The position numbers and the translations under genes are program-made. The notes below the pieces were generated by a model. That model was not told the DNA's origin, did not search any database, and saw only the letters and a program-made list of their open reading frames with translations. A stretch of DNA of 63,820 nt, the filler included, from Acidimicrobiia bacterium (GTDB taxonomy: Bacteria; Actinomycetota; Acidimicrobiia; Spongiisociales; JAENVV01), in NCBI GenBank assembly GCA_041577335.1. It is 3 parts of 3 records of this genome, joined end to end, with 100 filler letters (N's around TTAATTAATTAA, not from the genome) between each part and the next. Parts side by side here need not be neighbours in the genome. Positions count along the whole stretch, not along the records: positions 23,867 to 47,624 come from JBFGJH010000052.1; 2 more parts are not named here. The stretch is one strand, 5' to 3'. Shown here in pieces: positions 1-63,820 of the stretch (the stretch's first letter is position 1; the number at the start of each line of letters is the position of its first letter).

Positions 1-150
1 GATCTGCGCCGAGGTCTTCCTGGTGCCGAGCTCAGGCCCGAGGTCAACCCAAAGCTTCACCGCCGGCGCACGGGCCTCTGGGAACGTCTCGGCCCGAACA
101 ATGGTTCCGACGCGAATGTCGACCGCGAGGAACTCGTCGAATGTGATCAT
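1..150 (-). CDS. csaA: tRNA-binding protein/chaperone CsaA (5' part; runs off the window)
   Basis: Manual translation from ATG at 150: [50 protein letters not shown], typical of the CsaA/Trbp111 family. Not in the ORF track. Confidence 0.85.
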
Positions 151-169
151 GCGTCGATGATCGCACACG

Positions 170-1225
170 TCAGGCGATGAGAAGAGGGATCGTGCGTTCG
201 TCGTCTTCGAAGCCGCCGTGGTAGCCGATGAGTCGCCGATCCATGTTGGACGGGATGAGAAGCCGCTCAGGAGGGGCAAGGATCACCCCATCCGGCAGCC
301 GCGCGTCGAGATCGGGATGATCGGGCCCGGCTCCCAGCCAGGTGATCAGCTCTTCCTTCGGCGTCCAGCGACCTCCGACTGCGGCGGCGATCTGCTCGCC
401 ATCGCCGCGTACGTAGAGGGCACGCGGGTCGCCGAAGAACTCTGATCCAGGAGTGCGCTCGACGTACGTCTTCTGATCGTGGCGATAGTCGATGTGTCCG
501 TGATCGGCGGAGCCCACCATGGTGGCGTGGCCCGGGAGTCGCTGCGCGATCGAAGACCAACTGTGCGCCGCAGCGTCGACGGCCGCCCGATGTGTTTCCG
601 ATCCCCGGCCGGCGATGTGGGCCGCGATGTCTACGTGGGGCAGATAGGTGAAGATCAGCCGCCCGGGCTCCGCAGCCAGCTGGACTGTTGCTTCTGCCAT
701 CTCCCACTCGGTAGCCACCGGCTCAACACGGCAACCCCGATAGAGCATCCTGGTGAGCGGCGAAGACTCGAAGGCGGAAGGTTGCACGGTGATCGGCTCC
801 AGGCCGGCATCTCGGAGGCGTTCCCAGAGGTTGGGGGAGGGGAGAACGGCGGTCGTGTCGACATCGACGGGTCCCGCTCCCGGATACATCCACTTGAGGA
901 CGTTCACCACTGCCGCCACGCTCGGCCACCACATGTGATGGCCGATGATCCCGTGGCTGCGCGGCTCGAGACCCGTCGCCACCGAAGACAGGGCCACCGT
1001 GGTGGTGGACGGAAATGGGGCATCGAGCGTGGCTTCCATGGCCTCTGCCAGCTCACCGCCATGGGCGCGGACCTGCGCCGCTCCCAAACCATCAAAGAGA
1101 AACAGGACGTACGTGGATGCGTCGGGTATCAGCGATCCGAGCTCGGCGGCCAGGCGCTCGCTCGAGGCCGTGCCCGTCAACCGGTGTTCGAGTTCGGCCA
1201 TGAGGTTGACGAGAGAACGCGACAT
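170..1225 (-). CDS. Alkaline phosphatase superfamily / nucleotide pyrophosphatase-phosphodiesterase
   Basis: Metal and nucleophile motifs DGLG, FPSTT, DIAAH, SADHG, GYHGG. Confidence 0.85.
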
Positions 1226-1365
1226 GGCTCGGCAGGCTAACCGGCGGACTCGGCTCGAAAACCCGTCCGATCTCCACCCCGGTGATCAAGACCGGCGCAG
1301 CACGCCGGCTCTGCGACCCAAAACCACCGATCCCGTTTGAACTTTGGGCGGCCTACTCCGCCTCC

Positions 1366-1371
1366 TATACT
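1366..1371 (+). promoter_or_regulatory. Candidate sigma70-type -10 element of the nuo operon
   Basis: TATACT about 50 nt upstream of the nuoA GTG; no clear -35. Confidence 0.4.
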
Positions 1372-1421
1372 TGCGCCCACCCCGGGGCGGCGGAGTCCCA
1401 TCAGGTCGAGGTAGGGAACAG

Positions 1422-1787
1422 GTGAGCGCGTACTTTCAGGATTACACAACGGTTGCTGTGTTCCTCGGGTTCGGTGTCGGGCTCGTTGCCGTCACGTTGA
1501 TGATCACCTGGGCAATCCGCCCCAAGAATCCCACGCCCGCCAAATTGAAGACCTATGAGTGTGGCGTGGACCCGGTGGGAGAAGGTTGGAGCCAATCGTA
1601 CGTCCGCTACTACGTCTATGGCTTGTTGTTCGTGATCTTCGACGTCGAAGCAGTATTCATCTTTCCTTGGGCCATCAGACTCGAGTCCCTCGGCACGTTC
1701 GGGCTCATCGAGATGCTCATATTCATCTGGATTCTTCTCATGGGCCTCATCTACGCCATCCGTAAAGGAGTGCTCCGGTGGGAGTAG
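1422..1787 (+). CDS. nuoA: NADH-quinone oxidoreductase subunit A
   Basis: YECGVDP, FVIFDVE, KGVLRWE; 3 TM segments; likely start GTG 1422. Confidence 0.95.
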
Positions 1788-2275
1788 TCGAGAAGTTCGG
1801 CATTCCCAAGCCGATCGCCAGCCTTCTGAACTGGTCGCGGAAATACTCGCTGTGGATGTATCAATTCGGCCTGGCCTGCTGTGCGGTCGAGATGATCGCT
1901 GCGGCCGGTCCCCGCTACGACATGATGCGCTTCGGGATCATTCCGTTTCCCGCTTCCCCGCGCCAAGCCGACCTCATGGTCGTGGCGGGGACGGTGACCG
2001 ACAAGATGGCCGCCCCCGTGCGGCGCCTGTACGACCAGATGCCCGATCCCAAATATGTGATCTCCATGGGCTCGTGTGCCAACTGCGGCGGTCCGTATTG
2101 GGACTCGTATTCGGTCACCAAAGGCGTCGATCAGATCATTCCGGTGGACGTGTACGTGCCGGGCTGTCCACCGCGCCCTGAAGCGTTGATGGAGGGCATC
2201 GTGCTCCTTCAAGAGAAGATCCAGCAAGAGGACATGCAAGAAAAGTGGAGTCAGCGTGACCGAGAGCCCGTCTGA
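1778..2275 (+). CDS. nuoB: NADH-quinone oxidoreductase subunit B
   Basis: [29 protein letters not shown]. Confidence 0.97.
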
Positions 2276-2903
2276 CGCCGACGCCTCAGCGTCTGAGGCA
2301 ACCTCCACGAACCCCCTGTCCGAGTATGCGGCCGGGGTTGCCGCCGCCGTGGGAGCCTCGGCTCACACCGTTGAATTTGACACCATCAAGATTCGGGTGA
2401 CCCCCGAGCATTGGATCCCAGCATTGACGGTGGCCAAACACGAGCTCGGGTTGGTTCATTTTTCGTATTTGTCGGCCATTGACTGGTCCAACGATGTCGA
2501 GGTCGGGGACCCGCCTTCTGAGGAAGTCGAAGAGCGGTACGAAGTGATGGCCGCAGTGGCCGATCTGACGGACGGGAGGATCGTTCATTTCGTCACTGAT
2601 CTCACCAAACAAGACGCCTCCATCGCATCGGCGACTGCGGTTTACGCCGGTGCCAACTGGCATGAACGTGAAGCCAACGAGATGTTCGGCATCGACTTCG
2701 CAGGCCACGGTCACCTCGACAACCTCTACCTTCCCACCGAATTCGAGGGCAATCCTCTGAAGAAGTCGTACCCCCTGCTGGCTCGCGAGGTGAAACCATG
2801 GCCAGGGACCGTTGACGTGGAGGGTATGCCCGAGCCCGAAGAAGAACCCGAGGCCTCGACAACCACACCGTCTGGCGCAACCACGGAGAATCCGGGCCGA
2901 TGA
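2256..2903 (+). CDS. nuoC: NADH-quinone oxidoreductase subunit C
   Basis: [16 protein letters not shown]...[10 protein letters not shown]; operon position. Confidence 0.93.
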
Positions 2904-4090
2904 GCATCGACCAGGAAGCGCTGCGTCACGTCGCCGAAGCTGCCGTCTCGGTGGAGCTCGAGACGGAAGACATGACGCTCAACATCGGTCCGCAACACCC
3001 GTCTACTCACGGTGTCTTGCGACTGGTCGCCAAGGTGGACGGTGAACGGGTTTCGGGGGTCGAGCCGTCCATCGGTTACATGCATCGCGGGTACGAGAAG
3101 ATCTGCGAAGTTCGAACGTATCCACAGATCACCGCCATCATCAATCGCATCGATTGGACCTCGGGCTACGCCAACGAGATACCGTTCATCGTGGCGGCCG
3201 AGAAGCTGATGGAAATCGAAGTTCCCGAGCGGGCTCAGTACATACGCTTGATCCTCACCGAAATGGCCCGCATCGCCTCCCACCTCATGTTCATGGCGTC
3301 GTATCCGCTGGAGTTGGGGGCAACGACGCCGCTCATGTTTGCGCTCCGCGAGCGAGAGCGGGTGCTCGACCTCATCGAATCGGTGACAGGTGGGCGATTT
3401 CACCCCAACTTCAACCGGATCGGTGGCGTCAAGCCTGCGTACGGCTCAGGCTCGGCGACCCGCAAGGCCATTCAGGATCTTCCGCAGGGCTTCTTGCAAG
3501 GGACCCGCGACACGATGGATGCGGTCCTCGCCACATGCGACGAGATCGAAAGCCTCGTCACCGGCAACGAGATCTTCTTGGCTCGCACGAAGGGTATCGG
3601 CGTGCTGCCGCCCGAAGTGGCTGCCGACTATGGAGTCACCGGACCCAACCTGAGAGCTTCCGGCATCCGCTTTGATCTGCGCAAGGTGGGGGACTATCTG
3701 CCCTACGACCGCTTCGACTTCGTCGTGCCAATCGGCCAGACGGGCGACAGTTGGGACCGTTGGTGGGTACGACTCGAGGAGATCCGCCAGGCATGCCGCA
3801 TCGTGCAACAGGCAGTCGATGGCGTTCCCTCCGGCCCCCTGCAGGCGAAGGTTCCCAAAATCATCAAAGTGCCCAAAGGCGAGGTGTATGTAAGAGCGGA
3901 GAACCCCAAAGGCGAGATGGGCTATTACATCGTGTCCGAAGGAGGTCAGGGCCCATACCGGCTCAAGATCCGCTCAGCCTCGTTCTCGAACCTGTCGATG
4001 CTGTCGTGGATCCTCGAAGGGGTCTTGGTTCCCGATATCATCGCCATCATGGGCAGCCTGGACTTCGTCTTGGGCGACGTCGACCGATGA
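2900..4090 (+). CDS. nuoD: NADH-quinone oxidoreductase subunit D
   Basis: NIGPQHPSTHGVLRL, GYMHRGYEK, ENPKGE, C-terminal GDVDR. Confidence 0.97.
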   Translation: MSIDQEALRHVAEAAVSVELETEDMTLNIGPQHPSTHGVLRLVAKVDGERVSGVEPSIGYMHRGYEKICEVRTYPQITAIINRIDWTSGYANEIPFIVAAEKLMEIEVPERAQYIRLILTEMARIASHLMFMASYPLELGATTPLMFALRERERVLDLIESVTGGRFHPNFNRIGGVKPAYGSGSATRKAIQDLPQGFLQGTRDTMDAVLATCDEIESLVTGNEIFLARTKGIGVLPPEVAADYGVTGPNLRASGIRFDLRKVGDYLPYDRFDFVVPIGQTGDSWDRWWVRLEEIRQACRIVQQAVDGVPSGPLQAKVPKIIKVPKGEVYVRAENPKGEMGYYIVSEGGQGPYRLKIRSASFSNLSMLSWILEGVLVPDIIAIMGSLDFVLGDVDR

Positions 4091-4281
4091 AAAGCGAAGC
4101 TTTTCATCGGTTTGCAGTTTCGCAAGGCGAAACTGCGACCTCGCCCGGCGTTGCTCGGTTTGGAGAACCCGCCGCGTTCTCCAACATGCTCCAGAGGAGC
4201 ACGCATGATCGGTGTGGAGTTCCGCTCCGTGGACCAGCCACCTCTCTTGGGCGAATTGCGAATTGCGAATTGCGAATTGCG
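4083..4281. repeat. Structured intergenic insert: four hairpins plus a (GCGAATT)4 tandem array
   Basis: Perfect inverted repeats 4083-4095/4099-4111 (13 bp), 4114-4123/4127-4136 (10 bp), 4160-4168/4176-4184 (9 bp) and 4187-4192/4196-4201 (6 bp); GCGAATT x4 at 4251-4278. Confidence 0.85.
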
Positions 4282-4307
4282 GCTCGGGCCGCCAGAGGCG
4301 GTCGCCG

Positions 4308-5378
4308 ATGAGCACCGTCGTTGACTTCTTCTCGACCAACTTCTGGGCGTTACTGGCTCTCAAGCTGGTCATCATTGCCGGTCTCATCCCGATATCGGGT
4401 CTCGCCATTGGATTCGGAGAGCTCAAGCTGTCCGCCAAGATGCAGAGCCGGGTGGGGCCGTACTTCGCCGGCGGGCGCTACGGATGGCTTCAGCTCATCG
4501 CCGACGGCGTGAAGTTCATCCAGAAGGAAGACATCATTCCCGAGGAGGCGGATCGGCCGGTTTTCCGGTGGGCGCCTGCGCTGGTGATGGCGGCAACGGT
4601 CGGGCTCTTCATCGTCATTCCATTCTGGCCCGAAGGAACCATCGGGACCGTCGAGTTTGCCCAAGGATCGGTCCGCAACCTCGACGTCGGGATATTCTTT
4701 GCCCTCGCGATTTCGTCGCTGTCGACCATCGGCGTGTTGATGGCAGGGTGGTCGTCGGCCAACAAGTACTCGCTCATGGGTGGCCTGCGAGCGGCCGGTC
4801 AGCTGATCGCGTACGAGCTGCCCCTGGTGCTCTCGGTGATCGGAGTGGTCATCATGGCGGGGACGATGTCATTGCAGGGCATCGTCGATGCTCAAGCCGA
4901 TTTTTCCTTCTTCGGATTCGACTCCACCTCCCTCGGGCACATCGTCCCCCCGTTTTTCATCCTGCAGATCGTGGGCTTCGTCATCTTCTTCACGGCAGCC
5001 CTCGCCGAGATGAGCCGGATCCCATTCGACATGCCTATTGCCGAGTCAGAGCTCGTCACGGGGTACCTCACCGAATACTCAGGTTTCCGTTTCCTCTTCT
5101 TCTTCCTGGCCGAGTTCGCCAACATGTTCACGATGTCGGCCCTGGCCGTGACGCTGTTCCTTGGTGGGTACCTCGGCCCCGGCGTGGAAACCTACCCTGC
5201 TCTCGGCCCGCTCTATCTCGTGTCCAAGATCTCCATCCTCGTCTTCCTGATGATCTGGTTCCGGTGGACATTCCCGCGGTTCCGCGAAGACCAGCTGCAG
5301 AACCTGGCGTGGAAGGTGCTCGTACCGCTCGGTCTCGCCAACATCGTCGTGACCGCGATTCTGAAAGTGGTGGTCTAA
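4308..5378 (+). CDS. nuoH: NADH-quinone oxidoreductase subunit H
   Basis: QSRVGP, ADGVKFIQKEDIIP, RIPFDMPIAESELVTG, PRFREDQL; start ATG 4308. Confidence 0.96.
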   Translation: MSTVVDFFSTNFWALLALKLVIIAGLIPISGLAIGFGELKLSAKMQSRVGPYFAGGRYGWLQLIADGVKFIQKEDIIPEEADRPVFRWAPALVMAATVGLFIVIPFWPEGTIGTVEFAQGSVRNLDVGIFFALAISSLSTIGVLMAGWSSANKYSLMGGLRAAGQLIAYELPLVLSVIGVVIMAGTMSLQGIVDAQADFSFFGFDSTSLGHIVPPFFILQIVGFVIFFTAALAEMSRIPFDMPIAESELVTGYLTEYSGFRFLFFFLAEFANMFTMSALAVTLFLGGYLGPGVETYPALGPLYLVSKISILVFLMIWFRWTFPRFREDQLQNLAWKVLVPLGLANIVVTAILKVVV

Positions 5379-5873
5379 GTGGCTCGCACCATGCCGAACC
5401 TGCCGGGGCGCGGTCTCGTCAAGGGTCTCAGGGTGACCATGGAGACCATGCTCAAGACGCTCTTCATGCCTCGGAAATACCTGGCCACCGTCAATTACCC
5501 AGTCGTCAAAGAGGATCCGGTGCCTCGGGCCCGAGGAGTCATTGCCTTGGACCAAGAAGCATGTACTTCATGCATGCTCTGCGCACGCTCGTGTCCTGAC
5601 TGGTGCATCTATATCGAAGGGCACAAGGAAGAGCAGCCGCCGTCCAAGCCAGGTGGGCGTGTCCGCCAGCGGGCCGTGCTCGATCGCTTCGATATCGACT
5701 ACGCGTTGTGCATGTATTGCGGCATCTGTGTTGAGGTCTGCCCGTTCGATGCCCTCTTTTGGTCACCCGAGTACGAGTACTCCGAGTACAACATGGGTGC
5801 AATGCTCCACGACAAGGACCGGCTGCAGGATTGGCTTGCCACGGTGCCAGAAGCCCCGGCGTTGGAGTCATGA
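5379..5873 (+). CDS. nuoI: NADH-quinone oxidoreductase subunit I
   Basis: Two CxxCxxCxxxCP motifs ([24 protein letters not shown]). Confidence 0.95.
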
Positions 5874-6406
5874 TGGATTTCACACAGCCGGTCACCTGGG
5901 TAGCGTCCGTTCTCGGCATCTTCATCGCTGTCTCGGGGTTTCGAGTGGTGACATCGAAGAACCTCATCCACGCAGCCCTGTTCTTGGTGTTCGCCCTCGG
6001 CGGAACCGCCGCCTTGTTTCTGGTGCTGTCGGCCGAATTCGTGGCCTGGGTGCTCGTGCTCGTCTACATCGGTGCAGTCATCGTGCTGTTTCTGTTCGGC
6101 ATCATGATCACCAGAGCGCCGATCGGATATGACGCAGCCGTCGACAATGACCGCAAGGGAATTGCGGTTGTTGGTTCCTTGGCGGTGTTCGCTCTGATGA
6201 CGTGGGCCAGTATTCAGGCCTTTGGCGACGTCGAGCTGATCGGGATCGGCGAGCCGACACCCACCGAGACGATTGCCGATGGGTTGTTGGGACGGTTTGT
6301 TCTCCCGTTCGAGATCGTCTCGTTCGTGCTCTTGGCCGCGTTGATCGGTGGTATCAGCGTTGCCCGCAAAGACCTGTCCCCGGCCGAGGAAGAGGGGAGC
6401 CTCTGA
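5870..6406 (+). CDS. nuoJ: NADH-quinone oxidoreductase subunit J
   Basis: [37 protein letters not shown] overlap with nuoI. Confidence 0.93.
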
Positions 6407-6516
6407 TGTCGGTCGTGGCACTCCTCGCCCTCCTCGTTGCCGTGCTCATGGTGGGGGGAGCGGTCATCGTCGCAGTTGTGGTACTCGCCAACCGGCCCAA
6501 GGAGCCCCAGCCATGA
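6406..6516 (+). CDS. 36-aa single-TM peptide inside the nuo operon
   Basis: [41 protein letters not shown] overlap with the nuoJ stop, ATGA overlap with the nuoK start; purine-rich RBS upstream. Confidence 0.7.
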   Translation: MSVVALLALLVAVLMVGGAVIVAVVVLANRPKEPQP

Positions 6517-6818
6517 CGCTGGCTCCGATCCTCGTGCTTGCTGCGGCCCTCTTCTCGATGGGCATCTATGGGCTCTTGGCCCGCCGCAACGCTGTCATGG
6601 TGCTGCTGGCGGTCGAACTGATGCTCAACGCCGTCAACATCAACCTCGTAGCGTTCGAGGCGGCGATTCGCGACTCTCTGGCCACCGGACAGATTTTCGC
6701 GATCTTTGTCATCACCGTGGCCGCCGCGGAGGTCGGGATCGGGCTCGCCATCGTCCTCATGATCTTCCGCAACCGTCACTCAGCAAACCTCGACGACTTC
6801 GCGACGATGAGCGGTTGA
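6513..6818 (+). CDS. nuoK: NADH-quinone oxidoreductase subunit K
   Basis: VELMLNAVNINLV, VAAAEVGIGLAI. Confidence 0.95.
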   Translation: MTLAPILVLAAALFSMGIYGLLARRNAVMVLLAVELMLNAVNINLVAFEAAIRDSLATGQIFAIFVITVAAAEVGIGLAIVLMIFRNRHSANLDDFATMSG

Positions 6819-6819
6819 T

Positions 6820-8856
6820 ATGAACCAGATGCTTTTCAGATTCGCCGAAGAAGCGCCGGAATTCTCGACTGGCGGGGCAATGCAGGAATGGGCGTGGCTC
6901 ATTCTGGTCGTGCCGTTCGTGGCGGTGGCGGGCATTGTGTTCTTCGGCAAGCGGATGAAGTACCAGGGCGCCGAATTGGCAGTCGGCATGATGGCGTTCG
7001 TCTTCGTCTACGGCCTCATCCTGTGGATTCAGACGATGACCGACCACGTCGTCTACCAGAATTCGATCGTCATCGCCCGGGTCTCCGACACATTGGTGTT
7101 CGAATGGGGATGGGTGGTCGACGGCCTTTCGTCGATGATGTACTTCCTCGTCGGCACAGTCGGCCTTCTGGTGTTCATCTACGCCGTGGGCTACATGCGC
7201 GGGGATGTGCGTTACACCTGGTTCTTTGCCTCGTTCTCCCTCTTCGCCGGCGCGATGTTGGTGCTGGTCGCCGCCCCCAATCTGGCACAGCTCATCGTCG
7301 GCTGGGAGCTCGTCGGCGTGGCTTCGTACCTGCTCATCTCCCATTACTGGGAGGAAAAGGAAAACTCGTCTGCGGGCATGAAGGCCTTCTTCACCAACAA
7401 AGTCGCCGACGTCGGTCTCATCATCGGCGCCATCGCCCTCTCCGGGGCGGTTGGCTCGTTCCGAATCGACGACATCCTCGACGCTGCCACCCATGGCGAT
7501 GGCTCGATGAACGCCCCGCTCTTCGGTTCGACGGTTGCGATTGCGGGCGCCCTGTTGCTCTTCTTCGGGGCCATGGGCAAGTCGGCTCAGTTTCCGCTTC
7601 ATATCTGGCTACCCGATGCCATGGCGGGCCCGACGCCTGTGTCGGCGCTCATGCACGCTGCCACCATGGTCACTGCCGGCATCTACCTCATGGCTCGGAT
7701 GTTCCCGCTTTACCAAACCATGGCTCAGGACGCGCGACCCTGGATGATCGGCATCGGCGCCGCCACGCTGGCTCTCACCGGGCTCCTCGCTCTGGTCCAA
7801 GACGACATCAAGAAGGTGCTGGCCTACTCCACCGTGAGTCAGCTCGGGTACATGATGACCGCCGTGGCGGCGGGTGGCTACACGGCCGGCCTGTTCCACC
7901 TGTTCACCCACGGGTTCTTCAAGGCGCTGCTGTTCCTCGGAGCCGGATCGGTGATCCACTCGGTCCACTCGAACAACATGTCGGACATGGGGGGACTACG
8001 GAAATCGATGCCGGTGACCTTTTGGACGTTCGTCATCGGATCGGGCGCACTGGCTGGGATCTTTCCTCTTTCAGGCTTCTTCTCCAAGGACGAAATCCTC
8101 GCCACTTTCAGCCACGAGGGTTATGCGCTTGTGCTGTCGATCGGCATCGCCGGCGCATTCGTCACCGCCTTTTACATGACCAGGACTGTCGCTCTGACGT
8201 TTTTTGGCACCTACAAAGGCGAAGGCCATCCCCATGAGTCAGAGCGCCTCATGACCGTTCCGCTCATCGTGCTCGCCGTCCTTGCGGCCGTTGCCGGGTT
8301 TGTCAACTGGCCCGGCGTGTTCACCGGGTTCACCGAGTGGGTGGGGACGGTCGCCTTTGCTCCGCTCGGCGACTACCACCCGGAGTCGCTGGACCTCGCG
8401 CTGGCTGCCACCGGCATGGGGGCGGCGCTTCTCGGAATCGCAGCCGGATGGTTGCTGTACGGGAAAGACAAGGACACCCAGCAAGCGCGCGATCGTTTTT
8501 GGATCCCCGGCCTCTACCACGCCTTCGAAGCCAAATACTGGCTCGACGACGTGGCCCTCGGCCTAGTCGGGGTCGTCAAGGGCCCGCTGGCTCGCTTCGT
8601 GGACTGGACGAACACCAATCTCATCGACGCCGTCGTGAACGCTGTGGGCATCTCGACCAGGTGGCTCGGCCAACTCGTCTACGGAGCGTTCGATCAGGGG
8701 GGCATCGACCATGCCATCGATGCAGCAGCTGCAGGCACGGGAGCAGCCGGCGGGGCTCTCCAGAAGCTACAAACCGGCCGAATCCAGCAGTACGCCGGAG
8801 CTTTTGTGGTCGGAGCAGTAGTGCTCGTCGTCGGTTTCGTAATTTTCACCAACTAG
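6820..8856 (+). CDS. nuoL: NADH-quinone oxidoreductase subunit L
   Basis: GKSAQFPLHIWLPDAMAGPTPVSALMHAATMV, HGFFKALLF, LQTGRIQQY. Confidence 0.97.
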   Translation: MNQMLFRFAEEAPEFSTGGAMQEWAWLILVVPFVAVAGIVFFGKRMKYQGAELAVGMMAFVFVYGLILWIQTMTDHVVYQNSIVIARVSDTLVFEWGWVVDGLSSMMYFLVGTVGLLVFIYAVGYMRGDVRYTWFFASFSLFAGAMLVLVAAPNLAQLIVGWELVGVASYLLISHYWEEKENSSAGMKAFFTNKVADVGLIIGAIALSGAVGSFRIDDILDAATHGDGSMNAPLFGSTVAIAGALLLFFGAMGKSAQFPLHIWLPDAMAGPTPVSALMHAATMVTAGIYLMARMFPLYQTMAQDARPWMIGIGAATLALTGLLALVQDDIKKVLAYSTVSQLGYMMTAVAAGGYTAGLFHLFTHGFFKALLFLGAGSVIHSVHSNNMSDMGGLRKSMPVTFWTFVIGSGALAGIFPLSGFFSKDEILATFSHEGYALVLSIGIAGAFVTAFYMTRTVALTFFGTYKGEGHPHESERLMTVPLIVLAVLAAVAGFVNWPGVFTGFTEWVGTVAFAPLGDYHPESLDLALAATGMGAALLGIAAGWLLYGKDKDTQQARDRFWIPGLYHAFEAKYWLDDVALGLVGVVKGPLARFVDWTNTNLIDAVVNAVGISTRWLGQLVYGAFDQGGIDHAIDAAAAGTGAAGGALQKLQTGRIQQYAGAFVVGAVVLVVGFVIFTN

Positions 8857-8869
8857 GAGGACGGACAAG

Positions 8870-10441
8870 ATGGATTGGTTCGACAGCGGTTGGGGCTTGA
8901 GCCTCATCGTGTTCCTGCCCTTGGTGGGCGCGTTGCTGGTGGGCCTGGCGCCGAAGGCCAACGAGAACGTCGTGAAACAGATAGCGCTGTTGACGACCGT
9001 CGTCGTGGCTGTCCTGTCTGTCGTGGCCGCATTCCAGTTTGACTATGCATCATCGGCCGATTTCCAGCTCGGCACCGATCTGTCCTGGATTCCGTCCATC
9101 GGCTCCAACTATCACATCGGAATCGACGGCATCAGCCTTCCCCTCCTGGTCTTGTCGGCCGCCGTGACCGTGTTGGCGATCGTCTACAGCTGGAATCATT
9201 GGGAGGAGCCCAAGAACCCCAAGGCGTTCCTCATCCTGATCCTCCTGCTCGAAACGGGGATGAACGGGACGTTCGTTGCACTTGACTTGGTTCTGTTCTT
9301 CATCTTCTTCGAGCTGGTTCTCCTGCCCATGTACTTCATGATCGGCATCTGGGGTGACAAGAGCCCTCGCATGGTCAAGGTGGGCAGGTTCGAGCTCGAG
9401 ACCGAGACCCGGCTCTATGCGTCGATCAAATTCTTCCTCTTTACGCTGTTTGGCTCGGCGTTCATGCTCTTGTCGTTCTTGGCGTTGTCGTTCGAGGCGG
9501 GAACGTTCGACATCCCTGCACTCATCGACTTGGGTTCCGGCGGAGCGTTCACCGGGACCTTTGGTCAGCTCGTGTTTGCCGGCATGTTCCTCGGCTTCGC
9601 GGTGAAGGTGCCGATGTGGCCGCTCCACACGTGGCTCCCTGATGCCCACACCGCCGCCCCGACGGTTGGATCGGTTCTGCTGGCGGCCATCCTGCTCAAG
9701 CTCGGCTCATACGGATTCATCCGTATCGCCCTCCCGATCCTCCCCGAGCAAGCACGGGCGTGGGCGCCGGTGATTGCTGTTCTCGCAGCCATCGGCATCA
9801 TCTACGGTTCGCTGGCATGCCTTGCCCAAACCGACATGAAGCGCCTCATCGCATTCTCCTCGGTCGGGCACATGGGCTTCGTCATGCTCGGCATTGCCTC
9901 GCTGACCGATGTCGGCATCAACGCCGCCATCATCGGGATGGTGGCGCACGGCGTCATCACGGGAATGCTCTTTTTCCTCGCCGGCTCGATGCACCATCGT
10001 TATCACACGCGCGACATGGCTCGCCTCGGCGGCAACATGAAGCTGATGCCGAAGATGGGCGCCATTCTCGCCTTCATCGCCATGGCCTCGCTGGGTCTGC
10101 CCGGTCTGGCCGGCTTCTGGGGTGAGTTCTGGTCACTGATCGGCGCCTATAACCCGCTCAACGGCCTCAATGTGAGCCTCTTCCGGGGCACGATGGTGGC
10201 CGGCGCCATCGGAACGGTGCTCACCGCCGGATACATGCTGTGGATGTTGCAGCGCGTGAACCTCGGAGAGCCGAGCGCAGAATGGGAGGGTCACGATCTC
10301 CCCGATGCCGACCGGTTCGAGCTGGTCGCGTGGGCGCCGCTGCTCGTTGCCACGGTTGCCATCGGAGTATTCCCTCGCATCATCACCGATGCCACCAACG
10401 GCGCGGTCGTTGAGCTGGTTGCCAAAGCCTTCGGGAGCTAG
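8870..10441 (+). CDS. nuoM: NADH-quinone oxidoreductase subunit M
   Basis: KVPMWPLHTWLPDAH, LLKLGSYG, SLGLPGLAGFWGE. Confidence 0.96.
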   Translation: MDWFDSGWGLSLIVFLPLVGALLVGLAPKANENVVKQIALLTTVVVAVLSVVAAFQFDYASSADFQLGTDLSWIPSIGSNYHIGIDGISLPLLVLSAAVTVLAIVYSWNHWEEPKNPKAFLILILLLETGMNGTFVALDLVLFFIFFELVLLPMYFMIGIWGDKSPRMVKVGRFELETETRLYASIKFFLFTLFGSAFMLLSFLALSFEAGTFDIPALIDLGSGGAFTGTFGQLVFAGMFLGFAVKVPMWPLHTWLPDAHTAAPTVGSVLLAAILLKLGSYGFIRIALPILPEQARAWAPVIAVLAAIGIIYGSLACLAQTDMKRLIAFSSVGHMGFVMLGIASLTDVGINAAIIGMVAHGVITGMLFFLAGSMHHRYHTRDMARLGGNMKLMPKMGAILAFIAMASLGLPGLAGFWGEFWSLIGAYNPLNGLNVSLFRGTMVAGAIGTVLTAGYMLWMLQRVNLGEPSAEWEGHDLPDADRFELVAWAPLLVATVAIGVFPRIITDATNGAVVELVAKAFGS

Positions 10442-10446
10442 ATCTG

Positions 10447-11940
10447 GTGCCCTTCGAGATCGACTACCACGCCCTCGGCCCGGAGATCATCCTGGCCGTC
10501 ACCCTCATGGCGGTGATCACCGTCGATCTCATGGTGCCGCGCTCGCTCAAGTATCTGACCGCGATCACAGCCGTGGTGGGCACGACCGCCGCCTTTGTGC
10601 CGCTCATCACCCTCGCGCTGCACGACAATCCCGTGCGGTCGATGTTCGACGGTAGCTATGTCGCAGACGAGTTTGCGCTCGTGATGAAGGCGTTGTTCCT
10701 GACGGCCGCCTACGTCGTGATCCTCATGTCGTTCGACTACATCGACTCCGAGCGTTTTTACCAAGGCGAGTACTACTTTCTGCTCGTGGCATCGACGCTG
10801 GGCGCGGTCGTCATGACATCGGCACGTGATCTCATCATCCTCTTCATCGGCCTGGAGCTGGTCTCCGGACCGTTGTTCCTGCTGGCAGGGTGGCGCAAAG
10901 GCAGCGTCAAGTCGAACGAGGCATCTCTCAAGTTCTTCCTGCTAGGGGTGCTGTCGGCGGCGATCCTGCTGTACGGCATGTCGTTCCTCTACGGGCTCAC
11001 GGGCTCGGTCACATTCGAAGGGATCCGGGAGGCGGCAATCTCAGGCGACCAGGGCCCGGCATTCACGATGGCGATCCTGTTTGTGATTGTCGGGTTTGCT
11101 TTCAAGATCTCAGCAGTGCCGTTCCATTTCTGGGCGCCCGACACCTACGAAGGGGCTCCCACGCCCGTGACCGCCTACCTCTCCGTGAGCTCCAAGGCAG
11201 CGGGATTCGTGGGGTTGCTGCTCGTGACCTATTTGGCTTTCCCGGACGCCGCCAACGTATGGGGGCCGGCACTGTGGATACTTGCCGCATTGACCATGAC
11301 CATTGGGAATCTCACTGCATTGCGCCAAACCAACATCGTGCGGCTCCTTGCGTACTCTTCCGTCGCCCAGGCCGGCTTCATGTTGGTCCCGTTCGCCATC
11401 GCCGGCGTCACCGACACGCCCGGGCAACTGGAGTCTGCCTTCGGCGCCACGGTCACCTACATCGTCATATACGCGTTCATGAACCTCGGCGCGTTCTCGG
11501 TCGTGATCGCCGCGTCTCGCATCACCCGTTCGGGATTGATCGACAGCTGGTCGGGGCTCGGAGCGCGCGCCCCGGGCCTGGCTTTCCTCGGCTCGATCTT
11601 CTTCATGTCGCTGGCCGGTATTCCTCCATTGGCGGGCTGGTTTGCCAAGTTCGTCGTCTTCAGCGCAGCGATCAGCACCCTCAACGTATGGACGACATCA
11701 CTGGCGGCGATCGCCGCCGTGAACGCCGTCATTGCCTTCTACTACTACGCCAGAGTGGTGAAGGCCATGTGGTTCGATCCGGCTCCGACGACAGCCGAAC
11801 GGGAGGCCTTGCCGATCGTGCCGCGTACGCTTCAATATGCCCTTGCCATCACCGTTGCCTACGTGGTGGCCGCCGGTTTCTTCCCTCAGCTCTCATCCTT
11901 CTTTGGCGAGGCGTCCCGCATGATCGCGGCAGGCAACTAA
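10447..11940 (+). CDS. nuoN: NADH-quinone oxidoreductase subunit N
   Basis: EASLKFF, FKISAVPFHFWAPDTYEGAPTP, SLAGIPPLAG, YYYARVV. Confidence 0.96.
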   Translation: MPFEIDYHALGPEIILAVTLMAVITVDLMVPRSLKYLTAITAVVGTTAAFVPLITLALHDNPVRSMFDGSYVADEFALVMKALFLTAAYVVILMSFDYIDSERFYQGEYYFLLVASTLGAVVMTSARDLIILFIGLELVSGPLFLLAGWRKGSVKSNEASLKFFLLGVLSAAILLYGMSFLYGLTGSVTFEGIREAAISGDQGPAFTMAILFVIVGFAFKISAVPFHFWAPDTYEGAPTPVTAYLSVSSKAAGFVGLLLVTYLAFPDAANVWGPALWILAALTMTIGNLTALRQTNIVRLLAYSSVAQAGFMLVPFAIAGVTDTPGQLESAFGATVTYIVIYAFMNLGAFSVVIAASRITRSGLIDSWSGLGARAPGLAFLGSIFFMSLAGIPPLAGWFAKFVVFSAAISTLNVWTTSLAAIAAVNAVIAFYYYARVVKAMWFDPAPTTAEREALPIVPRTLQYALAITVAYVVAAGFFPQLSSFFGEASRMIAAGN

Positions 11941-12031
11941 GCGCCTATTTGGACCCACGGCACCGGCAAGCCGCCAGTCCTCGTCCAGGACTACGGTCGG
12001 AGCTTCTGTTGACGGGGTTAGTGTCTGGGCG

Positions 12032-12943
12032 ATGTCGGGCCGCTCGTCCATCCTCTCCACCTCCCACGGCACCAATCGGGCTGCGTTCGGGCTGGCCGAA
12101 TGGGGGTTCTTGGTGTATCTGGCGACCCTGTGGGGCGGATCGTTCCTGTTCATCGCCATCGGCCTCGACAGCCTGAGCCCAGGGGTGGTGACCATGGGCC
12201 GCGTCTCACTTGGCGCCCTGGCGCTTCTGGTCCTCCCGTCGGGACGTCGGAAACTGGACAGGGAGGACTGGCCGCGCGTGATCGTGCTGGCATTCACGTG
12301 GGTCGCGATACCTTTCACGCTGTTTCCGCTTGCTCAGCAGTGGATCAACTCCGCCGTGGCAGGGATGCTCAACGGCGGAATGCCGATCTTCGCCGCGCTG
12401 ATCGCAACCGCCCTTTTGCGCGAACTGCCGGGCCGTTTTCAGCGGATCGGCCTCTCGGTGGGCTTTGGGGGCATCATCGCCATCAGCGTGCCGACGATGG
12501 GGGAGGGGAGCAACGCCGCCGTCGGCGTTGCCCTGGTCATCGTTGCAGTCGCGTTGTACGGATTGTCGGTGAACCTCGTGACTCCGCTTCAACAGAAATA
12601 CGGGTCGGTCCCGGTGATGGCCCGCATGTTGCAAGTGGCCGCCGTCCTCACCATCCCATACGGTATCGCCACCCTGCCTGCATCGGAGTTCGAGTGGGGG
12701 TCGGTGATGGCTGTTGTGGTGTTGGGCGTGCTTGGCACGGGTTTGGCGTTTGCGGCGATGGCGGAACTGGCCGGCCGGGTGGGAGGAACACGGGCATCCG
12801 TGATCACCTACCTCATCCCCGTCGTCGCCATCGTGCTGGGCGTTGTGTTCCGCGACGATATTGTCACGCCGCTGGCCCTCATTGGCATTGCCTTGGTCAT
12901 CGCCGGTGCTGCAATCACATCGTTGCCTGAGACCTCGGCCTAG
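12032..12943 (+). CDS. DMT/EamA family transporter
   Basis: About 10 TM segments; LWGGSFLFI, TYLIPVVA. Confidence 0.9.
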   Translation: MSGRSSILSTSHGTNRAAFGLAEWGFLVYLATLWGGSFLFIAIGLDSLSPGVVTMGRVSLGALALLVLPSGRRKLDREDWPRVIVLAFTWVAIPFTLFPLAQQWINSAVAGMLNGGMPIFAALIATALLRELPGRFQRIGLSVGFGGIIAISVPTMGEGSNAAVGVALVIVAVALYGLSVNLVTPLQQKYGSVPVMARMLQVAAVLTIPYGIATLPASEFEWGSVMAVVVLGVLGTGLAFAAMAELAGRVGGTRASVITYLIPVVAIVLGVVFRDDIVTPLALIGIALVIAGAAITSLPETSA

Positions 12944-13014
12944 CGAAGCAGCGCTCGCACAGGGCTCGCGAACGAATATCATGCCGAAGTACGCCAACAA
13001 GAGGAGAAGGGGGT

Positions 13015-14076
13015 TTGGCGGACCCATCGGCGCGACGGCGCTCACTCATTGTTTTGATCCTGGCAGTGCTGGCAATTGCTGCTTTCTTCGCTGTGCTGGT
13101 CATAGCCACCAATGACGACCCGGGCGACGATCTCGCCGCCCGAGTTCAGGCCGTGGTCCCGGTGGGGATCGGTGTGGAAGTGTCGGGGAGTGACGTCTTC
13201 CTCTCGGGCGAATTCGATGGCGACGTCGATGACCTCATCGCAACCGTTGCGGCTGTCGAGGGTGTAGGACGAGTGTTCACAGACGACCTCGGCCCCGCAG
13301 TTGCGGCTCCGACAACAGTCACACTGTCGACGACCCCACCGACCACCGCGCCGCTTCCCGAAGTGGATTTGGACACGCCCACCTTCAATCTGCGAGCTGA
13401 TCGCCAATCTGCCGTGGTCAGCGGCACTCTGCCCGACGAAGAAATCGTCGCCGAGATCGAACAAGCCATGCGCAGGCTGTTCGGGCGCAACGGCATCGAC
13501 AATCAGCTGCGCGTCGGGATCGTCGATTCCTCTCCATGGGTGTCCGGGCTACCTCAGGCGGTCATGGCGGCCGCCGACACCGAGGCGTTCGAGCTCGATG
13601 TGACCGTGGATGGTGCCACCGTGTCGGGAATCGTTCGTGATCAAGCTGCTGCCGATCAGCTCATGGCTGATCTGACGCTCGCTCTGGGATTCGAACCGCT
13701 CGGCTTCATCGACACCCGAGATATCGGTGGTCAACTCACCGCTCTCCTGCGAGGCGTGGCGACGTTCGAAACGGGGAGCGCCGAGCTCTCCGAGGAAGGC
13801 ATCGCCGTACTCGACGAAGCAGCCGCACTGTTGCTTTCCGGTCCGGATGTTCTCATCAGGGTCGTGGGGCACACCGACTCCGTCGGTGGCCGCCAGTCCA
13901 ATCAGATCCTGAGTGAGGAGCGAGCGCAGGCCGTTGTCGATTATCTGGTGTCGCAGGGTGTGGATGCGAGTCAGCTCATCGCATCCGGGTTCGGGGAGAC
14001 CAAACCGATCGCCGACAACACCACCGAAGAGGGCCGGGCTCAGAACCGTCGGATCGAGTTCGTGGTCGGCGGCTAG
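13015..14076 (+). CDS. Membrane-anchored BON-like + OmpA-like peptidoglycan-binding protein (ArfA/Rv0899-like)
   Basis: N-terminal TM, Pro/Thr linker, C-terminal GHTDSVG...NQILSEERA...RAQNRRIEF. Confidence 0.85.
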   Translation: MADPSARRRSLIVLILAVLAIAAFFAVLVIATNDDPGDDLAARVQAVVPVGIGVEVSGSDVFLSGEFDGDVDDLIATVAAVEGVGRVFTDDLGPAVAAPTTVTLSTTPPTTAPLPEVDLDTPTFNLRADRQSAVVSGTLPDEEIVAEIEQAMRRLFGRNGIDNQLRVGIVDSSPWVSGLPQAVMAAADTEAFELDVTVDGATVSGIVRDQAAADQLMADLTLALGFEPLGFIDTRDIGGQLTALLRGVATFETGSAELSEEGIAVLDEAAALLLSGPDVLIRVVGHTDSVGGRQSNQILSEERAQAVVDYLVSQGVDASQLIASGFGETKPIADNTTEEGRAQNRRIEFVVGG

Positions 14077-14702
14077 GCGTCGGTCACATCGTTGACCGCT
14101 CGCCAGGTGGAAATGGTGAGCCCATATGCGACCGAGTCGACGAGCCTGCCCCGCTTCACATACGCCGATCGGATCAACCCCTCGCGCTGGAAGCCGATCC
14201 TCTCCAAGAGGCGAGCGCTTGCAACGTTCCACGGAAAGACGCCGGCGTCGATCTTGACCAGGTTCATGGTGGTGAAACCATGCGTCACTGCCGCCTCCAC
14301 TGCCTCGGTCATGAGGCCTACGCCCCAGTAGGCCTCGCCGAGCCAATAGCCGATGTCTCCACGGCCATTGTGAGCGGATGTGCCGATGCCGATCGCTCCG
14401 ATACCGGCGCCCACCCTTCCGGTGATACGGCCGTCGAGGTCGTGGATCGACCAATGGTGGCCCCAGTCCCGGAATGGCATTCGTTGGCTTTGGTCGCCCC
14501 AGAAGCCGATGTCTTGGGGTGAGTCCGGACCGTCCCAAAGGAGATTGTCCGTGACGGCTCGTCCCCGGTCACCTTCGAGAAGCGCAAAGAGATCGGCCGC
14601 GGCATCTCGGTGAGCCGGCCGCAGTTCCAGCCGGTCGGTGAGGATGATGGTTGTGTTGACGCTGTCGGGATCCGGGCCGTAGTCCAACGACAAATCGTGC
14701 AT
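14073..14702 (-). CDS. GNAT N-acetyltransferase, RimJ/RimL family
   Basis: [43 protein letters not shown]. Confidence 0.9.
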
Positions 14703-14823
14703 GGCCCGACGGTACCGTCCGGCCGGTCAGTTGTCGGCCGAATATCGCCAGTGCGAATGTGTGGCCCCTCGGAGCGGGCCGTATACTCCGCCGCCCGTTG
14801 ACAGGACAAGGAGCCCAGCACCG

Positions 14824-15837
14824 ATGGCGACGATCTATTACGACAACGACTGTGATCCCGGGATCATCAAGAGCCGGAAGGTGGCGGTCATCGGCTTCGG
14901 CTCCCAGGGTCACGCCCACGCAATGAATCTGAACGAGTCTGGTGTCAACGTCGTCGTAGGCCTTCGGGACGGCTCGTCGAGCCGGGCATCCGCAGAGGAG
15001 GCCGGCCTCACCGTGATGCCGCCTGCCGACGCGGCGGCGTGGGCCGATGTCGTCATGATGCTCGTACCTGATCAGCATGCCGCCGACCTCTATGCGTCGG
15101 AGATCGAGCCCAACCTGGAGCCCGGCCAGGCCCTCTTCTTTGCTCATGGCTTCAACGTCCACTTCGGCGAGATCGTCGCTCCCGACGGCGTCGATGTGGC
15201 CATGGTGGCTCCCAAAGGGCCCGGCCACCTCGTTCGCCGCACCTACACCGAAGGAAGCGGCGTGCCGTGCCTCATCGCCGTCCACCAAGACGCCAGCGGC
15301 GGTGCCCATGACCTGGGCCTGTCCTACGCATGGGCGATCGGTGGCGCTCGCGCCGGAGTGCTCGAGACCACCTTCAAGGAGGAGACCGAGACCGATCTCT
15401 TCGGCGAACAAGTGATTCTATGTGGCGGAGTGGCCGAGCTCATCAAGGCGGCTTTCTCGACACTCGTCGAAGCGGGCTATCAGCCGGAATCTGCCTATTT
15501 CGAGACGCTCCACGAGCTGAAACTCATCGTGGACTTGCTCTACGAAGGTGGGCTTTCCTGGATGCGGTACTCGGTGTCCGACACCGCCGAGTACGGCGAC
15601 TACACCCGAGGGCCACGGATCGTCACCGACGAGACTCGGGCGGAGATGAAGAGGATTCTCGAAGAGGTCCAGTCAGGGTCGTTCGCCCGCGAGTTCATCG
15701 AGGAAACTCGCTCCGGAGCAGGCAATCTCTTGTCTCGGCGCTCGTCGGAGCAGGATCAGCCGATCGAAGCGGTTGGTGCCGAGCTGCGGTCGATGATGCC
15801 GTTTCTCACGCCGAAGTCACCTCCGTCTCAGTCGTGA
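14824..15837 (+). CDS. ilvC: Ketol-acid reductoisomerase
   Basis: [37 protein letters not shown]; start ATG 14824. Confidence 0.97.
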
Positions 15838-15863
15838 ATGCCCCAGCCGCCTAAGGTGAGATC

Positions 15864-17774
15864 GTGACGTCATCTGATCATTTCTCACGTACGGCTCCTC
15901 GCACCGGCCTGCACCGAGGCGGCATCGCCGGGTCGTACGGCGACTCGCCCGTCATCTCGGGGGAAGCCCTCGAGGAGTTCGCCAAAGGCATCGGGTCCGG
16001 ACTCGGCGGGAGAATGGGCGCGTCGCCCGGGGAAAGGGGAGGCCAACCCGGTACCCGCTTCACGGTATGGGCTCCCAACGCCGCGTCGGTCGACTTGGTC
16101 GGAGATTTCTCGGACTGGTCGCCGCTTCCCCTCGCAGCTCGTGGCTCAACCGGCTTGTGGGAGGCGTTCGTGGAGGGGGTCAGCCCCGGCGCCGAATACC
16201 GGTTCCGGATCACCCCGGCGGGCGAAGGTGAGCCGTTCGACAAAGCCGATCCGTTCGCGCGATGGGCGGCAACGCCGCCCGAAACAGCCTCGCGCGTGTG
16301 GTGGGACAGCTACGAATGGGATGACGGCGAGTGGATGGCCCGCCGCCCCAGCGTCGATCTACACCGTTCGCCGGTTTCGATCTACGAGATCCACCTCGGC
16401 TCGTGGCGCCATCCCGATGGTGCGCCTCCCAGCTACCGCTCGATTGCGGAGCCGCTCATCGACCACATCCGGACGCTCGGTTTCTCCCATGTGGAGTTTC
16501 TTCCGATCATGGAGCACCCCTACGCGGGTTCGTGGGGATACCAGTCGCTGGGCTTCTTCGCTCCCACCAGCCGGTTCGGAACACCTGCCGACTTCAAGTA
16601 TCTCGTCGATCGCCTCCACCAGGCGGGCATCGGCGTGAGCTTGGACTGGGTACCTTCTCACTTTGCGGTCGACGATTTCGGGCTGGCTAGGTTCGATGGG
16701 TCGGCGCTCTTCGAAGACCCTGACCCTCGCCGAGGTTTTCACCCCGATTGGGGCACCTACATCTTCGACTACTCGCGACCGCAGGTGCGTAGTTACCTGC
16801 TGTCGTCGGCTCGCTGGTGGATCGAGGAGTTCCACGTCGACGGACTACGAGTGGACGCGGTGGCCTCGATGCTCTACCTGGACTACTCCCGCAAAGCCGG
16901 AGAGTGGATCCCAAATGAGTTCGGGGGCAACGAAAACCTCGAAGCGATCGACTTCCTGAGGTCCCTCAACGAGATGGTCTATGGTCTTGGCAGCGGCGTT
17001 CATACGTGGGCCGAAGAGTCGACCGCCTGGCCAGGCGTGAGCAGCCCGACGTACGTGGGGGGCCTCGGGTTCGGCTTCAAATGGGACATGGGCTGGATGC
17101 ACGACACGCTCGCCTACCTGGAGCGTGACCCGGTCCACCGGAGCCATCATCACAATGAGATCACCTTCCGAGGTGTCTACGCATTCTCCGAGAATTACAC
17201 GCTTCCCCTGAGCCACGACGAAGTCGTGCATGAAAAACGCTCTTTGCTCGAGAAGATGCCAGGCGACCGATGGCAGCAGCTCGCCAATCTTCGGCTCCTG
17301 TTGGCGAATCAGTTCGCGCAACCGGGCAAGAACCTCCTGTTCATGGGCGGGGAATTCGGACAACCCGGCGAATGGAACCACCAGGGCCAGCTGCAGTGGG
17401 AGGTGCTCGGCCAGCCCGAGCATCGGGGCGTCCTGCACCTGGTGGCGGCCATGTCGGGGTTGCACCGGACGCTGCCGGCGCTCCATGAACTCGACCACGA
17501 CCCGGCCGGTTTCGAATGGGTCGACGGCAACGATTGGGAACGGTCGACCCTGGCGTTCGAGCGCAGGCCGACGACGGGTGATCGCCTGCTGGCGATCTTC
17601 AACTTCACCCCGGTGGCCCACCCGGAGTATCAGCTCCCCGAAGGCGCCTGGTCGGTCGTGTTGAACACCGATGACGAGGTGTTTGGTGGCTCCGGAGTAG
17701 CCGCCGGCATCGACCCGGAGGCAGGCACGATGATGCTCCCACCGTTGGCGTCGGTGTGGCTGGTGAGCGGGTGA
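15864..17774 (+). CDS. glgB: 1,4-alpha-glucan branching enzyme
   Basis: WAPNA, IYEIHLGSW, SWGYQ, RVDAVASM, AEES, LSHDEVV. Confidence 0.95.
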   Translation: MTSSDHFSRTAPRTGLHRGGIAGSYGDSPVISGEALEEFAKGIGSGLGGRMGASPGERGGQPGTRFTVWAPNAASVDLVGDFSDWSPLPLAARGSTGLWEAFVEGVSPGAEYRFRITPAGEGEPFDKADPFARWAATPPETASRVWWDSYEWDDGEWMARRPSVDLHRSPVSIYEIHLGSWRHPDGAPPSYRSIAEPLIDHIRTLGFSHVEFLPIMEHPYAGSWGYQSLGFFAPTSRFGTPADFKYLVDRLHQAGIGVSLDWVPSHFAVDDFGLARFDGSALFEDPDPRRGFHPDWGTYIFDYSRPQVRSYLLSSARWWIEEFHVDGLRVDAVASMLYLDYSRKAGEWIPNEFGGNENLEAIDFLRSLNEMVYGLGSGVHTWAEESTAWPGVSSPTYVGGLGFGFKWDMGWMHDTLAYLERDPVHRSHHHNEITFRGVYAFSENYTLPLSHDEVVHEKRSLLEKMPGDRWQQLANLRLLLANQFAQPGKNLLFMGGEFGQPGEWNHQGQLQWEVLGQPEHRGVLHLVAAMSGLHRTLPALHELDHDPAGFEWVDGNDWERSTLAFERRPTTGDRLLAIFNFTPVAHPEYQLPEGAWSVVLNTDDEVFGGSGVAAGIDPEAGTMMLPPLASVWLVSG

Positions 17775-18829
17775 CCCTGGCGGCGGAGCTACGCGCCACC
17801 ATTTCAGCTTCCGGTCCTATCCCGTTCGAAGAGTTCCAATCGCAGGCCCTGTACCACTCTGAATTCGGCTTCTTCTCGGGGACCCAACTCCGCTCCACGA
17901 AAGCCGGCGACTTCCTCACGAGCCCCGAAGTCAGCCCTTTGTTTGGTGAGACGCTGGCGAACTTCGTGCGCAACGAGCGGGCCTCGATGGTTGGCCAAGA
18001 ACTCGTGATCGTCGACGCCGGAGCCGGCTCGGGATCGCTTCTGCGCCCGTTGCTGGCCGGTCTCGACGCTCCGGCACAAGCCTGGGCGGTGGAGGCGTCG
18101 CCGGCCGCCCGGGCGGCCCTCGAGGGCGTCGTGCCCGGCAGGGTGGTGGCCGAGTGGCGCGACCTCCCGCAGCTGTTCGCCGGTGTGATCATCGCCAACG
18201 AGCTGCTCGACAACCTGCCTGTCTCACTCGCCCGCAAGACGCAGGCGGGGTGGGAAGAACAGTGGGTCGGCCTCAATGGCGACCGGCTGGTGTTGGTGCC
18301 GGTCAGGGCTCGCCAGGATGTGGCGGCCTGGGCGGATCGGTTCGGTGAAGGCACCCCGGTCGGTGGTCTGGTCGAGGTTCAATTGGCGGTACAAGCGTGG
18401 ATCGAGCAGGCATTGGCGTCGCTCCGAAGAGGAGCCCTGGTGGTGATCGACTACGGCGACACCGCAGAGGGACTGGCCCCGCGCCGCAGTCAGGGGACCT
18501 TGCGCACCTACCGATCGCACCACCTGGGACCCGATCCATTGCTTGAACCTGGCCACACCGACATCACGGCCGATGTGAACTTCACGGCCGCCGAGGCCGC
18601 TGCAACGGCGGCGGGCGCCGAGTCGGTGACCGTCGAACGCCAAGACATGTTCCTGGCATCACTGGGCCTCCGCGACCGGCTGTCGGCTCTGCGCAACCGA
18701 GAGCTGGCGCTCGCCCGTGACGGCGACCCTCTGGAGCGATTGAAGGTCCGGAGCGTGAAGACCGAGGCGGAGACGTTGCTCCATCCGAGGGGTTTGGGCG
18801 ATTTCCGAGTGCTCGTCGCCCGCAAATAG
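17771..18829 (+). CDS. SAM-dependent methyltransferase, MidA/NDUFAF7 family
   Basis: GDFLTSPEVSPLFG, DAGAGSG, ANELLDNLP, IDYG, DITADVNF; GTGA overlap with glgB. Confidence 0.88.
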   Translation: MTLAAELRATISASGPIPFEEFQSQALYHSEFGFFSGTQLRSTKAGDFLTSPEVSPLFGETLANFVRNERASMVGQELVIVDAGAGSGSLLRPLLAGLDAPAQAWAVEASPAARAALEGVVPGRVVAEWRDLPQLFAGVIIANELLDNLPVSLARKTQAGWEEQWVGLNGDRLVLVPVRARQDVAAWADRFGEGTPVGGLVEVQLAVQAWIEQALASLRRGALVVIDYGDTAEGLAPRRSQGTLRTYRSHHLGPDPLLEPGHTDITADVNFTAAEAAATAAGAESVTVERQDMFLASLGLRDRLSALRNRELALARDGDPLERLKVRSVKTEAETLLHPRGLGDFRVLVARK

Positions 18830-18864
18830 GGAACCGCCGGTGCCAACGTGGCGTCGAAAGTACG

Positions 18865-19365
18865 ATGATTGCACGAACCCTTTTCGTTCCGCTGGTGACC
18901 GTCGCCGTGCTGGTGGCGGGGTGTGCGGGTCAGGTATCGTCACCTGACACCACCACGCCCGGGACGACTACCACGGTCGAGGAGCAAAGCCCCCCAATGC
19001 CCGATGAGACCACCGAGCCCTCCGTACCGGCCACAGACGCGCCGACGACATTGCCGAGTAGTGGCTCGCCCGCGGGCACGCTGGCAGAACAAGCCGTCGC
19101 CGACCTTGCCGCCCGCCTCACCATCGATCCCAGTGAGATCGTGGTGGTCTCGTGGGAAGAAGTGGACTGGCCCGACGGCTCCATCGGCTGCCCACAACCG
19201 GGAATGCGTTACACCCAGGCGATCGTGAACGGATCGAAGATCGTCCTCGAAGTCGACGGGGTCGAATACCACTACCACCAGGGCGGCAGCCGAGACCTGT
19301 TCCTATGCGAGCAGGCGGCTGTTGACAAGGGCGTGGCGCCGCCGACCACCGGCCTCGACCTTTAG
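18865..19365 (+). CDS. Lipoprotein of unknown function
   Basis: Lipobox VAGC, Thr/Pro linker, small domain WPDGSIGCPQPGMRYTQA. Confidence 0.8.
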   Translation: MIARTLFVPLVTVAVLVAGCAGQVSSPDTTTPGTTTTVEEQSPPMPDETTEPSVPATDAPTTLPSSGSPAGTLAEQAVADLAARLTIDPSEIVVVSWEEVDWPDGSIGCPQPGMRYTQAIVNGSKIVLEVDGVEYHYHQGGSRDLFLCEQAAVDKGVAPPTTGLDL

Positions 19366-19393
19366 GCCGCGCAGGGGCCTCGCTGCGCTCGGC

Positions 19394-19534
19394 GACTCAG
19401 GACTCGAGACTCGAGGCTCCAGACTCGAGGGCCCTTCCCTGGTAGTGCATGGAGGCACGGTTGCCGCGTTCCTATGGATTCCACAGTGATGTGTCGGCCG
19501 GCAAGCGGGGGTCGTGGGTCGTGAGTCGTGGGTC
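19394..19534. repeat. Two oppositely oriented heptamer tandem arrays
   Basis: GACTCGA-like x5 at 19394-19428; GGGTCGT/GAGTCGT x3.7 at 19509-19534. Confidence 0.8.
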
Positions 19535-19569
19535 AAAAAGAAGAGGCGCCCCCGAAGGGGCGCCTCTTC
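19535..19569 (-). terminator. Intrinsic terminator of the subtilase gene
   Basis: Perfect 13-bp stem (19540-19552/19557-19569), UUCG loop on the minus strand, followed by U5. Confidence 0.9.
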
Positions 19570-19585
19570 GCTCGATTGTCTTCGT

Positions 19586-22531
19586 CTACCGGTTGTCTAC
19601 CTCGACCAGTGTGAGGCCAAGAAGTCCGTTGGCGTCGGAGTGGGAAACGGCACCGAGGTGCCACTCACCGTCGGCCGCCCCGGTCCAGCTCACGTCGATC
19701 GGCTCCACCGTGCCGGACACGGCCGACGCTGGTGCGCTGTCGATGGTCATGTTGCCGCCAGGGGTCGCCGAGACGATCCATGCGTACAGCGTGTAGTCGG
19801 CCGACGCATCGACTGTCTGCCAGCCATGCACATAGAGCGTCCAGATGTCATCGGGTGGCAGCGCTATCTCGATCAACTCGTTGGTACCGCCGTTCGTGCT
19901 CTCGGCAACGATGTTCCCTGCCGAATCCGCCAGGAATAGATCGATGTCATGATCGACAGTCGGCACGGCGTCGGGCGGCATGGCGAACCGCACAAAGGCG
20001 GCGCCGCTCGTGGCGAACTCGTGCGCATCGCTGAATCCATCGGCCGGATCAAAATCCTGATCCGGGTCCTGTACCACGTTGTCGTTGATCACGACCGCGG
20101 CCTCAAGGCCATGAGCGGCCGCCGTGTAGTCGCCGGTGTAACCGAAGGTCACGTCGAAGGCGGCAGACCCGTCTACGCCGCTTCCCTCAACGCTACTCGG
20201 TGCTGCGAGCGCCTCTGCCTTCACAGCGATCGGGCTGTAGGCCGCATAGCCGCGGGGACCCTGCAGCGTGATAGAGCCGTACTTCCACGTGTTGGCTGGC
20301 GCGCCCACGTTAGTGATCGTCACCTCATAGGTGGCCGAGCGGCCTCGTGGCACGATGATCCGGTCCGGCGAGACCGTGACCTCGAAGCCCGGAGGCGCAT
20401 CGACCGCCGCCCGGAAGACCAAGCGGCCCGGGGCCACGTTGGTCACCGTTCGGGTGAACGTCTGCTCTACCGGCACGTTCGACGACGCGATCGAAGCCAG
20501 GTTCAAGTCGCTGGCGTTCGTCGGTACGCCGATTGACTCGAGGAAGGGACAGGTAGTCGGCGACAAGGCCGACGGTTCTGCATCGCACAGGAACCCCAGG
20601 TACTCCAAGAAGCCGGCGTCGTAGATGATGCCCGGGTTGAAGATCGAGTTCCGACCGGCAGCTCGACCACTTGGATCTACATGACCCGCACCCATGTCGA
20701 ATGGATCGGCCAGGGTGGTCCCGTCTTCCTTGGCCACCTGCTGGTAGGCCGTGGTCATCAACGCCGACTTGGCGGCGGCAGGTGACCAATCCGGGTGGGC
20801 CTGCTTTATCAATGCGAACAAGCCGGCCACGTGCGGCGACGACATCGAGGTGCCGCTGATCGACTGGAACAGCTCACCCTGGGCGTCGGCTCCGTTGTGG
20901 ACCGGTGACGCTCCAGCCAGGATGTTCACACCCGGGGCGGTGACGTCTGGCTTGATGATGTCAGCTGAGATCGCGTTCGGCCCGCGCGACGAGAAGTCCG
21001 CCATCCACGGGGCATCGATCGGCGTGAACACGCCGCCATTGATCTGGGCTACGGACGCTGCGCCCGCAGAGGCGACGTAGTCCTTGATCGTCGAACCATC
21101 GGTAAAGTTGACGTGCACCGATGGCACCGAGTGGTTGTCGGTTACCAGGGCCATCGTGTCGTCCGGGTTGTAGAGGATCATGCCCACGCCACCGGCCTCG
21201 GCAACGGCCGCGCTCTTGGCCGCCCGGGCGATGGCGCCCCGCAAACACAGCACGATATTGCCTTCGACGACAGTGGGATCGAGAGCGCCGATGTTGCACA
21301 GCTCGTCGCCTGCGTCGGCAGCGTCGACCAACGTGACCTCATCGGTACCACCGGTGATGGAGGCTCCGAAGAATTCCCAGCCGTCACTCGACGATGCCGA
21401 GCCTTGCCAGGTGCGGTTCTGCGTGCTGGCGCCGACCGCGGTCAGCCACGGCACCCACGCCGGTGAACCGACGGTTTCAGCGCCGGGGCCGCTGTTTCCA
21501 GCCGAGGTGGCGACGTGAACGCCTGCGTCTGCTGCAAACAGGAACGCGATGTCATCTGGCCCGAGCGGGCCTGCACCGCTACCAATCGAGTAGTTGATGA
21601 CGTCGACGCCATCGGCTACGGCTTGATCGATGGCCGCTGCCAGGTCGGATCCAAAGCCGCCGAGCTTGCCAAGGCCCTTGTAGGCGATGACACGAGCGCG
21701 GGGAGCGACACCAGAGATGACGCCCCGGTCGATTCCGAAGATCTCGGACTGAACGCCGGCATTGCCGGCGGCAGTCGAAGCCGTGTGTGTTCCGTGGCCA
21801 TCGTCATCGCGGGCAGAGTCGAACTCGTCTGCGTCGGCGCCGATGAGGGCTCGATACGTCGGAATGATCTGCCGGGCGCCGAGGAGCTTGTTGTTGCAGG
21901 TGAAGTCTACGTCCGCCGGATGATGAGCAACGTTGCCGAAGTCACAAGCGGGGTATACGGAGCCGTCGAGCGCAATGCCCAGGTCCGAGTAGCTGCCGTC
22001 ATCGGCGAAGCTGGCATGCTCGGGCCAGATGCCACTGTCAATGACACCGACGATGACATCTTCGCCCACGTAGCCGGACTCCCACGCTCCCTGTGTATCC
22101 GTGAGGCCGAGGAACTCAGGGGAGTTTTCGGTCTGGGGGTACCGGAACGTATCCGGCATCACCAACAGAACATCAGGGCTTGCCGCAAGCTTCTCTGCTT
22201 CCGCATGGGTGATGAGCGCCGAAAACCCGTTGGCGGCGTTGGTGTACTCGTTGGCACGCTTGCTGGTGCTCACCCCGGCGTCGTTCATGACGCGATCGTG
22301 GCTTGCCTTGATGGCGGCCCGCTCGCTGTTCGCCCGGCTGGATCGCAGCTCGGATTGGTCGAACGAGGCCAGCAATGGATCTGCCTTCATGATCACGACG
22401 TAGCTGTCGTAATCGCCTTTCTCAACCTTGACACTGGAACTCGTGTCGGCTGCGCTGTTCGCGCCAGCCGCCGGAACCAGTACCGCTATCGCCATGAGTG
22501 CGGCGAACAGCGCTATCAGGGTCTTTTTCAT
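19586..22531 (-). CDS. Secreted S8 subtilase, plant (cucumisin)-type: I9 propeptide, PA domain, Fn3-like and C-terminal extension
   Basis: Signal peptide; catalytic triad VIDSGIWPE, GHGTHTASTAAG, SGTSMSSPH; SDLNLASI. Confidence 0.93.
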   Translation of the reverse strand: MKKTLIALFAALMAIAVLVPAAGANSAADTSSSVKVEKGDYDSYVVIMKADPLLASFDQSELRSSRANSERAAIKASHDRVMNDAGVSTSKRANEYTNAANGFSALITHAEAEKLAASPDVLLVMPDTFRYPQTENSPEFLGLTDTQGAWESGYVGEDVIVGVIDSGIWPEHASFADDGSYSDLGIALDGSVYPACDFGNVAHHPADVDFTCNNKLLGARQIIPTYRALIGADADEFDSARDDDGHGTHTASTAAGNAGVQSEIFGIDRGVISGVAPRARVIAYKGLGKLGGFGSDLAAAIDQAVADGVDVINYSIGSGAGPLGPDDIAFLFAADAGVHVATSAGNSGPGAETVGSPAWVPWLTAVGASTQNRTWQGSASSSDGWEFFGASITGGTDEVTLVDAADAGDELCNIGALDPTVVEGNIVLCLRGAIARAAKSAAVAEAGGVGMILYNPDDTMALVTDNHSVPSVHVNFTDGSTIKDYVASAGAASVAQINGGVFTPIDAPWMADFSSRGPNAISADIIKPDVTAPGVNILAGASPVHNGADAQGELFQSISGTSMSSPHVAGLFALIKQAHPDWSPAAAKSALMTTAYQQVAKEDGTTLADPFDMGAGHVDPSGRAAGRNSIFNPGIIYDAGFLEYLGFLCDAEPSALSPTTCPFLESIGVPTNASDLNLASIASSNVPVEQTFTRTVTNVAPGRLVFRAAVDAPPGFEVTVSPDRIIVPRGRSATYEVTITNVGAPANTWKYGSITLQGPRGYAAYSPIAVKAEALAAPSSVEGSGVDGSAAFDVTFGYTGDYTAAAHGLEAAVVINDNVVQDPDQDFDPADGFSDAHEFATSGAAFVRFAMPPDAVPTVDHDIDLFLADSAGNIVAESTNGGTNELIEIALPPDDIWTLYVHGWQTVDASADYTLYAWIVSATPGGNMTIDSAPASAVSGTVEPIDVSWTGAADGEWHLGAVSHSDANGLLGLTLVEVDNR

Positions 22532-22738
22532 GGAATCCCCTCCGTATAGCCTCTAGGAACACGGACCGCGTGGAGGCGGTCTCCGTCGGTCAACCCTAGC
22601 GATCGAAACGACCGCTTGGGGTGGGAACGTCCGCCTTTTCCCTCGCGCAAAGTGGTTGCGCGCGTCAAGCGTATCGAGGCGATTGGCGCCTATCAGGTGC
22701 TGGTTTGATAGTCCGCCCAGGCGGGTACGATTTTGTTG

Positions 22739-23593
22739 ATGAACAATCTCAAGACCGTGGCACTCCTTGCCCTCATGTCAACGCTGGTCTGGTTCATCGC
22801 GGCCACCCTCGTGGGTGGGGCGGCCGGCTTGTGGATCGGGTTCGGCCTGGCGGCCCTGCTCAACCTCGGTGCGTACTTCTTCTCGGACAAGATGGCGATC
22901 GTCGCCGCCAAAGCGGTGCCGATTCCCGACGACCAGCTGCCGCAACTCCATGAGATGGTGGAGCGCCTGGCCGGTGAGGCGGGGATTCCGGTCCCGCGGC
23001 TGTATTACATCGACAGCATGCAACCGAACGCCTTTGCCACCGGCAGGAACCCGAAGCATGCGGTCATTGCCGTGACCAAAGGCATTCTGGCGATGCTCGA
23101 CAAAGAAGAGTTGGAGGGGGTGTTGGCGCACGAACTGGCCCATGTCACCAACCGCGACATTCTCATTTCTTCCATAGCCGCCATGCTGGCGGCAGCCCTG
23201 TCGATCTTCGCCCGGATGACGCTGTTTGGCGGAAGGCGCCGGGGCGGCGGCCCGGTGGAGCTCGTCGTCGGCCTGCTCGGAATCATCCTGGCGCCGATCG
23301 CGGCGATGATCTTGAAATCGGCGATTTCTCGCTCCCGGGAGTACGAAGCAGACGCCACCGGCTCGCAGCTCAGCGGGCAGCCGCTGCAGCTCGCCTCGGC
23401 CCTCGCCAAGATCGGGCGAGGGACACGCGAGCACCCGATGCGCGTCAACGACGCCGTGTCCCAACTGTTCATCGCCGATCCCACAGCGGCCTTCAGCACG
23501 CGAGCTGCCATGAGCCGGATGTTCTCGACACACCCTCCCATCGAAGATCGAATCACCCGGCTGCAAGAGATGGCCGCGAACCGACGCCGCTGA
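22739..23593 (+). CDS. htpX: Zinc metalloprotease HtpX (M48)
   Basis: PNAFATGRNP, HELAH, SRSREYEAD, STHPP. Confidence 0.95.
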   Translation: MNNLKTVALLALMSTLVWFIAATLVGGAAGLWIGFGLAALLNLGAYFFSDKMAIVAAKAVPIPDDQLPQLHEMVERLAGEAGIPVPRLYYIDSMQPNAFATGRNPKHAVIAVTKGILAMLDKEELEGVLAHELAHVTNRDILISSIAAMLAAALSIFARMTLFGGRRRGGGPVELVVGLLGIILAPIAAMILKSAISRSREYEADATGSQLSGQPLQLASALAKIGRGTREHPMRVNDAVSQLFIADPTAAFSTRAAMSRMFSTHPPIEDRITRLQEMAANRRR

Positions 23594-23699
23594 GCTCGGC
23601 GGGGCCCGGCACTGCGACCACTTCTCCTCCGGCTATCTGGATTGGCACGCGTGATCAGCGCGCTAACCTACCGTGCGCCCGAAATCGCGTTTGGGCCCT

Positions 23700-23766
23700 G
23701 CCGGGATGCCCGAGCGGCCAAAGGGAGCAGACTGTAAATCTGCCGGCAATGCCTTCGGAGGTTCGA
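23700..23766 (+). tRNA. tRNA-Tyr(GTA), 3' end cut by the contig end
   Basis: GCCGGGATGCCCGAGCGGCCAAAGGGAGCAGACTGTAAATCTGCC...GGAGGTTCGA; GTA anticodon, long variable arm. Confidence 0.93.
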
Positions 23767-23866
23767 NNNNNNNNNNNNNNNNNNNNNNNNNNNNNNNNNN
23801 NNNNNNNNNNTTAATTAATTAANNNNNNNNNNNNNNNNNNNNNNNNNNNNNNNNNNNNNNNNNNNN
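23767..23866. other. Artificial contig-joining linker
   Basis: N-run, TTAATTAATTAA (stops in all frames), N-run. Confidence 0.98.
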
Positions 23867-23918
23867 GCCGCGGGTCGGCGTCGCCGCCACCTCTACGGAG
23901 ACGGCGGCGCGTTTCTCC

Positions 23919-25385
23919 TCACAGCTCGCCGTTTTGGAGGCGGGTGAGGACTTCGTCTCTCAGGAAGTCGATCGTGGGGCTTTCGGGATACTCGATCACG
24001 ATATCGGGCTCGATTCCGACTTCACCGAAATCGGTTCCATTGGGGGTTACCCAGCGGGCGATGGTGACCTTGAGGGCGCCACCGTTGCTGAGTGGGAAGT
24101 TCTGCTGCACCGTGTTCTTCCCAAACGACGTTTGACCGATGAGAGTCGCCCGACCTTGATCGGACAGCGCCCCGGCCACGACCTCGGAGGCGGAGGCCGA
24201 GCCTCCGTTCATCAACACGTATACCTCGATGTCCGGGTCGGTGGCCAGTCCACCTGGCCGGACCTCGTAGTCGATGTCGCGATCAGGTGACTCGGTACGG
24301 ACCACGAGTCCCTCGGTCAGGAACTCCGAGGCGATGGCGACCGAGTCGTCCAGGGATCCGCCCGGATTGGACTGCAGGTCGAAGATGATGGTGTCGGCCC
24401 CTTGCTCGATGAGCCCGGAGAGCTCCTCGCGAAAGAGCTCGGCAGAACCGAACGTGAACTGAACGAGCCGGATATAGCCAACGTCATCGGTCAGCATCTC
24501 TGACTCGACGATCGCAATCGAGATGGCTTCTCGGGTGATCGTGACGTCGAACGGCTCACCGTCCCGCTCCATGGAAAGGAGCACCTCGCTGCCTGCTGGG
24601 CCCCGGACGATCGAAACAACCTCATCGAGGGTCATGTCGATGATCGAATCCCCATCAACGGCGACGAGGACGTCGTCAGCTTGGAGGCCCGCTGCTTCGG
24701 AAGGGCTCCCCGGCAACGGCGAGACGATGATCATCTCGCAAGTGGCGGAGATGACTACGCACGGCTCGGCTTCGTCGGCGAGGTTCACCGTGTTGACCAA
24801 CGAGCCAATGCCCTGTACCTGTCCGCTGTTGGAATCGTTGAAATCTTGGAACAACTCGGGATCGAAGTAATTGCTGTTGGGGTCGTCCAACCCGAAATCG
24901 AGCATGCCGCGAATCCCCGACTCGATGAGGGTGTCGTCGATGAGGCCTTCTTCGTTCTCCATCATCGCCAAGGTGCTACAGAACTCGACGAAGGCATCCG
25001 AGGGGATATGGCAGGTTGTGTCCTCATCATCGCTCGGACCGACGATGCCGCCGTATTCTCTGAGCCCACGAACTGCACCTTCCGCCAGATCTTCGTCGGC
25101 CAACTCGTCGACGTAGCGGTCGGTCAGGGTCTCGTAGGCATCGCAGAATACGACGAACTCTGCGGTGGCTCCGTCGCATGCTCGGACGTTGGCCTTGTCG
25201 ATGCGTGGTGCGTCCGTGGTAGGAACCGGTGCTTCGGCCGCTTCGCTGGTTGCACCGGTCGTCGGGGCGGCGGCTTCCGTGACCGGCGGGGCTGCCGTGG
25301 TATCGGTGGTGAAAACACCACAGGCGCTCGACACCATGGCGAGTATCACGACCAGGAGGAAGGCTTGGCGATGCATTCGCATCAT
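23919..25385 (-). CDS. S41 C-terminal processing peptidase (CtpA-like lipoprotein with PDZ domain)
   Basis: Lipobox SSAC, PDZ, DLQSNPGG, SASASE (Ser), FGKNTVQ (Lys). Confidence 0.92.
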   Translation of the reverse strand: MMRMHRQAFLLVVILAMVSSACGVFTTDTTAAPPVTEAAAPTTGATSEAAEAPVPTTDAPRIDKANVRACDGATAEFVVFCDAYETLTDRYVDELADEDLAEGAVRGLREYGGIVGPSDDEDTTCHIPSDAFVEFCSTLAMMENEEGLIDDTLIESGIRGMLDFGLDDPNSNYFDPELFQDFNDSNSGQVQGIGSLVNTVNLADEAEPCVVISATCEMIIVSPLPGSPSEAAGLQADDVLVAVDGDSIIDMTLDEVVSIVRGPAGSEVLLSMERDGEPFDVTITREAISIAIVESEMLTDDVGYIRLVQFTFGSAELFREELSGLIEQGADTIIFDLQSNPGGSLDDSVAIASEFLTEGLVVRTESPDRDIDYEVRPGGLATDPDIEVYVLMNGGSASASEVVAGALSDQGRATLIGQTSFGKNTVQQNFPLSNGGALKVTIARWVTPNGTDFGEVGIEPDIVIEYPESPTIDFLRDEVLTRLQNGEL

Positions 25386-25423
25386 TCAACTCGCTCGGAG
25401 CAATTATGCGGCGCCGCCACCGG

Positions 25424-26311
25424 TCAGCCGAAGGTGTCGCATGCGTTCGGGTCGCCCGTCTCGAAGCCTTGGTTGAACCACTCAACGCGTTGTGCCGACG
25501 AGCCGTGGGTCCAGCTCTCGGGGTTGACGCGACCAGTCACGGTCTCCTGGATGCGATCGTCACCCACAGCCTCGGCGGCTTGCATCGCCTCGGCGACATC
25601 GCCGGGCTCGATGATCACGGAGTCGGTCGGGTCGCCGGCCGCATCGTCGGCGAGCGTGTCGTGCACCCAGACACCTGCCAGGCAATCTGCTTGAAGCTCC
25701 ATTGCGATCGACAGCTCGTTCGCCCGATCGGGGTTTTGCTGCTGCGCATTGCGCACAGATTCGTTTATGCCTTCGACAGTCTGGATGTGGTGGGCAAACT
25801 CATGGGCAACGACATAGTCGATGGCGAACTCGCCACGGGCTCCGAATTGCCGGCGCAGCTGATCGAAGAACCCGAGGTCGAGGTAGATCGTTTCATCGAG
25901 AGGGCAATAGTGGGGCCCCACCTCCGAGCGAGCACCGCCGCACGCCGAGCTGGTGACGCCTTCGAAGAGGACCACATTGGCGGTGCGGTAGGACTCGTCG
26001 ACGGCTTCGTATCGATCGGCCCATGTGTCGTCGATGTCCGCCACGATTGAGTTGATTCGCTCGTACTCGTCGTCGCGGGTCGGCTGTGCAGCGGGACCAC
26101 TCGGCGCCTGCTCGACGGCCGAACCACCCAGATCGGGCAACCCACTCTGGCAAACGGCAAACACCACGATGATGAGCAGGATCGGGAGGCTGATCTTCCC
26201 GACCGGAAGCCCGCCGAGACCTCCGAGCCCTCCCCCGCCTGCCGGCTGGCCGCCACTTTGTCCGCGTCGGTCCTCGACGTGTCTTCTTCTGACTCTCCGA
26301 TAGCGTGCCAC
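25424..26311 (-). CDS. Neutral zinc metallopeptidase, YpfJ family
   Basis: VEDRRG, GPHYCPLD, HEFAHH, ELQADC, THGSSAQR; likely start GTG 26311. Confidence 0.92.
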   Translation of the reverse strand: MARYRRVRRRHVEDRRGQSGGQPAGGGGLGGLGGLPVGKISLPILLIIVVFAVCQSGLPDLGGSAVEQAPSGPAAQPTRDDEYERINSIVADIDDTWADRYEAVDESYRTANVVLFEGVTSSACGGARSEVGPHYCPLDETIYLDLGFFDQLRRQFGARGEFAIDYVVAHEFAHHIQTVEGINESVRNAQQQNPDRANELSIAMELQADCLAGVWVHDTLADDAAGDPTDSVIIEPGDVAEAMQAAEAVGDDRIQETVTGRVNPESWTHGSSAQRVEWFNQGFETGDPNACDTFG

Positions 26312-26336
26312 AGCCGTGTCCCTGGTTTGTCGGTTC

Positions 26337-26795
26337 CTACGACGCTGAGTCGATGCGCACAACGATCGGAGCGTCGATGTCGGGGTGCAAGCTCCGGTGC
26401 ACGGTGCACGTCTCGGCGGCCCGCCGGAATCTCTTGATCAGTGTTTCTTCGATGGGGGCGGCAATCGTGATGGTGGTGGCGAGGCGGCTGATTCGCTTCG
26501 GATTGGTTCCGAGCTCCTTTTCCACGGCGATCGAAATCGCTTCTAGAGGGACGGAGTGACGTTCTGCCATTGGCGCAATCGAGCTGCTGATGCAGCTGCC
26601 CAAGCCAGCCGCGATCAGATCGGTGGAGGAAAAAGTGGAGCCACCACCGCCGAATTCGGGCGAGACATCGGTCATGATGACGCTGCCGGTTGGCCCGTGG
26701 CGGATCTCAGTTTGTCCCTGGCCGAGAGGCCGATTGTGAATTGTGCCCATCTGGGCGACAGCATAGGTTGTGACACCGAACCGGAGCCAACTCAT
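26337..26795 (-). CDS. OsmC/Ohr family protein
   Basis: TDLIAAGLGSC ... CTVHRSL (two conserved Cys); start uncertain. Confidence 0.85.
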   Translation of the reverse strand: MSWLRFGVTTYAVAQMGTIHNRPLGQGQTEIRHGPTGSVIMTDVSPEFGGGGSTFSSTDLIAAGLGSCISSSIAPMAERHSVPLEAISIAVEKELGTNPKRISRLATTITIAAPIEETLIKRFRRAAETCTVHRSLHPDIDAPIVVRIDSAS

Positions 26796-26862
26796 CCGGG
26801 CTTGGCGACCACCGGCATGAGAGCAGTCGGCGGCGTAAACGGTTCTGCCCAGGAAGTGGTCG

Positions 26863-29388
26863 CTACAGCAACTGTCGTGCCTCGAGACGTTTGTAGGCGA
26901 TGTAGCCGGGGAGCACAGGGAACCAGAATGTTCCGATCCTGAAGAGGAATACAGCCGGGACGGCGACAGTGGCGCTGAGCCCGAAGGTCGTCAGGCCGGC
27001 GATGAGTGCAGCTTCGGCGGCGCCAACGCCGCCCGGGGTGGGCGCAGCCTGGGCGAGCGCTGATCCCGCGAGATAGACGGCCGTGACACCGACGAAGCCA
27101 ATTCCGCCACCGAATGCAGCGATGCTGTACCAGAGGGCAAAGACGTACGACATGGTGATGGAGAAGCTGCCCGTGAACAGCGCCAGGATCTTGGCGGGAT
27201 TAGCCGTCACCTTCGCAACACCAGCCGCCGACTTGCGCATGATGGGCGATATCCGCCGCAGCCAGAGTTTCCGCCCCCACGGCAGCACCATCACTCCACC
27301 TGCCGCAGTCAACACAGCGACGAGGCCGAGAAGGACCGTTTGACCGGATGGCAGCGATATCACGTCGGTCGCCGAGCGGCCTGCCGTTGTTACGAATACC
27401 GCCAGGAGCAGGACGTGGGTGATCACGCCGGCCACGTTGTTGAGTCCCACGCCGGCAACTGCCACGGCCGGATCGACCCCGCTCTTCTGTAGGTAGCGGA
27501 TATTGGCGGCGATACCGCCAACCTTGGCCGGAGCTATCCGGTTGAAGAAGGATGCAGCCAGTTGAGCCAAGAGCGTCGGGAAGAAGCGCAGCCTTGTGGG
27601 CATTGCCCCGATCAGCGCGATGCTGGCCCCGACGTAGGTCAGAAACGAGAAAAGGAGAACCAGGGGAAACCACTGCCAATCGGCGTCGACCACCTCGCCA
27701 AAATCCACCTGGGCGAGCTGGGGGATCAAGAGGTAAAACGCAAAGCCCAACATGACGGTCGTGAAAACGGTTCGGGAACTCACCCGCTCCAGCTTCTCGA
27801 GATCGACTGTCTCGAGGTTGGTTACCGCCTTGACTTCATCCCGGAGCTCGCCGAGGAGAGCCTTCTGCTTCTTGGCAGCGCTGCGGGTCGACGAGCTGAG
27901 AGCGGTTGGCTGGATTCGGGCTGCCGACGCAGCGACGGCTTCTGGTCCGAGACCTTCGACTGCGGCCGCGACAGACCGTTGGGCGCCAACGATCAAGGCG
28001 AGTGCCACCAACAGTTGGGCCGTGTCGCCATTGAGCTCACGTTCATCCGCCGAGAGTTCGGCGAATCCAAAATCGACGATCCAGGCATGGCCTCCCGAGT
28101 CGAGGAGGACGTTGGCGGTGGTGAGGTGCCGATGGGCAATTCGGGCATCGCGGATACGCCCAATCTGGTCCCATATCGACCGAAGAACTTCATCTGTGAC
28201 GAGGCGCTCGTCGACGCCATCGAGGGCGTCGGCTCCAGTTTCCTCGAATACGATGAGCATCGAGTTGGGCGGGACGTCGGCCACTCGCAGCATCTGTGGA
28301 GTTCGTACGCCGGCCGCGGACGCCGAGAGCGACATTCCCGCCTCATGCCCGACCTCCCGACGGAGAGATGCGAACGGGCGCTCGTCGCCGAAGCCCTTGA
28401 GGCGGATCATTCGGTACACCCGGAAGAGGACCTCAGCGGCCCTATCTTCAGGTGTTCGGAGCTTGACGTAGACGCTGCGCCCGTCCCCCAATCGAGCCGA
28501 GAATCGGCGACGTTCGTCGGCGGCAGCTCCGGTCGGCTCGATCGATGTGATGTCAAAACCGTGGTCGGTGAGGGCGGTCGCAACTTCGAATGTTTTGGGA
28601 GTCCGATCCGGGGATCCGAACGCGAGCAGCGTCGCCCCTCCAATAGCGTATCCGAGCGCCATCATCAGCAGGGCGTCAATGGGTGGTAGGAGACCATCGA
28701 TCACGCGGACCATCAGGAAGATCACGAGGACTATCCAGGTGGCACGCCGCCACTTTCGATTCAGCCACGGGGTGAGTGTTGATATCGCGGCGGCTAGCCC
28801 TGCCAAATAGACGATCGAAGGAAACCCGTCTCCGGGCACGCAAGCGTGAGACCCAAGGACCTGTCCCAACGTATCCGGTTGGGTCACGATGTTGCCCACC
28901 GAATTCGGGTCGGCGGCACCGATGCTCTGTTGGGTGGAACCGACCAAGTTCGCGCAGACCCAAGAGGGCGGTGTGACGGTTAGCTCCGTGGATGCGATTC
29001 CGGCGAGTTCGCCCTGGATGCCCCACGAAACGAGACCCGCCGCAGTGACTGCGAGTGCTACGAGTGCCAGTCGGCGATATCGGCGCCGGACCACCAGCAC
29101 CGCCACCACAACCACGGGAAGGGCCCATGCCAGGAGCTGCACTGCGAGGATGGTCGTGACGACGAGGGGAGATGGCAGCTTCTCGAAAGCGCTGATCACC
29201 TCGCTCGCCACGCCGATACTGACGGTGTCGAGGGCGCTCGCCATCAGGTAGCCGATGACCCCTGTCGCGAGAGCGACGATGGTTCTCAGGAGGTCGCTTG
29301 GCTGCCTCCCCCGTCGATACACACCATCATCGTGAACCCGGAACGACACGGCAGACGGAGCTTCAGGAGATTCGGATTCGACCATCAC
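26863..29388 (-). CDS. Multidomain membrane protein: degenerate PAP2-like TM region + kinase-like domain + LPG-synthase/UPF0104 flippase-like TM domain
   Basis: GFPS in the N-terminal TM region; YVKL, AHRHL..ANVLL, IVDFG; C-terminal PAKVGG...APTPGGVGAAEAAL...FR. Confidence 0.8.
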   Translation of the reverse strand: MMVESESPEAPSAVSFRVHDDGVYRRGRQPSDLLRTIVALATGVIGYLMASALDTVSIGVASEVISAFEKLPSPLVVTTILAVQLLAWALPVVVVAVLVVRRRYRRLALVALAVTAAGLVSWGIQGELAGIASTELTVTPPSWVCANLVGSTQQSIGAADPNSVGNIVTQPDTLGQVLGSHACVPGDGFPSIVYLAGLAAAISTLTPWLNRKWRRATWIVLVIFLMVRVIDGLLPPIDALLMMALGYAIGGATLLAFGSPDRTPKTFEVATALTDHGFDITSIEPTGAAADERRRFSARLGDGRSVYVKLRTPEDRAAEVLFRVYRMIRLKGFGDERPFASLRREVGHEAGMSLSASAAGVRTPQMLRVADVPPNSMLIVFEETGADALDGVDERLVTDEVLRSIWDQIGRIRDARIAHRHLTTANVLLDSGGHAWIVDFGFAELSADERELNGDTAQLLVALALIVGAQRSVAAAVEGLGPEAVAASAARIQPTALSSSTRSAAKKQKALLGELRDEVKAVTNLETVDLEKLERVSSRTVFTTVMLGFAFYLLIPQLAQVDFGEVVDADWQWFPLVLLFSFLTYVGASIALIGAMPTRLRFFPTLLAQLAASFFNRIAPAKVGGIAANIRYLQKSGVDPAVAVAGVGLNNVAGVITHVLLLAVFVTTAGRSATDVISLPSGQTVLLGLVAVLTAAGGVMVLPWGRKLWLRRISPIMRKSAAGVAKVTANPAKILALFTGSFSITMSYVFALWYSIAAFGGGIGFVGVTAVYLAGSALAQAAPTPGGVGAAEAALIAGLTTFGLSATVAVPAVFLFRIGTFWFPVLPGYIAYKRLEARQLL

Positions 29389-29433
29389 TCACCTGCCCAA
29401 TCGTTCTGCCATCGGGATCCATCGACTCTGGTG

Positions 29434-30282
29434 CTATTCGACCAATTGGTAGCCGTTGTCTTTGGCGAATTGGACTACCTCGTGTGCTGGATAGAAACCG
29501 ATCGATTCCTCTGCCTCCGCTGCGACGGTTTCGGCCAGGTCTCCCTCCGCGTCGAACTCGTAGGTTATGCAGCCGCCATCGAAACTGAAGAACCAGTTCC
29601 CCCGATAGAACACATCCGGCGCTGCGTCTTCGATCAGGTCGAGTGCATCGAGGGGCTCGATGCCGCGGCCGGTGGCCGCAGGGTTGTTACTTCGGAGGTC
29701 CACCGTTCCCTCATCGGCGTCGAGTTCGTCGATGATCCACACGTATTGGTCTCGCTCGAGCGCCTCGTCTATGCGCGCACTGATTGGCTGATCCATGTTG
29801 TGGTCGATGGTGAACACCACCGGTCGGTCGTCCAGATTGACGTCGGCGAAGCGTTCGGCGAGTCTCATCGACGTCACCATGGGCCCACTTGCGGACGGTA
29901 CGAGCATGATCTCGATTTCGGCTGGCTCATACTCGACGTTTTCGTACCGTTCGATCTCCGATGAACCGGAGAAGACCTGAACTGCGCCGGACACATCGCA
30001 AAGCTCCGTTACTTTCACCGTCAAAAAGACCCGAGCCGCGCGTGCGATTTCGAACCCTGATTCACCCTTTTTCGCGAACCACTCGACCGAGTCCCACCCG
30101 AGTGGTCGTTCCTCGAGGCAGGGCGTGAACCGAGCGGTCGGCACGGCCTGGACGTTGAGTATGTTGGCCCCCGAGATACGACGTTCCGGCGAGGTACAGT
30201 CGGCCTCCCCGATGCCAAGATTGGTGCATGAGCTCACCAGCATGGCGAAAGCAGATAGCAGCACGACGGTTCGTGTGTTCAC
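29434..30282 (-). CDS. Lipoprotein of unknown function coupled to the PAP2-kinase gene
   Basis: Lipobox VSSC; GTGA overlap with the upstream gene; QAVPTARFTPC, GGCITYEF. Confidence 0.8.
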   Translation of the reverse strand: MNTRTVVLLSAFAMLVSSCTNLGIGEADCTSPERRISGANILNVQAVPTARFTPCLEERPLGWDSVEWFAKKGESGFEIARAARVFLTVKVTELCDVSGAVQVFSGSSEIERYENVEYEPAEIEIMLVPSASGPMVTSMRLAERFADVNLDDRPVVFTIDHNMDQPISARIDEALERDQYVWIIDELDADEGTVDLRSNNPAATGRGIEPLDALDLIEDAAPDVFYRGNWFFSFDGGCITYEFDAEGDLAETVAAEAEESIGFYPAHEVVQFAKDNGYQLVE

Positions 30283-32012
30283 AACAGCCCGATCCCCCGA
30301 ACTTCATCGATGATCGCGGAGATGACGAATAGCACGAGCAGAATGGCGGCGACCGTCAGGCGGATACGCCGAGGGCTCCACCGCTGGATGGATATCGGCT
30401 CGGCGTGTGGGGAGAGATCTCGAAACTCTTCAACGAGGTCGATTCCCTGCTGCTTCTTGAGCAGCGCAAGCGAGCTGCGGGATTGCGATGGCAGCGTCAC
30501 GCTGCGCGTCGCCGCAAACGCCTCAGCGATGTCTTCTGGCGCGAACTGGAGCAAAGCCCGCTGATATACCCGCTCGGCGTCCGTCCGCAACGCGAGGAGA
30601 ACCATCATGTTGGCGAGATCAACGGCCTGGCGCCAAGGGCTCGGGCGCACGGTGCCAAACGCTACGTCGATCAATACGACTCGGCCCTGGCTCAGCATCA
30701 CGTTGGCAGGCTTGATGTCACGGTGGGCAAGCCCGGCGTCCCACATTCGGCGGATGACGTCGAGGGCGTCGTCGATGATGGGGTCCGTCACCTCGGCGTG
30801 GGTGAGTTCTTGAGCATCTTCGAGGAAGCCGGTGACGATCAAGTATTCGCGTTCGGGAGTGATCTCGACGATTCCACACGGCGGGGCACTCGGCACACCG
30901 GCGTCGAGCATCAGACGCTGGATGTAGTCCTCGTATTCGACCAGTCGGCGGACCGATGCGAACCTCACCTCGTCTTCCAGCGAGCCGTAGAGGATGGTGC
31001 GTCCAACCTTGTACCAGCGGTCCGATCGTAGGTGTACCTGGCTATAGAGCTTGGCAAAGAGGTATTGATCGGGATCCCCTGCCACCTTCAATCGCAACGG
31101 TGTTGATCCTCCCGACCCCTCGAGTCCAAAAGGCTCGACATCGAGAACGTCGACGCCGAGCTGTTCGAACAGAGCCTTGCGGATGGCATCGCCACGTTCC
31201 CCTCCCACATCGAGGTGAGCGGTGACGCCGCGTTTCCATGTGACAGGAAACGCTGTTTCGGGGACGAACCACCGAAACAACACCACGGTGACCGCAGTGG
31301 CAAAGATGGCTGCCACGACTACGTCGCTCGGATGGTCAACACCCAAGTAGAGCTGGGCCATGATGAGTGCGAGTACCAGTGCACCAGAAACGCCGAGAAA
31401 CATATTGCGACGTCGGCCGGGTGGGACAAGGGCGTAGGCCATTGCGGTAAGCGTGACGGTGAGGCCGGCGACTGGTGCTGAAGGGTGGGACGGGCCTTCC
31501 CACCCGCCCAGCAGGGGCACAAAGGGCCGGGGCCTCCCGATGACCTCCTGCATGATTTCAACGGTCCCTTGGACCAGGAGAACTGCCAAGAGCACAGCAA
31601 AGAAGTGCCGCCAACGACGCACCCATGCCAGGGAAATCAACGCCGCGAAGCGCAGGATCCTGAGGAATAACCGGTCTCCCAGCACTGTCACGGCATCGGC
31701 GATCGACGTGAGGGTGCTTGTACGTAGCTCGACCAGGGACTGCAGGAACGCATTGTCTCGTTGAGTCCACCAATCCCTCGAGGCTGGAAACGCAAAGAGG
31801 GAGATCCAGATGGCGATCATGATGATGCCCCCGATCAGCCAGACGCGTCCGGTGGTTCGAAGTTCTCGCTGAAGCGGCGCCTTCTCCCCGCTCGGCCGGC
31901 GGCGCCGGCCGGCGACCCGGATGCCTGCCAGGCGCAGTTCGCGGCGAGCACCGATGTCGGGAATCTCGCGGCCGATGGGGTCTGGCCCTTGCGTTTGGGG
32001 TGGCGTATTCAT
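30279..32012 (-). CDS. PAP2-like membrane domain fused to a protein-kinase-like domain
   Basis: GRPRP / HPSAP / LYLGVDHPSD; Gly loop GSGGS, LFAK, HRDIKPAN, LIDVAF; C-terminal TM. Confidence 0.82.
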   Translation of the reverse strand: MNTPPQTQGPDPIGREIPDIGARRELRLAGIRVAGRRRRPSGEKAPLQRELRTTGRVWLIGGIIMIAIWISLFAFPASRDWWTQRDNAFLQSLVELRTSTLTSIADAVTVLGDRLFLRILRFAALISLAWVRRWRHFFAVLLAVLLVQGTVEIMQEVIGRPRPFVPLLGGWEGPSHPSAPVAGLTVTLTAMAYALVPPGRRRNMFLGVSGALVLALIMAQLYLGVDHPSDVVVAAIFATAVTVVLFRWFVPETAFPVTWKRGVTAHLDVGGERGDAIRKALFEQLGVDVLDVEPFGLEGSGGSTPLRLKVAGDPDQYLFAKLYSQVHLRSDRWYKVGRTILYGSLEDEVRFASVRRLVEYEDYIQRLMLDAGVPSAPPCGIVEITPEREYLIVTGFLEDAQELTHAEVTDPIIDDALDVIRRMWDAGLAHRDIKPANVMLSQGRVVLIDVAFGTVRPSPWRQAVDLANMMVLLALRTDAERVYQRALLQFAPEDIAEAFAATRSVTLPSQSRSSLALLKKQQGIDLVEEFRDLSPHAEPISIQRWSPRRIRLTVAAILLVLFVISAIIDEVRGIGLL

Positions 32013-32166
32013 GCCCGTCGCGTTCCGCCCTCCAATCAGTGTCGGCTGCCGAAGCTACCACCACCTCGTTCGGCCCTGCGCCGGGCAGCGAACCAACTCG
32101 TCGAGGCGCATTGCCTTGTGCCTTCGCCTGGTGGCTGGATTCGCGGAGAAGTAGCCTCACGAACCT

Positions 32167-32811
32167 GTGGCCGCCTCACATTCCCGTTCGTTGTTGACTG
32201 TTGAGATCCTCGGCGCGTCCCTTGCGGTCCTGGGGGTGTCTTGGGTCATCGCCGCCCCTGGTGGAGTGCCAGAGTGGGAGCAGAGCGTCTTCCGGCTCTT
32301 CAATGGCCTACCAGATTGGCTGTTTCCGGTGATTTGGGGGCCGATGCAGCTGGGTTCTCTGGTCGGAGCATTGTTGGTTGCGTTCGGCCTCTTTGCGGCG
32401 CAGCGGCGAGCTTGCGCAGTGACTTATGCGGCCGCCGTCGTGATCGGGTGGCTCGTAGCGGTTGGAGTGAAGCAGGTTGTCGGGCGAGAGCGTCCCGTCG
32501 GTGCAGGGCTCGACGTCATGGTCCGAGGCGCCGATGCATCAGGCTTTGGATTCATCTCGGGGCACACGACCGTTGCGTTCGCCGGCGCGACGGTGATCTG
32601 GGCCTTCTACCGGCGTTCCTGGGGCCTCGCTGCCTTTGGCCTGGCGGGTGTGGTCGGAATCTCACGGATGTACGTGGGAGCGCACTTGCCGCTCGACGTG
32701 GTCGGGGGTGCTGCTGTGGGAGTCTTTGTTGGAGGTCTTGTCACATTGATTGAACACATCATCGGGTCGAGGCGTGAGGTACCAACGATCGAAGATGGCA
32801 TGCACAACTAG
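32167..32811 (+). CDS. PAP2 family phosphatase with intact motifs
   Basis: KQVVGRERP, FISGH, SRMYVGAHLPLD. Confidence 0.9.
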   Translation: MAASHSRSLLTVEILGASLAVLGVSWVIAAPGGVPEWEQSVFRLFNGLPDWLFPVIWGPMQLGSLVGALLVAFGLFAAQRRACAVTYAAAVVIGWLVAVGVKQVVGRERPVGAGLDVMVRGADASGFGFISGHTTVAFAGATVIWAFYRRSWGLAAFGLAGVVGISRMYVGAHLPLDVVGGAAVGVFVGGLVTLIEHIIGSRREVPTIEDGMHN

Positions 32812-32871
32812 TCGGCGCAGCCCCAGCCGACGGTCCGGTCAGGCGAGCGTCGGCGATAGGCTTGCGGACCG

Positions 32872-33960
32872 ATGAAAACCTTGGTGACGCTCCGTGCCCT
32901 CGATGGCTCGGCTCAGCAACTGGCCATCGGCAACGGCGTCTGGGTCGACCCGGAAGGGTTTGGCGTCGAGGACGAGCTCGATACTTCGAGTCTCTGGGCC
33001 GTGCCAGGGCTGGCCGACTGCCACGCCCACTTGGCTGCTTCGTCGGTCGAGGAGCTTCGACAGTCTGATGATGTCAGTATCGATCGCGCCGTCGTTTCGA
33101 ACGCGTGGTCGCAACTGTCGGCAGGTGTCTTCCTTGTGCTCGACAAGGGATCGAAGAACTCCCGCACCTTGCGGATCCTTGCTGAGCCGCCCGATCAGCG
33201 ACCGGCGGTCGAGGCGGCTGGCACCATCCTCACCGTGGCCGGCGGCTACTACCCAGGATTCGGGCGAGAGGTTGACCAGGCTGACCTACTCGGTTCGGTA
33301 CAAGAGGCCACCGGTCACGGAGCGAGCTGGGTGAAGCTCATCGGCGACTGGCCCCGCAAGGGTCGCGGCGTGGTATCGAATTTCGACGAATCTCAGCTCG
33401 CCGCAGTGGTTGAAATGGCACATGATTCGGGCTGCCGGGTCGCGATTCACGCCGCCGGCCCCGACACCTCGAGCATGGCCGTGGCGGCCGGGGTCGACTC
33501 GATCGAGCACGGCCTCTTCCTAACTCCCGACGATCTCGAGGCGCTGGGGGACCGTGCCGGCGCGTGGGTCCCGACCGTCCTGGCGATGGAGTCGACCCGC
33601 GACCTCCTGGGAGGCGACAGCAGCGGTGGGCGGCTCTTCCAGAAGGGGCTCGACAACGTGAGGTCCATTTTGTGCGACGCACCCGGGGCGGGAGTAAAAG
33701 TGTTGACCGGGAGCGACCTGGCCATCCCGCATGGAACGGTGGCTGCAGAGGCGGTCGCGTTGGAGCGTTACGGCCTCACCAGAGAGGCTGCCGTTGCGGC
33801 GGCCACCGCAAACGCATACGAGTACACCGGTCGCGACGTGGGCTTTCGGATCGGAGAGCCTGCCAACGCCGTGTTCTTTCACAACAACCCGATTGAACGA
33901 ATCGAGTCGCTGCTCGAACCAGCCGTCGTACTGTTCAGGGGCTCGGCGATCAACCGCTAA
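32872..33960 (+). CDS. Amidohydrolase family protein
   Basis: PGLADCHAH, WVKL, AIHA, IEHG, GSD. Confidence 0.88.
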   Translation: MKTLVTLRALDGSAQQLAIGNGVWVDPEGFGVEDELDTSSLWAVPGLADCHAHLAASSVEELRQSDDVSIDRAVVSNAWSQLSAGVFLVLDKGSKNSRTLRILAEPPDQRPAVEAAGTILTVAGGYYPGFGREVDQADLLGSVQEATGHGASWVKLIGDWPRKGRGVVSNFDESQLAAVVEMAHDSGCRVAIHAAGPDTSSMAVAAGVDSIEHGLFLTPDDLEALGDRAGAWVPTVLAMESTRDLLGGDSSGGRLFQKGLDNVRSILCDAPGAGVKVLTGSDLAIPHGTVAAEAVALERYGLTREAAVAAATANAYEYTGRDVGFRIGEPANAVFFHNNPIERIESLLEPAVVLFRGSAINR

Positions 33961-34034
33961 AGCCCTATTTGGCTCCGAGCTTCGGGCAATGGTCAGCAGT
34001 GCGCTGGGGTGGCTCGTTGCTACGCTCACCCTCG

Positions 34035-34607
34035 ATGTCAGCAGCCGATTTTGTTCTCGCCTCATCCTCACCGCGACGCCGCGCTCTGCTCCAGCAGCTC
34101 GGTCTGACTTTCGAAATCGTGCCCCCCGATGTTGACGAAACCCAGCTAGCCAAGGAAGCACCAGCCGCCATGGTCGACCGTATAGCCCGACTCAAGGCCA
34201 CGACCATCGACACGGAACTTCCGGTGGTCGCGGCGGACACGGCCGTGGTTCTCGACGGCAGGGTCATGGGCAAACCGGAGAACCCGGCTGCGGCCCACGA
34301 GATGCTGGCGCTCTTGTCCGGAAGGACGCACGCTGTCGCGACGGGCGTGGCGGTGCGACGAGGCGGGTCGATCCGCTCTTCGGTCGTCGTCGCCGATGTG
34401 ACGTTTGCGCCCATGACCCCGGCCGAAATCGAGTGGTACGTGGGAACGGAAGAGCCCCTCGACAAGGCAGGAGCCTACGGTCTCGGTGGAATCGGAAATG
34501 TCTTCGTGCGCGGCATCGCAGGCAGCCACAGCACAGTGATGGGATTGCCGCTGAGCCAAACTGTCGCGATGCTCCGCTGGGCCGGCGTTGCGGTGGCGGG
34601 GGGCTGA
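34035..34607 (+). CDS. maf: Maf nucleoside-triphosphate pyrophosphatase
   Basis: LASSSPRRR, ADTAV, GKP, DKAGAYG, VMGLP; start ATG 34035. Confidence 0.93.
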   Translation: MSAADFVLASSSPRRRALLQQLGLTFEIVPPDVDETQLAKEAPAAMVDRIARLKATTIDTELPVVAADTAVVLDGRVMGKPENPAAAHEMLALLSGRTHAVATGVAVRRGGSIRSSVVVADVTFAPMTPAEIEWYVGTEEPLDKAGAYGLGGIGNVFVRGIAGSHSTVMGLPLSQTVAMLRWAGVAVAGG

Positions 34608-35999
34608 TCAACCGATGTTGCCGACGCCCGAGCGCTCCATGTCTCCCCATTCGACCTCACCGCGCCGCCAGAACATCGCCCGCACTCGCCACCACACCGT
34701 CTGCTGGCGGGGCCCGAAGTTCTCCATGGTGGCGACCGCCAACAGGGTCAGAGCCTGGCGTGGCGAGTTGAAATGGCCGTACTGCTCATCGAGCGCCAAT
34801 GCCCCAATCGAATTGAGGATTCCGAGCAGGAACGCGATGAGAAGCAGCCACAGGAACGTCGAGACGTTGAGGAATCCGAAGATGAGTGCAATTGGGATGA
34901 TGATCCAGCCGATGAACTCGACGATTGGCGCAAGAAACTCGAAGAGGAAGAAGGCCGGCCAGGCCGCCATGCCGACGACCCCGTAGCGAGGGCGCAGGAG
35001 CATCGATTTGTGGTCGGACACCACTTGCAGCAGGCCCCGGTGCCAGCGTATGCGCTGTTTGCGCAACACCGAACGTTTCTTGGGGACCTCGGTCCACACG
35101 ACGGCATCGGGCGCGTAGACGATTCGGTATTCGTTGCCGGCATCTCGCTGGGTTCGGTGGAGGCGCATCGTCACGTCGAAGTCCTCGCCCAGGTGATGCT
35201 CGGGAAAGCCGCCGCACTCGATCAGCGCCGTCTTCCGAAACACCCCATAGGCACCGGACACGAGCAACAGGCCGTTCAACTCTGACCACCCGGGCCGGGC
35301 TGCAAGGAAGGAGCGCTGGTATTCCACGACTTGAACGAGCTCGGTGAGGCCGATCGGCAGTCCCGGTTCTTCAACGCGGCCATGAGCGACTTGGCACCCA
35401 TTCAGTGGGCGGATGTTGCCGCCGACGGCAATGGTCCGGTGGCGGTCTTCGACGAACGGGCGCATCGAGTGCAGGAGGGATTCTTCCTCGAAGATCATGT
35501 CGGCGTCGGTCACCAGTATGTATGGGTAGCGGGCGGCGTTGATCCCTGCGTTCAGCGCATCTCCCTTTCCGCCGTTCTCCTTGTCGACCACGGTCAGGTT
35601 GATCGGCAAGGCGGACTGGTAGATGGCGCGGATGGGATGGTGATCGAGCTGGGGCCGGATGGGGATGTCGACTCTCCTGAGTTGAAAGGCGTCGATGAGC
35701 GCTTCGAGCGTGTCGTCGGTGGAGCCGTCGTTGACGACCACGATTTCGAATCGGGGATAGGCAAGGATGGTCCGGGATCTGATCGAATCGACGATTCCGG
35801 CTGCTTCGTTGTAAGCGGGCACGACGAGCGAGACCGGAGGGCTCGAGTCCGACTGAAGCATGTCGTGCGTCCGACCGTAGGCCGTGACCCGCTTGGCCCT
35901 TCTCAGGGCTCGCGCCGACATGGCCAGCACGACCGCGGTCTGCGCCTCGATGGCGATGAAGAAGATCAGAACGATGAGTGATGCAACGGCGAGGACCAT
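34608..35999 (-). CDS. Processive GT2 glycosyltransferase (PgaC/IcaA-like)
   Basis: PAYNE, DGSTD, DAD, GED, QRIRW, C-terminal TMs, WGDMER. Confidence 0.9.
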   Translation of the reverse strand: MVLAVASLIVLIFFIAIEAQTAVVLAMSARALRRAKRVTAYGRTHDMLQSDSSPPVSLVVPAYNEAAGIVDSIRSRTILAYPRFEIVVVNDGSTDDTLEALIDAFQLRRVDIPIRPQLDHHPIRAIYQSALPINLTVVDKENGGKGDALNAGINAARYPYILVTDADMIFEEESLLHSMRPFVEDRHRTIAVGGNIRPLNGCQVAHGRVEEPGLPIGLTELVQVVEYQRSFLAARPGWSELNGLLLVSGAYGVFRKTALIECGGFPEHHLGEDFDVTMRLHRTQRDAGNEYRIVYAPDAVVWTEVPKKRSVLRKQRIRWHRGLLQVVSDHKSMLLRPRYGVVGMAAWPAFFLFEFLAPIVEFIGWIIIPIALIFGFLNVSTFLWLLLIAFLLGILNSIGALALDEQYGHFNSPRQALTLLAVATMENFGPRQQTVWWRVRAMFWRRGEVEWGDMERSGVGNIG

Positions 36000-37129
36000 C
36001 AGCCGACGCCAGGCTCGAGCAAGTAGGGCCTTCCCAGCTGCTGAAGGAGACGTCTGCGTTCGGGGTCGGTCGCCGCGTCATCGAGATAGCCTGAGGCCAT
36101 CAGTTGCGCCAGGGCGGCGTCGACGGCGAAAGGATCTTCGTCGTCGAGCATCTCGAAGAGCGCGTCGATTCCACCCTCGATGTCGGCCATGGATGCTGCC
36201 GCATTCTGGCGCACCCACCACGCTTCGTCGCGGAGAGCGCGCGACAGAGCCTCCAGCGTGCTCCGGTCGTTGTGGCGTCCCAGCGCCGTCGCTGCTTGGG
36301 CGCGTACTCGCCAGTCTTCGTCAACGAGTCGTTGCAGCAAGGCCCTGGTGACGCGCTGGCCCCACGGATGGCCGAGTGCGGCGGCCGCCCGGATCCGCAA
36401 CCAGGCGTCGTCGGCGCTGAGTGCCTGGAGGAGAGCTGTCTCGGCGCGGGGATCGCCGATGAGGCCCAGTATCCGCACCACGACCGGCAGGTGGGCGGGT
36501 ACCGGTGTAACGGCAGGGCCGGCGATCAACACGTGGTTTGACAACGTCTGGACTGCGGCCGGCCCGAAGCGCACGAGAGAATCGGCCATCCGCTCCGCCG
36601 CCCACCGGTCCTCCTTCTCCAAAGCAGCTAGAACCGCCGGCGCATCCGCCTCGGCGCCGAGGATGGAAAGCCCGGCGGCCGCACTGATCCGCACTTCGAC
36701 CGATTTGTCCGACAAGGCAGTCCTGAGGTCCTTCCGCGAGGATGGGGACGCGATTTCGGCCAGGCTCGCCGATGCGCGAAGACGCACCGATTCTCGTTTG
36801 CTCCCCACCAACTCGGCGTGGAATTGGTCGACGAGCCCAACTCGATGAGCCAATTCGACGAGCAAGTCGCGTTCGGCGCCGTCGACGAAATCGAGGAAGT
36901 CGACAAGGGTCTCGCGGAACGCCGGGTCTTCTGCCCACTCCGTTCGATCATGGGCAGGCAGGGTCAGCCGACTGACGATCTCACCGAGTGCTCCGATGTA
37001 CACGGCGCTCCGAAATGCTGCTGCCTTGGCGCGTCGATGGCGCCACACTTTGATGACGAATAGGGCCACCATCGCCGACACCGTGAGCGTGGCCAGGATC
37101 AGCGCGATGAGTGGAAGGTCGGGGGTCAA
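35999..37129 (-). CDS. Membrane-anchored HEAT-repeat protein
   Basis: N-terminal TM; repeated L.D....VR..AA..LG units. Confidence 0.88.
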   Translation of the reverse strand: MTPDLPLIALILATLTVSAMVALFVIKVWRHRRAKAAAFRSAVYIGALGEIVSRLTLPAHDRTEWAEDPAFRETLVDFLDFVDGAERDLLVELAHRVGLVDQFHAELVGSKRESVRLRASASLAEIASPSSRKDLRTALSDKSVEVRISAAAGLSILGAEADAPAVLAALEKEDRWAAERMADSLVRFGPAAVQTLSNHVLIAGPAVTPVPAHLPVVVRILGLIGDPRAETALLQALSADDAWLRIRAAAALGHPWGQRVTRALLQRLVDEDWRVRAQAATALGRHNDRSTLEALSRALRDEAWWVRQNAAASMADIEGGIDALFEMLDDEDPFAVDAALAQLMASGYLDDAATDPERRRLLQQLGRPYLLEPGVG

Positions 37130-37515
37130 GGTTTCTTCAAGTCGCTTCGCCCGAGTACGAAGCTGATCTCTTCGAGTAGTTCGTCGGCTGAAATCGGCTT
37201 GGCGAGGTAGGCGTTGGCGCCGAGCGCCAGGCTTTCCACTTGCGTCTCAGCGTCGGCGATGGCCGAGATCATGATCACTGCGAATTCCCTTCCCTGCCTG
37301 CGCCACTCCTGCACCACCTCGGACCCCACCCTGCCGGGGAGCACATGGTCAACCAAGGCGAGGTCCAGATCGTTGTCGAGGCCCATTTGCAGAGCCGTGT
37401 TGCCGTCGGACGCCGTCAAGACAATCGCGCCGACCTGCTGGAGCCACCTACGTATCAGCTCCGTAACGAGACGGGAGTCGTCGGCAACCAGAACGAGTGG
37501 CCGATGAGGATCCAT
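37126..37515 (-). CDS. Single-domain response regulator (CheY-like)
   Basis: LVADD, LVDHVLPG, MISA, LAKP; start ATG 37515. Confidence 0.88.
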   Translation of the reverse strand: MDPHRPLVLVADDSRLVTELIRRWLQQVGAIVLTASDGNTALQMGLDNDLDLALVDHVLPGRVGSEVVQEWRRQGREFAVIMISAIADAETQVESLALGANAYLAKPISADELLEEISFVLGRSDLKKP

Positions 37516-37601
37516 GGAGGCTAAGCGTAGTTCCCTGGGTCGTCTGCTCTCGTGGTTCCTGCTTTGCAGAGGCGGCTCCTGGGTACCACCATGATCGGCC
37601 C

Positions 37602-38726
37602 ATGAGCTCGTCACTTCGGATTGGACCCCTGCGCGTTACGCCTCCCGTTGTGCTCGCACCCATGGCGGGCGTCACGAATGCGCCTTTTCGGCGACTATGT
37701 CGGGAGTTCGGCGCCGGCTTGTACGTGAGTGAAATGTTGGGAGCGCGAGCGATTGTTGAAGATGACGAGCGCACGCTGCAGCTTGCCGAGTTCGGCGCAG
37801 ATGAGCAGGTACGCAGCATTCAGATCTACGGAACAGAGCCGATGTCGGTGGGCGGGGCGGTTCGGCGACTCGTTGACGAGGGCCGGGTCGATCACATCGA
37901 CATGAACTTCGGCTGTCCAGCGCCGAAGGTGACCCGCCATGGTGGCGGGGCGGTCCTTCCCTACAAGCGGCGCCTTTATGAGTCGATCGTGACTGCCGCC
38001 ACCGGGGCAGCCGGCGCGGTTCCGGTCACGGTGAAGTTCCGAATGGGAATCGACGAGGCACATCTCACGTATATCGAGGCAGGGCAGATCGCAGAAGCTG
38101 CCGGGGCGGCCGCGGTTGCGTTGCATGCCCGGACTGCCGAACAGCTCTACTCGGGCAATGCTCGGTGGGAGGCCATAGGTCAGCTGGCGGAGGCCGTTAC
38201 GTCGATCCCTGTGCTCGGAAATGGTGACATCTGGGAGGCCGCCGACGCTATCGAGATGGTGGACCGAACCGGATGTGACGGAGTCGTGGTGGGCCGGGGA
38301 TGCCTGGGCCGGCCATGGCTGTTCCGTGAGCTCGCCGAAGCGTTTGCGGGGAAGCCGATCACGCCTCCGCCCGACCTCGGCGAGGTAGCGTCGATCATGG
38401 TCCACCACGCCCAGCTACTCGTCGACCAGTTCGGCGTCGCCCGAGGGATCCGAAGCTTTCGCAAGCACACCTCGTGGTACCTGAAAGGCTTCGTGGCCGG
38501 GAGCGACGTGAGGCGGCGACTCAACCTCGTCGAGTCTGTCGACCAGGTGGAAGCGATCCTCGCCGATTTGGACCTGTCGCAGCCGTTCCCGGCCGGCGCG
38601 GCGCGCATGACTCGAGGCCACGCCCATGGCCCCAGACCCGTCAAGCTGCCGCATGGATTCCTGACCGATCGCGATGCGCTCGACGAGTTGCCGGCCGCCG
38701 CCGCATTGGCAGTGTCGGGCGGATAA
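37602..38726 (+). CDS. dusB: tRNA dihydrouridine synthase
   Basis: LAPMAGVT, NFGCP, LHART, GNGDI, GRG.LGRPW; start ATG 37602. Confidence 0.93.
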   Translation: MSSSLRIGPLRVTPPVVLAPMAGVTNAPFRRLCREFGAGLYVSEMLGARAIVEDDERTLQLAEFGADEQVRSIQIYGTEPMSVGGAVRRLVDEGRVDHIDMNFGCPAPKVTRHGGGAVLPYKRRLYESIVTAATGAAGAVPVTVKFRMGIDEAHLTYIEAGQIAEAAGAAAVALHARTAEQLYSGNARWEAIGQLAEAVTSIPVLGNGDIWEAADAIEMVDRTGCDGVVVGRGCLGRPWLFRELAEAFAGKPITPPPDLGEVASIMVHHAQLLVDQFGVARGIRSFRKHTSWYLKGFVAGSDVRRRLNLVESVDQVEAILADLDLSQPFPAGAARMTRGHAHGPRPVKLPHGFLTDRDALDELPAAAALAVSGG

Positions 38727-39022
38727 CACCCTTTCGATCGAATCGGGCGACCCTGTTCTGTTGGTCCTCGCAAACGGAGACGCGTTGGCGGCGGCGGCCC
38801 TGGTCACGGGTCGAGAACGCATGCCGTTCTCGAATGCAGTTGCAGAGCAACTGGGCGGTGGCAGAAACCCCCTCAATACGGAGTCTCCCTTCTCGAAATG
38901 CCGTCGCCGTCGTACGGGTGAGCTTTCCCCCGCCAGCTTCCGTATTTGGACTCGTAGGAGATATTTGGCTCTATTATTGCGGCGGCTCAGTCGAGCCTCT
39001 TCCCTCTCACGAAAGGCCCTTC

Positions 39023-39988
39023 GTGGCTGCCGTTGCGCCCCCGCCTCAGAAAAAGCGACGTCCATTCCGGTTCTTCCTCCGTCTCATCGTGGTGATCGTG
39101 GTGATCGTCGCGATCGGTCTCTGGTGGGCGATCGCTCGGATACCCAACATCAATCCGTCGCCGACCCTCGCGTCGGGATTGGCCGATCAGACGTTCCTCC
39201 TGGTCGGGAGTGACAGTCGCGCTGATCTTCCCGACGATCTCGATGGAGCCTTTGGGAGCTTTGGCGGCGAACGGGCGGACGTCGTGATTCTCGCTCGGCC
39301 CAGCGGCGGCACGCTTCGCCTCCTCAGCCTCCCACGAGATTTGAAGGTTGATGTGCCTGGTCACGGGACGAACAAGCTCAACGCGGCGTTCGCATTTGGG
39401 GGCTCCCCCCTCCTCGTTGACACCGTTACCTCGGCAACCGGAGTCCCCATCCATCACGTCGTTGAGATCGACTTCGCCGGATTCGCCGACCTCGTCGATT
39501 CCGTTGGTGGCGTTGATTTGGAGTTCCCCTATGCAGCCAGAGACGCCAAGTCGGGTCTGGCAGTGGAAGCAGGAACGACCCATGTCGACGGGGCCACAGC
39601 ATTGGCTTTCGCGCGATCCCGCTCCTATCAGGAGTTGCGCGATGGCTCGTGGGTGTCGATCGATGCCGATGACATCGGCAGGACTGGGCGGCAGCAGAAG
39701 GCCCTCGAGGCGTTACTCGGCCAGGTCGCATCGATCGGCGGGGCCCCGCGCATCCCTTTGTTTCTGATGGCCATGAAGAACGCAGTTCGCGTCGACGACC
39801 GCCTCAACGCTATCGATGCTCTGGTCGCCGGCTCCGGGATGTGGAAAGCAGATATCGACGGCGCCACCGTGCCAGTTCGTTTCTCGAACGAAGGCGGCAT
39901 CTCATATGTCGTCTTCGAAACGGAAGCAGCAACCGCGATGCTCAACCGCTTCCTCTCGGGCCAGCTCCTCGAGCCCGAAACCCCCTAG
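39023..39988 (+). CDS. LytR-CpsA-Psr (LCP) glycopolymer ligase
   Basis: N-terminal TM, LLVGSDSR, RADV, SLPRD, KLNAAF, RSR, DIGRTGRQQ; GTG 39023 preceded by GAAAGG. Confidence 0.9.
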   Translation: MAAVAPPPQKKRRPFRFFLRLIVVIVVIVAIGLWWAIARIPNINPSPTLASGLADQTFLLVGSDSRADLPDDLDGAFGSFGGERADVVILARPSGGTLRLLSLPRDLKVDVPGHGTNKLNAAFAFGGSPLLVDTVTSATGVPIHHVVEIDFAGFADLVDSVGGVDLEFPYAARDAKSGLAVEAGTTHVDGATALAFARSRSYQELRDGSWVSIDADDIGRTGRQQKALEALLGQVASIGGAPRIPLFLMAMKNAVRVDDRLNAIDALVAGSGMWKADIDGATVPVRFSNEGGISYVVFETEAATAMLNRFLSGQLLEPETP

Positions 39989-40126
39989 GCCACTGCGGCT
40001 CAATCAGAGGGAGACATGGTTTTGGGGGCTCGAGGGTCCTCCGGCGAGAACGCAGGTAGACCATCAACGGGATAGGCGAACAGCGGCCGGACCCAAAGTC
40101 GGTCGACCAACAAACAGGGTCGACAC

Positions 40127-40507
40127 CTAACTCGGTCGGATCCTGTCCCGACCGAACCCTTCCCTGTCGATGATGGTCCGCTGGTGAGAGCCGCGGCCGA
40201 TCACTCTGTCGCCGACTCGGGCCATGACGTCGAACTCGAGTCGCCGACCATCGATAGCGGTGAGTGTTGCTTCGAAGGTGACGGTTTCGCCGTCTCGGGC
40301 TGCCGCCTCATGGCTGACGTTGACATGGGTACCGACGGTTGTGCGATGTCCAAGCGCGTCCTGAACCGCCAGGGTGGCGGCCCTTTCCATGAATCCGATC
40401 ATGCTGGGTGTGGAGAGAACGACAGTGGGAGCCAGATGGCTTGGTGAATAGGCGTTGGTGACGGTCACCGTATGACTGTGGTGGAGGCCGCGTTGCAGTT
40501 CGGTCAT
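40127..40507 (-). CDS. Hotdog thioesterase, fluoroacetyl-CoA thioesterase (FlK)-like
   Basis: VLSTPSMIGFMERAA, TVGTHVNVSH, G.HQR. Confidence 0.85.
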   Translation of the reverse strand: MTELQRGLHHSHTVTVTNAYSPSHLAPTVVLSTPSMIGFMERAATLAVQDALGHRTTVGTHVNVSHEAAARDGETVTFEATLTAIDGRRLEFDVMARVGDRVIGRGSHQRTIIDREGFGRDRIRPS

Positions 40508-40509
40508 CA

Positions 40510-41319
40510 CTACTTGAGGAGTAGGACGCCAAGGCGCCGCTTCGCGATGACGACACCGATGAGACCCATTACCGTCAGATAGGCGGCGTTGCCGACCATT
40601 GACAGGTCGAAGGCACCAAAGGAGAAACCTCGCATCAGTTCTACCCCGTGATAGAGGGGGCTGAGCCGGACCACCCACTGGATAGCCACTGGATAGACAT
40701 CGATGGGGTAGAAGGTTGCGGAGAAGAGAAAGAGCGGCAGAACCGCGAAGTTCACCAGATCGAAGTCTTGCCAGCTCTTCATGAACGTGGTGAGGGCCAT
40801 GCCCACTGCGCCGAAGGCGAAGCCGATCAGCAGGGCGACCGGAAGCGCCAAGAATCCCCAGGCCGACGGCATGAGACCCATCGAGAACTGCACGATGAGG
40901 AAGCCGATGGCGTAGAGGGCGCCACGTGTGAGCGACCAGCCGATTTCGCCGATGGCGATGTCTCGGACCTTCAGGGGAGTCGACAGCATCGCATCGTATG
41001 TCTTGGCGTATTTGAGTTTGAAGAAGATGTTCATGGTCGATTCGAACACCGCGCCGTTCATTGCCGCCGACGCCAGGAGAGCGGGCGCAACGAACACGGC
41101 GTACTCGACGGGGCCCGAGCCCGGGACCTCCACCTCGCCGACGAGCGCTCCAATTCCGATGCCGATGGAGAACAAGTAGAAGATCGGCTCGAAGAAGCCC
41201 GAGAAGATGACGAGCCAGCCGCGCCGGTATACGAGCATGTTGCGCTCAAACACATGGCGGGCGCGGCCACCGAGTGCGACCGGTGGTGCGACGCGGGCTG
41301 CGAGCGTTCCCGACGTCAT
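40510..41319 (-). CDS. ABC-2 permease (NodJ-like)
   Basis: FEPIFYL, YDAMLSTPL, LFSATFYP, PLYHGVEL; start ATG 41319. Confidence 0.9.
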   Translation of the reverse strand: MTSGTLAARVAPPVALGGRARHVFERNMLVYRRGWLVIFSGFFEPIFYLFSIGIGIGALVGEVEVPGSGPVEYAVFVAPALLASAAMNGAVFESTMNIFFKLKYAKTYDAMLSTPLKVRDIAIGEIGWSLTRGALYAIGFLIVQFSMGLMPSAWGFLALPVALLIGFAFGAVGMALTTFMKSWQDFDLVNFAVLPLFLFSATFYPIDVYPVAIQWVVRLSPLYHGVELMRGFSFGAFDLSMVGNAAYLTVMGLIGVVIAKRRLGVLLLK

Positions 41320-42095
41320 ATCCGCATCCGCTTGTCGAAGGCGCGTACGGCCATCCACACGCCGCCGGCAATGACGATGACCAGAAATGCCAGGTTGATG
41401 GCAACGGGCGCGACCGAGGGGATTCCCGTCGTCCATTGCCTGGCGACCTCGATGCCGTGCCAGGTAGGCGTGAGCCACGCGATCGGTTGGATGAATCCTG
41501 GCAACTGGCTGATCGGGAAGAACGCTCCGGAGAACAAGAACAGCGGGACGATCCCGAAGCGGAAGAGCGACGTGAGCCCGACCTCGGATTCGAGCCGCGA
41601 CGTGAATGCCGTCACCCACGACGCGAAGGCCAGCCCCACGAGAACTGCCGGCAGGATCGCCGCGAAGCCAGCGAGCAACCCCATCGCCCCGAACAACCAC
41701 ATGATGACGACGTTGATCAAGCCGACCAACACCAGCCGGGTCCCCACCCAGAGCAGGTGGCCGTACATCACGTGCCGAGTCGCTACCGGTGTTGCCAGGG
41801 TGGCGTGGTACGTGCGGAGCCATTTGATCCCGGCCATCACCGGCCAGGAAGCATCGCTCGCCCCGGTTTGCATGGCGGTGGTGACGAGCAGCCCGGGCGC
41901 CAGGTACTGGAGGTAGGTCACCCCGAGCAGGCTCTCGGTTGACGAGCTTTGGTCGACCAGGCTCCCCAGGCCCATCCCCATCGCCAGCAAGAAGAGGACC
42001 GGACTGAGGAACGTGCTGATCGCTGAACCCCGCCATGTGTGACGGTAGGTCCGGGCATGTGACTCGAAGACGCGCAGCGAAAGGGGGGTAGCCAT
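41316..42095 (-). CDS. ABC-2 permease (NodJ-like)
   Basis: YLAPGLL, LFSGAFFPISQLP, PTWHG. Confidence 0.9.
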   Translation of the reverse strand: MATPLSLRVFESHARTYRHTWRGSAISTFLSPVLFLLAMGMGLGSLVDQSSSTESLLGVTYLQYLAPGLLVTTAMQTGASDASWPVMAGIKWLRTYHATLATPVATRHVMYGHLLWVGTRLVLVGLINVVIMWLFGAMGLLAGFAAILPAVLVGLAFASWVTAFTSRLESEVGLTSLFRFGIVPLFLFSGAFFPISQLPGFIQPIAWLTPTWHGIEVARQWTTGIPSVAPVAINLAFLVIVIAGGVWMAVRAFDKRMRI

Positions 42096-43021
42096 CAGTC
42101 GATGAGGCTTCGCCCGGTGAGGTGCAAGAACACATCCTCCAGGGTGCTCCGGCGCACCAGAACACTCTCTGGTTGCAGATCACGGGCGGCGATTTCGGAT
42201 GTGGCGGCATCAGCTTCGTCCGTGTACATGAGAACCCGGTCGGGGAGCACTTCGGTCCACTTGCCGATCCCGTCGAGTCGATCGATGACGGTCTCCTGGA
42301 CACCGATCGCAAAACGGAGCTCGATCACCTCCCGGGTGGTGTGGGTTTCTATCAGTTGGTGGGGTGAGCCTTCCGCGACGATCTTGGCCTTGTCCATCAC
42401 CACCAGGCGGTCACATAGCTGTTCCGCCTCGTCCATGTAGTGGGTCGTGATCACCAGAGTCACCCCCTGCTGCTTCAAGCGATACAGCCGATCCCATAGG
42501 ACGTGCCGGGCCTGTGGGTCGAGCCCGGTGGTTGGCTCATCGAGGATCATGAGATCGGGATCGTTGATGAGTGCCCTGGCAATGGTGAGCCGGCGCTTCA
42601 TCCCTCCCGATAGCGACTCGACCTTGGAGGTGCGGCGCTCGGTGAGCTGCGCGAAGTCGAGTAACTCTTCGATCTTCTTGCGGATCGCGGGCCGCGGCAG
42701 ATCGAAGTAGCGGCCGTAGATGTAGAGGTTTTCCTCGACGGTGAGTTCAGTATCGAGGGCATCCTCCTGAGGGACGACTCCGAGGCGGGCCCTGATTGTC
42801 TCTCCGTCCGCTCCGGGGTCCAAGCCGAAGACTCGGAGCGAGCCCGACGTGACCGGCGACACGGCACCGATCATTCGCATCGTCGACGACTTACCGGCGC
42901 CATTGGGCCCGAGGAACCCGAACGCCTCACCGTTTCTGACCTCGAACGAGACAGCGTCGACGGCCAGGAAATCGCCGAATCGTTTGGTGAGGTCTGTTGC
43001 AGTCACCAGGGGAGAAGCCAT
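42095..43021 (-). CDS. ABC exporter ATP-binding protein (NodI-like)
   Basis: GPNGAGKS, LSGGM, LDEPTTGLD, THYMDEA. Confidence 0.93.
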   Translation of the reverse strand: MASPLVTATDLTKRFGDFLAVDAVSFEVRNGEAFGFLGPNGAGKSSTMRMIGAVSPVTSGSLRVFGLDPGADGETIRARLGVVPQEDALDTELTVEENLYIYGRYFDLPRPAIRKKIEELLDFAQLTERRTSKVESLSGGMKRRLTIARALINDPDLMILDEPTTGLDPQARHVLWDRLYRLKQQGVTLVITTHYMDEAEQLCDRLVVMDKAKIVAEGSPHQLIETHTTREVIELRFAIGVQETVIDRLDGIGKWTEVLPDRVLMYTDEADAATSEIAARDLQPESVLVRRSTLEDVFLHLTGRSLID

Positions 43022-43158
43022 CGGGACAGGCTACCCGGAGATGGAGAAGCCAACTTCCTGATTACCCGGACCAACCCTGAGGCCCGAATCAGGGTGTTGA
43101 CTGATTCCTTTTCGGGCGCTGCGCGCCGATGCTGCATGCGGACACGAAAGGACCTGCC

Positions 43159-44697
43159 ATGACCGACCATCCGGGCCCGCCAATCGCACCATCGGCCATC
43201 CACGAGCCTCCTCCCCTGCCAGATCAGAAGCCGGCCGGCCTCGAATTCGATGCCCTCGTGACCGGCAAGAACCTGTTCCGGATCGGGCTCGGACTGGTGC
43301 TCCTCGCACTGGGTTTTCTATTCCGGTATGGGTGGCAGCAAGGCTGGATCACGCCATCTGCGCAGATCGGGGCCGGTGCCCTGGTCAGCCTTGGTTTCGT
43401 GGTTCTGGGCGATCGAATGCGCGGACGGCGCGACGTGTTCGGCCACATGTTGCAGGGCGGTGGAGTCGCCGGTCTGTATCTGACGGCCTTTGCCGCCCAT
43501 CAAGCGTTCGCGATGACAGACAGGACGGTGGCATTTGCCCAGCTCATCGCAATCTCGGCACTCGGGGTCGGGCTGTCGCTGCGTCGCGACAGTGTCGTCT
43601 TGGCCGGCGTCAGCGTGGCCGGCGCGTTTGCTGCTCCATTCCTCATCGGTGGACGGATTGCCGATGGCGTGGGCGACGTCGTTTATCTGGGAGTCGTCAT
43701 GGCAACTGCGGTAGGAATGGCGTTCAAGAAGGAATGGCCGGCACTCTATGCGGTGGCGTCGGTGGGAGCAGTCATCGTCGCCGGTGCCGACCTCGTGGTC
43801 ACGGCCGTCAACGGCGACAGCGGCACAGGGGCTCCGCTGGCATTTGCCGTGGTGACGTATGGGTTGCTCGGAGTTGCCCCCACGCTCGCCCATCTCGTGA
43901 GCACGGGTGGCGATCGGCTGGTCCTTGCGGCAAGCCCGGTCATGGCGCTGGCCGGTGGGGGGTTTGTGCTCGCCCACCTCGATACCACGCCTGGCGTCAC
44001 CGCGGCGATCTGCGCCGCAGCAGCAGCATTGCACCTGTGGTTCTACATTGCCTCTCGCGACGACGCCATCGGCGAGTTGCAACTCATCCCGGCGTCTGCG
44101 TTTGGTCTCGCCGGCGCCGCCGCCCTATTCGACGCCAACGCCACGGCGCTGGTGGCCGCCGCGGTAGGTGCCGGCCTCGTGTTGCTCGGAACTCGTCTGG
44201 ATCGTCTACCGATCGAACTCGGTGGCGTCGGCGTATACGCAATTGCGGCCCTCTATACGCTGGGTTCATCGACAATCGATGCGTTCGCAGTGAGTGACAA
44301 TGGAACGATTCTGGTCCGGTTCGGTGTTTTTGCTTTGGCTGCAATGGTCGCCCTGTTCGAACACCGGAGAGTTGGATCTGGATACTTGGTCACCTGGCCG
44401 GCCTTGGTGGCGTACCTCGGCACGATGGCGCTCACCTTCACCGAGCTGTCCCCAATCAACGTGGGCCTGGTGACAGCCGTTTGGGCCGTGGTGGGAACCG
44501 GCCTCGTCGTTGTGGGCCATCAATGGAAGCTCCGCCCGGCACTGATGACCGGCCTGGGGACGATCGCTCTCACGATCGGCAAGCTCTTCCTGGTGGACCT
44601 GGCCGCCGTCGAGCCGATATGGCGGATTTCGCTCTTCGCCGGGTTCGGTTCCGCGCTGTTGGCGGTGGGTTACTGGATCAGTCGCGACGAGGAGTAA
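43159..44697 (+). CDS. Polytopic membrane protein, DUF2339-like
   Basis: N-terminal RIG...FLFRY...GWI; C-terminal KLFLVDL....RISLF.G.G; many TMs. Confidence 0.75.
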   Translation: MTDHPGPPIAPSAIHEPPPLPDQKPAGLEFDALVTGKNLFRIGLGLVLLALGFLFRYGWQQGWITPSAQIGAGALVSLGFVVLGDRMRGRRDVFGHMLQGGGVAGLYLTAFAAHQAFAMTDRTVAFAQLIAISALGVGLSLRRDSVVLAGVSVAGAFAAPFLIGGRIADGVGDVVYLGVVMATAVGMAFKKEWPALYAVASVGAVIVAGADLVVTAVNGDSGTGAPLAFAVVTYGLLGVAPTLAHLVSTGGDRLVLAASPVMALAGGGFVLAHLDTTPGVTAAICAAAAALHLWFYIASRDDAIGELQLIPASAFGLAGAAALFDANATALVAAAVGAGLVLLGTRLDRLPIELGGVGVYAIAALYTLGSSTIDAFAVSDNGTILVRFGVFALAAMVALFEHRRVGSGYLVTWPALVAYLGTMALTFTELSPINVGLVTAVWAVVGTGLVVVGHQWKLRPALMTGLGTIALTIGKLFLVDLAAVEPIWRISLFAGFGSALLAVGYWISRDEE

Positions 44698-44785
44698 GTA
44701 CTCGCGTTAGGCGCCCATACCGGGCGCCTAATGCTACCGTCGGTGACCAGTTAGCCTGTTTCCGTCACATAGAGTTACGAGAGCC

Positions 44786-45433
44786 ATGACGCCTGTCCCG
44801 CAACGAGCACGCAAGCCGCATCAGAAGGCAGCTCGCCGGCAGGCCATGCTCGATGCCGCTCGGGACCTCATGGACTCTCGATCATTCGACGAGATCGCCG
44901 TGCGAGAGATCCCCGATCGGCTGGGTCTCGCCAAGGGCACCGTCTACCGGTACTTCGGCTCGAAGGAAGAGGTGTTCCTCTCCGTGCTGGACCAAGATCT
45001 CGCCGACTACGCCGGTGAGATGGTCATCGCTCTCCGGCCGCTTTCCGGAACCGACGACATCGAAGCAGTCACGGAGGCCATCACGGCCTGCACGGTCGCC
45101 CGACCACGGCTGTGCCAGCTCATGGCGCTACTCCCGACGGTGCTCGAGCGCAATGTGAGCGAGCCGGCTGCGCTCCAGTTCAAGACGACGGTTGCGGCCG
45201 CCATCAACGAGACCAGCGAGGCTGTCGGCGATGCTCTGCCATGTCTGGACCGGGCAGCAATCCCGGCTCTCGTTGTCACGTTCTACTCCTTGGTCACGGG
45301 CTTGTGGACAACGGCCTACCCCCATACTGCGGTGGCGTCGGCAATGGCCGATCCCGGCCTCGCCTTTCTGAAGATCGACTTTGGAGAGCACCTGTACGCT
45401 TCGCTCCGGGCGCTTCTGAGAGGAAGCTGCTGA
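44786..45433 (+). CDS. TetR family regulator
   Basis: HTH LGLAKGTVYRYFGSKEE. Confidence 0.92.
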   Translation: MTPVPQRARKPHQKAARRQAMLDAARDLMDSRSFDEIAVREIPDRLGLAKGTVYRYFGSKEEVFLSVLDQDLADYAGEMVIALRPLSGTDDIEAVTEAITACTVARPRLCQLMALLPTVLERNVSEPAALQFKTTVAAAINETSEAVGDALPCLDRAAIPALVVTFYSLVTGLWTTAYPHTAVASAMADPGLAFLKIDFGEHLYASLRALLRGSC

Positions 45434-45539
45434 CCGGCGGCCGGCGATGCGAGCCCCAAAAGGTTGACGACCGGGCGGCTCACCGTTCCCATCACCGAAT
45501 AATGTGGGATCTATTCACCTAGCCATCACGAGGAGCCGC

Positions 45540-47099
45540 ATGCCCTTCACGAGCCCCTTCCCAGACGTTGAGATTCCCGACATGCCGATCACACCGTTTG
45601 TCCTTCGACATGCCGATGCTCTCGGCGACAAACCCGCCATCATCGACGGGCCCACGGGCCGCACGCTCACATTCGCTCAGCTGAAGGCGGGTATCCATGC
45701 AACTGCAGGTGGCCTCGCCGCGCGCGGGTTTGGAAAGGGGGACGTGCTGGCGATCCTGGCGCCGAACCTTCCCGAGTACGCGGTGGCGTTCCATGGCGTC
45801 GCGATGACGGGGGGCACCGTGACAACGATCAATCCCACCTACACGCCCCACGAGGTTGCCGACCAGGTCACAGACTCCGGTGCCTCGATCATCCTCACCG
45901 TTCCCATGTTCATGGAGACTGCCCGGGCCGCCGCGGATATGGCCGGGGTCGACGAGATATTCGTTTTCGGTGAAGCAGACGGCGCCCAACCGTTTGCCTC
46001 CCTCATGGGCGAGCCGCTGCCTGCGCACGCGCCCGTCGAGCCCCGAGAAGATGTAGTTGTGATGCCGTACTCGTCTGGAACCACCGGCCTGAGCAAAGGC
46101 GTGATGCTCACCCATCGCAACCTTCTCTCCAACCTCCTCCAGACCCAGTCGGTCATGGAACTCGAGGATGACGACGTAGGGATCGCCGTGCTGCCGTTCT
46201 TTCACATCTATGGGATGCAGGTGTTGATGAACGGCGCAATCGCACAAGGCAACACGCTCGTGACGATGCCCCGATTCGACCTTCAGGAGTTCCTCGAGTT
46301 GTGTCAGAAGCACTCTGTGACTCGCTACTACCTGGTCCCGCCTGTTGTGCTGGCGTTGGCCAAGCACCCACTTGTGGATAGGTACGACCTCTCTGCGGCT
46401 CGCCAGGTGTTCTCCGGCGCGGCCCCACTTGGCGCCGAGCTGGCCGCCGAAGCAAGCGCGAGGATCGGGTGCGAAGTCGTTCAAGGCTACGGGCTCACCG
46501 AGTCGAGCCCCGTGACCCACTCCACACCCATGGGCGAGTTCAAGCCAGGTTCGATCGGCTACCTGTTGCCGAGCCAGAAGTGCAAGATCGTGGACCCCGA
46601 GACTGGTGAGGAGCTGGGCGTCGATGCCGATGGCGAGTTGTGGATCAAGGGGCCCAACATCATGAAGGGTTACCTCAACAACCCAGAGGCCACCGCGATC
46701 ACGGTCGACGGGGACGGATACCTCCACACCGGAGACATCGGCCACGTCGACGCCGACGGTCACTATTACATCGTCGACCGATTGAAGGAGCTCATCAAGT
46801 ACAAGGGATTCCAGGTTCCTCCTGCCGAGCTCGAGGCTCTTATCATCACGCATCCTTCGGTTGCCGATGTTGCCGTGATCCCCGTGCCGGACGAAGAGGC
46901 CGGCGAGATACCGAAAGCCTTTGTGGTGCTGAAGCCCGACCATGAGCTCACCGAGGCCGATCTGCAAGCTTTCGTTGCTGATCAGGTGGCCCACTACAAG
47001 CAGGTGCGCATGGTCGAGTTCATCGACGAGATTCCCAAGTCGGCGTCGGGCAAGATCCTGCGGCGCATCCTCCGAGATCGCGAAGCCTCCCAGCCGTAG
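45540..47099 (+). CDS. 4-coumarate--CoA ligase-like AMP-binding enzyme
   Basis: PYSSGTTGLSKGVMLTH, QGYGLTE, GELWIKG, HTGD, DRLKELIKYKGFQV, SGKILRR. Confidence 0.9.
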   Translation: MPFTSPFPDVEIPDMPITPFVLRHADALGDKPAIIDGPTGRTLTFAQLKAGIHATAGGLAARGFGKGDVLAILAPNLPEYAVAFHGVAMTGGTVTTINPTYTPHEVADQVTDSGASIILTVPMFMETARAAADMAGVDEIFVFGEADGAQPFASLMGEPLPAHAPVEPREDVVVMPYSSGTTGLSKGVMLTHRNLLSNLLQTQSVMELEDDDVGIAVLPFFHIYGMQVLMNGAIAQGNTLVTMPRFDLQEFLELCQKHSVTRYYLVPPVVLALAKHPLVDRYDLSAARQVFSGAAPLGAELAAEASARIGCEVVQGYGLTESSPVTHSTPMGEFKPGSIGYLLPSQKCKIVDPETGEELGVDADGELWIKGPNIMKGYLNNPEATAITVDGDGYLHTGDIGHVDADGHYYIVDRLKELIKYKGFQVPPAELEALIITHPSVADVAVIPVPDEEAGEIPKAFVVLKPDHELTEADLQAFVADQVAHYKQVRMVEFIDEIPKSASGKILRRILRDREASQP

Positions 47100-47118
47100 G
47101 ACTACCGGTCTGATCTGA

Positions 47119-47133
47119 TTCCACAATGCGGAA
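47119..47133. promoter_or_regulatory. Candidate IclR-type operator
   Basis: Near-palindrome TTCCACAATGCGGAA (6 of 7 pairs) just upstream of the IclR -10 box. Confidence 0.5.
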
Positions 47134-47154
47134 CATGGCTGTATCGTGGAACCC

Positions 47155-47624
47155 ATGGCAGGAACAGTGCAGTCAATCGAACGGGCATTCGAGGTGCTCA
47201 ACGCCCTTTCCCAGGAGGAGCTCGGCGTCACCGATCTGGCTGATCGCGTCGATCTCCCCAAGAGCACGGTGGCCCGTCTGCTCAAGACGCTCGAGAGCAT
47301 GGAGGTCGTGAAGCGATCGCCGGATGCTCGCTACCGCGTCGGCCCCGCCCTCGGCAGGTTGGCAGGAGCAAGCTCGGCATCGGCAGCCCTGATCTCGCGA
47401 GCCCGACCGCACCTCATGTTTCTCGCCGACTCGGTAGGTGAAGATGCCGGCCTGTCCGTGCCCGACGGGTACCTCGTGCATTACATCGACCAAGTCGACA
47501 GCGGCAATGCCGTCCAGGTACGGGACTGGACGGACGAACTCGTAGAAATGCATGCCGTGCCGTCGGGCCTCGTCCTGCTGGCGTATTGGCCCGAGGAGCG
47601 CCTTGCCCGATTCCTGCGACGCCC
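47155..47624 (+). CDS. IclR family regulator (3' end cut by the contig end)
   Basis: VQSIERAFEVL, LPKSTVARLL, MHAVPSG. Confidence 0.9.
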
Positions 47625-47724
47625 NNNNNNNNNNNNNNNNNNNNNNNNNNNNNNNNNNNNNNNNNNNNTTAATTAATTAANNNNNNNNNNNNNNNNNNNN
47701 NNNNNNNNNNNNNNNNNNNNNNNN
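47625..47724. other. Artificial contig-joining linker
   Basis: N-run, TTAATTAATTAA, N-run. Confidence 0.98.
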
Positions 47725-47726
47725 CC

Positions 47727-47870
47727 TTGTCGAACCTGTCGGGCCTGTGCGCCACGATCAAGGAAGACTGCCAGCTCCACGCCGGCATCGTCGAGGGCAC
47801 CTACTATCGGGACCAGGGTTGGTATTTCTATCACCTCGGCAAATATTTGGAGCGGACCGATCAGACGACC
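47727..47870 (+). pseudogene. Fragment of an alpha-E (DUF403) domain gene at the contig edge
   Basis: Manual translation LSNLSGLCATIKEDCQLHAGIVEGTYYRDQGWYFYHLGKYLERTDQTT resembles the alpha-E GW.F..LG..LER.D.T motif. Confidence 0.65.
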
Positions 47871-48888
47871 ATGGGGCAATCGGCGCCATCGTGATGTTGG
47901 CCAGGCGCAAGAGCGGTGTGTCGTAGTTCACTCGCCATCCGGCGTAGTCTCGCCACGCCTGTTCGAGGTCGCCAGAAACGCTGACTCCACCTGAGCGCAA
48001 CTGCTCGGATGCCGTCAGGAATTCGTCCTTCGTGATCGCAATGGGGTCTGTCGGTGCTGGATCAGCTGGATACTCGATACCGAAGAAGTCGCAGATTCGG
48101 CGAAGAGACAGAAAGCCGGCCCGCAGCATCACCTGGGCTTGCGGGTCGGGCTCGGATCTACAAGTCGACACGTAGAGAGCGGCAGCGTCGAGCATCGTTC
48201 CCGCCGCGGTTATCCAGTGCATCTCCGGCAGCGGCGACCGGAGGAAAACCAGGGCCGGATACGACGTGTGCGATTCCTGGATCTGGGCGAAGAAGCGTTC
48301 CCAGTCCTTCCACGCGTCTGGCAACTCCTCGAACCCGTCGATCCGGTGGTAGCGGAGCAAGAACTCCACCGCCGATGGCGGGGTGCCGGCCCGGACGTCG
48401 AGAAGGGCCACCATCGTCTCCCGATCCGCGAAGGACGAGTACATGGCCGGAAGGAACGTGATGAGGAGCGCTACCAGCCCGAGGCCAAGCGTTGCCTCGG
48501 AAAAGGCCAGCGCGTGCTGGGCCCACCCTTCCACGGACACGAAGCCGAGGGTGAGCAGTGAAGAACCAGAGACAAACGACGACTGTTCTACCGTTCCAAA
48601 CCCGACAGCCCAAAACAAGGCGGCGTACCCAGCCCCCACCAGGAAGACCCAGATTGCGGGGAGGAGTATCAGAGTCACTGGTGAGTACATCGCCATGACT
48701 CGATCCCGCCACTCGAACGATCTCGACGGGTGGGCGATCACATCGAAGACTCGACGAGTCGACCTGAAGGTGTAACGGGTCAGGAAGCTCGGGACCCCGC
48801 GCGGCAAGATCACGGTCCTCACTGCCGACATCAACGTCGCCGCAATGAGCGCCAGCCCAGCCAGGAACACCACTATCTGCACAGGCAC
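47758..48888 (-). CDS. Potassium-channel-like membrane protein (pore loop TLGF) with cytoplasmic domain; last ~30 aa doubtful
   Basis: TM-pore helix SGSSLLTLGF-TM, then ESHTSYPALVFLRS and PWSSDR. Confidence 0.7.
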   Translation of the reverse strand: MPVQIVVFLAGLALIAATLMSAVRTVILPRGVPSFLTRYTFRSTRRVFDVIAHPSRSFEWRDRVMAMYSPVTLILLPAIWVFLVGAGYAALFWAVGFGTVEQSSFVSGSSLLTLGFVSVEGWAQHALAFSEATLGLGLVALLITFLPAMYSSFADRETMVALLDVRAGTPPSAVEFLLRYHRIDGFEELPDAWKDWERFFAQIQESHTSYPALVFLRSPLPEMHWITAAGTMLDAAALYVSTCRSEPDPQAQVMLRAGFLSLRRICDFFGIEYPADPAPTDPIAITKDEFLTASEQLRSGGVSVSGDLEQAWRDYAGWRVNYDTPLLRLANITMAPIAPWSSDRSAPNICRGDRNTNPGPDSRCPRRCRRGAGSLP

Positions 48889-48922
48889 AGCCTACGGATC
48901 GGCGGAGTGGTCGCCATCGTCG

Positions 48923-49765
48923 TCAGATCACCAGAAGAGCGGTGGCTACCAGCGCCAGGCCAACACCAATGAGTTGCGTGACCCGCAGACGCTCCTTGTA
49001 GAACACGCGGGCCAGCACGACGGTCGACACTGGGAACATCGAATAGATCACCGTGCTGGTGACGACCGGTCCAACGGTCAGGGCGAAGTAGTAGAAGGCG
49101 TTGCCGGCAGCCGTGAGGAGACCCGAGAGAATGGCAATCGTGATTGCCGTCCTCCCTTCGGGAATCGGGCGTCCGCCCACGATCAACGCGAGCAGAAGGG
49201 CCGCCACGAAGCTGGAGAAGCGACCGAGCGCCAGCGGCATCACACCGGCGTCCTCGCCGATCAAGGTCAGCGCGAGCAACATGCCGCCGAACCCGACGCC
49301 GGTCACGAGGCCGTGTGTCACCGCCGACAACCGGGAGCCAGTGAGCGTCCCGGACGGGTCGCTCGGGCCCATCGACACCAGGGCAATCGCCACGATTCCG
49401 ACGACAAGGCCGCTCACAACGAACCGCGAAGGCCGTTCGCCCTGAACCAGGCCGCCGAGCACAGGAACCGCCGCCGTCACGACGGCAGCGATCGGCGCCA
49501 CCAGACCCATCGCCGACCGCTGGAAACCCCGATACAGCGTGGCCACTCCCAGCGCCCCACCGAGGCCCGATACCGCGCCCCACCACAGATCTGCACTGGA
49601 GGGGCTCCCGCCAAACAACGGAACAACCGCCAGGAGCAACACGAAGCCCACGGCGAAGGCCAACGTGGTGACACGCAGGGGCCGATCCCGACGAGTGGCG
49701 GCGCCTCCGGCGAAGTCGCCGGCTCCGACGATGATGGCGCCAAGACCGGCGAAGATTGCGAACAC
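48923..49765 (-). CDS. EamA/DMT family transporter
   Basis: GAGDFAGG, MGLVAPI, YSMFPVSTVVLAR...ERL. Confidence 0.88.
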   Translation of the reverse strand: MFAIFAGLGAIIVGAGDFAGGAATRRDRPLRVTTLAFAVGFVLLLAVVPLFGGSPSSADLWWGAVSGLGGALGVATLYRGFQRSAMGLVAPIAAVVTAAVPVLGGLVQGERPSRFVVSGLVVGIVAIALVSMGPSDPSGTLTGSRLSAVTHGLVTGVGFGGMLLALTLIGEDAGVMPLALGRFSSFVAALLLALIVGGRPIPEGRTAITIAILSGLLTAAGNAFYYFALTVGPVVTSTVIYSMFPVSTVVLARVFYKERLRVTQLIGVGLALVATALLVI

Positions 49766-49826
49766 GGCGGCATCCTACGGACTCGGAGGGATCGCCCCTA
49801 CCGCTAGCCAAGGGTTTTGCGGCCGC

Positions 49827-51686
49827 CTAGGCCTTTTCGAGGATCCGGTACACCGTGTTCCGCCGAGCAGGGACGCGCCCGACTGCCGTGATCGCTTGTT
49901 CGAAGTCGGCCGGGGAGATCTCCTGGCCGTGTGACGCGCCGGCGGCACGGGTGATGATCTCGCCCATGAGGGTTCCGCCCAGGTCGTTGCAGCCGGCGTC
50001 GAGAAGGCGTTGACCGCCGTCGATACCGAGCTTCACCCAGGACGCCTGGATGTTGTCGATGAGGCCGTCGAAGGCGATTCGGGATATCGCGTGAACCAGC
50101 ACAACCTCGTCCCAGGTGGGCCCGGGCCGCGAACGCCCGCGTAGGAAGATGGGAGCGCCCATGTGCACGAAGGGCAGAGGGACGATCTCGGTGAAGCCGC
50201 CCGTCCGACGCTGGATATCACGGATGACTTCCAGGTGATTTGCCCAGGAGCTGGGCCCGTCGATGTGGCCGAACATGATCGTCGCGGTAGATCGAATGCC
50301 CATGCGATGAGCCGTCATCATCACCTCGGCCCACTGTGAGGTGCGGATCTTGTCGGGACAGAGGTGCTCACGTACCGAATCGTCGAGGATTTCGGCAGCT
50401 GTTCCCGGCAGCGTCCCCAGGCCGGCGTCCTGCAGACGCGCCAGGAACTCCTTCACGGGGACGCAGAGCGTCTCCGCCCCTTGCCACACCTCGAGCGGCG
50501 TGAAGCCGTGGATGTGCATGTCGGGTAGCTCTGCCTTGATGGCTTCGACAACACCGACGTAGAAGTCTCCGGTGAATTCCGGGTGGATGCCTCCCTGGAG
50601 CGTGACCTCCGTGGCGCCACGGTCCCATGCTTCCTTCGCCCATGCCACCACTTCGGGCACGCCCATGAGGTATGGATCCCCGCGTAGGTTGAGCGACTTG
50701 GGTCCTTTCGAGAATGCGCAGAAGCCGCAGCGGAAGTAGCACATGTTGGTGTAGTTGATGTTCCGGTTGACCACATAGCTGACGGTGTCGCCGTTGGCGC
50801 GCCGCCGGAGCTGGTCGGCTGTCCAGGCCACGGCATCGACCTGGTCGCCTCTGGCCGTGAACAGCAGCTCGAGCTCGTTGCGAGTTGGTGCGATGCCATC
50901 CAAGGAGCGCTCGAGGATCGGCCGGACGTCGCCGGCACCGGAGATGGCTTCGGGGGCGGATCCGGACACCCAGGCGTTGTCTGGCCATTCAGCCGAGAGT
51001 CGGCCGTCCGGTACGGGAAGATCTTCCTCGTTGCCGGGCGCCCATGGGTAGCGCGGCCGCGCGGCCCCTGACCCGTCGGTTTGGCCGAGCCATGCAGTGA
51101 ATGTGTCTTGGTCGAGCTGGCGGCGAGCTACACCGATGGAAACGCCCAGCGGCAGCGCAGTGCGTTCGACAAGCTGGTGGGGCGCCAGCGTTTGGCGGAG
51201 CTCACCCATCCGTTCGGCGTCCCAGTCGCGCAGCAGCAAATCGGTCGCTCCGGCCGTCACGGCGGCGATGGCGTCCTCGACCGTGTCCACGAACACGCTC
51301 ACGGACGTGCCGGTGTTGCCGGGAAGGCCGGCCACATCGGCTGCTTCGGCAACATGGCTGCGACCGGTTCTCAGGAATGCCGGGTGGATGCGGGCAACGG
51401 CGTCCAGCGTCGCCTCTCGGCTCTCGTTGTCGACGACTGTGATCCGCCAGGCGGGGACACCCCGCTTGTCGAGCGCGAGTGCTTCTTCCGGTGGCACGGC
51501 CCACGCGGCGCCGTCGTGATCAGCCGAGTTCGAGACGGGCAGGATTCCGCCAGTCAAGGCTGCCGAGATGTCGTCTCCATCGGGCGAAGCTAGTTCAAGT
51601 GCGGTAGTGCCCTCACGGCGCCGGGTCGGCGCCGTGAGCTCATTGACCGACTCTGCGGGCCGTATACGGAGAAAAGTGATCTGCAT
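49827..51686 (-). CDS. cofH: FO synthase subunit CofH with a ~250-aa N-terminal extension
   Basis: NRNINYTNMCYFRCGFCAF, QGGIHP, LPGTAAEIL, IMFGH, NIQASWVK, NDLGGTLM. Confidence 0.92.
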   Translation of the reverse strand: MQITFLRIRPAESVNELTAPTRRREGTTALELASPDGDDISAALTGGILPVSNSADHDGAAWAVPPEEALALDKRGVPAWRITVVDNESREATLDAVARIHPAFLRTGRSHVAEAADVAGLPGNTGTSVSVFVDTVEDAIAAVTAGATDLLLRDWDAERMGELRQTLAPHQLVERTALPLGVSIGVARRQLDQDTFTAWLGQTDGSGAARPRYPWAPGNEEDLPVPDGRLSAEWPDNAWVSGSAPEAISGAGDVRPILERSLDGIAPTRNELELLFTARGDQVDAVAWTADQLRRRANGDTVSYVVNRNINYTNMCYFRCGFCAFSKGPKSLNLRGDPYLMGVPEVVAWAKEAWDRGATEVTLQGGIHPEFTGDFYVGVVEAIKAELPDMHIHGFTPLEVWQGAETLCVPVKEFLARLQDAGLGTLPGTAAEILDDSVREHLCPDKIRTSQWAEVMMTAHRMGIRSTATIMFGHIDGPSSWANHLEVIRDIQRRTGGFTEIVPLPFVHMGAPIFLRGRSRPGPTWDEVVLVHAISRIAFDGLIDNIQASWVKLGIDGGQRLLDAGCNDLGGTLMGEIITRAAGASHGQEISPADFEQAITAVGRVPARRNTVYRILEKA

Positions 51687-51699
51687 CGAAGCCAGAACG

Positions 51700-51915
51700 C
51701 TACTCGGTTTCCGGATGTGCGAGGCGACCTGTGGTCACCCAACGAGTTGCCGCGGTTTGATCGCGCGCCCAGTCGCCCAGGAAGTCGCCGATGACCTCAC
51801 ACGTGATCCCATGCGCTTCGAGCGCCAGGGCCACCGCGCTGATATCGTCCGGATCGGAGATCTCGATGAGCGGGTATCGGACCCCGTCCCTTCGGGTGAG
51901 CGTTATCGGGGTCAT
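51700..51915 (-). CDS. 71-aa hypothetical protein between cofG and cofH
   Basis: ATGA overlap with the cofG stop; ends 13 nt before cofH; MTPITLTRRDGVRYPLIEISD... Confidence 0.6.
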   Translation of the reverse strand: MTPITLTRRDGVRYPLIEISDPDDISAVALALEAHGITCEVIGDFLGDWARDQTAATRWVTTGRLAHPETE

Positions 51916-53027
51916 GACAGTCGGATCGAGTACCCGTGGTCGTCGGTTGCAGCGACCACCTTGTCGAGCATCTCGGATGTCAGCCACGTGTCGGTTTGGT
52001 ACTCGGGATAGACCGGGAGTCGGGGCTTGAGCTCGAAGCCGGCAGCCTCGGTCCGGTATCGCAGCTCGTCGAGATGCGGCCAGGGCGCTTCGGGGTTCAC
52101 CCAGTCGATGGTGAGCGGTGACACGCCACCCCAATCGTTGATACCGGCGTGGAGGTAGATCTCGTACCGCTCGGTGAGGTTGGGAGGGACCTGCAGGTTC
52201 ACCTGGGAGCCGAGGATCCATCGCGCCACTGCCACGACTATCGCGAACCATTGGGGCACCGGCTCGGCGCTCAGCCGCATGCGGGTGTCGGCCTTGGCCC
52301 GGAAGTTCTGCACGATGACTTCCTGGATGTGGCCCCATCGTTCCTGCAGGTCGCCAAGCGCGATGAGCGAGTCGACGATCTCCTCGTGGTTCTCACCGAT
52401 TCCCACCAGGATGCCCGACGTGAACGGCACCTTCTGGCGGCCGGCCGCTTCGATGGTCTCGACGCGGACAGCAGGGTCCTTGTCGGGGCAGCTGAAGTGG
52501 GGCATGCCCGGCTCCATGAGCCGCGGCGAGATGTTCTCCAGCATCATCCCCATCGAAGGGTTGGACGGCCGCAGGGCGGCGATGTCGGATTCCGGCATGA
52601 CCCCAGGGTTCGCATGCGGAAAGAGAAGCGTGTCGCGATGGACCATCTCGGTCATGGCCGCAACGTATTCGAGGGTTGTTTCGCAGCCTTGCCGGGCCAA
52701 GAACTGTCGAGCTACCGGATATTTGTCCTCGGGGGCGTCGCCGAGCGTGAACAGGGCTTCGGTACACCCGTGGCTCTCTCCAGCTTTGGCAATGGCCATC
52801 ACATCGTCGGGAACGAGATACTCACCGCCGTTGCCCGGCGGTTTCACGAAGGTGCAGTAGGTGCATTGATCCCGGCACATGGTGGTGAGCGGGATGAACA
52901 CCTTCGGCGAGAACGTGACGATGCGTCCGCGGCCTTCGTCTCGCAGGCGCTGCGCCTCTGCGAACAACGGACCGGGGTCGATCTCGCCGGACAGGTAGGC
53001 GAGGGCTTCGTCGCGATCGAACTGCAT
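51912..53027 (-). CDS. cofG: FO synthase subunit CofG
   Basis: FIPLTTMCRDQCTYCTF, PHANPG, IVQNFRAK, QVPPNL, AGINDWGGVSP, NPEAPWP; start ATG 53027. Confidence 0.93.
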   Translation of the reverse strand: MQFDRDEALAYLSGEIDPGPLFAEAQRLRDEGRGRIVTFSPKVFIPLTTMCRDQCTYCTFVKPPGNGGEYLVPDDVMAIAKAGESHGCTEALFTLGDAPEDKYPVARQFLARQGCETTLEYVAAMTEMVHRDTLLFPHANPGVMPESDIAALRPSNPSMGMMLENISPRLMEPGMPHFSCPDKDPAVRVETIEAAGRQKVPFTSGILVGIGENHEEIVDSLIALGDLQERWGHIQEVIVQNFRAKADTRMRLSAEPVPQWFAIVVAVARWILGSQVNLQVPPNLTERYEIYLHAGINDWGGVSPLTIDWVNPEAPWPHLDELRYRTEAAGFELKPRLPVYPEYQTDTWLTSEMLDKVVAATDDHGYSIRLS

Positions 53028-53062
53028 GGAGGCAGTTAACCAGCTGGCACGGCGGGCCGGGT

Positions 53063-53305
53063 CTAGTGGCCGTGGCGGTTGAGGATCAGCAAGAGACCGG
53101 CCACCCCGCCATAGAACCCACCACCGATGAGAGCAACCCAGATGGCGATCCCCACCGATCGGGGGATGCCCACCCCCGCAGCCAGCATGATGCCGGCGAA
53201 TATGAAGAACGTGACGGGCACCCCTAGGACAAATCCCTGCGTGATCGCTCGACCAATCTCGGCCTGCTCCTCGATATCCTCGTCGGCTTCGGTAACGTCG
53301 CTCAT
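53063..53305 (-). CDS. Small 2-TM membrane protein (80 aa)
   Basis: Acidic N-terminus, two hydrophobic segments, TATCCT 7 nt upstream of the ATG. Confidence 0.65.
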   Translation of the reverse strand: MSDVTEADEDIEEQAEIGRAITQGFVLGVPVTFFIFAGIMLAAGVGIPRSVGIAIWVALIGGGFYGGVAGLLLILNRHGH

Positions 53306-53392
53306 GCCAACGAGGATAGCCCGGGCAGCACGAGGCACCGGTGTCAGAAGACCGGAAACACCCAGTCGTCGCGTTGGCCCGCGGGCAGTTTG

Positions 53393-53414
53393 TGTCACGG
53401 GTGCTTGATACGTT
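53393..53414 (+). promoter_or_regulatory. Candidate PafBC/RecA-NDp-type DNA-damage promoter
   Basis: TGTCAC-N10-TA-CGT-T, 6 nt upstream of the DUF222 ATG. Confidence 0.45.
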
Positions 53415-53420
53415 GGTTGC

Positions 53421-54731
53421 ATGTTGGATATGCGGCCCGAGCTGACGGACGATCCTTGGTGGGATTGGCCCGACGCTTCTCTGGCGGACGCCCATCGCCC
53501 GGTTTTCGATGCTTCGGGCGGCGGCTTCGATGACCTGCCGGCCGGTGTGTTTTTGGCGGCTGGGCTCGCTGACGTTGATTTCGGTCGGTTGTCGGCTGTT
53601 GATCGAGTCGAGGCGGTGTCGGCTTTGCAGCGGCTGGTGTCGCATTATCAGGCGCAGTTGTACGCCGGGGTGGCATCGATTTACGAATACCTCGAAGACG
53701 ACTTCGATGGCGACGTCGAGATGGCCACCGGCGCTACCGCTGCCGAGCTGCGGGCGGCCTTGCGGTTGACGCGGCGTGCTGCCGACCTCACCGTCGACCT
53801 GGCGTTGGCATTGGTGACGCGCTTGCCGGCGGTCCACCGGGCGCTCCTGTCGGGTGCCATCGACGTGGCCCGAACCAAGACAATCGTGTCCGGTACCGAA
53901 CACCTCACCGAGGAGGCCGCCCAACAGGTGGTCGATCAGGTGCTGGCCGACGCTCCTCGGCTCACCACCGGCCAACTCGCCGCCCGACTGCGCCGTCTGT
54001 GCCTGGAAGTGGACCCCGACCAAGCTGCCGAACGGCTGGAGCGGGCCACCGAGCAACGGAGAGTGGAGCTGCGCCCCGATCCGGCGGGGACCGGCCACGT
54101 GTTTGCTTTCGATCTCGACCCGGTCCGCGCATCTGAGGCCATGAGCCGGGTCGACCGGCTGGCCCGCTCCCTCAAAGCGTCCGCGGAGGACCGAACGATG
54201 GATCAACTCCGGGCGGATGTGTTCTTGGACCTCCTCTGCGACGGCGGTCACCGCTCGGACACGGCCAGCACCGGCACCACTCACATCACCGTCGACCTCG
54301 AAACCCTGATCGGATTGGAGGATCGTGCCGGCGAGCTGGCCGGCTTCGGCCCCATCGCCGCCGACCTCGCCCGCCAAGCGGCACTAGAGAGTCGGCGCTG
54401 GGAGTACTCGATCCGCGACGGCGACACCGGCGACCTCATCGCCGCCGGAGCCACCCGACGACGTCCCACCGCTGGGCTCCAACACGCGGTCCGTGCCACC
54501 AACCCGACCTGCGTGTTCCCCGGCTGTCGAATGCCCGCCACCAGCTGTGACCTCGACCACATCGACGACTACGCCGCCGGCGGCGCCACGACCACCGACA
54601 ACATCGCCCCCGCCTGCCGCCACGACCACACCATCAAACACCAATACGGTTGGCGATATGCGCGGTTGGCCGACGGTAGCTACCAGTGGACCAGCCGTCT
54701 CGGACTGAAACACTCCACGGGACCTCCCTAG
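53421..54731 (+). CDS. DUF222 / HNH endonuclease (13E12 repeat family), probable selfish element
   Basis: RTMDQLRAD, AGELAGFGPI, CVFPGC, CDLDHI, GATTTDN, ACRHDHTIK, WTS. Confidence 0.9.
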   Translation: MLDMRPELTDDPWWDWPDASLADAHRPVFDASGGGFDDLPAGVFLAAGLADVDFGRLSAVDRVEAVSALQRLVSHYQAQLYAGVASIYEYLEDDFDGDVEMATGATAAELRAALRLTRRAADLTVDLALALVTRLPAVHRALLSGAIDVARTKTIVSGTEHLTEEAAQQVVDQVLADAPRLTTGQLAARLRRLCLEVDPDQAAERLERATEQRRVELRPDPAGTGHVFAFDLDPVRASEAMSRVDRLARSLKASAEDRTMDQLRADVFLDLLCDGGHRSDTASTGTTHITVDLETLIGLEDRAGELAGFGPIAADLARQAALESRRWEYSIRDGDTGDLIAAGATRRRPTAGLQHAVRATNPTCVFPGCRMPATSCDLDHIDDYAAGGATTTDNIAPACRHDHTIKHQYGWRYARLADGSYQWTSRLGLKHSTGPP

Positions 54732-54818
54732 GCGAGATGATCGCCCTCGACCGCACCAAGCCGGACGGTCATCGCGTCTTCTCCCTCCCGTCGGTAGCCC
54801 AAGCCACTTTCGTCGTCT

Positions 54819-55340
54819 CTAGAGCAAGCCTTCCACCGGATTGACGACCACTGTGCCGTCCGGAATCGATACCTCGGGGACGAGCTCGTCGACGAAGGGA
54901 ACCTCAACGGGGCGGTCGTCGGTGGTGGTGATGACGAGGCGCGTCTGGGCCGAGTACAACACAACGTCGGCCACGATCCCGAGCCGATTCCCCTCCTGAT
55001 CGACGACCTGCAGCCCCCTCAAGTCCTCGGGCCAGTACTCCCCTTCTTCCAGCTCTCGCCGGTCGGCCTTGGCGAGGAACAGCTGCGATCCCTTGAGCTC
55101 CTCTGCTGCGTTGCGGTCGGTGACTCCATCGAACGTGACGATTACGCCGTCCTTGCCGCGTCGGGCTCGTTGGATCTCGACCGGGCGATCGTCCAGCATC
55201 AGCGACGTGCCGGCGCCGAACCGCTCGGGTTCATCGCTGTAAAAGACAACAGCCACATCGCCTTTGATGCCGTGGGCACGAGCGATATGGCCGATGCGGA
55301 CGTAGCCGTCCGGGACCTTGTCGTCCTTCTGATCTGGCAC
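54819..55340 (-). CDS. rimM: Ribosome maturation factor RimM
   Basis: IARAHGIKG, DRNAAEELKG, EYWPEDL.G, EVPFV. Confidence 0.93.
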   Translation of the reverse strand: MPDQKDDKVPDGYVRIGHIARAHGIKGDVAVVFYSDEPERFGAGTSLMLDDRPVEIQRARRGKDGVIVTFDGVTDRNAAEELKGSQLFLAKADRRELEEGEYWPEDLRGLQVVDQEGNRLGIVADVVLYSAQTRLVITTTDDRPVEVPFVDELVPEVSIPDGTVVVNPVEGLL

Positions 55341-55345
55341 CCTGG

Positions 55346-55591
55346 TCAGTCGAGGAACTCCACGCCGGCGTCGAGGCCTTCCTCGTCGGCAGCGGCCTGA
55401 GCAATGGTGCGGATGGCTCGAGCCACCCGGCCCCGGCGGCCGATCACTCGACCCATGTCGGACTTGGCGGTGCGGACCTCGGCGACGATCTCGTCGGGTC
55501 CCTGCTGGACCATCACGATCTCCACCTCATCGGGCTCGTCGACGATCTCACGGATGACGTAGTTGACGACCTTCTCGGTGATTTCGGTCAT
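55346..55591 (-). CDS. khpA: KH-domain RNA-binding protein KhpA
   Basis: DMGRVIGRRGRVARAIR; lies between rpsP and rimM. Confidence 0.9.
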   Translation of the reverse strand: MTEITEKVVNYVIREIVDEPDEVEIVMVQQGPDEIVAEVRTAKSDMGRVIGRRGRVARAIRTIAQAAADEEGLDAGVEFLD

Positions 55592-56148
55592 GCGGTGTCC
55601 TCTTCCTCTGCGGCGACCTCTTCGTCAGGTGCGGCCTCTGCGGCGACCTCTTCGTCAGGCGCGGTTTCAGTTGTTCCCTCCGCTGCCTCTATCGGCTCTG
55701 CAGCAGCCTCAACGGCCTCTTCGGCCGCCTCTTCAACTGGATCAGCGACGGCCTCAGCAGTCTCAGTGGGCTCGGGCTCGGCCGCTGCCTCGACCGCTTC
55801 GGCAGGGGAACCGGCCTCTTCGTCGACGACCTTCTCGGCCGCATCGGCTGCCGGCGATGTCTTCGGAGCGACGGTGTAGATCTCGCCGCGTGACACCTTG
55901 TAGGCCGACCATGCACCGGAAATCTCGAGGAGCTTGCGCACCGGATCAGTGGGCTGGGCGCCCTTGCTGAGCCAGTCGACGGCTTTCTCGTTGTCGATCT
56001 CGATGAGCGATGGTTCCTGGCGGGCGTCATACCGGCCAATCGCTTCGATGTAACGGCCCTGGCGTGGTTTGCGGCCATCGGCCACGACCACGCGGTAGAC
56101 CGGCTGCTTCTTCTTGCCGAGTCGCATCAGGCGCATCTTGACCGCCAT
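55588..56148 (-). CDS. rpsP: 30S ribosomal protein S16 with acidic C-terminal tail
   Basis: MAVKMRLMRLGKKKQPVYRVVVAD, WLSKGAQPTD. Confidence 0.96.
   Translation of the reverse strand: MAVKMRLMRLGKKKQPVYRVVVADGRKPRQGRYIEAIGRYDARQEPSLIEIDNEKAVDWLSKGAQPTDPVRKLLEISGAWSAYKVSRGEIYTVAPKTSPAADAAEKVVDEEAGSPAEAVEAAAEPEPTETAEAVADPVEEAAEEAVEAAAEPIEAAEGTTETAPDEEVAAEAAPDEEVAAEEEDTA
55605..55664. repeat. 30-bp tandem duplication in the S16 tail
   Basis: CCTCTGCGGCGACCTCTTCGTCAGG(T/C)GCGG x2. Confidence 0.9.
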
Positions 56149-56153
56149 CTGTC

Positions 56154-57494
56154 CTACCTTTTCCTTGATCTCGTCTTCATGCCGGGGATTCCCGGGAGGC
56201 CGGGGATGGACTTCCCGTCCGCCAGCATCTTCATCATCTTTTGTGTCTCGCCGAACTGTTTCAGCAGCGCGTTGACTTGCTGAGTGTTCGTGCCTGACCC
56301 CTTGGCGATGCGGCGTCGTCGGCTGCCGTTGATCAGCCGGGGGTTCTGCCGCTCCTGGGGAGTCATGGATCGAATAATCGCTTCGACCCTGCCCATGTCC
56401 TTGTCGGACACGTCAACATCTTTCAAAGCCGACGCAGCGCCCGGCAGCATAGCAACCAAACCTTGCAGCGGCCCCATCTTCTTCAGCTGCTGGAACTGCT
56501 TGAGGAAGTCTTCGAGGGTGAACTCGGCCTTGCGCAGCTTCTCGGCCATCTCGAAGGCTTCTTCTTCGTCGAAGGCCTCCTCGGCCTTCTCGATGAGCGT
56601 CAGCACGTCGCCCATGCCGAGAATGCGGCTCGCCATGCGCTCCGGATAGAAGACCTCGAAATCGTCGAGGCTCTCACCGACGGCGGCAAACTTGATGGGC
56701 CGCCCGGTGACCTCGCGCACCGAGATGGCGGCACCACCGCGGGAATCGCCATCGAGCTTCGACAGGACAATGCCGGTGAGATCGGTGTATTCCAAGAAAC
56801 CCTGCGCCACATTCACCGCGTCCTGGCCGGTCATGGCGTCCACGACGAGCAGAACCTCGTCGGGATCGGCCGCCTTGCGGACTGCCGCCAGCTCGTCCAT
56901 GAGATCCTTGTCGATGGCCAAACGGCCGGCAGTGTCGATGATCACGGCGTCGTGGCCCAGCTTCTGGGCTTCCTTCAAGGCAGCCTTGACCAAACGAGCA
57001 GGTTTCGACTTGCGATCGGCGTAGACATGCACGTCGACCCGGCCACCCAACTGCTCGAGCTGATCGATGGCAGCGGGGCGCTGCAGGTCGGCCGCCACCA
57101 ACATGGGATTGCGCCCCTTGCTCTTCAGGTGTTTGGCCAGCTTGGCGCTCGTGGTTGTCTTACCGGAGCCCTGGAGGCCGGCCATGAGGATCGTGAACGG
57201 CGGCGAGCTCTTCTCGAAGCCGGCTTCGGTGCCGCCCAGGGTGTTGATGAGCTCCTCATGGACGATCTTGATGACCTGCTGGCCCGGCGTGAGGCTCTGG
57301 TGGACGTCGGTTCCCACCGCCCGCTCCTTGATCCGAGCAAGGAGGTTCTTGGCGACGGAGACGTTGACATCGGCTTCGAGGAGGGCGAGGCGGACCTCGC
57401 GCAACGCCTTGTCGACATCGTCCTCGCTCAAGCGCCCCTTGGAGCGCAGCGACGAGAAGATGCCGGCGAACCGGTCTGAAAGGGATTCAAACAT
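56154..57494 (-). CDS. ffh: Signal recognition particle protein Ffh
   Basis: MFESLSD, GLQGSGKTT, DTAGR, RILGMGD, SRRRRIA.GSG; start ATG 57494. Confidence 0.97.
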   Translation of the reverse strand: MFESLSDRFAGIFSSLRSKGRLSEDDVDKALREVRLALLEADVNVSVAKNLLARIKERAVGTDVHQSLTPGQQVIKIVHEELINTLGGTEAGFEKSSPPFTILMAGLQGSGKTTTSAKLAKHLKSKGRNPMLVAADLQRPAAIDQLEQLGGRVDVHVYADRKSKPARLVKAALKEAQKLGHDAVIIDTAGRLAIDKDLMDELAAVRKAADPDEVLLVVDAMTGQDAVNVAQGFLEYTDLTGIVLSKLDGDSRGGAAISVREVTGRPIKFAAVGESLDDFEVFYPERMASRILGMGDVLTLIEKAEEAFDEEEAFEMAEKLRKAEFTLEDFLKQFQQLKKMGPLQGLVAMLPGAASALKDVDVSDKDMGRVEAIIRSMTPQERQNPRLINGSRRRRIAKGSGTNTQQVNALLKQFGETQKMMKMLADGKSIPGLPGIPGMKTRSRKR

Positions 57495-57651
57495 TGTGCA
57501 TACAGGGTACCGGGCCGGCGAGGTACCGCCATCCCGGTCCCACCCACCAGCCATGAGCCTTCGCCTACAGGGAGGCTTCGCTCCCAGGGCGAACAGCAAG
57601 TTCGGAGCCGAGCCTCATCGCCTGCCGCTCCCCGGTCATGGGGAGCCGGCC

Positions 57652-58086
57652 TCATGGTTTGGGGGTGAGGACGGCGACGGGAATAGTGCGGTCTGTTTTG
57701 GTCTCGTAGGTCGCGAAGCTGCCGTAGTCTCTGAATCGCGCATACAACTCGTCGCGAACTGCGCCCTCCAACTCGACCGTGGCGGTGCATTCGATGACTT
57801 TGTCGAGGTCCTGGACCGTCACATCGGGCTCAGCCATCATGTTGAGGATCCAGGCGGGGTGCTCGTCCCCTCCGCCTGCCGAACCAGTCACGAGGTAGTT
57901 GTCACCGTCTTTGAGATGGGCCAGCGGCTTGGGACGCTTCTTTCCGGTCTTGCGACCGGTTGTCGTCACGATGATCACAGATGCGGGCTTCTCTCCACCA
58001 CCCATCCGCTTTCCGCCGGTCACTTGATACAGCTTGGCGTGGAGCTCGGTGGCAATCCTGGTCATCGTGCTGGCGATAGATGTCAC
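57652..58086 (-). CDS. Deazaflavin (F420)-dependent oxidoreductase, Ddn/FDOR-A family
   Basis: TTTGRKTGKKR, S.GG...HPAW..N, YETKTDRTIPV. Confidence 0.9.
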   Translation of the reverse strand: MTSIASTMTRIATELHAKLYQVTGGKRMGGGEKPASVIIVTTTGRKTGKKRPKPLAHLKDGDNYLVTGSAGGGDEHPAWILNMMAEPDVTVQDLDKVIECTATVELEGAVRDELYARFRDYGSFATYETKTDRTIPVAVLTPKP

Positions 58087-58126
58087 GTGGGAACGATACC
58101 GTCCCGGCGGCGATCCTCTGTGACGG

Positions 58127-58744
58127 CTACGGTCGTGCTCCGAAGTCAGGCTCTTCGGTACGAGTCCGTTTCAGCTCCCAGAAACCGGGAACCGTCATCA
58201 CCTTTTGGAGACCGTCCCACAGCTGCAACGCCAAATCTGTTTCGGGCACCCGGCTGATCACCGGCCCGAACATGCCAACCCGGGCCCCGTTGGCGTCGTC
58301 AAAGGCGATGATCGGCGTTCCAACGTCATCGCCGGCGAGCGCCAGCCCGAATTCCATTCGCCTGCGGATCTCGGCGTCCCACGCAGCCTCGTGGTATGCA
58401 GCTGCGTGATCGGTGGATACCCCCGCCTCGGCGAGTGCCTCTTCGATCGAGAAGGTCTTCAGTTCTCGGTCGTGGTGGATTCGTTTGCCGAACTCCCAAT
58501 AGGTCCCGAAGACACCCTCATTGCCGTCCGCGGCCCGGACCGACTCCATCACCCTGAGCAGGTCATGGGTGCGCTTGTAGCGGCTGTAGGCCCGAGAGCC
58601 CTCTTCCACCTCATTCTTGAACAGCAGGCTGATCGGCTCCCAGGCGACCCGGAGGTCGCGTTCAGGAGCCACCTTTTCGACGACCCACCGGGCCGTCACC
58701 CAGCACCACTTTCAGATGGGATCGACCCAAAAACTGATTTCCAC
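58127..58744 (-). CDS. DsbA-like mycoredoxin-2 (Rv2466c family), probable selenoprotein (UGA = Sec at codon 11)
   Basis: GTG 58744 with GGAAGGA RBS; MEISFWVDPI*KWCWVTARW; TGA at 58714-58712; GDDVGTPII, FGPVIS, FWELKRTR. Confidence 0.85.
58679..58697 (-). promoter_or_regulatory. Candidate bacterial SECIS hairpin
   Basis: GACGGCCC-GGU-GGGUCGUC; the G-starting apical loop begins 23 nt after the UGA. Confidence 0.65.
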
Positions 58745-58797
58745 TCAAGTCCTTCCCAGAAGGACCCTAGTGAGCGCGCCTTTGCATCCCTCCTGGC

Positions 58798-60036
58798 ATG
58801 CTTGACTCACAGACAATGGACATGGCACGTGATCTCCCGCTGTTGGGCGGGCTTGGCCTCGCAATCGTGGCTGCGGTGTTCCTGGCCGCCGCCGAAACGG
58901 CGTTGCTCCGACTTCCCATCGTCCGCGCCCGCACGCTGGCCGAAACCGGCCGGCGAGGTGCTCGATTGCTTCACCTCATTGAACGGCTGCCCACTGTTCT
59001 CAACACCGTGCTCCTGGCTGCACTGCTGGCTCAGATCACTGCAGCCACGATCACGGGAATCCTCGCCGAACGTTGGTTCGGCAACCTCGGCGTCACCATT
59101 GCGTCGGTGATCCTCACAGTGGTCCTCTTCATCTATGGCGAGGCCATTCCCAAGACATACACCGTCCGCCACACCGACCGGGTCGGGCTGTGGATCGCCG
59201 TCCCGGTGTCCATGCTGGTAGCCATCCTCCGTCCGATCGTCGCTCTACTCGTGTGGATTGCCGATATTCAGATTCCGGGCCAAGGCATCACGACTTCGCC
59301 GACTGTCACCGAAGACGAGCTTCGCCATTTGGCGACCCGGGCAGCCCGCGAGGGCGAGATAACCTCCGATGACCACGAGCTCATTGAACGAGCGTTCAAG
59401 TTCGGCGACCGCCAAGTGGACGATGTCATGGTGCCCCGTCTCGACATCATCGCCGTCGAGGCCGACCTCGAGGTGCGAGCCGCCCTGGCCTCGGCGCTGG
59501 AACATGGGCACCGCCGCCTGCCGGTCTATGACGGGACGATTGAGAACATCATCGGAGTCGTCAGGCTCCGTGATCTGGTGAAGCACTTCGAAAAGGAGAC
59601 GCTGGTGCGCGAACTGGTGGAACCGATACTCGTTGTGCCCGAGTCAAAGCCGATCCTCGCCTTGCTCCAAGAGATGCAATCAGAGACCAAGCACGTCGCG
59701 ATCGTTGTTGATGAGTACGGCGGCACTGCCGGCTTGGTCACCATCGACGACATCGTGGAGGAGCTTCTCGGAAGCGTGGCCGACGACACCGACGATGCCC
59801 CAATTCGGGAAACGATCATGGGCTGGTCTATTGACGGGTCGTTGCCCGTGGAGGATCTCAAGGAACTCATCGGCGAGATCCCGGACGGTGATTGGAACAC
59901 CGCAGGTGGCTTGGTGATGGGGCTGGTCGGCCGGGTCCCGGCAGTCGGAGACGAGGTAGAGCTTGCCGGCGGGCGGCTGCGAGTCGAGGCCATCCGCGGG
60001 CGCCGCATCATTCGCCTCGACGTCATCACCGGTTAG
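58798..60036 (+). CDS. Hemolysin/CNNM (DUF21)-CBS-CorC_HlyC protein
   Basis: AAAETA, GEAIPK, VMVPR, VDEYGGTAGLVT.DDI.EE; start could be 58816. Confidence 0.92.
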   Translation: MLDSQTMDMARDLPLLGGLGLAIVAAVFLAAAETALLRLPIVRARTLAETGRRGARLLHLIERLPTVLNTVLLAALLAQITAATITGILAERWFGNLGVTIASVILTVVLFIYGEAIPKTYTVRHTDRVGLWIAVPVSMLVAILRPIVALLVWIADIQIPGQGITTSPTVTEDELRHLATRAAREGEITSDDHELIERAFKFGDRQVDDVMVPRLDIIAVEADLEVRAALASALEHGHRRLPVYDGTIENIIGVVRLRDLVKHFEKETLVRELVEPILVVPESKPILALLQEMQSETKHVAIVVDEYGGTAGLVTIDDIVEELLGSVADDTDDAPIRETIMGWSIDGSLPVEDLKELIGEIPDGDWNTAGGLVMGLVGRVPAVGDEVELAGGRLRVEAIRGRRIIRLDVITG

Positions 60037-60067
60037 TCCGAACGCGGGCCTGGTACGCTCGCTCGCC

Positions 60068-62803
60068 ATGGTCACAGAGGCACGCGACACGTCACTCCGG
60101 GCCGATATTCGCCGGCTCGGCAACCAGCTCGGTGAGTCACTCGTCCGTCAACAAGGTCCGGAATTGCTCCATCTCGTCGAGGAAGTGAGAGCGCTGACCA
60201 AGAAGCTCCGAGACGATGCGCGGCCTGCCGACGCTCGACAGCTCGATGAGTTGCTCGGTGGAATCGACCTCGACACGTCGATCCAACTCGTACGAGCCTT
60301 TACCTCATATTTCCACCTGGCCAACGTGGCCGAGCAAACCCACCGGGTCGACGAGCTGGCTGCTCGGTCGCCGGCCGAACGCGAATGGTTGGAGGCCACG
60401 ATCGACCGGATCATCGAGGCGGACCTCGATCCCGACCTGGTCCGCGAGGTCGTCAGGCGAGTCGAGCTAGGCCCCGTGTTCACCGCCCATCCCACCGAGG
60501 CGGCTCGTCGCTCAATCCTCACCAAACTCACCGAGTTGGCTGGCCTGCTCGAACGACGGCTCGATCCGCGGATAACCGACGCCGACCTCCGCCGCGTCGA
60601 CAGGAGGGTCGCCGAGATCATCGACCTCATCTGGCAAACCGACGAACTGCGCTTGGAACGACCGGAGCCCCTCGACGAAGCACGCTCCACCGCGTTCTAC
60701 TTCGATCAACTCTTCACCGCCGTGATCCCCTATCTCCTCGAGGAGTTCGACCTGCAGGTCCAGCGGCTCGGCATCGACATTCCAGATGTCGTGTCCCCTA
60801 TCCGATTTGGCACATGGGTGGGAGGCGACCGTGACGGCAACCCTTTCGTCACGCCGCACGTGACCATGGCGGTGCTCGAGATGCAGCATGAGCACGGCCT
60901 TCGCAACATCCTCCACGCCGTCGAGGCGCTCTCGGCCGAATTGTCTGCCTCCATGGCCATCAAAGGCATCTCGCCCGCTCTGGCGGATTCTCTCGATGCA
61001 GACCGCCGCGACCTACCCCAGGTGTTTGCGCGGTTCGGGGCCATGAACGCCGAGGAGCCCTATCGGCTCAAATGTGCCTACATTCACGCCCGGCTGCAAG
61101 GGACTCGCACAAGGATCGCCGACGGTTCTCGGCACGTCCCCGGACGTGACTACATCGCGACCGATCAACTCGTCGCTGACCTACTCCTCATGCGTGAGTC
61201 CCTCGTCGCTCATGAGGGCCTCCTCATCGCCGACGGATCGCTTGCTCGGCTCATCCGCACAGTCGCAGCGTTCGGTTTTCGCCTGGCCACGATGGACGTG
61301 CGAGAGCACGCCGACAAGCACCACGAACTGCTTGCAGAACTGTATGAGCGCCTCAACGTCGACTACGGGTCGCTCAGCTCCACCGAGCAGGCCCAGCTCC
61401 TCAGCGAGGAGCTCGGCGCACGGCGCCCGCTTTCTCCTCCGTTTCTCGAGCTCGAAGATGGGCCGGCGACCACCAAGGCGACCTTCGACGTCATCCGCGA
61501 AGCACAATCTCGTTTCGGGGTCGAGGTCATCGACTCCTACATCATCTCGATGACCCGGGGGGCGTTCGACGTGTTCGCGGCTGCCGTGCTCGCTCGCGAA
61601 TCTGGCCTCATCGACATCCATGGCGGCGTCGCCACCGTCGGGTTGGTGCCGCTGTTGGAGACAATCGACGAGCTTCGGATCGCCGGCGAGATCCTCGACG
61701 ACATGCTCACCGATCCGTCATATCGGCGTGTCGTCGAGCTGCGCGACAACACCCAGGAGGTCATGCTCGGATACTCCGACTCCAACAAACACGGTGGAAT
61801 CACCACATCGCAGTGGGAGATCTACAAGGCGCAACGCGACCTCCGCGACATCGCCACCAAGCACGGAGTCGTATTGCGGTTGTTCCACGGACGTGGCGGC
61901 ACGGTTGGCCGGGGCGGCGGGCCCACGCACGCTGCCATCATGGCGCAACCGTTTGGAACGGTCGACGGCCCGGTGAAGCTGACCGAACAGGGCGAAGTCA
62001 TCTCCGACAAGTACGGCTTGCCGCAGCTGGCGCGCCGCAACCTCGAACTGACCCTCGCCGCAGTTCTCGAGGCTTCGCTCCTGCACCGGGAACCGAGGCG
62101 GGACCCGGCAACCTTGGCGTTGTGGGACGAGATCATGTCGGTCGTGTCGGAAGCGGCCTTCACCGCATATCGCTCACTCGTTGAGCACCCGTCGCTCGTT
62201 GACTACTTCACGGCGTCGACCCCCGTAAACGAGTTGGGTGACCTCAACATCGGCAGCCGGCCCGCCCGACGCAAGAGCCAACCTGGCCTCCAAGGATTGC
62301 GGGCCATTCCCTGGGTCTTCGGATGGACACAAACGCGTCAAATCGTTCCAGGCTGGTTCGGGGTCGGCACGGGCATCGAGGCGGCTCGCTCAGCCGGATA
62401 CGGCGACCAGCTTCGGCAGATGTTCCAGGACTGGTCCTTCTTCACGGCGTTTGTTTCCAACGTCGAGATGACACTTGCCAAGACCGACATGACCATCGCC
62501 CGCCAATACGTCGATATGCTCGTCGAGGCTGAGCATCGGTCCGTTTTCGACATCATCAAAGCAGAGCACGTGAGGGCGGAGACCCAGCTGCTGTGGCTCA
62601 CCCAATCTGACACGATGCTGGATTCGCTTCCCCTTCTCCAGCGAACCCTCAGTATTCGGGATCGTTACCTCGACCCTCTCAACTACTTGCAGATGGCCCT
62701 TCTCAAACGCTCCCGAAGCGACGAGGGCGCCGATCCCTTGCTTCGCCGAGCACTCCTCTTCACGGTCAACGGGATCGCGGCCGGCCTTCGGAATACGGGT
62801 TGA
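60068..62803 (+). CDS. ppc: Phosphoenolpyruvate carboxylase
   Basis: VFTAHPTE, GGDRDGNP, QEVMLGYSDSNK, FHGRGGTVGRGGG, LRAIPW, GLRNTG; start ATG 60068. Confidence 0.97.
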   Translation: MVTEARDTSLRADIRRLGNQLGESLVRQQGPELLHLVEEVRALTKKLRDDARPADARQLDELLGGIDLDTSIQLVRAFTSYFHLANVAEQTHRVDELAARSPAEREWLEATIDRIIEADLDPDLVREVVRRVELGPVFTAHPTEAARRSILTKLTELAGLLERRLDPRITDADLRRVDRRVAEIIDLIWQTDELRLERPEPLDEARSTAFYFDQLFTAVIPYLLEEFDLQVQRLGIDIPDVVSPIRFGTWVGGDRDGNPFVTPHVTMAVLEMQHEHGLRNILHAVEALSAELSASMAIKGISPALADSLDADRRDLPQVFARFGAMNAEEPYRLKCAYIHARLQGTRTRIADGSRHVPGRDYIATDQLVADLLLMRESLVAHEGLLIADGSLARLIRTVAAFGFRLATMDVREHADKHHELLAELYERLNVDYGSLSSTEQAQLLSEELGARRPLSPPFLELEDGPATTKATFDVIREAQSRFGVEVIDSYIISMTRGAFDVFAAAVLARESGLIDIHGGVATVGLVPLLETIDELRIAGEILDDMLTDPSYRRVVELRDNTQEVMLGYSDSNKHGGITTSQWEIYKAQRDLRDIATKHGVVLRLFHGRGGTVGRGGGPTHAAIMAQPFGTVDGPVKLTEQGEVISDKYGLPQLARRNLELTLAAVLEASLLHREPRRDPATLALWDEIMSVVSEAAFTAYRSLVEHPSLVDYFTASTPVNELGDLNIGSRPARRKSQPGLQGLRAIPWVFGWTQTRQIVPGWFGVGTGIEAARSAGYGDQLRQMFQDWSFFTAFVSNVEMTLAKTDMTIARQYVDMLVEAEHRSVFDIIKAEHVRAETQLLWLTQSDTMLDSLPLLQRTLSIRDRYLDPLNYLQMALLKRSRSDEGADPLLRRALLFTVNGIAAGLRNTG

Positions 62804-62871
62804 CGGAGCACGATGCCATCGGAACGACCACAATTGCCCCGAGCCAGAACTGAGATCGGAGCCATGCCCTG

Positions 62872-63492
62872 ATGCCAACGACCGTCGTCGACCATCCTCT
62901 CGCCCAGCATTACCTCACCAACCTGCGCGATCGCACCACCGAGCCACAGAGATTCCGCGAGTCGGCTCGCCGCCTCGCCTACCTTCTCGTTTTCGAGGCC
63001 CTCAAGGAGGCACCGCTTCGCGAGCAGGAAGTTGAGACCCCACTCGAGAGCACCACCGGATACCGAATCGATCAAGATCTCGTCGCGGTTGCTGTGCTCC
63101 GGGCCGGCCTGGGGCTGCTCAACGCCGTTGTTCACGTGCTGCCCGACGTGAAAGTCGGATATGTCGGCTTGGCCCGCGACGAGGAGACCATTCAGCCTCA
63201 GGAGTACTACACCAAGCTGCCGAACCTCTCGGCCGCCAAGGTCCTGATCCTGGAGCCCATGCTGGCGACCGGCGGATCGCTTTCGTGGGCAGTGCAGAAA
63301 GTGAAGGACAAAGGCGCCACCGATATCGCCGCACTGTGCGTCGTCGCCGCCCCCGTCGGCGTGGAACGAATGGAGCAGGAGCACCCCGACGTCCACGTCG
63401 TCACTGCCGGGATCGACCGGGATCTCGACCACAAATATTACATTCGACCGGGCCTTGGCGACATGGGGGACCGACTCTTCGGCACCTTCTGA
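62872..63492 (+). CDS. upp: Uracil phosphoribosyltransferase
   Basis: LRAGLG, PMLATGGS, YIRPGLGDMGDRLFGT. Confidence 0.96.
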   Translation: MPTTVVDHPLAQHYLTNLRDRTTEPQRFRESARRLAYLLVFEALKEAPLREQEVETPLESTTGYRIDQDLVAVAVLRAGLGLLNAVVHVLPDVKVGYVGLARDEETIQPQEYYTKLPNLSAAKVLILEPMLATGGSLSWAVQKVKDKGATDIAALCVVAAPVGVERMEQEHPDVHVVTAGIDRDLDHKYYIRPGLGDMGDRLFGTF

Positions 63493-63493
63493 C

Positions 63494-63796
63494 GTGGCCG
63501 ACGAGTTCGAATCGGCGGTGGTCGCCGTCCTGTGTGCGTTGCGCCCGGGCGAAGTGGTCACGTACGGCGAGGTCGCTGCCGAGGCGGGCTATCCAGGGGC
63601 GGCGAGGGCCGTTGGCAATATCCTCCGCAACTCGGGGGGATCACTGCCGTGGTGGCGAGTCGTCAACGCATCGGGGCGCCTCGTGCCCGGTCACGAGATT
63701 CAACACGCTGAACTCCTCGCCAAGGAAGGCGTCGCCACCAAGGATGGGCGCCTGCTCCGGTCCCAGCGTACGGGCAGCCGACGCGCCGGCGGGTAG
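63494..63796 (+). CDS. Alkyltransferase-like protein (ATL, MGMT family)
   Basis: TYGEVA, ARAVG, PWWRV (Trp in place of the catalytic Cys); start GTG 63494. Confidence 0.88.
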   Translation: MADEFESAVVAVLCALRPGEVVTYGEVAAEAGYPGAARAVGNILRNSGGSLPWWRVVNASGRLVPGHEIQHAELLAKEGVATKDGRLLRSQRTGSRRAGG

Positions 63797-63820
63797 GCTC
63801 ACGGTCGCATGTCCATACTC

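Follow-up and report, generated by a model that had tools for sequence, protein, structure and literature searches.

A recurring actinobacterial gene module of a PAP2-kinase protein and an exported lipoprotein, linked to PplT-type flippases and PAP2 phosphatases

Few bacterial phospholipid flippases have been characterised, and their regulation is an open question. In mycobacteria, the pseudokinase of the MurJ/MviN flippase is phosphorylated by the kinase PknB, according to the available text of PMC6180346 (citing Gee et al. 2012). For the PplT flippases, the available text of a preprint (10.1101/2022.03.11.483950) catalogues an actinobacterial architecture in which a kinase is N-terminally fused to PplT and reports that E. 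coli PplT and the PAP2 enzyme PgpB interact in a two-hybrid test. No kinase-PplT protein is assayed in that text, and some of the evidence for lipid translocation is indirect, even in the case of E. coli PplT. An inactive member of the membrane PAP2 family, PLPP7, has also been described (PMC7564803).

The four-gene locus and its proteins

The locus lies in a 63,820-nucleotide stretch of DNA from an Acidimicrobiia bacterium (GCA_041577335.1), here called the window. A sequence-only reading had described an operon for proteins of 577, 282 and 841 aa with a divergent PAP2 gene, and these open reading frames were borne out as follows.

A, 30279-32012, minus strand, 577 aa: Arg-rich N-tail RRRRPSGE, decayed PAP2 domain (about 55-250), intact minimal Bud32/RIO-type kinase (about 262-545) and C-terminal TM helix
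B, 29434-30282, minus strand, 282 aa: lipoprotein with a core and an inserted class II aaRS anticodon-binding-fold domain
C, 26863-29388, minus strand, 841 aa: paralogue of A with decayed PAP2 domain, predicted pseudokinase and PplT/UPF0104 (MprF-type) flippase domain (about 536-838)
D, 32167-32811, plus strand, 214 aa: stand-alone putative PAP2 lipid-phosphate phosphatase with all three motifs
A-D divergent intergenic region, 32013-32166, no strand, 154 bases

The B and A genes overlap by 4 bases, 45 bases separate B from C, and D diverges from A across the 154 bases, in which a promoter scan revealed no sigma-70 consensus. Since all four genes are positioned on a single contig (C52), the cluster is not a contig-junction artefact.

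The N-terminal domain of A exceeded the Pfam cut-off for PAP2 (PF01569; 30.5 bits compared to 27.2), and its best PDB match was PgpB/YodM from B. subtilis (5jki; E = 1.6e-14). Comparison with the catalytic residues of active PAP2 enzymes (C1 Lys/Arg, C2 His and C3 His) revealed that these are not maintained. In the homologues of A, the C2 His position is occupied by Pro in 71 of 78 sequences; the C3 His position holds Asp or Glu in 78 of 80 and His in none, while the next position is His in 70 of 80. The C1 Lys is outside the five commonest residues at its position, and the Arg-Pro is kept. A as a bifunctional kinase/phosphatase was rejected on these motifs, although a rewired site may exist, given the conserved residues H176, D226, H227 and D230.

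The kinase domain of A contains K321, H430-R431-D432, K434, N437 and D449 in 82/82 homologues, and the catalytic loop reads HRDxK in every one. The Lys of HRDxK is a mark of protein Ser/Thr kinases. The fold residues K, E, D, N and D are intact in 81 to 82 of the 82 sequences, the Gly-loop serines in 80/80, and an acidic E-D-E patch in all 82. The earlier description of A as a decayed PAP2 domain joined to an intact kinase is thus confirmed. Every family-model match of this kinase was below cut-off. The best NCBIfam match of both the A and C kinases was arch_Bud32 (27 bits for A, with E = 2e-6, and 46 bits for C, against a cut-off of 125), and the best family matches of A were Bud32, RIO, Kdo and APH, and also Pkinase. 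With 21.6 bits against the Pkinase cut-off of 31.7 and no activation segment with APE, A does not match the Hanks-type (PknB-like) kinases in these two features. Only 16 residues lie between the DFG Asp (D449) and the helix-F Asp (D465), so A has no normal activation segment; the best PDB kinase match (8k20_B) was aligned across the same short link. The predicted cytoplasmic tail RRRRP[S/T]GE carries the hydroxyl residue in 73 of 74 sequences and in 26 of 28 from a second set. Several A paralogues occur per genome, up to six among the matches listed.

A and C are collinear paralogues that align over 429 columns (99.9%, E = 1.5e-32), and the N-terminal part of C is derived from PAP2 (hhalign to D, 95%, E = 2e-8). 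C does repeat the layout of A, as had been proposed. Analysis of the 55 closest homologues of C revealed loss of the PAP2 catalytic residues (PSxxY and RLIDGLLxPxD) and of the catalytic Asp of the kinase (HRH in 51, HRN in 4, HRD in none), whereas K309, E349, N426 and D439 (the K, E, N and DFG positions) are kept in 55/55. The domain is therefore classed, from its residues, as a predicted pseudokinase. The HRH assignment of the sequence-only reading stands, with the correction that the Gly-rich loop is gone besides the catalytic Asp, and the expected conservation of HRD versus HRx was found in the homologues of A and the 55 closest homologues of C. All three domains of C are under purifying selection (dN/dS about 0.05-0.18, with dS near saturation).

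The flippase-like domain claimed for C exceeded the cut-offs of both LPG_synthase_TM (PF03706; 98.7 bits compared to 33.4) and TIGR00374 (51.6 compared to 43.2). It belongs to the PplT/UPF0104 family, and translocation is predicted. The match to the bifunctional MprF model reached 42 against 600 bits and was restricted to model positions 6-294 of 841; C lacks the aminoacyl-PG synthase domain of bifunctional MprF. An Atlas search with C returned unnamed or automatically named actinobacterial clusters, and all matches of the corresponding search with B were below 0.9.

The lipoprotein assignment of B was supported by a signal peptide and a lipobox; four Cys residues are invariant. Fold comparison revealed a weak resemblance of the core to LpqN/Tsi3 (Z 6.3-7.6, 110-115 aligned residues, rmsd 3.3-4.0; for LpqN, Z 6.3, rmsd 3.5, 111 aligned), a moderate match from which function does not follow. 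Pfam and PDB sequence searches with the short form of B gave no match. The insert (mature residues 101-205) matches ThrRS in fold (Z 12.6, rmsd 2.8, 98 aligned) and in sequence (E = 5e-6), which places it with the HGTP anticodon-binding domains. The corresponding model (PF03129) matched 19 of 95 B members and gave no match with the window's B alone. A literature search retrieved no paper on an anticodon-binding insert in an exported lipoprotein.

The D protein (PF01569, 60.1 bits, over cut-off) retains the three motifs read earlier (K..RP, SGH and SRxxxxxHxxxD) and is predicted to be active. Its subtype is that of the intact PAP2 domains fused to C-type kinases elsewhere.

Linkage and distribution of the module

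The core of the module is A together with the lipoprotein B. In 71/71 loci with enough downstream DNA, B adjoins A or is fused with it; fusions behind the last TM helix of A were found in 3/79 and 11/20 loci of two sets. B is present in 23 of 201 genomes, all of them within the 24 that have A. Analysis of 46 well-flanked A loci revealed a PplT flippase within 6 kb in 28 (about 1.4% expected by chance) and none in the other 18, an intact PAP2 in 29, and kinase, PplT and intact PAP2 together in 22. These flippases and phosphatases are mostly stand-alone genes, and 66/67 stand-alone PAP2s beside A are intact. Because the locus counts include related genomes, and a few genomes are counted twice, the Fisher p of 0.0015 overstates the significance. 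The four genes A to D are one version of a recurring actinobacterial module.

The position of C is different: no more than 5 of the 46 loci have a C-type kinase within 6 kb of A. Among 79 A loci, 36 have a stand-alone flippase, 10 a C-type protein and none both. C-type proteins were found in 35/201 sampled Actinomycetota genomes and in 17/177 genomes without A, some with an intact kinase. An obligate kinase/pseudokinase pair as a general rule was rejected on these counts (5/46 and 17/177), and the fixed heteromeric four-part machine proposed earlier was not supported; the co-occurrence expected by that proposal held for A-B, PplT and intact PAP2, but not for the C-type kinase. As a whole, the earlier interpretation is partly supported. 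At 13 loci found by C alone, A or B was adjacent in 5, and most of the others are short contigs. Among close relatives, C switches strand and side relative to A-B, and the linkage survives these inversions. A is present in 4/40 relatives and absent from a genome of the same genus. D is accessory, not fixed: the examined flanks of the 8 further A-selected loci that carry a window-type C all lack it, so its candidacy as a fixed member was not supported.

Every on/off state is represented in the C family. An all-intact PAP2-kinase-PplT protein (P0204, L131) occurs without B, and L116 is a permuted PplT-PAP2-kinase frame. A quick-version tree indicated repeated loss of the catalytic residues of C-type kinases; most C-type proteins are retained without them, and 5 of 33 C-type kinases unlinked to A are intact. 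M. tuberculosis Rv0585c is presumably a C-family member; the available papers that name it give no domain analysis.

An orphan OpuAC/OsmF-type binding lipoprotein is encoded directly beside A in 23 loci, and a HAD protein with a PGP-phosphatase match nearby in 8/79. Two-component and TetR genes occur near A in a minority of loci. In a scan of 54 recurring neighbour representatives, FHA, PP2C and transcription-factor proteins did not recur as partners, and neither these representatives nor the four proteins had a Pfam match to the MurJ flippase, a PASTA kinase or FHA. Literature searches yielded no study of the module and no described pathway, in agreement with the claim that no characterised system has this layout. 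The available text of the lipocone paper (PMC12419801) contains nothing on an A-B-C-D module. The SEAE1 PAP2-kinase module (10.64898/2026.09.18.752743), described in the available part of its source as a Segetibacter cluster of separate genes, was set aside.

A candidate lipid-phosphate receptor kinase and its alternatives

Building on the observed domain content and residue patterns, the coupling and fusion of A with B, the paralogy of A and C and the linkage to PplT and PAP2, we tentatively favour, at a probability of roughly 0.45, A as a receptor-type Ser/Thr kinase. The PAP2 site and B would be outside and the kinases inside. The decayed PAP2 domain of A would act jointly with B as a sensor of lipid phosphate at the outer face of the membrane, with phosphatidylglycerophosphate, phosphatidic acid or polyprenyl phosphate as candidate ligands. 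A may autophosphorylate its RRRRP[S/T] tail and would regulate PplT flipping by phosphorylating the MprF-type flippase, either a stand-alone protein or C, in which the flippase domain is fused to a decayed PAP2 domain and a predicted pseudokinase. Intact PAP2 proteins such as D would remove the lipid phosphate.

The receptor layout is suggested by B following A in all 71 loci, by its fusion behind the last TM helix and by the confinement of B to genomes with A. The invariant HRDxK, the Ser/Thr tail, the E-D-E patch, the A paralogues and the adjacent OpuAC/OsmF-type lipoprotein also speak for the receptor, and purifying selection on the domains of C despite repeated catalytic loss is as expected of regulatory domains. 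PknB acting on MurJ/MviN and PgpB bound by PplT provide precedents. Against the receptor stand the lack of a recurring FHA, PP2C or transcription-factor partner, the missing activation segment with best matches to Bud32, RIO, Kdo and APH as well as Pkinase, and the 18 loci without PplT. C is absent at most A loci, C pseudokinases persist in genomes without A, only 5 of 33 C-type kinases unlinked to A are intact, the all-intact protein without B exists, and the characterised PplT systems have a fused or adjacent enzyme that makes the cargo.

The main rival, unlikely but the best of the alternatives, is A as a lipid kinase. It would phosphorylate a head group in the inner leaflet, PplT would flip the product, the intact PAP2 would remove or transfer the phosphate outside, and B would accept or present the lipid. 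This would correspond to the make-flip-remove cycle of LpiA/AcvB with phosphate as the modification (LpiA-AcvB being the precedent, in the available text of PMC13197417), or to the reverse, a salvage cycle. The all-intact and permuted fusions, the 22/46 loci with the full set, the nearly uniform integrity of the stand-alone PAP2s, the HAD protein with its PGP-phosphatase match and the weakly LpqN-like core of B are consistent with such a cycle. The partner phosphatases are lipid enzymes, and the MprF and GpgSDF enzymes produce the cargo of their flippases (for GpgSDF, available text of PMC12713373). Against a lipid kinase speak HRDxK and the conserved basophilic Ser/Thr tail, the obligate extracellular partner, the fusion topology, the paralogue expansion, the adjacent binding protein and the retention of most C-type proteins despite lost kinase residues.

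It is improbable that only A-B forms a unit, with C and D as separate, loosely clustered lipid-handling genes and C as a PplT flippase with passive relic domains. The changes of strand and side, the missing D at 8/8 loci, C in genomes without A and the patchy occurrence of A among relatives would fit such clustering. It is opposed by the PplT linkage far above chance, the mutual exclusion of C and stand-alone PplT, the linkage surviving inversions, the 5/13 loci found by C alone and the purifying selection on the dead domains of C.

Least probable is that the kinase folds work as ATPases or nucleotide switches at the membrane and power or gate the passage of lipids via PplT, with no lasting phosphorylated product: the shared Bud32 match, the short link of 8k20_B, the residues kept in C without the catalytic Asp and the energy use by PplT, left undecided in the available preprint text, agree with this reading, whereas the invariant tail and the obligate extracellular partner are left unexplained and the Gly-rich loop of C is lost. 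Bud32, RIO and UbiB show ATPase or nucleotide-switch behaviour.

A broader and rather doubtful extension of the receptor kinase reading is a hitherto undescribed family of trans-membrane lipid-phosphate switches. An ancestral PAP2-kinase-flippase protein may have given rise, by duplication and selective catalytic loss, to the receptor kinase (A with B) and to C-type flippases, which dead phosphatase and kinase domains would gate and which are kept across many Actinomycetota. If true, outer-leaflet lipid phosphate would feed back directly on lipid flipping, and bacterial signalling would gain a new kind of input domain, a dead lipid phosphatase serving as a kinase sensor. In this module a PplT flippase is linked with a kinase, a PAP2 phosphatase and a lipoprotein, and the all-intact single protein makes the chemistry directly testable. 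Since C-type proteins occur in 35/201 sampled genomes, resolving their role would give an annotation to a widespread orphan family.

Comparison with known systems

D is an ordinary member of the membrane PAP2 phosphatases (B. subtilis PgpB/YodM, 5jki), and the N-domains of A and C are derived from this family but have no histidine at the C2 and C3 positions and are joined to kinase folds. The minimal Bud32/RIO/Kdo kinases are the best family and PDB matches of the A kinase domain and share its short post-DFG link; A differs by scores far below their cut-offs, by HRDxK and by its membrane anchor. The core of B may be akin to LpqN/Tsi3-like lipoproteins, a moderate match from which function does not follow, and its insert matches the class II aaRS anticodon-binding domain.

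C corresponds to the PplT (UPF0104, PF03706) catalogue entry in domain and in kinase-PplT architecture, whereas its PAP2-derived domain, its dead kinase and the partners A and B have no mention in the available text of 10.1101/2022.03.11.483950. As described in the accessible parts of PMC13197417 and PMC12713373, MprF/LpiA with AcvB and GpgSDF likewise combine a cytoplasmic modifier with a PplT-type flippase, to which the LpiA system adds an outer hydrolase; the module has a kinase fold and PAP2 in place of an aminoacyl or glycosyl transferase. Mycobacterial MurJ/MviN with PknB, as far as PMC6180346 was available, likewise has a lipid flippase fused to a pseudokinase; there, a receptor kinase whose sensor part is extracellular regulates it, as proposed here for A. 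In contrast to that system, the module has a flippase of another family, no PASTA or FHA partner and a patchy distribution, and its kinase is a paralogue of its pseudokinase, each with a PAP2-derived domain.

Gene layout and conserved partners of protein A

Analysis of the cluster confirmed the positions of the four open reading frames, all of which lie on one contig (C52).

26863-29388(-): C, 841 aa, PAP2-derived region, predicted pseudokinase and PplT/UPF0104 flippase domain
29434-30282(-): B, 282 aa, lipoprotein
30279-32012(-): A, 577 aa, PAP2 domain, kinase fold and C-terminal TM helix
32167-32811(+): D, 214 aa, stand-alone PAP2, divergent from A
34608-37614(-): tandem genes for a response regulator, a HEAT-repeat membrane protein and a family 2 glycosyltransferase
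23767-23866 and 47625-47724: N runs joining contigs C51, C52 and C74

The host genome comprises 3.4 Mb (91% complete), and the loci closest to the cluster are mostly labelled Acidimicrobiia. Searching with A yielded 113 confirmed matches, of which 79 loci were retained; these counts include kin and hence are not independent. B was encoded within 6 kb of A at all 71 loci with enough downstream DNA. The two genes shared one frame at 3 of the 79 loci and at 11 of 20 further loci hand-picked from the phylum sample, and full-length A-B fusion proteins were inspected at the sequence level. A sample of 201 Actinomycetota genomes contained 24 with a strong A match and 23 with B, all within those 24. 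The module is patchy: A was present in 4 of 40 relatives and was not found in a same-genus genome that is 98% complete. At L013:8001-9730, A is broken by a frameshift.

Among 46 well-flanked loci, a PplT domain lay within 6 kb of A at 28 (about 1.4% expected by chance, assuming four PplT loci per genome), a stand-alone PAP2 at 29 and a C-type kinase at 5. The stand-alone PAP2 proteins beside A kept all motifs in 66 of 67 cases. D itself is an ordinary PAP2, missing at all eight other A-selected loci with window-type C; its closest relative is a split gene (L043:7305-7891) in the same divergent position. The expected co-occurrence of these genes elsewhere held for B, PplT and PAP2 and was not supported as a fixed feature for the C-type kinase and D, and a kinase/pseudokinase pair as an obligate unit was not borne out. 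Of the 79 loci, 36 had the flippase as a separate gene and 10 had it within C; no locus had both. This result indicates that C occupies the flippase slot rather than serving A as a required second kinase. A search with C alone revealed 13 window-type loci, with A or B adjacent in 5 and PAP2 in 2; the remaining loci were mostly short. Of the 24 genomes with A, 18 carried C-family genes; among the other 177 there were 17 such genomes, including G120, an unpublished one.

An OpuAC/OsmF-type binding lipoprotein directly adjoins A in 23 loci (L053, L057, L059-L064, L066-L068, L070-L073, L076, L078, L079, L084, L087, L089, L093, L099); none of the 23 was seen to carry the B insert, and the recurring neighbours scanned included no permease. 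A HAD protein with a weak PGP-phosphatase match was near A in 8 of 79 loci. Such YqeG-like genes adjoin A or C at L002, L004, L008, L009, L011, L020, L030, L074 and L173, loci of the clade nearest to the window, and often have an MMPL transporter alongside. No FHA or PP2C gene recurred among the A neighbours scanned. In the same genome as the window, an open frame at L083:1414-3024(-) places a GNAT acetyltransferase domain ahead of PplT and may be a real fusion.

Domains of A, B and C

The PAP2 domain of A scored above the Pfam cut-off, and its kinase fold scored under every family cut-off (Pfam, NCBIfam). Among A homologues, Pro stands in place of the C2 His in 71 of 78, and none of 80 has His at the C3 His position; all 82 keep the kinase residues K321, HRD, K434, N437 and D449. 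A decayed PAP2 domain joined to intact kinase motifs, as first proposed, was therefore confirmed. Considering the reported motif roles (PMC7564803), the replaced residues predict that this domain cannot use normal PAP2 chemistry. The kinase has an invariant acidic patch and is without an activation segment, and 73 of 74 sequences keep a hydroxyl residue in the cytoplasmic tail, RRRRP[S/T]GE.

No family was assigned to B by Pfam/NCBIfam, and 920 representatives matched it. Four cysteines of this lipoprotein are invariant across 95 aligned sequences. In its confident structure prediction (pLDDT 95), mature residues 101-205 (window about 29616-29928) resemble the class II synthetase anticodon-binding fold (Z 12.6, rmsd 2.8, 98 aligned), and the insert matches ThrRS in sequence (E 5e-6). 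Only long-form B proteins carry this insert, a ThrRS-like anticodon-binding domain within an exported lipoprotein. The modelled core matched Tsi3, BT_1490, 3lyd and LpqN (Z 6.3-7.6), possibly a common arrangement; these four presumably share a PsbP/Mog1-like fold. LpqN is reported to bind a lipid mimic and MmpL transporters (PMC7458404).

The PplT/UPF0104 domain of C scored well above cut-off, and profile comparison derived its N-terminal part from PAP2. A and C are collinear paralogues (429 aligned columns), the last TM helix of A aligning with the first helix of the C flippase domain. Among the 55 closest homologues of C, His (51) or Asn (4) replaces the catalytic Asp and the Gly-loop is lost, which supports the suggestion that C is likely a pseudokinase; all 55 keep K, E, N and the Asp of DFG. 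Against three distant homologues, dN/dS was about 0.05-0.18 for all three domains. All four PAP2/kinase states were found in the family.

Table. PAP2 and kinase states in the C family
Intact PAP2, intact kinase, PplT: P0204 and L131:6178-8577 (single proteins)
Dead PAP2, intact kinase, PplT: L011, L124, L125, L128, L129
Intact PAP2, mostly decayed kinase, flippase separate (often directly after A-B): L057, L102, L104-L108, L110-L115, L117-L122; variant with order PplT-PAP2-kinase, L116
Both dead, PplT: window C, its paralogue on contig C34, named Streptomyces homologues

The full kinase motif set was kept in 1 of 21 A-linked C-type kinases, and HRD plus Asn in 5 of 33 lacking A linkage. A quick tree placed all A kinases in a single clade and nested the HRH group among relatives bearing HRN and HRD; in this tree the Asp was lost several times independently. 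The second C-family gene of the window genome (G000:C34:11659-14142, L081) is more decayed (HGS) and has no adjacent A. The two all-intact proteins are the best candidates for biochemistry. L166, from a near-identical strain, shares 98-100% identity across the shared A part, B and the first (5') half of C, and ~76% over the C flippase domain (window 26600-27900), reflecting either recent recombination that exchanged this domain or a chimeric assembly.

Proposed function and relation to known systems

The recurring module around A is real, uncharacterised and assembled from known parts. The sequence-only reading knew of no characterised system with this layout, and none was found in the literature searched, which excluded subscription journals and preprint supplements (topics: Rv0585c, UPF0104 flippases, PAP2/kinase/pseudokinase, anticodon-binding lipoproteins, TIGR00374 and Bud32/PAP2/Acidimicrobiia). 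In several Actinobacteria, PplT is reported to carry an N-terminally fused kinase domain (10.1101/2022.03.11.483950); the portion of that report consulted does not mention PAP2-derived domains or partner genes. New here are the finding that either C or a separate gene takes the flippase slot, the PAP2-kinase-PplT fusion with every domain intact, the fold and insert of B, and the conservation of the Ser/Thr tail in A.

We tentatively favor A as a receptor kinase (probability roughly 0.45). The HRDxK loop, Ser/Thr tail, acidic patch, obligate outer partner B, paralogue expansion and adjacent binding protein are consistent with signalling; the absence of an activation segment and of recurring FHA/PP2C genes, the lack of C at most A loci and the all-intact fusion count against it. 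That fusion is more simply read as a make-flip-remove cycle, with A as a lipid kinase acting with the flippase and PAP2, in parallel to MprF, GpgSDF and LpiA-AcvB (PMC13197417, PMC12713373); this cycle is nevertheless the less likely account. A loose clustering of separate genes is improbable, and an ATPase role for the kinase folds more so.

The kinase of A would lie on the inner side of the membrane and B on the outer side, as the B signal peptide and the fusion of B behind the last A helix suggest; this arrangement would orient the PAP2 site to the outside. Repeated loss of catalysis under continued selection is in keeping with regulatory domains. A lipid phosphate is the probable ligand, since PgpB is the best PDB match of A, E. 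coli PplT is reported to bind PgpA, PgpB and PgpC (10.1101/2022.03.11.483950), and the HAD gene lies near A at some loci. The target of A would be the flippase, via the C pseudokinase where C is present. Such control would resemble the reported action of PknB on MurJ/MviN (PMC6180346).

Follow-up and report, generated by a model that had tools for sequence, protein, structure and literature searches.

A small gene on the minus strand of an Acidimicrobiia genome raises the question of whether the TGA at its eleventh codon ends translation or is read as selenocysteine (Sec). The genome is a MAG of 3.38 Mb in 128 contigs with a completeness of 90.75%. The stretch of DNA that we analysed, which we call the window, is 63,820 nucleotides long and consists of three contigs joined by runs of N at positions 23767-23866 and 47625-47724. 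Positions 1-23766 come from contig C51, while the gene in question is positioned on the third contig (C74). The original prediction was that the locus hides a selenoprotein, namely a Sec-containing mycoredoxin. The Sec genes of the host, the conserved TGA and a conserved hairpin all support it, and we conclude that the gene very probably encodes a genuine Sec-containing reductase of the Rv2466c family. Its UGA would be decoded by means of SelB and the hairpin, and its role in thiol-disulfide exchange is proposed by analogy.

Reading frame, start codon and protein family

The coding sequence of this Rv2466c-like member of the DsbA superfamily occupies positions 58127-58744 (minus strand) and comprises 205 codons followed by a TAG stop, an assignment based on the reading of the frame, on profile and structure matches and on the orthologues. 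It starts with GTG at 58744-58742 and stops with TAG at 58129-58127. A ribosome-binding site, GGGAAGG, can be read from the sequence at 58751-58757 (minus strand) and leaves a spacer of 6 nt to the GTG. The N-terminus reads V-E-I-S-F-W-V-D-P-I, TGA, K-W-C-W-V-T-A-R-W, and the TGA (58712-58714, minus strand) is the only one in the 205-codon frame. The orthologues have the start codon and the length in common with this gene, and purine-rich stretches are found 5' of their aligned starts. This agrees with the original prediction, according to which the open reading frame listed from 58699 continues upstream through one TGA to a GTG with a good ribosome-binding site.

In the table-11 listing of open reading frames, the gene begins at an internal GTG (Val16, 58697-58699, minus strand) and spans 58127-58699, which gives a truncated product of 190 amino acids. 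The same start recurs in the databases. When a collection of 5.8 billion proteins was searched, 57 of the best 120 clusters, the window's own 190-residue call among them, began exactly at the internal (M/V)TARW residue and 2 more began further in; the remaining 61 were full-length CP[WFY]C forms. The source names on the best clusters include 'disulfide bond formation protein DsbA' and 'DsbA family protein'. Truncated entries make up 59 of these 120 clusters and the mis-annotation is persistent, just as the original prediction had expected this gene to be annotated as truncated.

The internal start could be the correct one if the TGA were a true stop. The real product would then be the 190-residue protein from GTG 58699, and the ten upstream codons would be a short leader peptide or non-coding. 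A GTG is indeed present there and every gene caller starts at it, as the 57 clusters do, with the 2 others starting further in. However, the ten upstream codons show conservation at the protein level, with the peptide FW[VI]DP[ILV] and aligned ATG or GTG starts in 9/9 orthologues and in 80/80 loci of the relatives described below. They also align with strand β1 and the nucleophile of solved structures, and the truncated product would be without its catalytic residue. Moreover, GTG 58699 overlaps the base of the hairpin stem, to which it contributes its second and third nucleotides as stem positions 17 and 18, and by eye no ribosome-binding site is evident before it. We consider a true stop at this codon extremely unlikely and describe the read-through product from here on.

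This product matches PF22234 (Rv2466c-like) with 128 bits, the cut-off being 27, over profile positions 1-180 of 180. Its score against PF01323 (DSBA) is 20.5 bits, which is below the cut-off of 25.6, and a search with the NCBIfam profiles gave no matching family. The best matches among solved structures are the Rv2466c chains 4ZIL, 4NXI, 4WKW and 5XUR (E about 1e-33, residues 4-202), so that the predicted homology to Rv2466c/mycoredoxin-2 is borne out by both profile and structures. In the structure alignment, the TGA-encoded residue 11 of the query is matched with chain residue 19, and Cys14 with residue 22, both inside the motif FWFDPLCPWCW. Rv2466c is described as a mycothiol-dependent, DsbA-like cytosolic reductase (Mrx2) (PMC11841060, PMC6178380), in which Cys19 is the attacking nucleophile and Cys22 the resolving cysteine (PMC11841060). 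The UGA is positioned on the nucleophilic cysteine, as had been claimed from the sequence of the locus. The resolving cysteine of the UxxC site is encoded by TGC at 58703-58705 (minus strand), and this codon is TGC or TGT in 81/81 sequences.

Single-Cys variants, in which the resolving cysteine is lost, also occur in the family, with CPWS in L032 (genome G006) and CPWA in L172 (genome G682). The latter genome, which is from outside the class, was considered as a carrier of a Sec form and rejected, as the TGA there is the stop that ends the frame and the site reads CPWA.

Conservation of the TGA codon and of the downstream hairpin

Within a set of 41 related genomes, 9 (this one included) carry an orthologue with exactly one TGA (66-70% identity), and 11 more have a match without TGA. 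We aligned 16 of the sequences and left out L030 (at a contig edge), L035 (matched only from residue 43) and L036 and L037 (about 25% identical). The TGA is at codon 11 in 9/9 Sec forms, and the 7 Cys forms have TGC or TGT. These TGC/TGT homologues are 35-54% identical, and the TGA aligns with the first cysteine of their CP[WF]C.

A scan of one genome per species gave 345 loci encoding relatives, and the TGA is found at codon 11 in 80/80 of the best loci. Nearly all of these 80 are labelled Acidimicrobiia or Acidimicrobiales; Candidatus Spongiisocius, Candidatus Microthrix and the isolate Salinilacustrithrix flava are among them. Sampling the class evenly (401 genomes) gave matches in 154 genomes, and the best 30 loci contained 22 with TGA and 8 with TGC or TGT. 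In a phylum-wide sample (401 genomes), Sec forms were found only inside the class. The 80 named loci and the loci of the class sample overlap, so the counts are not summed. The gene sits in a large Acidimicrobiia clade of predicted Sec-containing proteins.

One Sec form, L095 (CAXMSE010000039.1), comes from a MAG that carries the label 'uncultured Gammaproteobacteria'. The locus has 60% identity to the query and is Acidimicrobiia-like, and its contig is probably mis-binned or mislabelled.

A TGA in a MAG might also arise from a nonsense mutation, mark a pseudogene or be a sequencing error. The same-genus genome G001 is without the gene, and the active-site dipeptide of the window protein is aberrant, with Lys for Pro, both of which would fit a decaying or misread gene. 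On the other hand, the TGA is at the same codon in the 80/80 relatives and in 18 'DsbA 2' sequences of the GOS dataset, and apart from this codon the frame is unbroken, with 66-79% identity to relatives. In addition, Logan contigs from two studies (X1 record 6 and X5 record 13) agree letter for letter, with 0 differences across the TGA and the AAG that follows it; one of the two may be the source sample. Among the sequencing runs listed as holding the sequence, none was an RNA run. Since the TGA is conserved, mutation or error is already refuted as an explanation, and we give it practically no weight. The original prediction had proposed to confirm the TGA in sequencing data, and the same TGA is present in the contigs of the two independent studies. 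It had also held that absent Sec machinery together with TGC or TGT in the close homologues would speak against a selenoprotein; instead, the sel genes are present and the close homologues have TGA.

The AAG codon (Lys, 58709-58711, minus strand) gives the site U-K-W-C. When the U of UGA is numbered as nt 1, positions 4-5 are AA in 1/81 sequences and CC in 80/81, which means Lys in the window and Pro (CCN) in 80/80 named relatives. Two base changes are needed for this replacement. Among the relatives examined U-K-W-C is unique, the others having a predicted U-P-W-C. The active site could suffer from having Lys at a position where Pro is otherwise invariant. It is doubtful that U-K-W-C represents an adaptive retuning of the Sec redox centre, including a role in an F420/mycothiol network, rather than drift. 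If it did, the enzyme would differ in redox potential or in the substrates that it accepts, and it may work with the F420H2-dependent reductase whose gene begins 41 nt downstream. The Sec clade would then put selenium into the mycothiol/F420 redox network of Acidimicrobiia.

The TGA is followed by a hairpin of 7-9 bp that begins 14 nt past it and is positioned at 58678-58698 (minus strand), with the 5' arm at 58698-58691, the apical loop at 58690-58686 and the 3' arm at 58685-58678. In the numbering used above, nt 17-25 of the window pair with nt 29-37 around the loop GGU, the first G of which is 23 nt after the A of UGA. In all sequences, nt 18-24 pair with nt 30-36 around a loop (C/A)G(G/U)UG; the window loop is CGGUG, or GGU if C25-G29 pairs. 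The window fold has an energy of -15.5 kcal/mol (z = -2.9), and 1 of 200 shuffles was as good. Together with the recurrence of the hairpin in 80/80 relatives, this favours the predicted SECIS element with a G-starting apical loop 23 nt downstream.

Standard pairs are present in 98.8% of 576 cells (81 sequences, 72 distinct), 7/576 being unpaired, and the observed pairing was reached by 4/500 shuffles. Pair 21-33 changes from G-C to A-U twice and pair 18-36 once, while pair 24-30 changes from C-G to U-G six times. The double changes are confined to two pairs and three cells, and the covariation is thin. Its score is not above that of the shuffles (163/500 reach it) because 4/8 pairs never vary; most stem columns are invariant, hence uninformative on pairing.

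We also compared codon usage inside and outside the hairpin. In 9 close orthologues, the degenerate codons of the hairpin are invariant in 5/6 cases and those elsewhere in 8/95 (Fisher p = 9e-5), the codon range of the hairpin having been picked after the alignment was seen. Across 81 sequences, the mean codon entropy is 0.54 bits inside the hairpin and 1.31 bits outside (p = 6e-4). The five four-fold stem codons have 0.23-0.50 bits compared with the gene-wide mean of 1.31, while the loop codon Arg19 is free (1.42 bits). Thr17 is encoded by ACG in 78/81 sequences, whereas other Thr codons prefer ACC. Since the sequences are kin, the p-values overstate the support.

The Sec forms fold with -12.8 ± 2.2 kcal/mol (67 distinct sequences) versus -7.1 ± 3.5 kcal/mol for the Cys forms (15 distinct), and most Cys forms are without the hairpin though they encode similar peptides. 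L146 (G100:C1) is a Cys form with TGC in which the hairpin is kept letter for letter (-15.9 kcal/mol), and L138, L140 and L142 from the same genus (g80) are TGA forms. It seems that Sec was recently replaced by Cys in L146 and that its hairpin is a fossil SECIS.

A search of Rfam over 58500-58800 with E up to 10 gave a chance match to a lncRNA alone. A longer hairpin, in which nt 20-27 pair with nt 63-70 (-30.9 kcal/mol, z = -2.2 in a 70-nt fold), was rejected as the SECIS because its outer arm is not conserved in the orthologues. In runs X5 and X6, the depth of the contigs rises about ten-fold in a spike that coincides exactly with the block of the hairpin and WCW (window 58677-58712). Short high-depth unitigs here are common to many co-occurring relatives, which illustrates how invariant this block is.

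Sec machinery and genomic neighbourhood

The search for selA, selB, selC and selD that the original prediction had suggested found all four in the genome, above the curated cut-offs. The tRNA-Sec gene (selC) scores 81.3 bits and is called by ARAGORN as tRNA-SeC with the anticodon tca. The genes selA (424 bits) and selB (338 bits) are neighbours, and selD scores 381 bits. The selD gene, which is not part of the window (contig C64:8321-9244, locus L017), is predicted to encode a selenoprotein as well. It carries a TGA at the U of GSG-U-ACK, and about 34 nt downstream of this codon is a hairpin with a 7-8 bp stem and a GUU loop. Many high-GC3 genes of the window, PEPC for example, use TGA as an ordinary stop, and the genetic code is therefore not reassigned.

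The statement in the original prediction that the use of Sec is uncommon in Actinobacteria does not fit this lineage, where SelB is above the cut-off in 37/41 genomes of the order (36/40 without the unpublished genome G036, which the first count takes in). According to a 2026 preprint, the Sec machinery is universal in Actinomarina, another order of Acidimicrobiia; DsbA and Rv2466c are absent from the main text of that preprint. The same-genus genome G001 (98% complete) contained no homologue of the gene with either of two queries. The idea that this genome had lost the Sec trait together with the gene was rejected, as its tRNA-Sec scores 80.2 bits; its best selB match has 205.6 bits, which is below the cut-off.

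Even if translation continues, the UGA might be read by another tRNA (Cys or Trp), or the Sec machinery might insert Cys, and the protein would mostly be without selenium. Cys forms are functional in other lineages, a Cys form (L146) keeps the hairpin intact, and the selenium content of the protein is predicted from its sequence. However, the genome keeps a full dedicated Sec pathway, the SelB-type hairpin is under purifying selection in TGA forms only, and TGA is a stop elsewhere in the window. We regard a product mostly without selenium as very unlikely and retain the reading of the UGA as Sec.

The neighbouring gene at 57652-58086 (minus strand), 41 nt past the stop of the selenoprotein gene, encodes a PF04075 F420H2-dependent quinone reductase (Ddn-like, 104 bits). 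An operon with an F420H2-type reductase was considered and rejected, as the two genes are adjacent in 1/80 loci (L076), and there the reductase is upstream. The genes ffh, CNNM and PEPC are next to the gene in 0/80 loci. Synteny is clade-specific only, as observed in every second locus (40/80 loci, 78 ORFs). Of these 40 loci, 10 have a gene for an FrhB/FdhB-like F420 protein upstream, 8 have one for an M1 peptidase and 5-6 have one for a Zn alcohol dehydrogenase. The FrhB/FdhB-like gene is upstream on the same strand in L066, L068, L078, L088, L098, L102, L106, L108, L112 and L114, and luciferase-like monooxygenases are downstream in 3 of the 40 sampled loci. Neighbours linked to F420 appear repeatedly, but among loci that are kin to one another.

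Proposed mechanism and relation to known families

We propose that, at UGA codon 11, the hairpin 14 nt downstream would recruit SelB carrying Sec-tRNA(Sec), and that selenocysteine would be inserted in place of termination, as in the standard bacterial Sec pathway. The predicted product is a 205-residue cytoplasmic thiol-disulfide reductase with a DsbA fold and the redox centre U11-K-W-C14. By analogy, the selenolate of U11 would play the attacking role of Cys19 and C14 the resolving role of Cys22, and the two residues would pass through a selenenylsulfide cycle. The substrates may be mixed or intramolecular disulfides, possibly also nitro or quinone compounds, in the defence against oxidative stress.

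Recycling of the enzyme would depend on a low-molecular-weight thiol. Mycothiol is the probable candidate, although we see its chances of being the cofactor as about even. In the genome (90.75% complete), MshD was found with 224 bits, above the cut-off of 163. An MshA-like protein scores 423 bits, below the cut-off of 462.5, and MshA is by far its best-matching family. MshC was not found in this genome at its 90.75% completeness; a candidate was rejected, as the sole strong match was CysS (453 bits, cut-off 340).

Next to Rv2466c, two groups of metagenomic selenoproteins are relevant. The 'DsbA-like protein' selenoproteins reported from the Sargasso Sea in 2005 (Zhang et al., PMC1088965) are of the COG2761/FrnE type. 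They resemble the window protein in belonging to the DsbA superfamily, in having UxxC close to the N-terminus, at the equivalent place in the structure, and in having a hairpin after the UGA. They differ in the surroundings of the site, since the pattern in 9/9 sequences is ...[DT][YF]x-U-PWC[YFWH]... or a variant of it, and most have a G[IV]P... loop. Identity with this family was rejected, and TARWV, WELKRT and DPIuP occur 0 times in its supplement. A 2026 review of prokaryotic selenoproteins (PMC13188914) lists 'DsbA-like form 1' under PF01323, with NIP15863.1 as its exemplar, citing PMC1088965. The window product scores 20.5 bits against PF01323 and stays below the cut-off of 25.6 for this form (PF01323/COG2761, FrnE type). 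The review lists two PF01323 'DsbA-like' forms only, with no separate entry for an Rv2466c-like branch, and PF22234, mycothiol and mycoredoxin are not mentioned in it. In the literature searched, 'Rv2466c' is nowhere paired with 'selenocysteine', and the combination of 'mycoredoxin' and 'selenocysteine' returned nothing that, from titles and the openings of abstracts, appeared to be on this topic.

The second group is the family 'DsbA 2', which is already contained in the GOS selenoproteome (Zhang & Gladyshev 2008, PMC2398784). The table of that paper gives it as UxxC, pfam01323 'e-value>0.001', with 18 sequences and 235 Cys homologues. In its supplementary file 3, the entries under '#DsbA 2' read FWVDPI-U-PWCWVTARWVV...GFWELKRTR...PDFGERP, and TARWV occurs 18 times, equal to the 18 tabled sequences. 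By eye, the window protein and the 'DsbA 2' consensus share motifs from end to end: FWVDPI-U-PWCWVTARWVV, LLRVMES, GDD[IV]GTPII, FGPVITRV and GFWELKRTR...P[DE]FGERP. They also share UxxC and a weak match to pfam01323 (20.5 bits vs 25.6 here). The difference is U-K-W-C in the window and U-P-W-C in the GOS sequences. The portions of that paper that we consulted give neither a host lineage nor a link to Rv2466c, which was characterised later. On the basis of the shared motifs the window gene belongs to 'DsbA 2', and the selenoprotein family has therefore been known since 2008. What is new is the link of 'DsbA 2' to Rv2466c, the persistent mis-annotation and the unique U-K-W-C site.

These points matter for annotation, since a selenoprotein that is widespread in Acidimicrobiia continues to be predicted as a fragment of 190 residues that lacks the catalytic one. 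Placing 'DsbA 2' in the Rv2466c/mycoredoxin-2 family gives an old metagenomic family a biochemical hypothesis, which a cultured carrier, Salinilacustrithrix flava EGI L10123, makes testable. Its gene (locus L105) is of the U-P-W-C form and is located at about 3,616,784-3,617,389 of NZ_CP133888.1. The Sec and Cys forms within one genus (L138, L140 and L142 versus L146) offer a natural comparison, and the Lys variant adds another such case for asking why Sec has been retained.

When compared with other bacterial SECIS elements, the window hairpin is similar to that of the selD gene in this genome, with its 7-8 bp stem and GUU loop. It differs in that no Rfam family matches it, and the binding of SelB is predicted here. 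A bulged U like that of the E. coli fdhF SECIS is not evident in the window hairpin.

The closest characterised relative is Rv2466c of M. tuberculosis. The host of the window protein is an Acidimicrobiia MAG, and the mycothiol and nitroreductase roles are predicted for it by analogy only. The two proteins belong to the same Pfam family (PF22234) and align over the full length, with U11/Cys19 and C14/Cys22 in register, whereas the window protein would have selenocysteine for the nucleophilic cysteine and has Lys for Pro.
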